Positions 1 through 64,000 of a stretch of 64,000 nucleotides of DNA are shown one piece after another. A program made the position numbers and the translations under genes. Origin of the DNA: Pristiophorus japonicus (lineage: Eukaryota); contig NC_091979.1 of the NCBI RefSeq assembly GCF_044704955.1, positions 119,350,001 to 119,414,000 on the forward strand, given 5' to 3'. Position 1 is the stretch's first letter, and each line of letters opens with the position of its first letter. The notes under the pieces are model-generated. The model was not told the origin of the DNA and made no database searches. It saw nothing but the letters and a program-made list of their open reading frames with translations.

Positions 1-1393
1 GGATCAGGGCAAGGTCGAAAAAAAAGGGGAATACTGGAAACACTAGGCACGGGTTATGACGATGAATTCCATAGGCCTGTAGACAATATACGACCGGGTT
101 AACAACTTAATGGCGTAGTCTTGAGTGGTTTAGTGGGGAGGGACTTGGATAACCTTGGAGGGGACTTGGGAGATGGTGCGGAAGGGGATCTGTTACAAGT
201 GGCCCATATATTGCCGAAATGCCAAGACAATAAAATTGATCCACGAAATGGGGAACGACATAAGTAAACGATTGTAGGCTGAGATAGTTTGCTCCGGGTA
301 TGGGGCCTGGATATTAAGTGAGGTACAACATAATTTGGAGCAACTCCAGAATGGAGACATACCAGATTGGATTCCGAACAGCATACTTAACAATTGGACT
401 CTAGATAAAAAAAAATGAATAACACATGCGAGGTACGAAGGAATAGTCACGCATGGGTGACAAAATTCAGATGTATTACTGGGCGGGTGAATATGATCGG
501 ATTTATGTTGTCCATACCACAGTATGATGTAACAAAGGGAGACCCCTTATATCTGATCGATAATATTGGTGAGGAGAGAAACCAAACTTGGTTACGTTAC
601 CATCAGCCTGCCAGACGGGTGATTAAAATTAACAATAGTACCAAAGGCATTGATATAACTGACTGCTATAAAATTAACCAAGTGGTTTTATGTCGAGGTA
701 CGCCACGAATGACGAATGATGATTGCAGATTCCATCAAACAAACGGATGCATGCTGAGTATCACTCCTCTCGAACACGATCTTGAGACCATCGCTGCCCC
801 GCAAGGGAACGGAGAGTGATGCGTGACCACGGGGGCAGCCAACTTAACCATTAAGACCAGGGGAGGAGTCACCCCGTGTCCTCATTACTCCGAACTTCTG
901 CTTCAGACCCAAGGGAGAAATAGACATAGACGGATATCATGTACATCCCGAGACAACGGAAATCATCGACGGAACAATCACGGATTCTCTCCGAGAAGGG
1001 TACGAAGAGGCGGTATGGGAACCGCAAGGCAAACAGATACCGGAACTAAATGAGGAACAAATACGTTTGGTGCAAGGAATCCAGAATCAAAGACGACAAT
1101 ATGTCCGGCTGATGGAAGAAATAGACAACTTACAGAGAGACACTAACGCAATGCTGGCTGATCAGCCCCGATACTCAAAGCTGTGGGACATTGGACTTAA
1201 TATTCAAATTCACCCATGGATAAGAATATCACATGTACTTGTAGTAATACAGGGTCTGGTTCTGATGGTCATGATGGGATTAACATGTGCACGAATTAAA
1301 CAGGCCAAACGATAAGTCAGGGCATGCACTATGATTAAGGCCATAAGGGATGAAAATTTAAGCAGTCCAACAGGAAGGACTCACCTTATATAA
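1..1393 (+). pseudogene. env: Decayed env / class I fusion glycoprotein gene of an LTR retroelement (5' part outside window)
   Basis: Frame 1 begins GSGQG-RKKR-GILETLGTGY (furin site plus fusion-peptide-like segment). After frameshifts and stops: MNSIGL*TIYDRVNNL; IVCSGYGAWILSEVQHNLEQLQNGDIPDWI; Cys-rich ORF 415-819 with N-glycosylation sequons; heptad QYVRLMEEIDNLQRDTNAML; TM ISHVLVVIQGLVLMVMMGLTC. Stop at 1315 with 25 further open codons to 1393. Lies just upstream of a PPT and LTR. Confidence 0.8.
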
Positions 1394-1833
1394 TTCTGTG
1401 GGAAGGTTTCAGGAGGTCCCGAAGCATGGGAGATGGCCACCCAGGTGAACGAACCTATCTGGAACTTGCCTACAGGGAGATAGTTATTGGGAAATATGGT
1501 CAGCTTGGCGTATAGCCAAGGGCCAAAAGGGGGGAAATGAAAGAGAAAAATTTGGCATTAGGGGTACCAGTGAGACAAGGGTTAAAGCGCTGGTTCCTGC
1601 ACTGGCCCACAAGGAGGTAAAAGACTTCTCTTCGGCCTTGTACCAAGGCTCCAGAAGTTATCAACTCAAAAATATTCCGACAGGATACGATGTGAGAACC
1701 TAAACAGACATTGATAAGACCTTGCGAAGAGGCTCGAGGCGGACTCACAGACAACAAGGAGGATCAGGAAAGCGAATGCGCACGGCTGAACGCGATACTC
1801 CTGGAATAAGCACCAGGGTTATCATGGAATGAT

Positions 1834-1845
1834 AAAAGGGGGGAA
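1834..1845 (+). other. Polypurine tract of the env-bearing LTR element
   Basis: AAAAGGGGGGAA immediately followed by TG at 1846. Confidence 0.8.
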
Positions 1846-2476
1846 TGAGAATGTGTAAAAGGGTTGCTAAAGTGGTAGATGGCTAAAGAAGGTGGCAAAA
1901 GGATGGAGATAGGGAATCATGGGAAAATAGCTAAAGAAATGGTCAAGATACAGACAACTGCAGAATCAACAGGAAAAAAAAGGGGTTACCAAGAGTTGAA
2001 GTAGAGGTTAGACACGGGTCATGAGAAAGCCCAAGGCAGCACAAAGAAAGAAAGCAATTCTAGATAGGAAGGGTAAAGTGATAGCTTCTACTGATAAGGA
2101 GGAAGAGAAACTAATTGGGTTCTTTACTGATAAGGGAAGACAGTGTAGCAAAGCTATAACTAACCTACCTGACACCAGCCCTAATTGGGAGACTTTCTTG
2201 CCTGCCATTGGACGTACTCGGGGGGGAGGCAGAAAGGGATTGGATAGACCAAGTGCTAATCAAATGTGTTCTGCTTTGAAAATGTATATCTACTGTGTTT
2301 TTCGCGCTGAAAAGGAGCTTGTCCAGGGGAAGGTAAGCAGACTCTGATTGAGAGTGTTCCTTTGTCTTGACAAGTCCCGGCCGGGGAATCTTCAATAAAG
2401 GTCCTTTACAGAAAAGGCAAGGTGTTCGCGTCAGTATATTCGCTGAAACAGATTGAGGGAAAAAGAATCCGTATCA
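1846..2476 (+). mobile_element. 3' LTR (~630 bp) of the env-bearing element
   Basis: Starts TGAGA after the PPT; internal direct repeats (TACTGATAAGG near 2089 and 2126); AATAAA at 2394-2399; ends TATCA at 2476 (alternative CA end at 2479), where CR1 sequence begins abruptly. Confidence 0.7.
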
Positions 2477-3107
2477 ACATTGCAAACGGGATGGAGCATA
2501 AGAGCAGGGAAGTCTTGTTACAGTTGTACAGGTTATTGGTGAGGCCACACCTGGAATACTGCGTGCAGTTTTGGTTTCCATATTTATGAAAGGATATACT
2601 TGCTTTGGAGGCAGTTCAGAGAAGGTTCACAAGGTTGATTCCAGAGATGAGGGAGTTGACTTATGAGGAAAGGTTGAGTAGGTTGGGCCTCTACTCATTG
2701 GAATTCAGAAGAATGAGAGGTGATCTTATCGAAACATATAAGATTATGACGGGGCTTGACAAGGTGGATGCAGAGAGGATGTTTCCGCTGATAGGGGAGT
2801 CTAGAACTAGAGGGCATAATTTTAGAATAAGGGACCGCCCATTTAAAATTGAGATGAGGAGAAATTTCTTCTCTCAGAAGGTTGTGGATCTGTGGAATTC
2901 GCAGCTCCAGAGAGCTGTGGAAGCTGGGACATTGAATAAATGTAAGACAGAAATAGAGAGTTTCTTAAACGATAAGGGAATAAGGGGTTATGGAGAGCGG
3001 GCAGGGAAGTGGACCTCAGTCCATGATCGGATCAGTCATGATTGTATTAAATGGCGGCGCAGGCTCCAGGGGCCGTATGGCCTACTCCTGCTCCTTGTTC
3101 TTATGTT
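2477..3107 (+). mobile_element. CR1-type LINE, 3' fragment (ORF2 C-terminus and tail)
   Basis: ORF 2605 EAVQRRFTRLIP..YEERLSRLGLYSLEFRRMRGDLIETYKI..RRNFFSQKVV is typical CR1 ORF2 C-terminus; tail CCTACTCCTGCTCCTTGTTCTTATGTT. Confidence 0.92.
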
Positions 3108-4056
3108 AATGGGGTTAATATCAGTTACTGCTAGCTGTTTCTTAAAAAAGGTGCAGGAATGCAAGTTACAGTCTAGTATAGTATTAGGCGGTTCCTCCTA
3201 TCGAGGTGACCTGCTTCCACACCAAAAAGGGAGGAGTTCACAGGTGTTTCAATGAGGGACCTGACATTCTAGGATACAAAAGAATCACCTGAAGCGTTAT
3301 TCCTAAACACTTATTCACACCTTTCTGCTTAGGTGCCATTCTATTCAATTCAATCAACTTGACACTTTGCTCAGGTACTGACATGCAGGCTGAGAGATGT
3401 CTTTGAACTCTACTGGAAATAACAGCTTTATTTATAAACATTCTATGTAATTGATAACCAATGAATGGCTCATGATCTATTGTCATTTTGTACGATGCAT
3501 TTTTAATGTCCTTTGTTCCAGAGATACTGGGCTAGAAATAAATTTCACCATATGAGCAACTGAGCTTCAAGAATTAATTTGATGTTGAAACTAGCATAAA
3601 GAAGTCTGTTCTTCTGATACTGAGAATATAAAATTTTTAATTATAAATATATTGTTTATACTGACTGCTGCTTATTTATTTATTCTGTTAAATTAATTTC
3701 CCTGTTGGTTTAAATCTGATCGAACGTATTTGCCTACCAAAACGGCCAACTCACATCACAGTGCGTGTTGTATTCCAATAAGGCAAATACATTGGCAAGA
3801 GTTCTCCATTTGACACCTGTGTCTTGCTAAATTTGCCTAGATATTGTACAGGTAAAAGTACTCTTCAATTCTTGGAGAACGCATACGGGGACCACTTATT
3901 GGAGTGGCCAGTGATGCTGACCCCAAGGAAGATATATCTAGCACAAAAAGCCAAAATTGTATCATGTACAATTTAAAAGATAAATTTAACTACACAAACA
4001 GTTGGAAAAATTAGTTAGGTACACATATCATGCCAGCCTCTGTCGATACAAAGACA

Positions 4057-4666
4057 TAAATAGAGGCATAGAGTAAAAACAGCCAAAAAGTTATGACAAA
4101 CCTATATAAAACACTAGTTTGGCTCCAGCTGGAGTAGTGTCCAATTCTGGGCACCACACTTTAGGAAAGACAAGAAGGCTTTGGAGAGGGTACAAAAGTG
4201 ATTTACCAGATTGGTTCCAGGGAGGAGGGATTACAGCTATGTGGATAGACTGAAGAAGTTAAGGTTGTTCTCCTTAGAGCAGAGAAGGCCAAGAGGAGAT
4301 TTGATCGAGGTGCTTAAAATCATGAAGGGTTTAGATAAGAGTAAATAAAGAGAAACGGTTTCCAATGACTGAAGGGTCGATAACCAGAGGGCACAGGTTT
4401 AAGGTAATTGGCAAAAGAACCAGAGGTGACATGAGGAAAAACTTTTTAATGCAATGAGTGGCTTGGAATGCACTGCCTAATAAGGATGGTGGGTACAGAT
4501 TCAGTAGCCTTCAAAAAGGGAATTGGATAAATACTTAAGAGAAAACAAAATTGCAGGGATATAGTGAAAGAGTAGGGCTAACTGGATTGCTCTTCAAAAG
4601 AGCCATGCAGACTCAATGGGCCGAATGGCCTCCTTCTATGCTGTACCATTCGATGATTCGATGATT
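4057..4666 (+). mobile_element. CR1-type LINE, degenerate 3' fragment (different subfamily)
   Basis: Decayed QFWAPHFRKD..LERVQK.FTRLVPG..RGDLIEV-like coding; 3' end GGCCGAATGGCCTCCTTCTATGCTG followed by the (ATTCGATG)n tail. Confidence 0.88.
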
Positions 4667-5091
4667 AACTGACAGCATTTGCACAGATTCAAAACTTGTA
4701 ATTTCTACAGCTAAAATAATATTTTAGATGCACTGGGAAAGTCATAGTATTTTAATTATGTCAAATATGTCAAGTCAATATCCAGAGATAAGCTCATAGG
4801 CTCCAAACTCCCGAGACCGGTTGCAAGCTGCAACAAGCCATCATTAGATTTTAGCAATTAACCTTCAACTAGGCTACTTTTAAGAATAGCACAAGGTCAT
4901 ACTGAATCAATGCTGATGCTACTAGGGGAAATAAAGCATAAAACACTACTTGGTATGTAACACATAAGAGGCTATCTTTCCACATGACAAATTTAATCTT
5001 GATCTGTACAACAGACAACTTGCTGAATTTACCATGGTTCTGATATCAAAATCAATGTCTTCGGACAATCACATTTATAAAGGGATGCCTC

Positions 5092-5325
5092 TGTCATGTA
5101 TTCAACCAGCATTGTAACCCATGTATAATCTGACCCAAGTTGTACACTGTGAGCACAATGACCACTAGGTGGGAGACACTCCTAACCTGGACCTGCAGGT
5201 ATAAAAGAGGAAGCTCCACCCACCTTCATCACTTGAGTGCTAAGGAATAAAGGACAGGTCACAGATTGACCTTCTCTCAAGCATGGGCCTCGTGTGCATT
5301 TATACTGTATAGTAAGGACGTATCA
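5092..5325 (+). repeat. 5' LTR of Gypsy element
   Basis: TGTCATGTA...GTATCA; contains TATAAAA and AATAAA; matches 8956-9189. Confidence 0.97.
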
Positions 5326-5326
5326 A

Positions 5327-5336
5327 TGGCGACGAG
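5327..5336 (+). other. Primer binding site, probably tRNA-Ser(GCU)
   Basis: TGGCGACGAG one base after the LTR; complementary to the CUCGUCGCCA 3' end recalled for tRNA-Ser(GCU). Confidence 0.75.
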
Positions 5337-5361
5337 AAACTGGGATTTAAACCACGCGAGC

Positions 5362-8300
5362 ATGGCCACTAGCAGAACAGACGACAGGTACTGTGTTACG
5401 GAATGGTTGGGACAGAGATTCATCATTGTTAAAGCAGCACACAGTTCTCCAGGCAGACAAGGGTAGTCGGGCATGCCCCAACATGTAGTCGAACCCAGAG
5501 GGGGAGTTCGACAGAGACAATGGCAAGCTGAACAGCGATTCACGCCATTGTAAGGGACAATGCGGCCAGAAATGGGGCCATCAACACCTGTTAATGGCGC
5601 ATTCAAGGACAGTCACAGGGGCAGTCAGGAACGATCGACTGGCAAGGGACCTTTTGTTTCAAACAACAGCTCATGTTGGAGGCGTGGAGGCACACACTCA
5701 GCGGAGTTTGCAGAGATGAGCAAAATACCTGCAGAAATGAACGCTGGGGGAAATCGCTGAAAGCTGAAGTTCAGCGAGTTCATGTGAGCACGTATACAGT
5801 TCATACACCAGGACGCCACAGATAATGATGGAAGTGCTCCTCAATGGCATCCCAGTATCAATGGAGGTAGACACGGGGGCCAGCCAGTCCCTAATGGGTA
5901 TCAAACAGTTCGAAAAGTTGTGGGCGCCCAAGGCCAGGAGGCCAAAATTATCGCCGATTGACGCACAGCTACGGACATACACAAAGGAGATCATTCCGGT
6001 GCTAGGCAGCGCCATGGTAGTCGTGACCCACAAAGATTCAGAGAACAGGTTGCCACTCTGGATTGTCCCAGGGGACGGTCCCACACTACTGGTGAGGAGT
6101 TGGCTTGCTGTCATGAACTGGAAATGGGGCGCTGTCAATGCAATTTCTTCTGTGGAGTGAGTATCATGCTCACAGATCCTGGACAAATTTGACTCATTAT
6201 TTCAACCCAGCATCAGCACTTTCATGGGGGCCAAGGTAGTGATTCACATAAGCCCGGACGCCAGGCCAGTACACCACAAGGCCAGAGCGGTGCCGTACGT
6301 GATGCGGGAAAAGATAGAAGGCGAATTGGACCGCCTGCTGAGGGAAGCATCATCTCGCCAGTCAAATTCAGTGACTAGGCGAGCCCGATCGTGCCAGTGC
6401 TCAAGGCGGATGGGTCGGTCAGGATATGTGGCGATTACAAGGCTACCATCAATCGGGTGTCACTCCAAGACCAGTACCCGCTACCGAGAGCGGAGGACCT
6501 CTTTGCAACGGTATCCGGTGGCAAACTTTTTTCAAAATTGGACCTGACCTCAGCTTACTTGACCCAGGAGCTGACGAGTGAGTCGAAGAAGCTGACCACC
6601 ATCACAACACACAAGGGGTTGTTTGAGTATAACAGATATCCATTCGGGATTCGCTCGGCCGCCGCAATCTTCCAACGAAATATGGAAAGTCTCCTCAAGT
6701 CGATTCCAGGGACGGTGGTTTTTCAGGACGACATCCTCATCACGGGTTACGATACTGAAGAACACCTCCACAACCTGGAGGAGGTGCTACGCAGACTGGA
6801 CCGGGTAGGGCTGCGACTAAAAAAGGCGAAGTGAGTCTTCCTAGCTCCAGAGGTAGAATTCCTGGGGATGAGGGTAGCAGCAGACGGGATCAGCCTTACT
6901 GCGTCCAAATCGGAAGCGATCCAGAGAGCACCCAGACCCCATAACACGACGGAGCTACATTTGTTCCTGGGGCTCCTGAACTATTTTGGTAACTTTCTTC
7001 CCAAATTGAGCACGCTGCTAGAGCCGCTACACGTGCTCCTACGCAAAGGTCGCGAATGGGCCTGGGGGGACAGCCAGGAAAGGGCTTTTAATAGAGCACG
7101 CAATTTATGTTCCAACTATACGACCCATGTAAGAAACTTGTGTTAACGTGCGATGCGTCGTCCTATGGTGTCGGGTGTGTGTTGCAGCATGTCAATGTCA
7201 AGGGTCAGTTACAGCTGGTAGCTTATGCCTCTAGGAGTCTGCCCCAGGCAGAAAGGGGTTACGGAATGGTAGAAAAGAAGGCGCTTGCATGTGTATATGC
7301 TGTAAAGAAAATGCACCAGTACCTGTTTGGCAGGAAATTTGAGCTGGAGACAGATCACAAACCCCTAACGTCCCTTTTGGCCAACAACAAGGCCATTAAT
7401 GCAAATGCAAACGCATCGGCCCGCATACAGAGGTGGGCACTCACGTTAGCCGCCGATGACTATACAATTCGGCACAGATCGGGCACCGAAAACTGCGTCG
7501 ATGCACTCAGCAGGCTCCCACTAGCCACCATTGAGGGGGCTACCGAGCATGCTGCTGAGATGGTCATGGCTGTTGAAGCTTTCGGAAGCGAAGGCTCACC
7601 CGTGACAGCCCGTCAGATTAAAGTCTTGACAAATAGAAACCCGCTATTGTCTCTAGTCAAGAAATGTGTCCTGAATGGGAACTGGCTAGCCACGTACAGC
7701 CCTGAGGAATTTAAACCATTTCACAGGCGCAGGGATGAACTCTCGATTCAGGCAGATTGCCTACTGTGGGGAAACCGCGTAGTCATGCCCCAGATGGGCA
7801 GAGAGGTGTTCATCAGAGAACTCCACAATGAGCACCCGGGCATTGTCATGATGAAGGCAATTGCCAGGTCACACGTTTGGTGGCCAGGGATAGACGCAGA
7901 TCTGGAACTTTGTGTTCGCAGGTGCAACACGTGTGCCCAGCTGGGCAATGCGCCCAGGGAAGCCCCCTTTAGCCCCTGGCCATGGCCCGCCAAGCCTTGG
8001 TCACGCATCCATGTGGACTACGCAGGTCCTTTCATGAAAAAAATGTTTTTGGTTGTAGTAGCCGCCTACTCCAAATGGATCGAGTGTGTCATTTTAAATT
8101 CAAGCACAGCCTCTGCCACGGTAGAAAGTCTACGGGCAATGTTCGCCGCCCACAGTCTACCGGACGTCTTGGTCAGCGACAATGGCCCATGCTTCACAAG
8201 CACTGAATTCCAGGACTTCATGGCAGGCAATGGAATTAACCATGTCAGAACGGCACCGTTCAAGCCGGCCTCAAACGGCCAGGCAGAATGAGCAGTGCAG

Positions 8301-8924
8301 ATAATCAAACAGGGGATGCTCAGAATACAAGGGGGTTCCCTACAAACTCGCTTATCAAGCCTCCTGTTGGCCTATAGATCCCGACCACACTCACTCACAG
8401 GAGTTCCACCCGGAGAGCTGCTAATGAAAAGGACGCTCAAAACCTGGCTATTCCTTATACACCCCACCATGAAAGAAACTGTCGAGAGCAGGCGCCAGCC
8501 ACAATATGACTACCATGACAGGAATGCGAGGGCGCGATGTATTGATGTAAATGATCCTGTTTTTGTCCTCAACTACGCTGCAGGGCCCAAATGGCTCGCA
8601 GGCACTGTGATTGCCAAAGAGGGAAATAGGATTCTGGTAGTTAAACTTACCAATGGACAAATCTGCCGCAAACACGTGGATCAAACAAAAAGGAGGTTCA
8701 GCAACTCCATAGAAGAAGCAGAGGAAGAACACGATGTCGAGTTCACTCCACCAGAGGTGACCGAACACCGGAACCAAAGGGAGGAGAGCCCAATCACTGT
8801 GGGCAGTCTGGATAGGCCTGAGGCACCGCAAACAGCAGACACTCAGGCCAGCGCCCAACAACCGGAGCCCCAACTCAGGCGCTCTACAAGAGAGCGTAAA
8901 CCACCAGAGAGACTCAATCTGTGA
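5362..8924 (+). pseudogene. Disrupted gag-pol (gag remnant, protease, RT, RNase H, integrase)
   Basis: Gag start MATSRTDDRYC; decayed knuckle CWRRGGTHSA; protease VDTGAS; RT RICGDYK..LDL..PFG..FQDD; RNase H LTCDAS..TDHKPL; integrase H..H..C..C, IHVDYAGP, SDNGP, NGQAE; several stops and frameshifts. Confidence 0.93.
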
Positions 8925-8955
8925 TCCCAATAAGACTTTGGGGGGGGGGAGGTGA

Positions 8956-9189
8956 TGTCATGTAGTCAACCAGCATTGTAACCCATGTATAATCTGACCT
9001 AAGTTGTACACTGTGAGAACAATGACCACTAGGTGGGAGACACTCCTAACCTGGACCTTCAGGTATAAAAGGGGAAGCTCCACCCACCTTCATCACTTGA
9101 GTGCTAAGGAATAGAGGACAGGTCACAGACTGACCTTCTCTCAAGCATGGGCCTCGTGTGCATTTATACTATATAGTAAGGACGTATCA
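8956..9189 (+). repeat. 3' LTR of Gypsy element
   Basis: Copy of 5092-5325; poly(A) hexamer changed to AATAGA. Confidence 0.97.
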
Positions 9190-9939
9190 GCCTCAATATC
9201 TTTTCCTTACACCTGTGGCCCCTTTTAACTACATATATTTTCTCAAAAGCTGCAGTTTGGGTCAACCCTTTTGTCCAAAAGCAAAATGTATGCCGCTAAT
9301 TAAACAATGTGCTTCTTTTAGCCAGTAATTTTAAGACTCAATCCACTTTTGTGTATGGGAATCAACAGGTTCCAATAATAAAGTGTCTAGAATTGAGCTT
9401 AAAGAACAATACTCTTTTTAGAATTTCCAAGTCAAACTTTATTCCCCACCCCCCATACTTCAGAATTAAAAAGATAGCACAAAAGGAAGTGAAATCTATT
9501 TCTTGTCCACAACTCACAAAGTTTCTACTCAGCTATAGTATGCTATTTAATCCATTAACAATCTTTTGTAGCAAGATTGGTACCCTAAACAGCACCGCAC
9601 CTCCATGTACATCATCACACAAATCAGAGTCCATCAGAAAGATATGGAGCATTTCAACATAAAAACTTAATGCCCATCCTCAGTTTCCTTAAAAGGTAAA
9701 TACACCTGGAAATAGAATTCTCAGAAATATTCTGAAGATGTCCCTCACAGCAAAGTGAAGTCATAAATATTTAAACAAGCCAATTACAATTTCTGTCCAT
9801 CTTTAGGCTGCATTAATGAGGCAAAACAGTGCCCAATGTACATATCTACCAATATAAATAAAATCTGCTCCTTTACATTCACAGCAGATCTGTCACATTT
9901 AAAGCCTTGCCACTGCAATCACATTTCAAAACAAGTTAG

Positions 9940-11688
9940 ATAAGAACATAAGAAATAGGAGCAGAAGGCCAAACGGCCCTCGAGCCTGCGCCGCCATTTA
10001 ATATGATCATGGCTGATCCGATCATAGACTCAGGTCCACTTCCCTGCCTGTTCTCCATCACCCCTTATTCCCTTATCATTTATGAAACTATCTCTTTCTG
10101 TCTTAAATGTATTCAATGTCCCAGCTTCCACAGCTCGGAGGCTGCGAATTCCACAGATCCACAACCTTCTGAGAGAAGAAATTTCTCATCTCAGTTTTAA
10201 ATGGGCGGCCCTTTATTCTAAGATGATGCCCCTTATTCTCGACTCCCCTATCAGCAGAAACATCCTCTCTGCATCCACCTTGTCAAGTGCCCTCATAATC
10301 TTGTACGTTTCGATAAGATCACCTCTCATTCTTCTGAATTCCAATGGGTAGAGGCCCAATCTACTCAACCTTTCCTCATAAGTCAACCCCCTCATCTCTG
10401 GAATCAACCTTGTGAACCTTCTCTGAACTGTCTCCAAAGCAAGTATATCCTTTCGTAAATATGGAAACCAAAACTACATGCAGTATTCAGGTGTGGCCTC
10501 ACCAATACCCTGTATAACTTTAGCAAGATTTCCCTGCTTTTATACTCAATCCCCTTTCAATAAAGGCCAAGATTCCATTGGCCTTCCTGATCACTTGCTG
10601 TACCTGCATACTATTCTTTTGTGTTTTATGCACAAGTACGCCCAGGTCTCGCTGTACTGCGGCACTTTGCAATCTTTCTCCATTTAAATAATAACTTGCT
10701 CTTTGATATTTTCTGCCAAAGTACATGAACTCACACTTTCCAACATTATAACACCATCTGCCAAATTTTTGCCCACTCACTTAGCCTGTCTATCTCCTTT
10801 TGCAGATTTTGTGTGTCCTCCTCACACATTGCTTTCCCCCCCCCATCTTTGTATCGTCGGCAAACTTGGCTACATTACACTCAGTCCCTTATAGATTGTA
10901 AATAGTTAGGATCCCAGCACTGATCCCAGCCACACCCCACTGGTTACTGATTGCCAATCCGAGAATGAACCATTTATCTCGACTCTCTGTTTTCAGTTCG
11001 TTAGCCAATCCTCTATTCATGCTAATATATTACCCCCAATCCTGTGATCTTTTATCTTGTGCAGTAACATTTTATGTGGCACCTTGTCAAATGCCTTCTG
11101 GAAGTCCAAATATACCACATCCACTGGTTCCCCTTTATCCATCCTGTTCGTTACATCCTCAAAGAATTCTGGCAAATTTGTCAAACATGACTTCCCCTTC
11201 ATACATGACTTCCCATCCATGCTGACTCTGCCTGACCGAATTTTGCTTTTTCAAATGTCCTTCTACTGCTTCTTTAATAATGGACTCCAACATCTTCCCA
11301 ACTGCAGATGTTAGGCTAACTGGTCTACAGTTTCTTGCTTTTTGTCTGCCTCCTTTTTTTTTTTTAAATAGGGGCATTACATTTGCAGTTTTCCAATCTG
11401 CTGGGACCTCCCCAGAATCCAGGGAATTTTAGTAAATTACAACCAATACAACCTGCCGCTACTTCTCTTATGACCCTACGATGCAAGCCATCAGTCCAGG
11501 GGATTTATCTGTCTTTAGTCCCATTATCTTACTGTGTACCACCTCCTTTGTGATTGTGATTGTGTTAAGTTCCTCCCCCCCTCCTCTCCCCTCTATAGCC
11601 CCTTGACTATCCACTGTTGGAATATTATTAGTGTCCTCTACCATAAAGACTGATACAAAATATTTGTTCAGAGTTTCTGCCATCCCTG
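9940..11688 (-). mobile_element. CR1-type LINE, 5'-truncated, decayed ORF2 RT
   Basis: Minus-strand ORF pieces RPVSLTSAVGKMLE, KSCLTNL, VDVVYLDFQKAFDKVPH, RDLGVLV, RRMRGDLIETYKI; tail ATAAGAACATAAGAAATAGGAGC at ~9940. Confidence 0.95.
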
Positions 11689-11774
11689 GATTCAAAATCA
11701 CCTTCCACTAGAGTTTGCTGTAAAACACTTTGAGTTATCATACAATTTGAACTGAAGTGCAATTGTTCACTTAC

Positions 11775-11801
11775 CCTCCAGCATGAAAGCATCACTCCCA
11801 T
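11775..11801 (-). CDS. lnpk: Lunapark (ER junction formation factor), first coding exon MGVMLSCWR; whole exon 11775-11880
   Basis: Minus strand ATG GGA GTG ATG CTT TCA TGC TGG AGG|GTAAGT resembles the 9-codon first coding exon of human LNPK (MGGLFSRWR); acceptor TTCTACAG at 11881-11888; synteny lnpk-Evx2-HoxD. Later exons were not found in the window. Confidence 0.8.
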
Positions 11802-24700: not shown

Positions 24701-27700
24701 ATGAAGGCGGCCTAGCGACAGGCGAATACATCCAGGTAGAGAAGAATTAGAGGACAGCCCCTGTCCTCAGCCGATGATCGCATGCCCGGATGCTCTGGGT
24801 TTTGGCCTCTGGGGTGAAATTGACAGTCTGATTAATAAAATGAACATTACAGCATTTCCCTGTACACTTAGCCAGATCATTATGTTCTGATTTTGCTTTG
24901 CTGTTCTTATCGGGTTCTGATAATAGCATCTTTCTCATCACACTTTTGGTTGAACGCGGGCGAGCGTTGTAGGTAAATAGAAGTACCAAGTTTAACAATT
25001 TTGCTCCTTCAGTTCAGCTGATTATATTTGACATATTTAGTCAGTTGGGATGGAAATGCCATAATGTGTTCTGTTGACAATGTGAAATCGTATTTCTTGC
25101 ATTCGCACTTTAATATTCTGGCTTTTCCTTTCCTTATTTGCGTTTTCTCTTTAATATTTCTTCTCCCTCAGCCTCTCGTCTTGTTATTGCTTATTTTATC
25201 TCTTTATATACACCAAATGCAGACAACTGTCTTCTCCAGTTTTAATGGCTGCTTTTCTTTATCTTTCACGTTTCCTAAAGTGCACATATTCGAATAACAC
25301 GTATGGAGTGTCTTCAGTATGTCCTTCATTGTTTTATTGTAGTGGATCTTTCAGACGTTTAAAGACTGAAATCCATCTTTGACTTGCAATGTAAATCATA
25401 GGACCTCAAAACAGGGAAATGCCCTCTCCGCTAATATATATTGCATATTTGAATAAAGTTTTACTTGCTTTTACATTTTTTGAAACATTTTCATTTATTG
25501 AATGATGTGCTTTATAGGATCGTACTTTATTTTAGGTAATGACTTGATATGGTATTGATACAGTTTATCTGTGTGAATGTACAAATCTCTCTTTCGCCCT
25601 CTCTTTCCAAGTCTGTTACGCATTTAGGCCGTCGATTTAATTTCACTTAAAACATCATATTTGTACTTATGTTGTTAGGGGCATTCAAGAAAGATACTTT
25701 TGTCAAAAAGTTATAAAAAGTATTTTTCTCCATGCTGTTTTCTTTCATGACTAAACTATTGACATATAATCTTCAAATTAATTCTCTAAGATTTATTTTA
25801 GACTCAATTTGAGCTCCGCACGACAAACATTTAGCTGGAAACAAGCGATTGCTAAAGGTTAATCCGTTACCTGTAGCTATTACACATTTAACCCATGTCC
25901 ATGGTCAGATATAACGTAAGGCTAAGCAACATTTGCGACTAGAAGTTTAATATTCCAGAGAGGATTTGGAAGATGGAGAATCTGTGTGGACCAGCTATTC
26001 TCGGTGTTAATAGTGGTAGTAATGATGACGCTGATAGCGATGATGATAATGATGATGAATTTGTTGTTGTTGTCATCATCGCCGTAGTTACTTTGGTTTT
26101 CAAAATCAATGTTTACCGATGAGAAGCGGAACCTATGAGCTAAGTTGCGAAATACACGAGTGAAATGTTAAATGAAAGCCTAACTGATCTTCAGTGTGGA
26201 TGTCACAGAATAGTTTCTATCGAGATCCCCTTATGGGAAATGACAATGTAGCAATAGCGTTCGAGGTGCATAATTAATATTAAATAATGCATAGACGGAA
26301 CCTATATCATTGCTGCTAAATGGTTTAATTAGTACTGTGTCCCCTATGCAGTAGAATAAAAACAGTAACGCCCTGTCATATATATTAATATATATTCACA
26401 GTATTTTCTTCTTCCAGTTTATAACCTGCAATAAATTGTCATATGTAGTCAGTATTAACGCTAATTTCGGCATTTAGACAAAACATAACCGGACAATAAA
26501 TGTCGAAAACAACGGTAATGTAAAATAGCAATAGTATCGCTCCGATTTATGGGAACACGTAAACAATTAATGTTAATTGTGGTTAAGAAAATGCATTAAA
26601 CGGTAATATTAAAAGTTGCATAGTGAAAATTATGTTTTCTTCCCAAGGGTCTCGTGCAACAATAGCGGCTTCTGTAAAGTACTGGAGACACCATTTTTAA
26701 TGTTATTGTTTTCCAATAAAAAATTAATATAAGTTGCAAAACATCTTAAATACCGTGATTAAATTGCTCGCGTAGGAAAAATCATAGGTCTAAAGCGATA
26801 AACATTTTTGTCATTGTAGGAAATGGTTTGACTACAAGTTAGCAAATATGTCTTATGGTTAGCAAACACAATAACATTTCGGATCCTCAAAAACAGCTTG
26901 TATGTTCGGAACGTTACCTCAAAAATTCAAAAGCTTATATCAATAATACGAAATACAACATTCCTGCAAACAAGGGTTTTTGAGAGATTGATGCAATGTT
27001 ATTCGTGCTTGATTTTGAACCTTGTTTAATAATATTATCTGTAGTCCACCAATCAAAATGATTGGATGTTATGATGAATTAATTGTGAAGCTTTGCAGTA
27101 ATTTTAAGTGGAGATATTAGATAAACAAAGATGAATGGAATCGAGATTAACTACATTCGCTTGAACTGTCTGTCCTCTGGCGCCCTCATCTGTTTCCTTT
27201 GATTTTAACAGTCACATTACTCTCACAGCTGATCCAAAAAGTTAAATTCTCTGAGAGTCAGCGACTTTTGATAATAATAGTTTAGGAGCCAAATTAAAAG
27301 TGAAACTCGCGCTGTTGTCCGTATGAGTTAACTTGAGTATTGATCAATTATTTTCCATCAGCACAATTTGAAAATACTGCTACAAGGGATAAATGTATGC
27401 ATTGATTTCTATTTAACTTCTTAATAAAACTGACCTCTGAAGTTTTGTATTTCTATTTTGTGGGCAATAACAATTAGCTAGCTGGTTAATAATTGACTTC
27501 TCTATGCCATTGTTAAACAATGTATACATGGATTTCTTGAAAGATTTATTCCTATCGAGGCAAGTGATGAGAAAAAAAAGACCGAATTTAACATTTTCAC
27601 AACATCTATCTCATAACCTATAGGCTGTTGCAAATCCGTTTGAATACTGAATGTAGAATCTCTTTATAGCTGGCTGATGGCTAACTGGCACAGATTGAAA

Positions 27701-28696
27701 GACTGTAGAATTATGCCAGTTCTCATCGACTTTGACATAATACTGATTAATGAAACTGAACAAGGTAGTGCTAAACACAATAAATACAAAGACAAGATAA
27801 TGGCAAGGGCATTCATTTGGAAAATGAGTTGCATGATTTCAAAATCCATGATTTCCATCAATTATGTTTTAATTACTTTTAAAACTATGTCCAGGGAAAG
27901 TTTTAATTAGATCGAAAAGTCACAAAACTGGTTAAAAAAGACGAATAGTCAGATTACACCACGGTTCTGTTCGCAGCAGTAGTTCGCTTTAGCTCAAAGA
28001 AGTTTTACGGCAAATTTCTAAATATTTGTTCGATCATCTAATGCAGGTACCGCGAGGTGTAATTCTGGTGCGTTGAGGGTTATAGCAGGCAATAAAAGCT
28101 CCTTAAATGCTTTTCGTCTGACGCAGGTTGTAATGTCACAAATAAGGTTTATTCCAGATTACAGTTCACGGTTCTACTAAATTATTGCTCCATTCTGATG
28201 CTTGAGTTTTAAAAAAATAAACGCACTTTACAAATCTAGGCATCCAAATCACCATGGAAAAGTCATAGAAAGAAAAGCTGAAGGAGGAAGCTGATACAAA
28301 ATGCTCACAAAACTCAGCATTGACCTTGGGTCAACAGTATGATAGCTACAGTACAAATGTGTCATTCAGTAATGCAGTCGTGTCCTTGACGTTTGTTCAC
28401 AAAGTTTAATTTGCAAAGAGTCCACACTGTGTTTTATTTACCAACTGTAGTAGAGTTACAGCAATAAAAAGATCAGGTAGTTTGGACCAGGGTGTAGTGT
28501 GTGCACTTAATGGATAGCCTAGTTCCATTTCTGGGAGGTGGAAGTTAACGTATTTGCTCAGTGCCTACACACGCATATCATTCTTAATATTTGGAACAAA
28601 GAAGAATTTACATTGGCAAGTAGCGACAGAAAAATATCAGGGGGATTATATGTGCAGGTGGCTAGAATGAACATTATCATTTAGTACAGCTATAAG

Positions 28697-29225
28697 ATGG
28701 ATTCGACTTCGCTCCAGTACAAATTGACGTTAGAGACATCTAGCGATAAAACAGGAATACTGCAAGATGGAGTGCGGCCTATGGAAATGATACCAGTACT
28801 TTCCACTAACTTTGGAATTTCTTCTGCTATGTCTCCGTCGCCTTTGAAAACCACTCCAAGTGGAACGTGCCATGGTTTGTACTCCGAAGATATTTCGACT
28901 TGTGGATCGCATGGAATTGCAGATCGGGAGCTAGTTGCTGTGTCACCTGAGGCAAGTCGATTCCCTGCAAACCAGCTTCAAAGTGACAGTCATATATCTT
29001 CGTTTAGTAACTACCGGCATAACCCGTGTACCAGAGGTGAATACCCTACAAGCTCCTCAATTTATCAGCATTGGCCTTTAGAGTATCCCCGGGCTGCACC
29101 TGCCCAGACCCATACAGATCCCAATAATCTGGGCATGTCTGCCTTTAGCCATTCTCAGTACTACGGAGCACACTTCTCAGGAGGAGCACTCAGCACTGCA
29201 ATGCCCAGTGTCTCAAGGCATTTAG
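28697..29225 (+). CDS. hoxd14: HoxD14 exon 1 (start codon choice uncertain)
   Basis: Open 176-codon frame with YQHWPLEY motif; donor AG|GTTGGT in phase 1, matching exon 2. Confidence 0.85.
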
Positions 29226-29975
29226 GTTGGTCTGATAATACTTTCTCATACAGTTTATATTTGTCTTTCGGTGTTCGATAACACGGTTAGAGATTGCGAT
29301 AAGATTTTTAATATATGTTCACAAGGCAAGATTTGTATTTCTGTGTCTTATAGCAACACCTAGGTGATTTGTATTTCGTTTTCGACTGTGTTTATTTTCC
29401 CTTGACTGTAAATTATAGGGTATTTAATTTTTATATGTAATTTTAGAAAAACATGTTCACCAAACTTTAGGAGAGCTAAGATAGTTGTCTTTTCTTAAAG
29501 AAGGTTACAATTCATACGATGTCTATTCAATACGAATACTTTACCCAAATAAAGTGGTCTATCAATGTTAGTTCCTTTTCATTCATATCTATTTTTCACT
29601 GAAACGTTTCAGAGATCAAATCAAAATATGCACTTTGTACACAAAATATACAAAAATAACAAAACAAGAAGCATACCCACTTCAACTGAAAATAATTTAC
29701 TTTGGATAAAGTGCGTTATGGATTCATGTATACAAGGAGGTGGGACATGAGAACCCAACTTTGTAAATAAATATGAATATGTTTGATATTAATTCTCGTC
29801 ACTCTGCTATGTTAATCTTTTAAAGATAAATTAACTAACATCAATTAAAATAAATGCCGGTCGACGACAGTCTCGGATGTTTAGTTAATTTAGTATAGTT
29901 GAATATACAAAAAAAAATCGTTATATGTAGGTAAAATAGATGTTGGCGTGAATTTCAAGTGTTTTGTTTCCTCAG

Positions 29976-30157
29976 CACTGGGCTTTACATCGCAATGGTC
30001 AACGTCGCAGATCCCAGTACACAGACAAAGAAAAAAACGAATCCCTTACAGCAAACTGCAAATTGCCGAACTGGAAAAGGCTTTTGAAAAGAATCGATTC
30101 CTCACTCCTGAAGTCCGATTAAACATTTCGTTCAAGTTAGGATTAACAGAAAGGCAG
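29976..30157 (+). CDS. hoxd14: HoxD14 exon 2 (homeodomain residues 1-44)
   Basis: HRQRKKRIPYSKLQIAELEKAFEKNRFLTPEVRLNISFKLGLTERQ|GTAAGG. Confidence 0.95.
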
Positions 30158-30322
30158 GTAAGGTAAACCCCTTCTCGCTTTTACAGAACAAAAAGTGAAC
30201 TACCTGTCTGGCAAGGCAGTCTCTATTGTCAACCGGTGGACGCATTTAGTCTCACACGATCTTAAACCGAGTCAGTTTATATTAGCCATCTTCTGTTCTA
30301 TAATTATCTGTCTACTTTTCAG

Positions 30323-30412
30323 GTAAAAATATGGTTCCAAAACCAGCGACAGAAAGAGAAAAAGCTTCTTCGTGTACAGCAACCAATAAATCCAAATTGT
30401 CCCGGACTGTGA
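30323..30412 (+). CDS. hoxd14: HoxD14 exon 3; joined CDS encodes 266 aa
   Basis: TTTTCAG|VKIWFQNQRQKEKKLLRVQQPINPNCPGL*; WFQNQR and a split homeobox are diagnostic of vertebrate Hox14; lies between Evx2 and HoxD13. Not in the ORF track. Confidence 0.95.
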   Translation, partial: VKIWFQNQRQKEKKLLRVQQPINPNCPGL

Positions 30413-31200
30413 AGTAGAATACTTCTAATGAAAGGAAGAATGGCTTTTGACAGTTAGAAAAACTTGGATTCTGGCGTGTAATGACACAGTCACCTCTCTC
30501 CAGATATACATATACATAGATTATTCAACGTGTTATTCTTTCTTCAATACTTTTTTTTCCCACTGTGTGATTGCAAAATGTTTTATCTTACATTATTGTG
30601 AGATCTAGTTTTCTGGATTAAACGCTATTAACGGGTTCATTCTACTAAAGGTGGCAAATAAGAATTATTTATACTATGAGCCGAGTATAATTCTTAAAGG
30701 AAATGTTCAGCTTACTTTTCTGAAGTGATTAATACTCGTATACCATTTTCTATAAGACTAATTATAATTAGATACTTAATGATTATCTAAAGGTTATCTT
30801 TAATGTTTAAAGAATCATTACATTAGTATAGATTGCAGAGCAAATTGCTTCATGAATAGTAAATAACGTTGTTAATTTCCTATTTGCACATTTGCAATGA
30901 CGTGGAACACATATAATTGTGCAAAATAATTACGTGTTATATTTCAATAAAATTGCCAACTTTTTGAAGACCCTACTTCCGTAACACTAGATTCAAATGT
31001 GCAATCAAAACATTTTACTTACTTTTTTTGAAAAAAGGGATTATTTCACAGGTTTTAGTCAAAACACACAGCTTGGGTGCAATGGGAATGTGCTAGTATG
31101 TATTGGCTAGAGACAAAAGTGTGTTGATTTGCACATTTAAACGACAACGCTACAAAATAAAATCTATGGCTATATTTAGAATATAAAATACAAAGAATTG

Positions 31201-31201
<1 letters not shown>

Positions 31202-31261
<60 letters not shown>
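31202..31261. repeat. (TATC)n microsatellite, about 15 units
   Basis: Seen directly. Confidence 0.98.
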
Positions 31262-31265
<4 letters not shown>

Positions 31266-34200
31266 AATTTCACTTCCATGACGGTTTCCTCAAAGTTTTA
31301 TTGTGTAGTTGCTATTCTCTTCCTCTCTGCAGTTTTAAAAGTTAGATAATTCCCCTTTGATTTTCCAATAATTGTACACTGGTTTCCAAAACGAAAGTAT
31401 ACTTCACACTTGAATAGGTGTTTCAATGCGGGGTCACGGGGGCGCAATGCTGTGATTCGAAATGTGTTATTTACCTCAAAAGAATGAACTAGCTGTTGAA
31501 TGTTTCACGTGTAATTCTACAATAAGTTATATTAGAACCGAATGCATGGTTTTATTGTAGAAATAACTAGAACATTGGTCAGCCAAACTCGCCCATGCTG
31601 TTGAAGTGCAATCAATCCATGTTATTAAAATCTGAGGATCTCTTCTGAGTCTGTTGCCTGTTAATATGTAAAATGTTTTTCTGTTGTCGTTGTATATTTA
31701 TCTGTCCAAAGTTAATAATTATTATAATGGTGATATATTTGTTGATGCTTCCGAGTCAGAATCAGCTCTAGCACCTGGAATGTAAAATGAATGAGAAAAC
31801 GAACTTGATTCCAGTTGGCTCCAGACCCATCGGCTCCCATTTGCTACCGTAATGACGATTTTCTGTTGCAAAGAGCATATGTCAGAGGTGTGTTTTTGGA
31901 CTTTGAATGCATAAATTCCAGTCCTGTCTGCGGTCCATCGTCAATACAAACAACTGAAAGCAAAAGGCACAGGCGGTAAAATCACACAACCATCACTAGC
32001 AGTCCTCCAGATTCTTCCACTACAGGTAAATAAAGTCATGTTGCTATCACTTACCTGCATACCGCTTCCCCAAAGATTGGGGAAGTTGTAAGTGCCAAGC
32101 ATATTATGAGCGAGTGTTGCACATCTGTCAAAATCTCTGAACAAATGTATGATTTTAATTTCAAACGCTACATTCCGATATCTGTTGCACATAACCAAAA
32201 AAAAGTAAAGGTATAGCAGCCTTCATAGTAATCAGAACGAAAATTGTTAGTCACTAGTTATTTACAATTAGAATCAGTCTAATCAATGCTACAATTTTCA
32301 AGTGCATGACTGAAGATCAAAAATACGGACAAATATTGCGTTTGATTAAAAATAACTCCTTATTACTTTCCAAAACACGTCACGACCATTGAATTCAGCT
32401 TTGAGTGCAGTCATTTTATGTAGGAAAACAACTGCTAATTTGAGCGCAGCAATGTCCTCCAAACAACAAAAGAATGCACAATCGGATAAGCTATATATGG
32501 TGGTGTTGGTCAAGGGAGAAATGTTGGCCAGTCGGGATTTTTTTTGAAGTCCACCTGATTATAATCCTTTGTAGTCCCACTATCAAAACAGAAAACGTTA
32601 AGACTTATTTTCTTCAAGAACATGTGGAATATAATCACCATGTTAAGCAATCAAACACAGTAATTGTTGTAGAGCATCGTTTACAGACAAATGATGGAGA
32701 AATAGCAATTGAAGAATATATATAAAAATCTTACCACTTGTGGACATTTCCTGTCAACTTTTTCCATTATAATTCCCTATGTCCATCTTTTTAATAGAAA
32801 ATGCCTCTGCAAACTTGTCACCTTGGAATTAGTCACCTTGGAGTTGTGCATGCAGCGTCACCACTGGTGGGAAGTGGTAATCGCAGTGTGACAAGTTTAC
32901 ATAATCAGTTTCCATTATAAATGAGGAGATCGGAATTTAACAATGTGTTACTTTAAAATGAAGACAGTATTAGGTCTGCCCGCGCTCGTCCAATTATCCA
33001 CTGCCATGTAGTCACGTTTCACTTGAAGACTTCACTTGCTCTTGACTCCTGCTGTACACCAATAAATGCGATGGACTAATAGAGAAGTAAATATATTAGT
33101 GCCAAACTTTATTCATGAACACAGATCATGGTGAAATCGTAATTCCAGTAATGAAAGATGTAACAGATATAAGGGCCTATAACATGTTGTTAAACTTAGT
33201 AGTGCACTCGGATGGGTGTTTAAATAGTCATGTACAAGAACGTATATTGTCCAAACAATGAGAATGTTCAAGATAGTTCATTTTACATACCAGGCAGTAG
33301 AATTAATGTATTTTCTATATCACTCAAGACACTGGGGTGGGGGTCTCGTGAACACCTTTACATTGCTCTGCAGAACATAGCGTCCGCTTTTTGCTTGAGG
33401 AAATTCTAAAATTCGTTTAAATAAATAATAGAAGCATATTTGCATAACATGCCACTCTAATTTCGTGGCAGAAGCATTCATTTGGCATTTTAACTGCATT
33501 CTAATTCCAGACACGTCAACAGAATACTCTTTTCTGTACATTGAAAGATTTTATGTCTAAAAAGTGAAATTCTTCTGATGTGGGATTGGTTTGGACCGGT
33601 GCAGATACATTTATTTTTATATAGAATATCTAATCCATAAGAATCTGAGTGCATACTATTAATCCCCAGGTACATTCTCTTGTACTCATATGGAGGAGCA
33701 GAGATTGGAAGCTGACATTGTCTTTTTTTAACACAATAACTTTACTGGTTGAATTTTAGCTTGACGTGTTACTTTATTCTCTACCCCACTCCAACAGACA
33801 ATATGGCGTATTCGACTATGTTTATTGTGCAAAGGACGTTCACGCTATTTAAAGAACATTTGACAACTGCTTTTTAATTAAGCAAATGCCTGTTATAAAT
33901 ATTGCTCTATTCTGTTCAGATACACAGGACTTTGAAACTGTTGAAATATTTGTGACGCGTTTCCTAAAAAATGCTTAGGACTGTGGGATCAGAGTAAAGT
34001 ATCCTTACGTGGCTTGCAAAGCAGTTCATTACTTTAGTAGTTCCAACTGGTGGGGTGAGAAACATTCGCAGCATCAAGTGATTAATTGGTTGCTAATAAC
34101 ATTAGATTAAAGACGTATTTCGTTATCATGATTACTGTTGCCAGATTAAATCCATTTTACTCCTAGGTGCATTTTACGCGCAAGGTTAATATCTCTGTAT

Positions 34201-35364
34201 ATCTGAAATATCACAAGTACATGTTGATCTAATTTTAGCAACTGTCTATGATTTATTTTCAAATACGCATGATAAGTATTATAGTTGATACTTGAACATT
34301 TAGGGGTTGATAATACTTGGTTTCCAGTTGGGAAAAAATAGTAAGCATTTTGTGTAATCTGGTTTCATTCAGGTATTAATATCGGCCATTACGTTTGACA
34401 AAAACGACATGTTTACGATAATGTGTATTCAAACGGGACTCATATAACCTGTACCATAATCAGTCTCACTTTCATGAATATTGTTAACTGGATATATCTT
34501 TTATCAACTGATTTTAAAAATGTATCTGTTGTCGTTAACGAATTTTGGAGTAAATCCCTTTAAGTAGGTACTTGTGTATTTGGAATATCTATTTTACTAT
34601 GCTTACCGCTCAAATTGTATCGAGTTGCTTGCATGTACTGTGTTACGCAACCTGAGTGGCCCGCTAGTCTACAAGTTTAAGGTGAATATAAACCAAAATT
34701 GGTCACGTTTAAGAAAAACTTCCAGTTATAATTAGAAAAATATGTCACAGATTGTGCAAAAAATGATTACTAATACGTCATAGTAAATGTTGGCAATTAT
34801 TTCTGTAGTTAATAAAACGTATAAGCATTATCCATGTAAAAGGATTTGATTTTAAACCGAAATTATTAGTAATACTTCAGGTTTATGAATCGTTTTATGA
34901 GCCGAAGGTCATTCAGAATAACATTCTGCGAATATTTTAAACAATAAATGCTATATGTTATTTTAGTAACTCAAATATCAGTTTAAAAACATCAGGCAAA
35001 AAGATACCAGCAAGGGAAAAGAACAATTTTAATAGTCAAAACAGAATGAACGAAATGTTGTATGTTGGAAGCAGATTCCCAGCCACGGATCTCCACAGAG
35101 TTCACCAAGAGACAGTGGGGAGTTTATATTGAACTTCGCTGAGAACATAAAACAATTAAAGAAAATGGCTGTGAACCAAAAATAACGTTCAAATAAAAAC
35201 TTATTTTTTATGGAAATTGTTTAAAACTTCAATTCTGTTCGCTAAATAATACCAATATTGGACAATAAATAACATTTAAAAGAAACAATATTTACTGCCA
35301 CCCTTTACAAACAAAATGCGGAATGTGTATACTTATATTTACATCAATTTGGTCCGTGTTTTTG

Positions 35365-35460
35365 ATTTGTTCTGGGATGCAGGCGACGCTGGCAAGGCCA
35401 TATTTGTTGCCCATCCCAAGTTGCTCTGAGAAATTGGGAGTGGGCCTTCTCCTTGAATCT
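35365..35460 (-). mobile_element. Short 3'-end fragment of a common elasmobranch LINE/SINE
   Basis: GGGATGCAGGCGACGCTGGCAAGGCCATATTTGTTGCCCATCCC..CTTCTCCTTGAA resembles a recalled shark retroposon tail in reverse. Confidence 0.6.
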
Positions 35461-36737
35461 CTGTTTGAATCATTCAATTTCTAATGAAAATGATGTTTTA
35501 TTTTTAAAGCGGTCTAACGCACACTAATCTGTTCATTAGTATTTCATTTTACACGGTACCACAGGTATGACTGACTTTGAGCAATTATCTGACATAAGTT
35601 AGCAATAGCATCGTATTTTTCAAAGCTGTATTATGAATCACAACTAACTCTAATCTTTGAAATTCTCACATAAATCCCACGGAGCTGTTGAGTTGCTTTA
35701 AGCTGCTGTTTACCATCATCTCTCTCTCTCTCTCCCTCCCTCTCTCTCCACCTTGACCTTGGCCTTCATCTACTTCCGGAAAGAACTCCTTTGTCTGCAT
35801 ACCAGTGATGCGATCAACTTGAGACAGCGGCATATATTTAAATCCGATCCTGTATTTTCTCGGAAAACTAAATAAAAATAGCCATCCGAAATCAATCGCT
35901 AGCTTGTTTTTTCACATTGAAAGTAGGAGCAGCTCACTTTTTATGTTTTTTTTACTGACGAGAGATACTATCCGCATGTTCTTAAATAAACGTGCTGCGC
36001 TTATTCAAAAAAAGATACTCGAATGGAAAGGATAAGCATTGAACATGCTGATGTGAAATTCTTTTTCTTTAGATTATTTATGTAAAACGCCATTGGAACT
36101 ACTTCACTAAATATAGTCGAAGGGTATCAAGTCAGTACAGAAAATTATTTTTTTTAATGAAGGAAGTAAACCAAAGGATGCACAGGAATGAATTTATGTA
36201 ATTTAGTGCAAAAAGCATGGGTTCCATAGCCTTTCTCTGTCGCGGACGCCTGTAGGTAGAATTTGCTTTGTCTCTGAAATAACCGCTCATATTGCAGTTT
36301 TCCCGTCTTTCCTTTGAAATTCTGAAAAAGATGTAAGACAAGATTCAAAATGCTTTCTTTGAAATGTGAAATAATCCTTATTTTGCTCATGCACAGAATA
36401 CCGTGTTCTAGTTGTTTAGAGTTGTCAATTATTCTTTACCGAAAAATTCTTATAGGTTTCTTTGAGTGGTAACCTCGTCAACTGATTTACTTGTGTCCGG
36501 ACTCTGCAACTTTCAGGAGGATGTGAAAATATCTTCATGGAACAATGAGAAGAGCCCCTTCAGTGTGCCACAATATTCCACGCTGAAAACCAGGTCACAC
36601 TATCCCATCTCTTTCCATTATCCGTTTAACATTTGTAAAATGTTACTGTTACTTCTGTTATTATAGCTAACTTATAACTTGCACCTAACTATCTCATCAA
36701 CATGGAATTGCTTCGTTTTAGTGAATCACAAAATGTA

Positions 36738-36809
36738 ATGCAATATTTGCAGCGCGTATTATGAAGTTCTTATTCCAAGGTAAACTGCAAAGTATCGCTT
36801 GGTTTGGTC
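36738..36809 (+). repeat. 72-bp direct repeat, copy 1
   Basis: Matches 37514-37585 with 2 mismatches. Confidence 0.95.
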
Positions 36810-37513
36810 TACCAAAATTGTTTATTGAATGTGGTTTTGCCAACTTTGAGAATATGTATTGGAAGTGTATTTTGGTGGAAAAAATAGATACTTTCTTCCA
36901 TCTAGTCGTATAGTTAAAAGCAGATTATAGTGATCAAAATATATCTTATTTCCAATAAAAGAGTTATGTTGCTGAATATTTCAATGTTTTTACCCTACGG
37001 TCTGTAATAGCAATGGAGTGAGTTGAATCATACACTCGAATTATGGGGAACTTACCCACAAAAACAATATTTTCAAATTATAATAGGGCCTGTAGAGAAA
37101 CTCGGCGTTTACTAAATTTTGGGAACGTGGCCGCCTCAGAAATCATATTTCTGTCCGTTTGACGCAAATAGTTAAACATTCTGGCACAGCCAAGTAACAA
37201 TAGGAAAGTTGACAATTTCGAATAATTTAGCGCATTTGAAGCAAAATGTAAACTAATCCCAATATACGAATATCTTGTGCTAAAAATGGTGGTGCAAAAT
37301 AAAGAATATTACGAGTAAATCGAAATGACGTATCAGGTATCTGAAAACTCCACAACCCGAAAAACATAAGCTGCGTTTAAGGAAATACTGAATAAAACGT
37401 GCTCTTATTTACAGATCCAGTATCTGAGCAAAAGTTAAATGCATATCCAATTAATTTCCGTTCAGATTTTCGAAAATGTAGTGTATATACAATCTGAGCG
37501 GAATATATATGCC

Positions 37514-37585
37514 ATGCAATATTTGCAGCGCGTATTATGAAGTTCTTACTCCAAGTTAAACTGCAAAGTATCGCTTGGTTTGGTC
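37514..37585 (+). repeat. 72-bp direct repeat, copy 2, flanked by (AT)n
   Basis: ATATATAT-GCC-[copy]-ATATATAT. Confidence 0.95.
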
Positions 37586-38164
37586 ATATATATATGATCG
37601 TCTTATGAGTTAGTTGGAAAAAATGAATGATCTTTAAAATTTATTTCACAGAATAATATAAATTGCATCGTTTTATATATAGGACATATATGTTATCCCG
37701 AACGACACATTTTGATGCGAAACAGGTTACTACCGAGATTCTTCGTCACAATATAAGAAAATGCAAAACATGGTCACCACTGTGCCATTTGTTTTGATAT
37801 CACAATATGATTCCGTTCCCAATTTGAAATGATTATTTTTCAAAAGTTGTCGAAAACTTTATTTGAAAGGGAAAGTAATGTAGATATAGATAATTGTCTC
37901 AAAGAATATTTCATGTACACTGTACTTGATATTTACTGGTCCTACAAACTCTACAATATATTATGCAAGTCATCAATAATAAAACAATTAAATCTCAACG
38001 GAATATATCTGTAAAAGTATTTACGTGGAAAACACCATCCCGTATTTTGTTTACGATGCACATCATGTCTATTAGTCATTTAGAATGAATTAATTTTGGA
38101 AACATTAAATTGTTTTAACATCGGGAAAGGGGTGCAGTGGCTGCTGAAGCCAGCTTCAGTTGCT

Positions 38165-38272
38165 GCGTGTCACGTGGCCAGAATCGACCTATCAGGTTTC
38201 ACTCGGTCAGTGCACACTCAAATCAGTGAAAATAAGCACCTCTTCTCACTCCCGAGGCTGCTTTTATAAAGC
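38165..38272 (+). promoter_or_regulatory. HoxD13 proximal promoter
   Basis: GTCACGTGGC E-box at ~38169 and TTTTATAAA at ~38262, just upstream of ATG 38300. Confidence 0.5.
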
Positions 38273-38299
38273 AGTACTTAGTTTGCAGTGGGTCGTGAT

Positions 38300-38987
38300 A
38301 TGACAGCTTCTCTTCTTTCAGCCCCTTGGAGGACTGATACAATCAGGTACCTACACAACAGAAACAACACAACTAACTCGGAGATGGAAGGACTGGGAGG
38401 GAACGTCCCTTCAAATCAATGCAGGAATTTTCTGTCTCCCTCTGCATTTGGAGCTCATCACAACTCTTTATCTTCGGGTCCTGCTTACTCCGTCGGAGAG
38501 CGAACGCATTCTGTCATTTCTGAATCTGCTAAGCAGTGCAGCCCATGTCCAGCTCCTACAAGCCCTCCAAACCCAGCGATCAGTTACGGCTATCATTTTG
38601 GAAGCAGCTATTACAGTTGTCGAAATGTTGGCATTCAACAAACTGGACTGAAATCTGGTGCTCATGCATCTCTAGCCGGTTATCCAGTGGACAAATACAT
38701 GGACGTTTCGGGTTTGACTAACACTCCTGTCCCCACTGACGAAGTGTCATCCAGGGCAAAAGAATTTGCTTTTTATCAGAGCTACCCCAATCCATACCAA
38801 CGGGTCTCTGGTTATTTGGACGTCCCAGTAGTCCCTACAATAAGCGGCCACGGGGAGCCAAGGCATGAAGCCTTAATATCCATGGACGGCTATCAGCCTT
38901 GGACATTTGCTAATGGCTGGAACGGTCAAGTGTATTGCCCCAAAGATCAGACACAGACTTCACATTTTTGGAAATCGCCACTTTCAG
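38300..38987 (+). CDS. hoxd13: HoxD13 exon 1 (alternative start at 38384)
   Basis: [66 protein letters not shown]; donor AG|GTATCA. Confidence 0.96.
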
Positions 38988-39355
38988 GTATCATGAAATA
39001 TTTTTAACTGAGAAACGTTACGCTCATTTGAAATATAACGCAAACAAAATAAATCCACTGTCGTTTGGTTTAATCTTGAAGGAAATTCTCTCGTCTTTCA
39101 ATTTACAATATTTCAAACGAATAATACATGGAACACAGAACAAACATGTATCAAAATTAATGCGCTGAAATGTGCGATTGACCGTACGCCTAAATATCTT
39201 AATTGAGTTGCTAAATGTATATTTTAATAGCCAGAGGTATGGGTTGTCATTTTTCCTTTTAATGTTTCATCTACCGCCTTCGTTTTCTTTTTAACGTCAT
39301 TTGAACTGCTACTGTTTGAAGTTTACATTATTATAATTTGCGTTTTCCCCCTCAG

Positions 39356-39606
39356 GAGATCTGATGCACAACCAGACTGACATAAACATTTACAGGCGAG
39401 GGAGGAAGAAAAGGGTTCCTTATACGAAAACCCAGCTTAAAGAACTCGAGCGAGAATACGCCACAAACAAATTCATAACCAAGGAAAAAAGACGAAGGAT
39501 ATCAACAGCCACCAATCTTACCGAAAGACAAGTCACCATCTGGTTTCAGAACAGAAGAGTCAAGGAAAAGAAAGTAGTTTCAAAAGTCAAAGAAAATATA
39601 CCTTGA
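39356..39606 (+). CDS. hoxd13: HoxD13 exon 2 (homeodomain); joined CDS encodes 312 aa
   Basis: [53 protein letters not shown]. Confidence 0.97.
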
Positions 39607-42189
39607 TACGGCAGACATCAGAAACCAATAATGGTGCATTGTAAATTTTATGTGATGGTCTTTCTTTTAAAAAAGGAAACTAAATGAATGTAGGAGACGT
39701 TCAAGACACATCTTCGGATTTACAAAGAAATCTCAAAATGACAATTTCCACGAAATGTTGCGCAAAATGTTGCTAAAATACTTGATGTGGCTTCATCGCC
39801 ACTTTCAAGCAAATAAGGCACTCTGTTAAGAGTGTGAACTGTTCCACATTCATATACTTGTATTGTGTTACCGTGCGGGATTATTTTCACGAGTGACATT
39901 GCAAATACTGCTGCAAAGTAATGCTTAGTTCAGTCTTAAGTAATATTTTCGTGGGTTCAGCTGAGTTACTGGAGGTTTTACAATACGCAGATAAAATGGC
40001 GACTACAACTGATAAGACGTTCTAACCTAAAAGTTAACATTAAGTAAAGTGTATTTATAACTTTCTTAATGCAAGGCGATTTTTATTTAACATTTAAGTT
40101 TTCAGTCATGCTTTGCAAGAGGTACCATGGTTGCATTGCGAATGGGTTCAAATGCTAAACATATATAGTAGCAGCAAAATCCATTCTGTTGTGAATGATT
40201 GAAAATATAGTGCTTAAATACCATTTTAAGTCAGTGCCAGTTAGAAATTATTTACAAGACTAAATGTGACACAACCCCATAAGATATTTTATCATATTAA
40301 TCGGCAGCGAATTTACAATCATTTTCATATTAAATTATTTAGTTCAGTATCGAAAGGGCCTTCTGTTTATTCACTCCAAAAAGTTCTATAGTAACATGTT
40401 TCCCTAAGCAAATGTAAACAGTAATATCAGTCTCAAGTGAAATGCTTGCCAAATTTAAAAGGCTTAAAATATCTTTAAAAGTTATGAGTTAAAATATGAA
40501 AGCTTATGTTTCTGCATTTGAATCTTTTGTTCATATTAAACTGTTATTTTCGAAACAAATGCTAATATATTTGAAAGTTCCATGGTCGTTTTCAATGCGG
40601 TGCCTTTAATTGAAACTATTACCGTTGTTTTCTAATTAGTAACTTGTTACGCTGTATATTTAAATTACTTCATTATTGTAATCATGATAACTATACGAGT
40701 AAAAAAGTGAAGAAGTTTGGCATTATTCCTATGTTTTATGTACATTTTTAACGCAAGCATTTGTTCATATTGTCCAACATTTCCTTTACCCACGACGATT
40801 TAAATATGAACTCGCGTGGTTTTTTTTGATTTTTGCCATGTAAAATATTAAACCAAATCACACTTTAACTGTCTTCAAGTTTTATATTTCTTGTAAATGA
40901 GTTCAATATATTTTGTTTTGTCACATTGCCACCTTCTATACTAAGCTGCACAGTTTCCACACAAATGTTTCTCTAATTTACACACAAGTCACCGCAGTGC
41001 CGCGGTATTTTGGGTCGAAAATACAAACTCTAACACCATAATAATAGAAGAAATAAATAGGAATTACGGTATCAATAAACTGTGAGGAATTGGAAATGTT
41101 CGTGTTGAAAGACATATTTTGCTAATATTTTTAATAATATCTTATGCTATAGCATGTTTGTCTAGTATTTGGTTGCTGGGTATTTTGTAAATATAAATTA
41201 AACTATTTGAAACATGTATTGCTTCCAGGTTGCAACGCTTTAAAACAAATTATGAGTCGGCGAAAGTAAACACAGAAAATTAGTAAAATCCCACATAGGG
41301 TTGAAGAATACAAACTTTTGAGACGAAAAAAAAATCTTGTCAGGATTGATGCGTTATCTTATTTTCCCTTGTACAGGTCAATTCAAATTAGAGTCGTGTT
41401 AATTTCACATAAGCATTCCAACTTTTTGTAAGGTTTGCCACAAATCATTCCTGGTCGGTTAATAATCTGCTTGGCACAAAGTACCACTTAGTTATCCAAA
41501 GCAACTACTTTACAAAGAGGCATGCTAAAATGTGTGCTATAACACCGCCTTTTCGATTATTAAATACAATTAAAGGTGTAAACAATCGAGCTAATTCTTT
41601 TTATCTCAAATTTAAATTCAAACATTTAGTGGGCTAATTTGTAATCTCCGCACAGATGTTTAAAGTAAACACCTATTGTACCATCCCTGTCGGCGATGGT
41701 GCGTAAATAAAACAAAACATGATAATGTGGGTAAGGTGCTCACAACAGTATGAATGTCGCCTGGGTTTGGAATGCTCTTTTTGGGGAGATTATTACTGGG
41801 ATAAGGAAGTGGGGGAGATAAATCAGTTCCTATTTTTTTTAAATAGAAATACTAAGTGATGAAGTTTATAATTAAACTAAGTGAGATTGACTGCATTTAT
41901 ATGAGCAGAAACTTAGTAGGTGATAATGCTCTTGACCCTGCCTTCTTTATTTACCAGCTGCTAACATTTTCTAAACATATTCCTGTGCATTGGGATAAGT
42001 TATGTTAGTTAGCCATAGAAGAAAATTAAAACGAATTATGTTCTATTAAGTTAAATTGAAACTCATTATCTGTCATATTTAACACATGCATACAGGTTGA
42101 TTTCCTTCCATTAAATTTGTTGGAGCTTCGTGACATTAAGATACATTTTTGGAAGACTGTTCAGCGCTCTGACGTCAATTTTCTATTTA

Positions 42190-42295
42190 CCATTGACCTT
42201 GACTATGGTTATAGTCTTTGACCTTGACTTTATTTAGCATCATGAATAATAAAGACAACCCTGATCGCAGAGCTAGTTCGCCATCTGCTGGCTAA
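42190..42295. promoter_or_regulatory. Element between HoxD13 and HoxD12: two TCAAGGTCA sites plus a CTCF motif
   Basis: TGACCTTGA at 42194 and 42219; minus-strand CCAGCAGATGGCGA at 42278-42291. Confidence 0.65.
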
Positions 42296-45075
42296 CCTAC
42301 TGTAAAACATGAAGCAACATAGTTGTTACAACCGAAGGACAAGATGGTCGTTCGTACTTTACGCTGCAAACCAGTGCCAGAAGTATTATTTAGGCTTTAA
42401 ATCCAAGAGCTTATTGATAGGTTGTACTGACAACTTAGACAGCAGCATTGCCTATGTTGCAAGAAATGCACGATAAAGTAAGTCTTTCAACCCAAGCAAT
42501 GCGAAGGCCAATGTTCAACGTGTTAATAATTTGAGGTTTAATATTTGACATCATTTAAATTTAGCGTCTTTTCACGAATTTATACACCACGTTGCATTTT
42601 CTACATGTTGGATCGATTTTGTGTTCACATCCAGGATAACCAAGCACAGCCCGGGATTGGTGTTCTATTGTGAATAAAGACTGTAAGCATTAGCTTTTCT
42701 GTAGCGATAGTTTCTAAGAAATATGTGACAGCTAAATTGCTCGATTGTAGTTTTCTTCAGGACATTTTTATATAAGTTACGATAGAATTTCATAAACAGT
42801 GTTTAAATGTTAACCGTGATCGAATGAGAGTTTTGTGAGAACGTCACGAGCAATAAAGCAGCGTTTGTTGTGGTAAGTGTAAAACGATGATTCTTTACCC
42901 GATTTCATTCTTGGCTACATTAGTTCTAATGCAAACCTCAGTTGTGGCCGATGTGATACTGATTTCAAATTGAAGTGGCTCTTCATACGAAAGCACATTT
43001 CGCACTAAAACTAAGTTAACATCTTTTCTAAAAAAAATATGGCGATTTGATCTCATTCGACCTTGGCCTTGAACTGAGCTACAGTTTAATTTCTTGGAGT
43101 CATTTCGAGCTTTTACAAGAAATGTTAGGTAGAGATCCGCTTTCGGTTAAGCCCTTTGTTCGCAATTGCGTTTGGATTTTAATGTCTTACTAAAGGGCAT
43201 GGTGATCATAAAAGGGACAGAGGAGAAATAGTGTTTTTTTTTTCCGGTGAGGATGTGGTGGCGGTCTCTGCTTTGATTTTACTGCACATGATTTTAACTT
43301 AAAGGGCCAATTCGTGTTATATTGTAAATAGATAAATATATACATTAGAAAACAAGGTCAATTGTTAAATTATAGACCGCCAATTATTAACAGTGTAAAC
43401 CCCCAAAAATAATATATTACATTTCTGCAGTTGATGCGACGCTAAAATAAATCGTGTTGTTACCTTAGGAGTTCTGCGTGAATTTTAATTATCTAAAGTC
43501 ATATTTGGACTCAGAATTAGTTCCATAATTCGAAAGGTAGACTCATTGCATTGAATTTTATTCCATTTGCTTTGCTATCGATAAACTTTAGTACTATTAG
43601 TTAAAATGTTAAATGGATAACAGCCACTTTAATGTTTTAATCATTGATTATAGTTAATAGATCGTGCATAGGTCTGTAAATTATGTCTAAAATAAGTGAC
43701 TAGAAATTCTAAAGTTAGCAAATGCAAGAGAGTGAGTCGTTTCTTTTGGCTTTGACACCAGCGTTGCAAATATTGGCCTTCATTCCAATAGTCTTGTTTC
43801 AACATTTGCTTTGTCTAAGTATGGATGAGGGTTTGCGGTGCTCTAATGACGGACAGCATTCTTAGGAAATCTTAAGTTTTTTTTAACAAAATCTTACGGT
43901 CTAATACGACCAATCTACTGGATTTTACTGAAATGTACGCGTTATAAACACATACAACCGAATTTAACCCCAATATTTTCGCATGGAGCGGCACATGTTA
44001 AACACAACAGAACTGCGCAACATTATTCTAATCCAACGTGGACAGACTAAGACATGGGCCATTTTCGTTTCCACCTAATAATGCATAGTACGCTTCATTG
44101 TAACAAACTTACTGAAATTTGTTATAAAGTTAACTTAGATAATTGAATTGAACGACAAATATTCAGGACATTACAGTAAACGCAATGCTGCTGTAGAGCA
44201 TTGTTTAATTTTATGAATGCGTATTTTTTTTGCTACAAGTCGAAATGTGGTTTAGAGCAATGTATTCAGTATATTAGCTGACTTATTCGATTTTTTTAAA
44301 ACGTCCCTCAATTAATTAGACACGGGATATAATTTCTAACCCCTTTAGATAATTTGCACCAACATTCACGTGTTTGGTTTATTTGTCTTTTTCGTTAACA
44401 AAATGAAATAAAATAGCGTACCTGATTTAAATATAAATGTGCTTCTCGTAGAAGTTAGTACTGCCCAAAAATATCCGTTAATATATAGCTAAAAGTAATG
44501 CGTTGAAATATAAAAAGTCTCCCGACATTTTTAATGACCATGTTACATTTTTATTCGACCTGATTAGAAGTTACGAATTATCATCAGTTAAAATAATGTA
44601 TTATCTCTGCTATTGCATCATATCGGAGTTAGGTATTTGGTTTTCAAGAATTATTGAAACTGTGTTGAATTGGTCAAGGGAACACATGAGCATTTCAGAT
44701 ATTTAAGGTTTATTAATCAATGATAACCTGTAACTAATGGAGCGGTTAGTGGCTGTAGTGTGTGAAATATTTGGAGATCTATTGAAGCTATATGCCCAAT
44801 TTATTACGTTATAACAATTTTTCTGAGCTATATATGCATCCTGTTGACTTCAGCGAGTTGCGAGCCGTTAGCAGTCTTGAGTGGGATGAAGGTGCACATG
44901 GACGTGGACTTGGACATTTCAGATGTGAATTGTATTGGGACGGAGGCGGTGCCAGAAAAAAAGCTGCTTCCGCTTGTCTTGTGACTCTCTCGGAGCCAAT
45001 CGGCGAGCGCCTTTCGTTTATCTCTGTCTGGAAGCTAAATAAGGGACAGAGAAGATCTGATCGCGCTCCTCGGAA

Positions 45076-45655
45076 ATGTGCGAGCACAATCTGCTAAATT
45101 CAGGCTATGTCGGCTCCCTGTTAAATTTTACCAGCCCGGAGCCCTTCTACTTCCCCAACCTGCGTCCGAATGGGGCTCAATTGGCAACTCTGTCGCCAGC
45201 ACTCTCCTATACCCGCAGGGAGGTGTGCTCGCTCCCGTGGACTTCGAGTCCATGCGCATCGCCGCCGCAGAGCCGCGCCTTCAGCGGCTACTCTCAGTCC
45301 TATCTCAGCAACTCAGTTTCCATCAGCATCAATAGGCACGGATCAGACAAGGCAGCAGCCGGCGAAGAACCTAACAAATACTACTTCCAAGACAGCAGCC
45401 GAAAACTGGAGGAGAGATGCAGACACAATCAATCTTATCCAAGTGATGCCAGCATCCCCTCTTCAGTCAACATCAATTCTGCCAAATACGAGTACCCAAA
45501 CGTGGAAACATCTCTGCATGGCTCGTCATTACATAACCAAGGCTTTGAATTGAATTCCAACTCTCCCACTGTAAATGAAGGCATCAAGCAATGTGTGAGC
45601 CTCAATATGTCATTACAGTCATCAGTAACGCCAGTATGCAACAGATCCTCCGATG
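45076..45655 (+). CDS. hoxd12: HoxD12 exon 1
   Basis: MCEHNLLNSGYVGSLLNFTSPEPFYFPNLRPNGAQLA; donor ATG|GTATAG. Confidence 0.97.
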
Positions 45656-46393
45656 GTATAGTATCAGTCTAATATTAAAGCGATGATCAACCCTCCTTTA
45701 CCAAAGTGCTACCTGTCACCTTCACGTGAATTTCATATTTTGAACATCAAACAATGATCCCGGAACACTTGCGCTTATTGCAACCAGAACCATCAGGAAA
45801 ATAATAATTGTAATTACAAAAATGATTAGGACGAGATAATGAAACAATGAAACTGAAAGCATGGTAGCAGTCCCTGTGTGATAGCTGGAATTACTTTAAA
45901 TAACAAGTCAAATTGCAGCGTTAATTACTTCCGTTTAAGTTCTAGCTAGCATTTAAATAATTAAGAAATGGTAACTGTTTCCTAAATTTTTCGCCATTTT
46001 ATTAAAAAGCCAATATTTCAGGGCGATTCCTTTGTTCGGATTTATTAATGGGCGAGTTTTCTGCGGCAACCACTACAGAATATTGAGATACTTGAATGCC
46101 TTATTTAACTATTTTATTTGTGCAATTTGGCTAGCTTCTCCTGTCACGTAATAGTATACCAGTGATGTTCTTTACTTATAAAGACCTAGGGTCACAAAAT
46201 AGAGAATGTAATATTGTTTTGTCGAAGTTTCAATATAATTTCTAAAAAAGAGCAACAGTATGAACCCTGCAATGTCAACAAAGTTATTATCTAAATTAAC
46301 AAAGCACATTGAAAATTTTAATCATTTGGGGATGGAAGGGATGGTGAAATATTTCAATTACTTCAGCCTTTTTTTCTCAATTTTGATTTGCAG

Positions 46394-46632
46394 GGCTGCC
46401 CTGGTGTCCAACCCAAGTGAGGTCAAGGAGGAAACGCAAGCCGTACACAAAGCAACAAATAGCTGAACTTGAAAATGAATTTCTTGCGAACGAGTTTATC
46501 AATCGACAGAAGAGGAAAGAATTGTCCGATAGACTGAATCTGAGCGACCAGCAAGTAAAAATTTGGTTTCAAAACCGGCGCATGAAAAAGAAAAGACTTG
46601 TAATGCGCGAACAAACGCTCTCACTCTTTTAG
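46394..46632 (+). CDS. hoxd12: HoxD12 exon 2 (homeodomain); joined CDS encodes 272 aa
   Basis: [68 protein letters not shown]. Confidence 0.97.
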
Positions 46633-49600
46633 GCCAAAGTAAAGTTCAAATGTGAGTTTCAAGGTCGTGAATTGAACTTGTTATGGTAATTAAGCTTACT
46701 TGCAGAAAGCATGTAGATCAAGAATATCCATTGTTTTAATGGATAGGTGCTCCTTTGATGTGCTGTCATATAAAACAGCAATCTAACATTACATTGCCAC
46801 TGCCTCTAGTCCAGGGCGTGTTGGTTTAGTTAAACATCAGCAACATACAGGGACTGAGATGCAAACTATGGATACCTCGTGAACATTTGCTATTGATCGC
46901 AAGGCACAAATTTGACTTGATATAGTCTGTACTTTGCTGTCCGCAGATAACGTGCCGGCGTCTTCTCATCACCATTTAGTAGTTTCAACGACATTTGTAA
47001 TTGTTTTGTTTCTTCACTTTGTATAAATTGCCACATGACTGTCCACTCGAGTAACAAGCAAATATTCTGCATTTTGAGAATGTAAGTACAACAGGTAATG
47101 TGAATGGAACATTCGTATTTTAATCTTAAATATAGAAATATTATGCATGCACTCTACCTATGTAAATTGAGATCTAATAAAACGAACGACGAAGCAATTT
47201 TTCTTTTGTATAAACTACTCATGTTGGTTTGTAATCGTGCTGTGAAGCTGGAGCCGGAAAGCGGATTAATTCAAAGGTGAATGAACATCTGGTAAGGATG
47301 TATACCTAACAAGGAGCATTACGTTTGTTTTTCGAAAACAATGCGTTACGGGATAAGTGTGAATTTTAATTAGGAAAAAGGAAAGGTGCAGGTTTTATTG
47401 AAGTTCTGTGTCTGACTTCAGTATAGTTGGTGCTGTGTTGTCAAAACTGCGACGACCTCGGCTTCACTATTCAGAGATGCTCTGCCAAAATTAAATGTGA
47501 ATCCGGTGCATAGTATAAAATAAATAAGTAACGGTGCCAGAAATTAAAAATAATAAATAAAACACATGGGTGATAAATTGTTATGGAACTGTATTTTTCT
47601 TGGGTTCTCTAAAGGTCCATATTGAACACAATAAAAATAAAGAAACACGCCTCTCCAATTTTTTTTCTACAATTGATTTATTGCAGTTCTGTTGCTCCAG
47701 TTACATTGGACGCCTAATTTCTGAATAAGTTTCAATATTTATACACTGGCGATTAATTCAGAACGCAACCTGATGCACGAGTTACAGGAATGAAAAATAT
47801 GAATCGCCGTACAGACACATCACAAGGTTCATAGTTTCGTAATCAATCGTTTTCCAATGATCGCATTATTATTAGAACAATATTGGCTGATCACTGCACA
47901 CGCGAACCAATTTCCGTGAGTCAAATTTATATAAAATTTCTACCGATCAAATTGGGCTTTTATGCAAAACTATGCAAAATCTCGTGTGGTTCTGCAAATT
48001 CTGAGCACGATGAAAATGGAATTTAAGGAGATCGGGAATCCAAATTAAATGAGACAAATGTTTCTTTTCAGTTGTGTTCTTGTACACCAATATTAAAGTG
48101 AAATCAGTGCACCAATAGAAACGAAATAATATTTAAAGACATCCCGTGGTCAACTCTCTTATTTTTATTCCACTGGATTCTGATTTGGTAACAAGCGATG
48201 TAACTCTCCTTTGAGCGTTGTTACCCACCCCTGCCTCTTTTTAATTATGGCCGACCGCTATTTTATTCGAAGCAACATAGTAATGCGTCCCTATGTGTAA
48301 GACATGTCTATTAATTTATAATAATTCACATTCTTTATCGCCAGAAAAAGTAAGCAACTTTAAGTGCAAATATTTAACGGCAAACTTGTACGAAATAATG
48401 AAATCATCCATTCTTTTCTGCAATTTCAAAATGATTTGACCCGGGATAAGGGCGTCGCGTACTTGTTTCATTGCAAGTGAGAACGATACTTTTATTCATC
48501 AACTTCATACAGGTTGACGACGATCCAAATCGCCACTGGGCCACACTTTGCATCGAAATTACTGTTTGTATTGAACTATGGAAACAATGTTTGGGTTTTA
48601 GAGAATGGAGTCAAGTGCTATCAACCCTTTCATAATTATTATTTAACTTTCCTTTTATGGGCAACGCCATGGTCGGGTCCTAGTTAGTGTATTTTTTGAT
48701 TTGACGGCTCCAAGTATGGCAGATTTTTAATTCACTTAAAGGTGTAAAATCTTGCATTAATGTAAATAAGTTATGCTTGTTAATGAATGAGGTTTGATGG
48801 AGAAAGTCTTTATATTTGAGTTTTGGCAGTTAGCAGAAGATGTAAACGGGTATGAATGAGTTGCAGCCACTCCGCTTCTCATTCTAGTAAATCAGGACGT
48901 GGGTGGCCAGAAAACAGCCAGTTATATCAAACCCCGCCATTTGTCTGGACTCTCATTAATTAAACATGCACCGTGCGATTTCATGAACCTTTATTGAACT
49001 ATAACAATGCAAATATATATTCTCAGATTAAACGTAATTAAATATTTCATTCTGGGCATTTTACCGACTGTACCTGTTTCGGATTCACTAACAAAGTTTC
49101 ATGGGACTTAAACATATCAAGATAGTATGTCGACAATTAGTTCTGGGGGCAATGAAAACATGCTTATGAAATTCAGAGTGTTTTTCCAGGCAAGATATGT
49201 AAACGAGTCCTGCGGTGCAAATAATGCACGCACATATTTAAAATTATTTAAGTGAAATTAAATTGATCCTAGGTTGTTATTCAATTATTTGCTCGTGTCA
49301 AAGCGATTTTTCATGTCCCCAGTCACTGGGCTTCATGGTTGTAGCAAGTAAATGAAAGAAATGTAGATATCTGCAGCCCAGATGTTACATATAAGAACAC
49401 TTTCCTACATTGTTTGGCTCATGGCAATGAAAAGAAAGGTTGATATTGTTGTCGAGACTTTTTACATTTCAGAAAGGCAGGTGTTATGGGAGACACTTTA
49501 AATTAGGCTAATCTGAAGTAGAGGTTGCTTCATACCCACTGGACGTGAAAAATGTAATTAAATCTTCAAAGATTCCATCAAATTCCATTGCACTAGGTTT

Positions 49601-50409
49601 GCAAAACTTTTCCATAAAATTGTCCGCTATTAAATACAATTAAAACGAATACATGCAGTAGTTTACAAATGTATTGCTCACTTTTCAGAAAGTTAAAGAA
49701 GAATTAGCGTAAATGTGTACCTCGAATCTATCGAAGTTGGTGAGCTTGTCTTAGAAACACTAATCTAATTTAAAAAAAAACTCCTGGTCGGTTTGCAGCA
49801 TGGGCGAGTAACTCTGAGGGAGCTTCTACCGAACACAAGGACGTCCGCAGACGCCACGTTAGAAAATAATTCGAAACAAATTCAGCCACCAGATCATCGG
49901 AAATTACGTATGTGGTACTAGACTGCAGAAAGTCCTACATGTTTTAATGCATATTCATCCATATGAGAAGATTTATTTTAAAATCTATGAAACCTTGCAT
50001 TGGCTAGCATTATTGCCGCGATTGCACTTCTAGTTCAAGTATTAATTAAAAAACAGAGACCCCAGTATTTCGGAACTGTGACCTGACTTCCAAATTGAAT
50101 TAGAAACGGACCAAATATGACTATCGCTATGCTCTTGTAACGGCTGCTGCCGCTTTTGGATGGAATGATCAGTCCTGAGCGTGGTGCTGCATTTCTGAAT
50201 GCTTTCCGTGTGTATTATACCGCCAGTGCAAATAATGTGACACATCATTCCAAACTCCAATTTACATTCATTTGTTGGATAATTGTAACTAAAGTGAATT
50301 GCTATAACACCGAAATGTATTGTACCAAGGTTATCATATTTACAGTAATATAACCCAGAGCTTTGGAAAATTGTCCGACATTAGCCGAATTGCTCGGAAT
50401 CTCTTTTTC

Positions 50410-50505
50410 ATCTCACTTTTATGGGCCGAGCTGCCAGACGGTGTCTGTACATGTTCTCCAGATACTGGGGGCGCCATAACAAAGTTAAGGTCAAGTTAGT
50501 GTCTC
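50410..50505. promoter_or_regulatory. Candidate conserved element between HoxD12 and HoxD11 (region X-like)
   Basis: TTTTATGG Cdx/AbdB site, CTGGGGGCGCC, CCATAAC and AAGTTAAGGTCAAGTTA in a tight cluster; naming is by position and recollection. Confidence 0.45.
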
Positions 50506-53144
50506 TTTTTGGATTGCACAAGTCTAACATACCAACTGATCGTGGACTTTGCTTGACCAATGAGATTTTTTTTCACATTCGAAATACTTATGTTGCGTGC
50601 AATGCAAAAAAACAAAGAAGCTAAAGTTTTGCCTGGAACCTGAACGTGAAACAGCAGATCCTCGACTTGAAGAATTGCGTTAGAAAAAAATACGTCCGAC
50701 ATACTTGCTTCGTACATCGCCCTTTGTTGTCTGTATGTAAGAGAATCATGATCCTAACTTATATACTATAAAACTCTTAGTTTAGTATAAAAAATCGCCT
50801 TTGATTCCTCATCAACGTTAAGCTGCTTGTTAGGTATTTGTCGACAATTAGTACTCAAAACAGGCCGAACTGGTCATCTGAACACGAGACGAGAACAAAG
50901 GACACTTTAATTCCTTTTCTATTTACGGCTTTTGCTACATTATTGAACTGAATCTTTTAATACCATTGGCTAATGCTATGTGATATCCAGTTTGCACTAA
51001 TATGTATTTTTGTAGCAATTAATTCTTGGAAATTACATCCAGACCAATGCCAGTGCATTTAAGTTTAGCAACTATTATATTATAACCAAAGCATATTTAA
51101 GCGAAGTCTATAATCTATGAACAGAACATACATCGATGGCGCTTTTATTAATTACACAAATGAAATATTATATTCCAAAACAAGATTTAAAAATGCATGA
51201 ATTTCTGTAAGCCAGGCGTGTCGGATTTCAAATTATTGTGCAGGAACAATGCTCGACGCCCTGTTCCACAGTTTAATGTGGGTTTGCCTTATTTTCCTGT
51301 ATCAGTGACCACCGACGACAGTCTAGATCACTCAGTTATGTGACATTAAGAGATTTCAATCATTGATTTAATTTGAGGTTAACTATTATTTTACAATGCA
51401 CAAAGACAACACTGCGTTTTGGTTCTCACTAATTAAAACAATACATTGTCACATGCTTTATGCTGACATCGACCGGATATCACATTTTATATATGTGTGT
51501 TCAAGTTTGCTGCTGAGCAAATCGAATCTAAATTCAACGCATTTGTTGCTTTCAAATTATTTATTTGAATCTATATTTTAGGAAAATCACTCTACTGCCA
51601 AAAGATTGTTTCTTCTATAAGCAACAATACATACGTTTCCATTATGTTTTCATTCGGGGAAGTAGAACCTGGGCTTTATCCTCAGATTGCGCCAGTTGAT
51701 TATACAGAATCTTGATATAATCGGCTAGATACAGATATAATAAATGGTGTATTTTAATCTGACAAAAGTAAACAAATATTGATTGTACAAGTGCATGATG
51801 TTTGGTCGTATGGATAATGACACGTGTTCTTTGACGAGTGTATAAAAGTAAATATAAACAGGAATATAAATTTTCGCATAATTAAATATGAATATTTTCC
51901 CCCGTGAAGCTCTTTTCCCCTTAAATCAATTCGGATTTAACAGTTGCATTCACGCATCCGCTGGATTTACTTTCGCTTGTCTGATCTTCATTTAAAAGGG
52001 CAGCGTAAGTCCACATATGTAGATTCAAGCACTTTTCAAAAGGAAGCATACTTTCATGCAAATTAATCTATCTGGAAAAGAATGATCTAAGTTCTGTGAT
52101 TGGGAAAGATTACGGAATAACTCGGCAATGAGCCCGTTTTAATTCTTAAAGTACCGAAATCACTTTCCAACTTCCATAATACACGTTTTATTTGCAAATA
52201 TGTATTTTCAATTTATGCAAATCATGAATATGAACTTTTGAAATTACAATGAGAAAATTATACATCGAGCAAGCCTGGTATTTTGTGAATAATTTAAATA
52301 TTCCGATGTTAGTACAGAAGTGGTGCTGCAGTTCTCAAAGCATTAAACTTCAACATATTGTTTAATTTACATATGTATGGTTTATACTGAATATGGCGTT
52401 AAATTCACAAGGTGACTGGACGGTTACTTTGCGTAATGTAAACAATAATATACATATATATATTTATAAATACAATCCTAAGTTTTTGATGAAGAAAAGT
52501 AGTTTTGGGGACGTAACGTAATAAGCTAGGCAGTGGGGAATGGCTTTTGCATTTGCATATTCTTGTCACTAGGATATGCTAACCTCGATATTATAAATTG
52601 AAGGGAAAGACTAGAAATCATTTGTGTTCAAAATACGTAAGTGAATAGTACCATTATCGTCCTTTACTTTATTAGGCACATTTCACTTAAGTTCCTTACT
52701 ATGAGACATAATAACAATTTTGTTCATACATCAATCCGACCTTGAAGTATAGTTTAGTCTGTATCTTGTAATTCTGTTCACTAACACAAAATTGCTTGGA
52801 AATCCTCTTTGCTGGCCGTGGAATGCTGTAATATTTAAAATATAAAATTTACATTCTGCCTGTTTGGCAGAATATGTCTTTATTTTATAAATATGAACTC
52901 GACAGCTAATGAAACACCAGTGATGTTTTTCAAGTTTCCAAAAATAGAAAGGCACCTGTGACAGACTATGTTGTGTAAATTAAATTATTTGTTATAGTGT
53001 TTGCTTTATCCTTAGTCAGAGCACAAATCCTTGGCACTGGGAGAGAAACACAGCTACCTTGCAGCGCCTGAAAGCCGATAGGCTCATTTCGAGAGTATTG
53101 CCTAAGAGTTCCTAAGGATGGATCTTAATGACCAAAACTGATAT

Positions 53145-53230
53145 ATGGTAATTTCTACATTGGATCACATGACTCGTTTACCCTTAGAATCAATCAAGAT
53201 GAATTGCACGTCAGCTTACGTTTCCAATTT
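53145..53230 (+). promoter_or_regulatory. HoxD11 proximal promoter block
   Basis: ATTGGATCACATGAC..GAATCAATCAAGATGAATTGCACGTCAGCTTACG resembles the conserved group-11 promoter. Confidence 0.6.
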
Positions 53231-53336
53231 TTTTTCTTTCGCGGACCCCGTTCATACGCCTTTAGAGTAGAATAGATGGAGCATGTTTAACGCCATCAAT
53301 CCTGATAATTCGTCCTCGCAACCCCGAAAACAAAAC

Positions 53337-53940
53337 ATGACTGAGTTTGAAGAACGCAGTAGCTGCACCTCGAGTATGTATCTACCCAACTGCACGTACT
53401 ATGTTTCAGCCCCAGATTTCTCGTCAGTGTCAACGTTTTTACCGCAGACCACTTCTTGCCAAATGACATTTCCTTATTCCTCTAATTTAGCCCCGGTTCA
53501 ACCTGTCCGAGAAGTGTCGTTCAGAGATTACGGGTTAGAACATCCGACTAAGTGGCATTACAGGGGCAACTTTGCTCCTTATTGCTCTGCAGAAGAAATA
53601 ATGCATAGGGACTATATCCAGCCTCCGACCAGGACGGGAATGTTGTTTAAAAATGATACTGTATACAGTCAGCGTGGAAGCTCAAATCCATCTTGCAATT
53701 TCTACACCACAGTTGGCAGGAATGGAATACTTCCTCAAGGTTTTGATCAATTTTTTGATAGAGCCTATGGGATTTCTGACTCTTCTAATTATGAACAGTT
53801 GACCGAAAAGTCTTTGTCTACGTGCCAGGGTATCACAGCATCTGATAAAGTTTCTTCCGGCCAGGAGAAAGAAAGTACAATCGAAAAGAGCACCGTCGAG
53901 TCCTCCGGTAACAGTGCGGCCGAGAAAAGCAGCCTATCCA
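53337..53940 (+). CDS. hoxd11: HoxD11 exon 1
   Basis: [59 protein letters not shown]; donor A|GTAGGT. Confidence 0.96.
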
Positions 53941-54502
53941 GTAGGTGCAGTCGTAACGCGGGGTTAGGATACAGGGCCAACACATTTTGTCTCACAAATT
54001 TTATGTGAAATTTTATAAGCAGATGAAGGATTTTATATACCCTATAAGATCTGCTTTAAAGTTGTAAAGGTTGTTTACGATGGGAAATCAGTTTAGGTGG
54101 GCTTTTTGAATATGCCAAAGCACGAATAGTCGATTTTAACTTTCTGCGATGATTTCAGTAATGTCATTGCAATTTGATGGAAGGGTATTTCCGTTTCTAT
54201 TCATTGCAAATACTTTTCGTTCATACCAACAAGGCAAGATTTAATTGATGTTTTATTCTGCTGTTGTTGCTTTCAATATGTATATAAACAAAACAAACTT
54301 AGTAATAGAAAATGCATTCAAATGTATTCATTAAAACATTTTATTAAGCAATAAATAGTGCTATCAGGGTATATTAGAAGAGTCAATCCTGAATTTTTTT
54401 TTGCATCATTTCACGTTTAGTTTAACTAAATACAAGAAATTAAGAAGACATCTGTTGATACATGATAATGTGTAACAATATCTTTTAACATATTTCCATC
54501 AG

Positions 54503-54735
54503 CTGCTCTGCGATCCAGAAAGAAAAGATGTCCTTACACCAAATATCAAATCCGGGAACTTGAACGAGAGTTTTTCTTCAATGTTTACATAAACAAAGAA
54601 AAACGCCTGCAGTTGTCGAGAATGTTAAACCTCACCGACCGACAAGTCAAAATTTGGTTCCAGAATCGAAGAATGAAAGAAAAGAAACTTAGCAGAGACC
54701 GTCTGCACTTTTTTACTGGTAACCCTTTATTGTGA
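54503..54735 (+). CDS. hoxd11: HoxD11 exon 2 (homeodomain); joined CDS encodes 278 aa
   Basis: Manually translated: [76 protein letters not shown]. Confidence 0.97.
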
Positions 54736-55370
54736 CTATGATACAGCTCACTCTGATGGACTCTCTTCGACCACCCCTCCATTGCCTTAGTCAATATTTA
54801 TTTACACAAGGAGGGACTGCAAGAATTAGGGAACAGTTTTGCTGTTCTTATGTGGAAACCAGACTGTCCTCATTACGATTGACGAAGAATCAGATTTAAG
54901 GTGACACGGTTGTACAGGAAACATGGGCGTAATGTTTATCAAGGAACATTTTTACCTCAGCCTTTGTGTTATTCAATTCCAACGGAAGAGGTTTGATTCT
55001 ACGAGATATTCAGGGCAAAAAGGAGCAGTGTGCTCATTTAAACAATAAACCGGGGTAATAGAGGGCTGAAATGGAACAATCGTTCGTTCACAGCGACGGG
55101 TCAATCAGATAATATAGTATTTTCTTTTGTTGTTTTTAGTCAATGAATAGCCAAACTAACCAGAATTGTTCAAGTTGTGTGTATTCTTATGAAAAGAAGA
55201 AATGCATATTTATTATTTTACTTATTCCATTGTATTTCATCAGTTAACTGTAACATACCGTAGCTAGAGATGTCTAAAGCTGGTCTAATGTTAATTATTC
55301 TGTTTTAAGGTTACAAGCTAGTTGACATTTCATGGTAAACACGTGCGGTAGAATGTGTTTTACTCAAATC

Positions 55371-55376
55371 AATAAA
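55371..55376 (+). terminator. Candidate HoxD11 polyadenylation signal
   Basis: AATAAA ~640 nt after the stop codon. Confidence 0.4.
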
Positions 55377-55537
55377 AGCCTTATATGAAATCTTGTAAAT
55401 ACATTTAAAAAAAGACTATTTGAGTTTATTTTAGCAGACTTTGATACAGATACAGAATGTCACCAATTGCTTCAAATGATATAAATATTGTTGATCTCTG
55501 AAATACAATGAAAAGCAAACATTGCAGTTTACTTTAC

Positions 55538-55615
55538 AAAAGGCAAAATACTGCGGATGCTGGAAATCTGAAATATAGCAGATGCTGAGCATTTCCAGAA
55601 TTTTTTGTTTATATT
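55538..55615. mobile_element. Internally deleted short shark repeat (Penelope pLTR-like)
   Basis: GCAAAATACTGCGGATGCTGGAAATCTGAAATA..TGCTGAGCATTTCCAGAATTTTTTG resembles the two ends of a recalled abundant shark repeat. Confidence 0.5.
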
Positions 55616-56039
55616 GCATTTTACTGACCCTGGCTCATGTATTGCGCGTCTTCACGATTTAAGAAATAGTTTTTAGTGTATTCAAGTACAAAAAGAACGC
55701 ATCCAAGTGCATTTGAAAAGGAAAAGCAGAATATTGGCCTGATGTTTTGCCTATAAACATGATAGCTAATTGCAATCTGCTTTTTACATATTTGAATTAA
55801 ATATATTTATATCCGAAAATTAATTGATGAATCTATTTCGATTGTATTGTAAGAACAAAAATGGTAACGTATATTCAAAAATAAACTGAACTCCGGCGAT
55901 GCAATAAATAAGAGGAACACTTATTTATAAATAAAATGACAACTTGAAGCTCACCTCAGTGTCTCTGTAACACAGCAAATAAGGCCTATCAAAACTCTTA
56001 CGTTTCTTTTCGAAAAAGAATTGCCAAATTTCCGTGCCG

Positions 56040-56500
56040 CATGACATAGCATTGCTGTTTACAAAACCTTGAACTGTCTAGACAACATCGTAAAGTTCAC
56101 TGCTCTAATCAACTTAATGGCGACTTATTACACCTTCCAGTCATTAAGAAAGGCTTCCGCACTATACACCAAACAAAAGAATCGAGGGAAATCAAAGTAA
56201 ATAGAACTGACGAGAAGATTTAAAAAGGGAAAAAAACACGAAGTCAATTAAATTTATAACGTCTTACATTTGAAAAACGAAAAAAAAATCTGGATCTCAC
56301 ATAAATTACATCAAACAAATCTGTTTAACTTAATGAAGACCAGGATGATACTGAAAAAGTAGCATCGCCTCGTGAGCACACTAAAGTATATTTTGTAAAG
56401 AGAATTTTTATAATGTTGCCTTTGAACTTCTATAATGTCAAGGTCATCACATTTAACCTCTTTGAAGACATAGGCGCCTGGTGGCTGTTGGGTTGTTCTT
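56040..56500. promoter_or_regulatory. Candidate regions VIII/IX 3' of HoxD11
   Basis: TGTTTACAAAACCTTGAACTGTCTAGACAACATCGTAAAGTTCA (~56057-56100) and TTTGAACTTCTATAATGTCAAGGTCATCACATTTAACCT (~56421-56459): nuclear-receptor half-sites where mouse RVIII/RIX lie. Confidence 0.55.
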
Positions 56501-59263
56501 GCAGCTTCCCTCCTAAAGTAAAACAGAAACGTTAACATCTAGAACATGCTACTAAAGTGCACATGCTTAAGGACACATTCAGTCAAATGTGAAAAATGGC
56601 CCTTCCTTAAAATGTCTCTATTTTATCTGAGTATTTGTGCTTTTCAAAAATGTAATTCAACAATAATTTCCAAAATCTTTTTGCACAACATAAATAAATA
56701 CGAACACTCCTTTGTGCTTATAGGAAACACATCTTTCCATGGAGGTTATTCACATACGAGCTGAACTAGTCAAAAATGTTCATCAAATGTTCATACACGA
56801 TAACAATCGCCCACGAGTGTCTCGGTTTCCGTGGAAATGGGGGAAAATGTAATTTACGACTCAATGGTTAACATTTCCAATGCAAATCTGACCGTTCGAC
56901 TTTCGCTGTATCCTTGTAACGCACAATTCTGATCTAAGAACGATTTCACTGTTTGCATATCTTACTTTAATTACCCCTAACATATATAATTTGATTAGGC
57001 TCGTTAAAACTGTGACAAAACAGCAAGAAGAGTTTACAGTGACACTCTAAACATTGCCAGCGATGGTTGATTCTGCAAACAGCCACACGGCGGCGCACTG
57101 CAGCTCCACGGCCCAGCCCAACCCAGCAACTGAGATCTGTGGTAATGGCTTTCAGGGATGAACATGAAATTAACTGAAATAATGTAAGTCGTACGAACGA
57201 TAAAGTCCTCATTGTTGCGGTCATATACCTGAAACATCATGTCGAAGTATGAAATTAAATAGGATACTAATGATTTAAATACAAGACAGCTCATTGCACA
57301 CGTAAGTTCATTTGGATTATTGCTCGCTTCAAAGATTACGGCGTTACTTTCTTGTCGTAATAAGTCCAAAATAAATTTTAAAAATTACTTTCCAATGACG
57401 TTAGTTGGAGAGATTTGATAGACTTTACTCAGTATATTCGCTTAAGCATATTGATCGGATGTGTTGGGTGCAGAATATACGAAGTTACAAAGTAATGTGG
57501 CCGAAACAAAGGTTTTGTAACGTACAACACAGAAGTCAATCAGACTTGGTGTATTATTTCTTCAACAATCCAAATAACATTGTGGACGTGTAAACTAAAT
57601 TGTCGTTAATTTGCAAAACTATGTTAAATAATTTAACAATAGGTGGAAATTGCAACATCAAAGAGCCAACGTTGAGAAAAATGCTAAATAGCTATATTCA
57701 CATCCTGGCGTTATGATCTGCTTAAGTAGCAGCACAATATCTGAATCAGTCCGTTCTAAGTACTACTTTCTGCTTACAGATTCACCGAATCCAGCCAGAT
57801 TTAACACGATAATGAAATGAAGTGTTGAACAGTCAAATAATATTTCAGGCTCTACATTTCACCTCGATAATGTTTAACCACTGTTTCGTTGTTTAAATAA
57901 CACCGTTTACATCGTTTTTGCCTGTTAAATTCCTGCGTCCTTATGTAGGTGAAAAAAAATGTTATAAGAAATATTTCCTTTGGCGAGTTAAATCAATTAA
58001 CTACTGCATTTTGTCAAAGAGAATAGAAACAAGGGATATTTAACGGCAATGTTCTGTGAACCATTCAACGATACAACCCGCTGGACATACTTAACGTGTG
58101 GAACTTTCATCTTTTTACGAGAAATGGTTTCAGAAATGTGTAATGTTATATTATATGCAGGGAGATAAGCTTTAATCTGTTGCTGCAAAACAGAATTAGT
58201 AGACATTTGCAACATATTTCTTATCAGCCTAAAGCGACTGGTCATAGTAAACGACACGAATACCCGCTCCAACTTCACGGATGTTGTGTGTTAATTGGGC
58301 CGTTTTGTTTTAATTTCCTACTTACCCTAAAGAAGATTTAAGAACATAAGCTCATTGCCTGGAAGTGTTTCACTTTCTCTCAGGCTGGCGTATTTATTCT
58401 TCCCAGCCATCCTCTCTTCAGTTCCGTACACTTTAATCGAATTGTGCTGGGAAAAAATTTTTTTGGTCTTGTAGAATATTTTTTTATGTTTAAAAGGCAA
58501 AAACTGTTTTGAAAGAGTTAATTTTTCCTGCCTATTTATTTTACAAGATGATAATATTATTGCATTATTTTTACTGAGATAAAACGCAGCCACAGATGCA
58601 GGGCCGCATATAATTTAAAATAAAGGAAGGCTAATATTCCTATACGTGTAATTGCTAACTGATACCCGTGATCGTTTACTGATAGCAAAGATCACAGCAG
58701 TTTATTTAATGTGACAAGGAGTGAAGTGATTTAAATATGTTGGACTCTGTTGCTAGTAATTTGCAATTTGTAGCAAGGCATAATGAAAGCGGCGGTCGTG
58801 TACACTATAATTCGGCTTTCACTCACAATTTAACTGAAAACGATCAGTGACTAAAAATATTTCCGAAGTATCTACAGGTGGTAACATTAAAGCAAAGTTT
58901 TGTTATAGACAACTGTGGTGACAAACAGAGTTAGGCTGACGAAAGTACACTTTAACCGGATGTTTATGGAATATTCAGACAGGAAGAGATGTTTCATTCA
59001 ATCTTTTCTACATTTATCTGATAAACTATCAATAAAAGCGCAGGCCGAAACTGATGACACACCCTTTATGTTAATAACCTTTAATTTAGAGATCTAAATG
59101 TGTCAAAATGCTCAAACAAAATTCAAGGTGAAAGTGAAGGATACAAGTGGCTGACGGTTTTAGGGTCACAAGACCATACCAGTTTAGGCTAGTGGGAAAT
59201 TGAAAAGGAGAATTGTGAGCCTCCAGCAAAGCATAGAGACAACAGCATGGTTAATGTTACAAG

Positions 59264-59353
59264 AAGCCACTTCAACATTCTCGTCTGCATGTATTGCTTA
59301 TTTACACACCAGCTTGACATTGATTGTATCAATATGTTTATTAAAACCAATGA
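59264..59353 (+). repeat. 90-bp inverted repeat, left arm
   Basis: Reverse complement of 60151-60240 with 6 mismatches. Confidence 0.95.
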
Positions 59354-60150
59354 ACATTGTTTTCTGTCTTAACACTTGCAGTGACATGACAGTGATTTAA
59401 AATTGTTCCACCAAAATTTTTAAAGAAATTGACAAATGTCCTTTCCATTATTTTGTCTAATTTTGAAAATTGTTGTTAGTGGTGGTGTTTGTATATGGGT
59501 TAAGCAGAAATGTTGCCTCATGTTATATTGTAAATCGCTGCAAATGTAACACTATTGCCTTCGTGTTTCAGTTTAAGTCTAATATTGATTAAGCTTCCCT
59601 TATATAAAATCCTTCCAGCAAATCACATTCCACATTGGCACTTTAAAATATTACGAGGTTTTAATTAAGCTCCATCATTAGAACTAATTTAAGGAGGATT
59701 CTATGTAACATTTCTCTCATAAACAGCTTATAACTACGTTATTAAACAGTAAAGTATCGTTCGGAGACTAATCAGTCAGCCCACTTTCTAGTTGCTATTA
59801 ATACAAGCTTTCCTTTGCTAAAACTTGGCTCTGCGTGAGTTGAGTGTACCCTGATGATAACTGTGTTTGATATTGTAATCTTCTCCTCTGCATACCAGGA
59901 CACTTTATAGTTCAAAGATTTCATAGCTGTTAATTCTAGTGTGTCTGCAGTCGTAATATTTTATGACTTTTTTTGTCATACCAGGGATCTTATGATACAG
60001 GTTTACAGACATAATTTTATTTGAGTACATCGAAATGAACAATTATAGTATTTCATACAGAACCTCTTGATACAATTCAGTTATGTTGTTTACTTGACAT
60101 GCAATTTTTAGCGATTGGTGCAGTGAAATCTGAAAGGGTGGTTAATACTA

Positions 60151-60240
60151 TCATTGGTTTTAATAAACATATTGATACAATCAACGTCAAGCTGGTGAGT
60201 GAATAAGCAATAAATGTAGACGAGAATGTTAAAGTGGCTT
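60151..60240 (-). repeat. 90-bp inverted repeat, right arm
   Basis: Reverse complement of 59264-59353. Confidence 0.95.
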
Positions 60241-63200
60241 AGTAAATGTACCAAGTTTCCTGCATAGCAATTTACAATTAATAAATATATACATAAATAC
60301 AAATGTGCTGCGGTTATGCCCCCCTACATAATATTACGGTAATTAATGCTGTTTGTCTTCAACCTAGCCGGTACAATGCGAGGGGAAATAACTGGTACTA
60401 ATAAATGGCCGGCTACTGAGCAGTGAAATGCTTTGTATGGAATGAAAAAAGAAAGACTTCATGGTGAAAACACTTTTGAGCTATGCGTGGCCTATTCTAA
60501 GATCAAGGCATCTCGTCTTTCGAAGGTTATTTAATTTTTGAGATCGCAATTTGTATATAAATACCAGTTTTGCATTGTGTAGGCCACACGGCGCTGCGAC
60601 TTCTCTCGTTCAAGGCCGCAAGAAGCATCTGTTGTCTGAAATAGTGCAGCGTCGGTTCTTGCCTGTAGTACTTCCAAATTCACTACGGCTAGATTATTTA
60701 CTTCTGGTCGCTTACAAGCAAAGTCACAGTCGGTTTGATTTTGTTCACCATGTATCTGAATATTGTTTATAATATGAGGAGGCGCTGTGCAATAAAAAGC
60801 ACACGGTTGGCTCTTGTTCAACAATTCATTGCTTATACACGCAAACCATAGCGATTAGCCTATTACTTATAACAGTTATTTAAGTATCATATTAATCCAG
60901 GTATAGTCGTGCTATCTACATGTGTTTATTGAAAGGTTTCCATTATTAATAGTAAAACAGTATTGGTGGATTGTGTTTTATTTTACTGGGGTATAAACTA
61001 CATTCATGTCTAGGTTGAGCAGACTTTAAGGTTTGCGGCTGTTGCGGATTGTCGACAGAGGAAATAATAAAGAAGAAGACATGAACAGAACGTTGCATCG
61101 ATCTGCTTTTCTGTATTTTGCATGTATTCACTCATGCGTCCAGGGTTCCAAAATCCCAAGAAAAGCAAAATATTTCCCCTTTGTACTGTTACTCTTGCCC
61201 TTGCCTGAGAGACTGGTTTTACTTCAGAGCATGTCTACTCTCAATTGTAATTAAAGACGAAACGCTGAATACATTAATATGAACTTTATCAATAATGTAT
61301 GGCGGTCTTAATTGGACGCATTACTTGCTCCGTTATATCGCTTGTCTTTTTAGGTCATTTTTAAGAATGAGTAAAGTTATTTAGCACGGAAGGAAAAATA
61401 TTTTAAGAAGTTCAGAAACAATTCTAGTGCCTTTTGGAGCCCTTTGCTAAGATAGGTTTGGCTGTTAGGAACAGGATTGTGATATCTTTGGAGAAATATA
61501 AGCATTTTAGGATCCAAATAATTGCGTTTCTCTACAAATACTTATTAGAAGCAATATTTTGTATGGGTGAGATATGCTACACAACATCAAGACGTTGTGA
61601 ACGGAGTCAATTTCTGGCTTAGAATGACTGCAAACAAAGACCAACTATAAAACTTAAAATGCAGGGGCGTCGTAGAGCTAAGTGTAAAAATTTAGACTAC
61701 AAAATCTTATTAAATCACAAGTAAGGATTTGTAAATAAACAGTGACAAATTATCTCCTAAAAGGATTATATCCATTTACGTGTAACTTACACCTCCCACA
61801 AATATTTATACTTTTGTTAATATTCTGTTCATTTTCAATAGTTGTTGATTTTAAACGTTTCGTGCAAGACTAAAATTTACAATATTCTGAAACAATTTCC
61901 GAAGATTACAGTTACATTGCAAAAAAGATAGAAATGAGGCCACCATGGCAGCCTTGACCCTGACACTGTCGCCTTCTCAGTTCTTGGTGTTAAGTAGAAA
62001 ATCTCGTTAGTTTTGTGTGGATGCCAAATTGCTCCTCTATAGCTGATACCTGTCGTTAGTTGTATTTTCTTAAACCCTAGCGGGTTCTCCCAATGGCCGG
62101 GCGTGAACATGTGCTGTTAAATGGCAAATTGCCTCCGGATACTCAGAAAGTTCGGAAAATCACTTGGAATTGGTTGCAGCACAAGAATGCAATTCCATCA
62201 GCCAAGCTGAATCCTGCAAACAATAAGTACCACCACTGCTAGCGTTGGAAAGCGGGCGAACATGCCGTGTGCCTTTACGTTGTTTTTAACAATGTTTTGA
62301 CCATCGAGTGCGGAAACATTTCCGGCCTACTTTGGACAATGTTTCTATTGATTATCAACAGCGCAAGCACCCACCTGCAGCAGTGAGACGTGTTAGGAGC
62401 CCGACGTTAAGGGAGAGGTTTTAGGACAAGGTAATAAACTCTCAGCGCCAATAATGCTTATTACAGGTCAACCCCCTGAACTAATAGCAAGAATCGGAAA
62501 TGCGGTTCTTCCTCAGCCACAGTCTTAAATCCTGGAAGATGTCCGTGCAAATGTTCGAACGCAACAATGGTGTAAACGAGTGTGTTATATCAGCATCATT
62601 ATGTCTGCACTCTAACTACTGGAGATATTTTTGTAATGGAAAGAATAGGTGTTCAGGGCGTGAGGTAGCTTACAATAATTCAAAATGCGAACTCTGTTAT
62701 GGGCACTCGTAACGATCAATTTTACTCATGAAGATTGGGTTTATTGTACAATAAAAAAAACTCTTACGTATTTGCAGCGGTAACATATATAATTTAGTTC
62801 TATAAGAGCAAGACATTTACAAATGAATACCGATACGTGTGCAACATTTAGATTCCTCCATTCATTCATTTCATAAAACATTTGTTTTAGATCAAAACAA
62901 AATGCATGGCCCGGCTGGTTATCCACGTAAATGACGTAATGTGTAGAATGGACACAATGGATTGCCCCCTCGAAGCGCTGGGATTCCCGAAACTAGAAAG
63001 ATATTCCAAATCATAAACCTGCTCTGCATTCGTTTCATTTCACCGACGTTTTCTACAATATCAATAATTACATTTACAATTCCCGATGGTCAGACATTGC
63101 AGCAATTTGTTTTTTCTTCGATGTATTTCCGTTTTGTTTTATTAAAAAAGCTTGTGGCATTTTAGTAAACAGAATAAATATCGAGTGCGAATTATTTTCC

Positions 63201-63409
63201 CGTTGATGACTGGGATGAGCTTAAACAGCATAAACTGTGAATGTGTTGGAAGGGTTTGAGCCGGGGTCGGTGCGAGGATTGAAATGAGCTGGAGCGGCCG
63301 CCACTTTGCAATTGGTGGTGTAGGTGTCGCTGTTGTCCACAGTTAAGCTCAAATTCAACGGACTGCGAATCATGTGATGTGCGGGAGGTAGTGCTTCAAG
63401 GCCATTTTC

Positions 63410-63532
63410 AAATTCCATTGGCTCAGTAGTCATGTGGTTGTACAGAGGCATCCACAATTACACAGGGAATGTTTTGTTAGAGATGTCAGCTTACAAAGGA
63501 CATCATCTGCCTTCTTCAAAATACTCTCCAAA
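63410..63532 (+). promoter_or_regulatory. HoxD10 proximal promoter/5'UTR
   Basis: CCATTGGC, GTCATGTGG, CCACAATTACAC, GAGATGTCAGC..CAAAGGACA directly upstream of the ATG; resembles the conserved group-10 leader. Confidence 0.6.
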
Positions 63533-64000
63533 ATGTCCTGCCCCAACAGCTCTCCTGCTACTAACTCGTTTTTAGTCGATTCCCTGATTAGTGCTTGTAG
63601 AGGTGACAGCTTCTATTCAAACAGCTCCATGTACATGCCATCGAGCACGGATATGGGAACTTACGGAATGCAGACCTGTGGACTGCTCCCTACCATGACT
63701 AAACGAGGAGAGGTTAGCCATCAAAATATGAGCATGAGCGTTCATCCGTATTTATCTCAGGTAGATGGCTGGGCTGACCCTTCGAGACCATGCCGAATTG
63801 AACAACCTGTTACTCCACAGATGCCCACGTGCTCCTTTCCTGCTAGCATAAAGGAAGAAAGCACTTGCTGCATGTATAATTCCGATAAACGGGCCAAACT
63901 CAATCCTACAACAATTCCCGCCTATCCCAGGCTGATTTCCGAAACCTGTTCCATTGAGAATCCTGAGATTCCCATCCCGGGATATTTCAGACTCTGTCAG
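63533..64000 (+). CDS. hoxd10: HoxD10 exon 1 (truncated by window end)
   Basis: Manually translated: [76 protein letters not shown]; open to 64000. Confidence 0.96.

What the first reader, a model, noticed from the sequence alone, without database searches (positions are those of the whole stretch)
1..2476. LTR element with an F-protein-like env: candidate lokiretrovirus-like endogenous virus in a shark
Seen: furin site RKKR plus GILETLGTG at nt 16-54, then about 400 codons of ectodomain (helical segment ending L..GDIPDWI, GFMLSIP..LYLIDNIG, clustered Cys, heptad) before a TM at ~1226, followed by a PPT and LTR. I see no gamma-type immunosuppressive/CX6CC motif. Established: gamma/epsilon retroviral TM ectodomains are far shorter; a long Cys-rich post-cleavage ectodomain fits paramyxo/pneumovirus F, baculovirus-F/errantivirus env, or foamy env. 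Lokiretroviruses are vertebrate elements with Mononegavirales-like env; from memory they were reported in lampreys, bony fishes, amphibians and reptiles, not cartilaginous fishes. Inference: this is a chondrichthyan member of that group or another env-capturing lineage.
Basis: partly seen in the sequence, partly recalled or inferred. Interest (0 to 1): 0.75.

Follow-up and report, generated by a model that had tools for sequence, protein, structure and literature searches.

The report
Chimeric shark retrovirus with F-type envelope
This is the broken tail of a multi-copy shark retroviral element that lacks its own replication genes; its envelope piece is predicted to fold like the fusion proteins of RSV-type viruses and was likely picked up by recombination from a snakehead-retrovirus-like family rather than a lokiretrovirus, which suggests that this kind of envelope is old and widespread among aquatic retroviruses.

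Summary
Observation confirmed; lokiretrovirus reading refuted. Window 1-2479 is the 3' end of a 7.9-kb LTR element with no detectable gag or pol; 35 of 39 fetched relatives share its layout. Its env is a broken, 5'-truncated copy (88% identical) of the env of an autonomous gag-pol-env family in the same genome. That Env is predicted to fold like pneumo/paramyxovirus F and foamy Env (Foldseek E 1e-6; top 14 VIA rows). But the donor RT nests inside retroviruses, in the class III/snakehead-retrovirus (SnRV)-like grade; grouping with Loki is rejected (p-AU 0.003), with foamy less firmly (0.025). SnRV Env itself aligns to this env family (HHalign 83-88%; control 1.8%). LTR, Leu primer site, 4-bp target duplication and a gamma-type env tail come from a class I epsilon-like family, and a second F-type env remnant lies upstream: the element is a three-family mosaic. 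Two env stops are shared by 34 of 37 and 34 of 36 copies, so env was dead before the family spread. SnRV-like shark ERVs are published, with gamma-type env; I found no paper on this F-type env. The scan noted similar F-type shark ERVs before in other genomes.

The parts
1..15 (+). End of the surface-subunit remnant of the captured env (continues upstream of the window; about the first 197 residues of the donor Env are missing)
   Evidence: tblastn of an open donor Env frame against the upstream locus
16..54 (+). Furin-type site RKKR and start of the predicted fusion peptide GILETLGTG
   Evidence: sequence; aligned with R-X-K-R sites of 30 homologues
28..1225 (+). Broken F1-like ectodomain: long N-terminal helices, Cys-rich beta domains, C-terminal heptad (1049-1168); frameshifts near 58, 115, 220, 410 and 875, stops near 277 and 817
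   Evidence: 88% identity to a donor copy; fold of the donor's open frame; lesions counted
1226..1288 (+). Predicted transmembrane helix
   Evidence: sequence; helix in model
1289..1393 (+). Short cytoplasmic tail, interrupted by a stop near 1313
1525..1642 (+). Polypurine tract and first ~105 bases of the donor (family B) LTR, carried along with env
   Evidence: alignment to donor copies L074 and L058 runs to 1633-1642 and 1544-1642 also matches their 5' LTR
1754..1809 (+). Last codons of the gamma-type env of the epsilon-like backbone (family E)
   Evidence: window 1754-1855 is 89% identical to the env tail, PPT and LTR start of family E copy L104
1831..1845 (+). Functional polypurine tract of the element, identical to that of family E
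1846..2479 (+). 3' LTR (TG...CA, AATAAA at 2394-2399); R-U5 end 75-86% identical to family E LTRs; K2P distance to its 5' LTR 0.018
2480..2483 (+). 4-bp target-site duplication TTGC
2484..3070 (+). Flank: 3' part of a LINE into which the element inserted (reading continues across the insertion; CR1-type label recalled)

Best explanation
The window holds the 3' end of a gag-less, pol-less LTR element whose broken env, predicted to be an F-type fusion protein, was likely captured by recombination from a class III (snakehead-retrovirus-like) shark retrovirus and then likely copied around the genome as dead cargo by the enzymes of an epsilon-like helper. Shown: the layout LTR - Leu primer site - AT-rich leader - deleted F-type env of family A - 5'-truncated F-type env of family B with B's PPT and LTR start - tail of family E's gamma-type env - PPT - LTR. 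Shown: family B is an autonomous gag-pro-RT-tether-RNaseH-IN-env family with its own LTR, Ser primer site and mostly 5-bp target duplications; family E is class I with TLV_coat env, the same primer site and PPT as the window element and 4-bp duplications. Inferred: a ~2-kb piece of a family B genome entered the last codons of a family E env (one copy, L048, still shows E integrase, E env and the B piece in this order), most simply by template switching between co-packaged RNAs; further deletion and exchange removed gag-pol. Inferred: in the donor virus Env is cut by furin at R-X-K-R and the F1-like subunit refolds its two heptad regions into a hairpin to fuse membranes, as pneumovirus F and foamy Env do, with the ~270-residue N-terminal subunit as the likely receptor-binding part.
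For: Layout shared by 35 of 39 fetched relatives; no tblastn match at E<=0.001 of family A gag or pol, or of three family E gag/pol frames, to the element. Donor family: 22 copies fetched, domains by Pfam. Fold: core model pLDDT 77.5; all 31 listed Foldseek rows (of 65 at E<=0.001) and the top 14 VIA rows (Z 6.3-8.4, 216-234 of 246 residues) are pneumo/paramyxovirus F or foamy Env. RT tree of 60 rows: families A and B inside retroviruses (99/94, 96/90), outside class I; family E inside class I (100/99). Backbone identity. TSD 4 bp in 9 of 16 scored copies and never 5 bp, against 5 bp in 7 of 13 family B copies. Primer sites match tRNA-Leu and tRNA-Ser 3' ends in the genome. Shared stops: 34 of 37 and 34 of 36 copies, against 1 of 20 and 0 of 20 donor copies. 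dN/dS 0.19-0.28 between window and donor frames shows selection on env before capture.
Against: The class III part of the tree is unresolved: A and B are not sister to SnRV itself (p-AU 0.046) and a broad SnRV-like clade is only not rejected (p-AU 0.26). Structural matches have TM-scores 0.38-0.45 and rmsd 7-12 A, and the whole-subunit model has pTM 0.29. SnRV Env homology is clear by HHalign but weak by HMMER (5.6-6.3 bits, no better than gamma-type env controls) and BLAST (E 0.014). 4 of 13 family B copies show only a 4-bp duplication and 7 of 16 window-family copies none, so TSD length is not a clean marker. Only the R-U5 end and first ~235 leader bases match family E closely; an autonomous helper with the exact LTR was not found among 12 family E copies fetched. 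No fusion or mobilisation was observed.
Confidence: 0.8

Rival explanations
1. A chondrichthyan lokiretrovirus.
For: F-like Env with RXKR, fusion peptide, coiled coil and TM as described for Loki; tether plus RNase H in the donor pol.
Against: All 22 Loki RT rows read in the supplement have P-F-G where families A and B have P-Q-G-F-H-N-S-P; tree and AU test reject the grouping, p 0.003; a natural Loki RT finds at best 40% identity among 144 scored places in this genome and the exact Loki motif finds 0; the one Loki Env seen in the supplement has its cleavage site about 100 residues from the start, against about 270 here. The dual RNase H is common to all retroviruses.
Confidence: 0.03
2. A divergent foamy-like ERV of cartilaginous fish.
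For: Best PDB sequence hit of the donor RT is foamy RT (84 bits, MLV 60, HIV 47); foamy Env is the top Foldseek hit of the core model; cartilaginous-fish foamy ERVs are published (cited, paper not held).
Against: AU test rejects grouping with the two mammalian foamy RTs, p 0.025; Gag has two CCHC knuckles, no foamy-specific Pfam family matches Gag, Pol or Env; PPT follows env within about 130 bases, leaving no accessory genes. Fish foamy-like RTs were not in my tree.
Confidence: 0.07
3. The mosaic arose at the DNA level: a family B provirus inserted into the env tail of a family E provirus and later deletions trimmed both, with no RNA recombination.
For: Nested insertions are common here (a window-family copy sits in the pol of another ERV, L015); the captured piece keeps B's PPT and LTR start.
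Against: The piece begins inside env and ends inside the LTR, with no LTR end or target duplication at either junction, so two precise later deletions are needed.
Confidence: 0.25
4. The env remnant is kept because it helps the element (packaging or RNA signal, or a truncated protein).
For: It is retained nearly whole in 35 of 39 relatives.
Against: No signal peptide region, shared stops and frameshifts; LTR pairs are only 0.6-4.3% apart (26 pairs), so there has been little time to lose it; family E spreads without it.
Confidence: 0.1

Closest known systems
Snakehead retrovirus (SnRV) and SnRV-like / clade Huo (class III) ERVs (PMC12193657, PMC6001957, PMC4977317; passages read)
   Same: RT motifs of the same type; simple gag-pol-env order; SnRV Env aligns in order from the cleavage site through the Cys-rich core to the shark/frog env profile (HHalign 83% over 209 and 88% over 288 columns).
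   Different: RT only about 44% identical and not sister to SnRV; donor Env about 730 codons with a short tail against 1134 codons with a 136-residue tail; no 3' ORF between env and LTR.
CmiERV lineage I of the elephant shark (Han 2015, PMC4422223; whole text and supplement part 1 read)
   Same: Chondrichthyan ERV clustered with SnRV; same RT motif type; primer site identical to family A's.
   Different: Its env, read by eye from the supplement, is gamma-type (immunosuppressive domain and CX6CC), not F-type.
Lokiretroviruses (Wang & Han 2020, PMC7947760; parts 1-3 of 4 and supplement passages read)
   Same: Vertebrate LTR elements with an Env related to paramyxo/pneumovirus F, RXKR site, tether plus RNase H.
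   Different: Different RT clade and motifs; short region before the cleavage site; none in 6 chondrichthyan genomes screened.
Foamy virus Env and pneumo/paramyxovirus F (PMC11468914, abstract start and passages; PDB 8rm1, 8ozh, 5l1x, 9hvw)
   Same: Predicted fold of the fusion core.
   Different: 11-16% identity; no Pfam match; donor Gag and Pol are not foamy-type.
Class I epsilon-like fish ERVs with gamma-type env (Chen et al., 10.1101/2021.11.23.469661, part 1 of 6 read) and non-autonomous LTR elements
   Same: The backbone (LTR end, Leu primer site, PPT, 4-bp duplication, env tail) belongs to such a family; env exchange between lineages is described there.
   Different: The exchange here runs from class III to class I and involves an F-type env that was already broken when the family spread.

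Membership tests
Lokiretrovirus | RT in the clade sister to all other retroviruses | tested here: not met
   Three natural Loki-motif RTs form a 100/100 clade outside retroviruses; families A and B lie inside; p-AU 0.003
Lokiretrovirus | RT motif P-F-G seen in all Loki rows of the published alignment | tested here: not met
Lokiretrovirus | Env with RXKR, fusion peptide, coiled coil, TM and F-like core | tested here: met
Lokiretrovirus | Env sequence similarity to PF00523 | tested here: inconclusive
   no hmmscan match for donor frames or 30 of 32 homologues scanned; the fold matches
Lokiretrovirus | Tether plus second RNase H | tested here: met
   shared with all retroviruses, so not diagnostic
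Lokiretrovirus | Integrase related to CGIN1; direct Env homology to Loki Env | not tested
   no Loki env or labelled CGIN1 sequence could be fetched
Spumaretrovirinae / foamy-like ERVs | RT in the foamy clade | tested here: inconclusive
   rejected with two mammalian foamy RTs, p-AU 0.025; fish foamy-like RTs absent from the tree
Spumaretrovirinae / foamy-like ERVs | Gag without CCHC knuckles; accessory genes after env (features recalled) | tested here: not met
   two zf-CCHC in donor Gag; env runs almost directly into PPT and LTR
Spumaretrovirinae / foamy-like ERVs | F-like fusion core | tested here: met
   8rm1 E 1.1e-6, Z 7.2 over 223 residues
SnRV-like / clade Huo (class III) ERVs (env donor) | RT inside retroviruses, outside class I, class II and foamy, grouped with SnRV | tested here: inconclusive
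   inside retroviruses and outside class I; broad SnRV-like clade not rejected, p 0.26; exclusive pairing with SnRV rejected, p 0.046; no class II or named ERV-L/S rows in the tree
SnRV-like / clade Huo (class III) ERVs (env donor) | Env homologous to SnRV Env | tested here: met
   HHalign 83% and 88%, control 1.8%; weak by HMMER and BLAST
Class I epsilon-like ERV (backbone) | RT in the gamma/epsilon clade | tested here: met
   family E RT (L107) in the 100/99 class I clade with fish and reptile rows; the window element itself has no RT
Class I epsilon-like ERV (backbone) | Gamma-type env (TLV_coat, CX6CC) and MLV-type integrase C-terminus | tested here: met
   L048; only the env tail survives in the window
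Ty3/Gypsy errantivirus | Gypsy-clade RT with a single RNase H | tested here: not met

The most novel reading that the evidence does not exclude
The F-type fusogen is the ancestral retroviral envelope: it survives in lokiretroviruses, foamy viruses, snakehead retrovirus and an undescribed class III lineage of sharks, rays and frogs, and gamma-type env displaced it repeatedly. This shark genome records the traffic in progress, with young class III families bearing F-type env recombining with class I viruses to give a three-envelope mosaic element.
Probability: 0.35. Interest if true: 0.8.

Novelty: new variant of a known kind. Interest (0 to 1): 0.52.

Why it matters
Wang & Han left four scenarios open for where retroviral Env came from, because F-like Env was known only from Loki; foamy Env was later shown to be F-like. 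A third retroviral lineage with this fold, which appears to include the cultured, cloned snakehead retrovirus, shifts the balance towards an F-type ancestor and gives a direct structural test. It also shows that screens using gamma- or beta-type Env baits miss abundant shark ERV envelopes, and that class I and class III retroviruses exchange sequence in a shark germ line. The window copy itself is a dead passenger.

Tried and rejected
Pfam scans of window pieces, donor frames, 30 homologues and SnRV Env gave no viral fusion family above its cut-off (best: Baculo_F E 0.0011, 18 bits, on one homologue). PDB sequence searches with the env, single and as a profile, gave nothing meaningful. The word-indexed protein search found no env relative among 2816 candidates; only the full HMMER search did. 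The whole-subunit VIA search was filled by helices, hence the core-only model. The ESM Atlas could not read either query. I first took the region upstream of env for a gag remnant; it is a deleted second F-type env. I first suspected the ERV beside copy L015 was the helper; it shares no LTR or leader with the element and is only an insertion target. A Loki env could not be fetched for direct comparison, and no env relative could be sought in viral contigs with the alignment. Nine paper searches found no description of an F-type env on SnRV-like or shark class III ERVs; the library lacks most subscription papers, and two relevant ones were not held, while Calcraft et al. 2024 was seen only as a citation and may treat SnRV Env. 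No RNA data were examined.

Full report
Observation. The window lies in a 5.9-Gb genome; 40 of 40 scored places match window 400-1300 at 91-100%. The upstream stretch holds the 5' LTR (L013 2617-3249); the 3' LTR is window 1846-2479; they differ at 11 of 632 columns (K2P 0.018) and a 4-bp duplication flanks them. With the two rates used in Han 2015 (2.2e-9 and an assumed 2.2e-10 per site per year) the insertion is 4 to 40 million years old. In 26 sibling LTR pairs the distance is 0.006-0.043, median 0.025.

Anatomy of the element. I fetched all 39 other full-length hits. 35 map part for part onto the window element: LTR, primer site, AT-rich leader, about 1 kb that I first took for gag, env remnant, LTR. 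tblastn finds no gag or pol in it (family A gag and pol, three family E frames). Two hits (L053, L054) are a different, autonomous family, here B, with Gag bearing two CCHC knuckles, protease, RT, tether, RNase H, integrase and an env of about 730 codons; 20 more copies were fetched out of 40 scored. Window 12-1642 is 88% identical to family B from the cleavage site through env, its PPT and the first ~105 bases of its LTR; about the first 197 Env residues are absent. The supposed gag is a deleted piece of a second F-type env, family A. The LTR end, leader start, primer site and second PPT match a third family, E (12 copies fetched), whose RT is class I and whose env is gamma-type (TLV_coat); window 1754-1855 is 89% identical to the last codons of the E env, its PPT and LTR start. 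Copy L048 shows the intermediate: E integrase, E env, then the ~2-kb B piece set inside the E env tail. Target duplications are 4 bp in 9 of 16 scored window-family copies (none in 7, never 5 bp) and 5 bp in 7 of 13 family B copies (4 bp in 4, none in 2). The primer sites match tRNA ends in the genome, called Leu in 1 of 2 loci scanned and Ser in 1 of 2.

The env was dead before the family spread. The stops near 817 and 1313 are shared by 34 of 37 and 34 of 36 copies and by 1 of 20 and 0 of 20 donor copies; frameshifts near 220 and 875 are shared by 34 of 36 and 29 of 37. Between window pieces and three donor frames dN/dS is 0.19-0.28, so env was under selection on the donor side.

What the env is. 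Pfam and PDB sequence searches gave nothing. phmmer of a naturally open donor frame over 1.84 billion proteins gave 32 hits; of 26 looked up, 24 are named: 21 from sharks and a skate, 3 from frogs. The model of the cleaved subunit (pLDDT 60.6, pTM 0.29) matches hMPV F (E 7.8e-8), RSV F, foamy Env and measles F; all 31 listed rows are of these kinds; predicted viral structures add chuvirus, baculovirus and mononegavirus glycoproteins. The core-only model (pLDDT 77.5, pTM 0.53) gives foamy Env E 1.1e-6 and hMPV F E 8e-6 (TM 0.38-0.45), and the top 14 VIA rows, Z 6.3-8.4 over 216-234 of 246 residues at rmsd 7.7-12 A, are all F proteins or foamy Env, with unrelated helices below Z 5.7. That it fuses membranes as F does is inferred from fold and motifs.

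Which virus. The Loki RT rows of Wang & Han all show P-F-G at the motif where families A and B, SnRV and other retroviruses have P-Q-G. A scan with the Loki motif gave three natural contigs as anchors. Protein P0100 is SnRV Pol: it carries the SnRV motifs and is 99% identical to a 10,688-base record, the length given for SnRV in PMC12193657. In a 60-row, 264-column RT tree Loki is sister to all retroviruses, as published; A and B form a clade with three shark or unnamed rows (98/98) inside retroviruses, outside class I, in an unresolved grade with SnRV, foamy and fish or amphibian rows. AU tests reject A+B with Loki (p 0.003), with foamy (0.025) and with SnRV alone (0.046), and do not reject a broad SnRV-like clade (0.26). 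The tree lacks class II, named ERV-L/S and fish foamy-like rows. A Loki RT finds at most 40% identity among 144 scored places in this genome, the exact motif none; this is a lower bound, not proof of absence. SnRV Env aligns in order to the env profiles (HHalign 83% and 88%, E 9e-6 and 3e-6) while a gamma-type env does not (1.8%); HMMER scores it above 200 shuffles but no higher than gamma-type controls, and BLAST gives E 0.014.

Comparison with print. SnRV-like ERVs are known in a chondrichthyan (Han 2015, whole text), but that element's env, read by eye in the supplement, is gamma-type. F-like Env is published for Loki, where 0 of 6 chondrichthyan genomes were positive, and for foamy viruses. 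Surveys of anamniote Env used gamma- and beta-type baits (passages of PMC12690878). Passages of PMC11521997, PMC4977317, PMC6001957, 10.1101/2023.10.26.564294 and 10.1101/2024.03.17.585361 do not describe this env. Nine searches found no paper on it; two papers were not held, the Loki supplement is cut, and bioRxiv supplements were not seen. Earlier notes of this scan reached the same reading for other shark genomes; they are not independent support, and their Ig-like domain claim was not tested here. No note matched this sequence or this mosaic family.

Verdict. Real feature; not a lokiretrovirus; a dead F-type env of a class III, SnRV-like shark retrovirus carried in a class I-derived non-autonomous element. 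New variant of a known kind; interest 0.52.

Noticed in passing
window 21728-22357 (-), 38282-39007, 45061-45672, 53271-54008: Open frames that read like Evx and posterior Hox exons (names by eye, recalled): the element lies about 19 kb beyond the Evx end of a Hox cluster.
   Followed up: no
window 5092-9189: A second LTR element with a 97% identical LTR pair and RNase H/integrase-like frames, Gypsy-like by eye.
   Followed up: no
L013 6892-7925; also L023, L030, L036, L039, L042, L019: A ~1-kb element with terminal inverted repeats sits at the same env junction in 6 of 40 copies, in both orientations, and just after the 5' LTR in 2: a likely insertion hot spot.
   Followed up: partly
family A loci fetched: A second class III family with F-type env (about 31% identical to family B Env core) is very young: LTR pairs 99-100% identical in 4 of 5 autonomous copies examined, some with unbroken frames.
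   Followed up: partly
L048: One copy carries a class I integrase, a gamma-type env and the F-type env piece in a row: two envelope types in one element.
   Followed up: yes
L092-L095: Pol-less elements with family A-type LTR ends and env share the AT-rich leader with the window element and with family E derivatives: the leader moves between families.
   Followed up: partly
L015 7561-9860 and L055: An ERV whose RT groups with clupeiform fish rows next to class I and has a gamma-type env; a window-family copy inserted into its pol.
   Followed up: partly
G000:C8 around 174.41-174.56 Mb: A long tandem array with a ~1.76-kb period that contains a tRNA-Leu-type 3' end.
   Followed up: no
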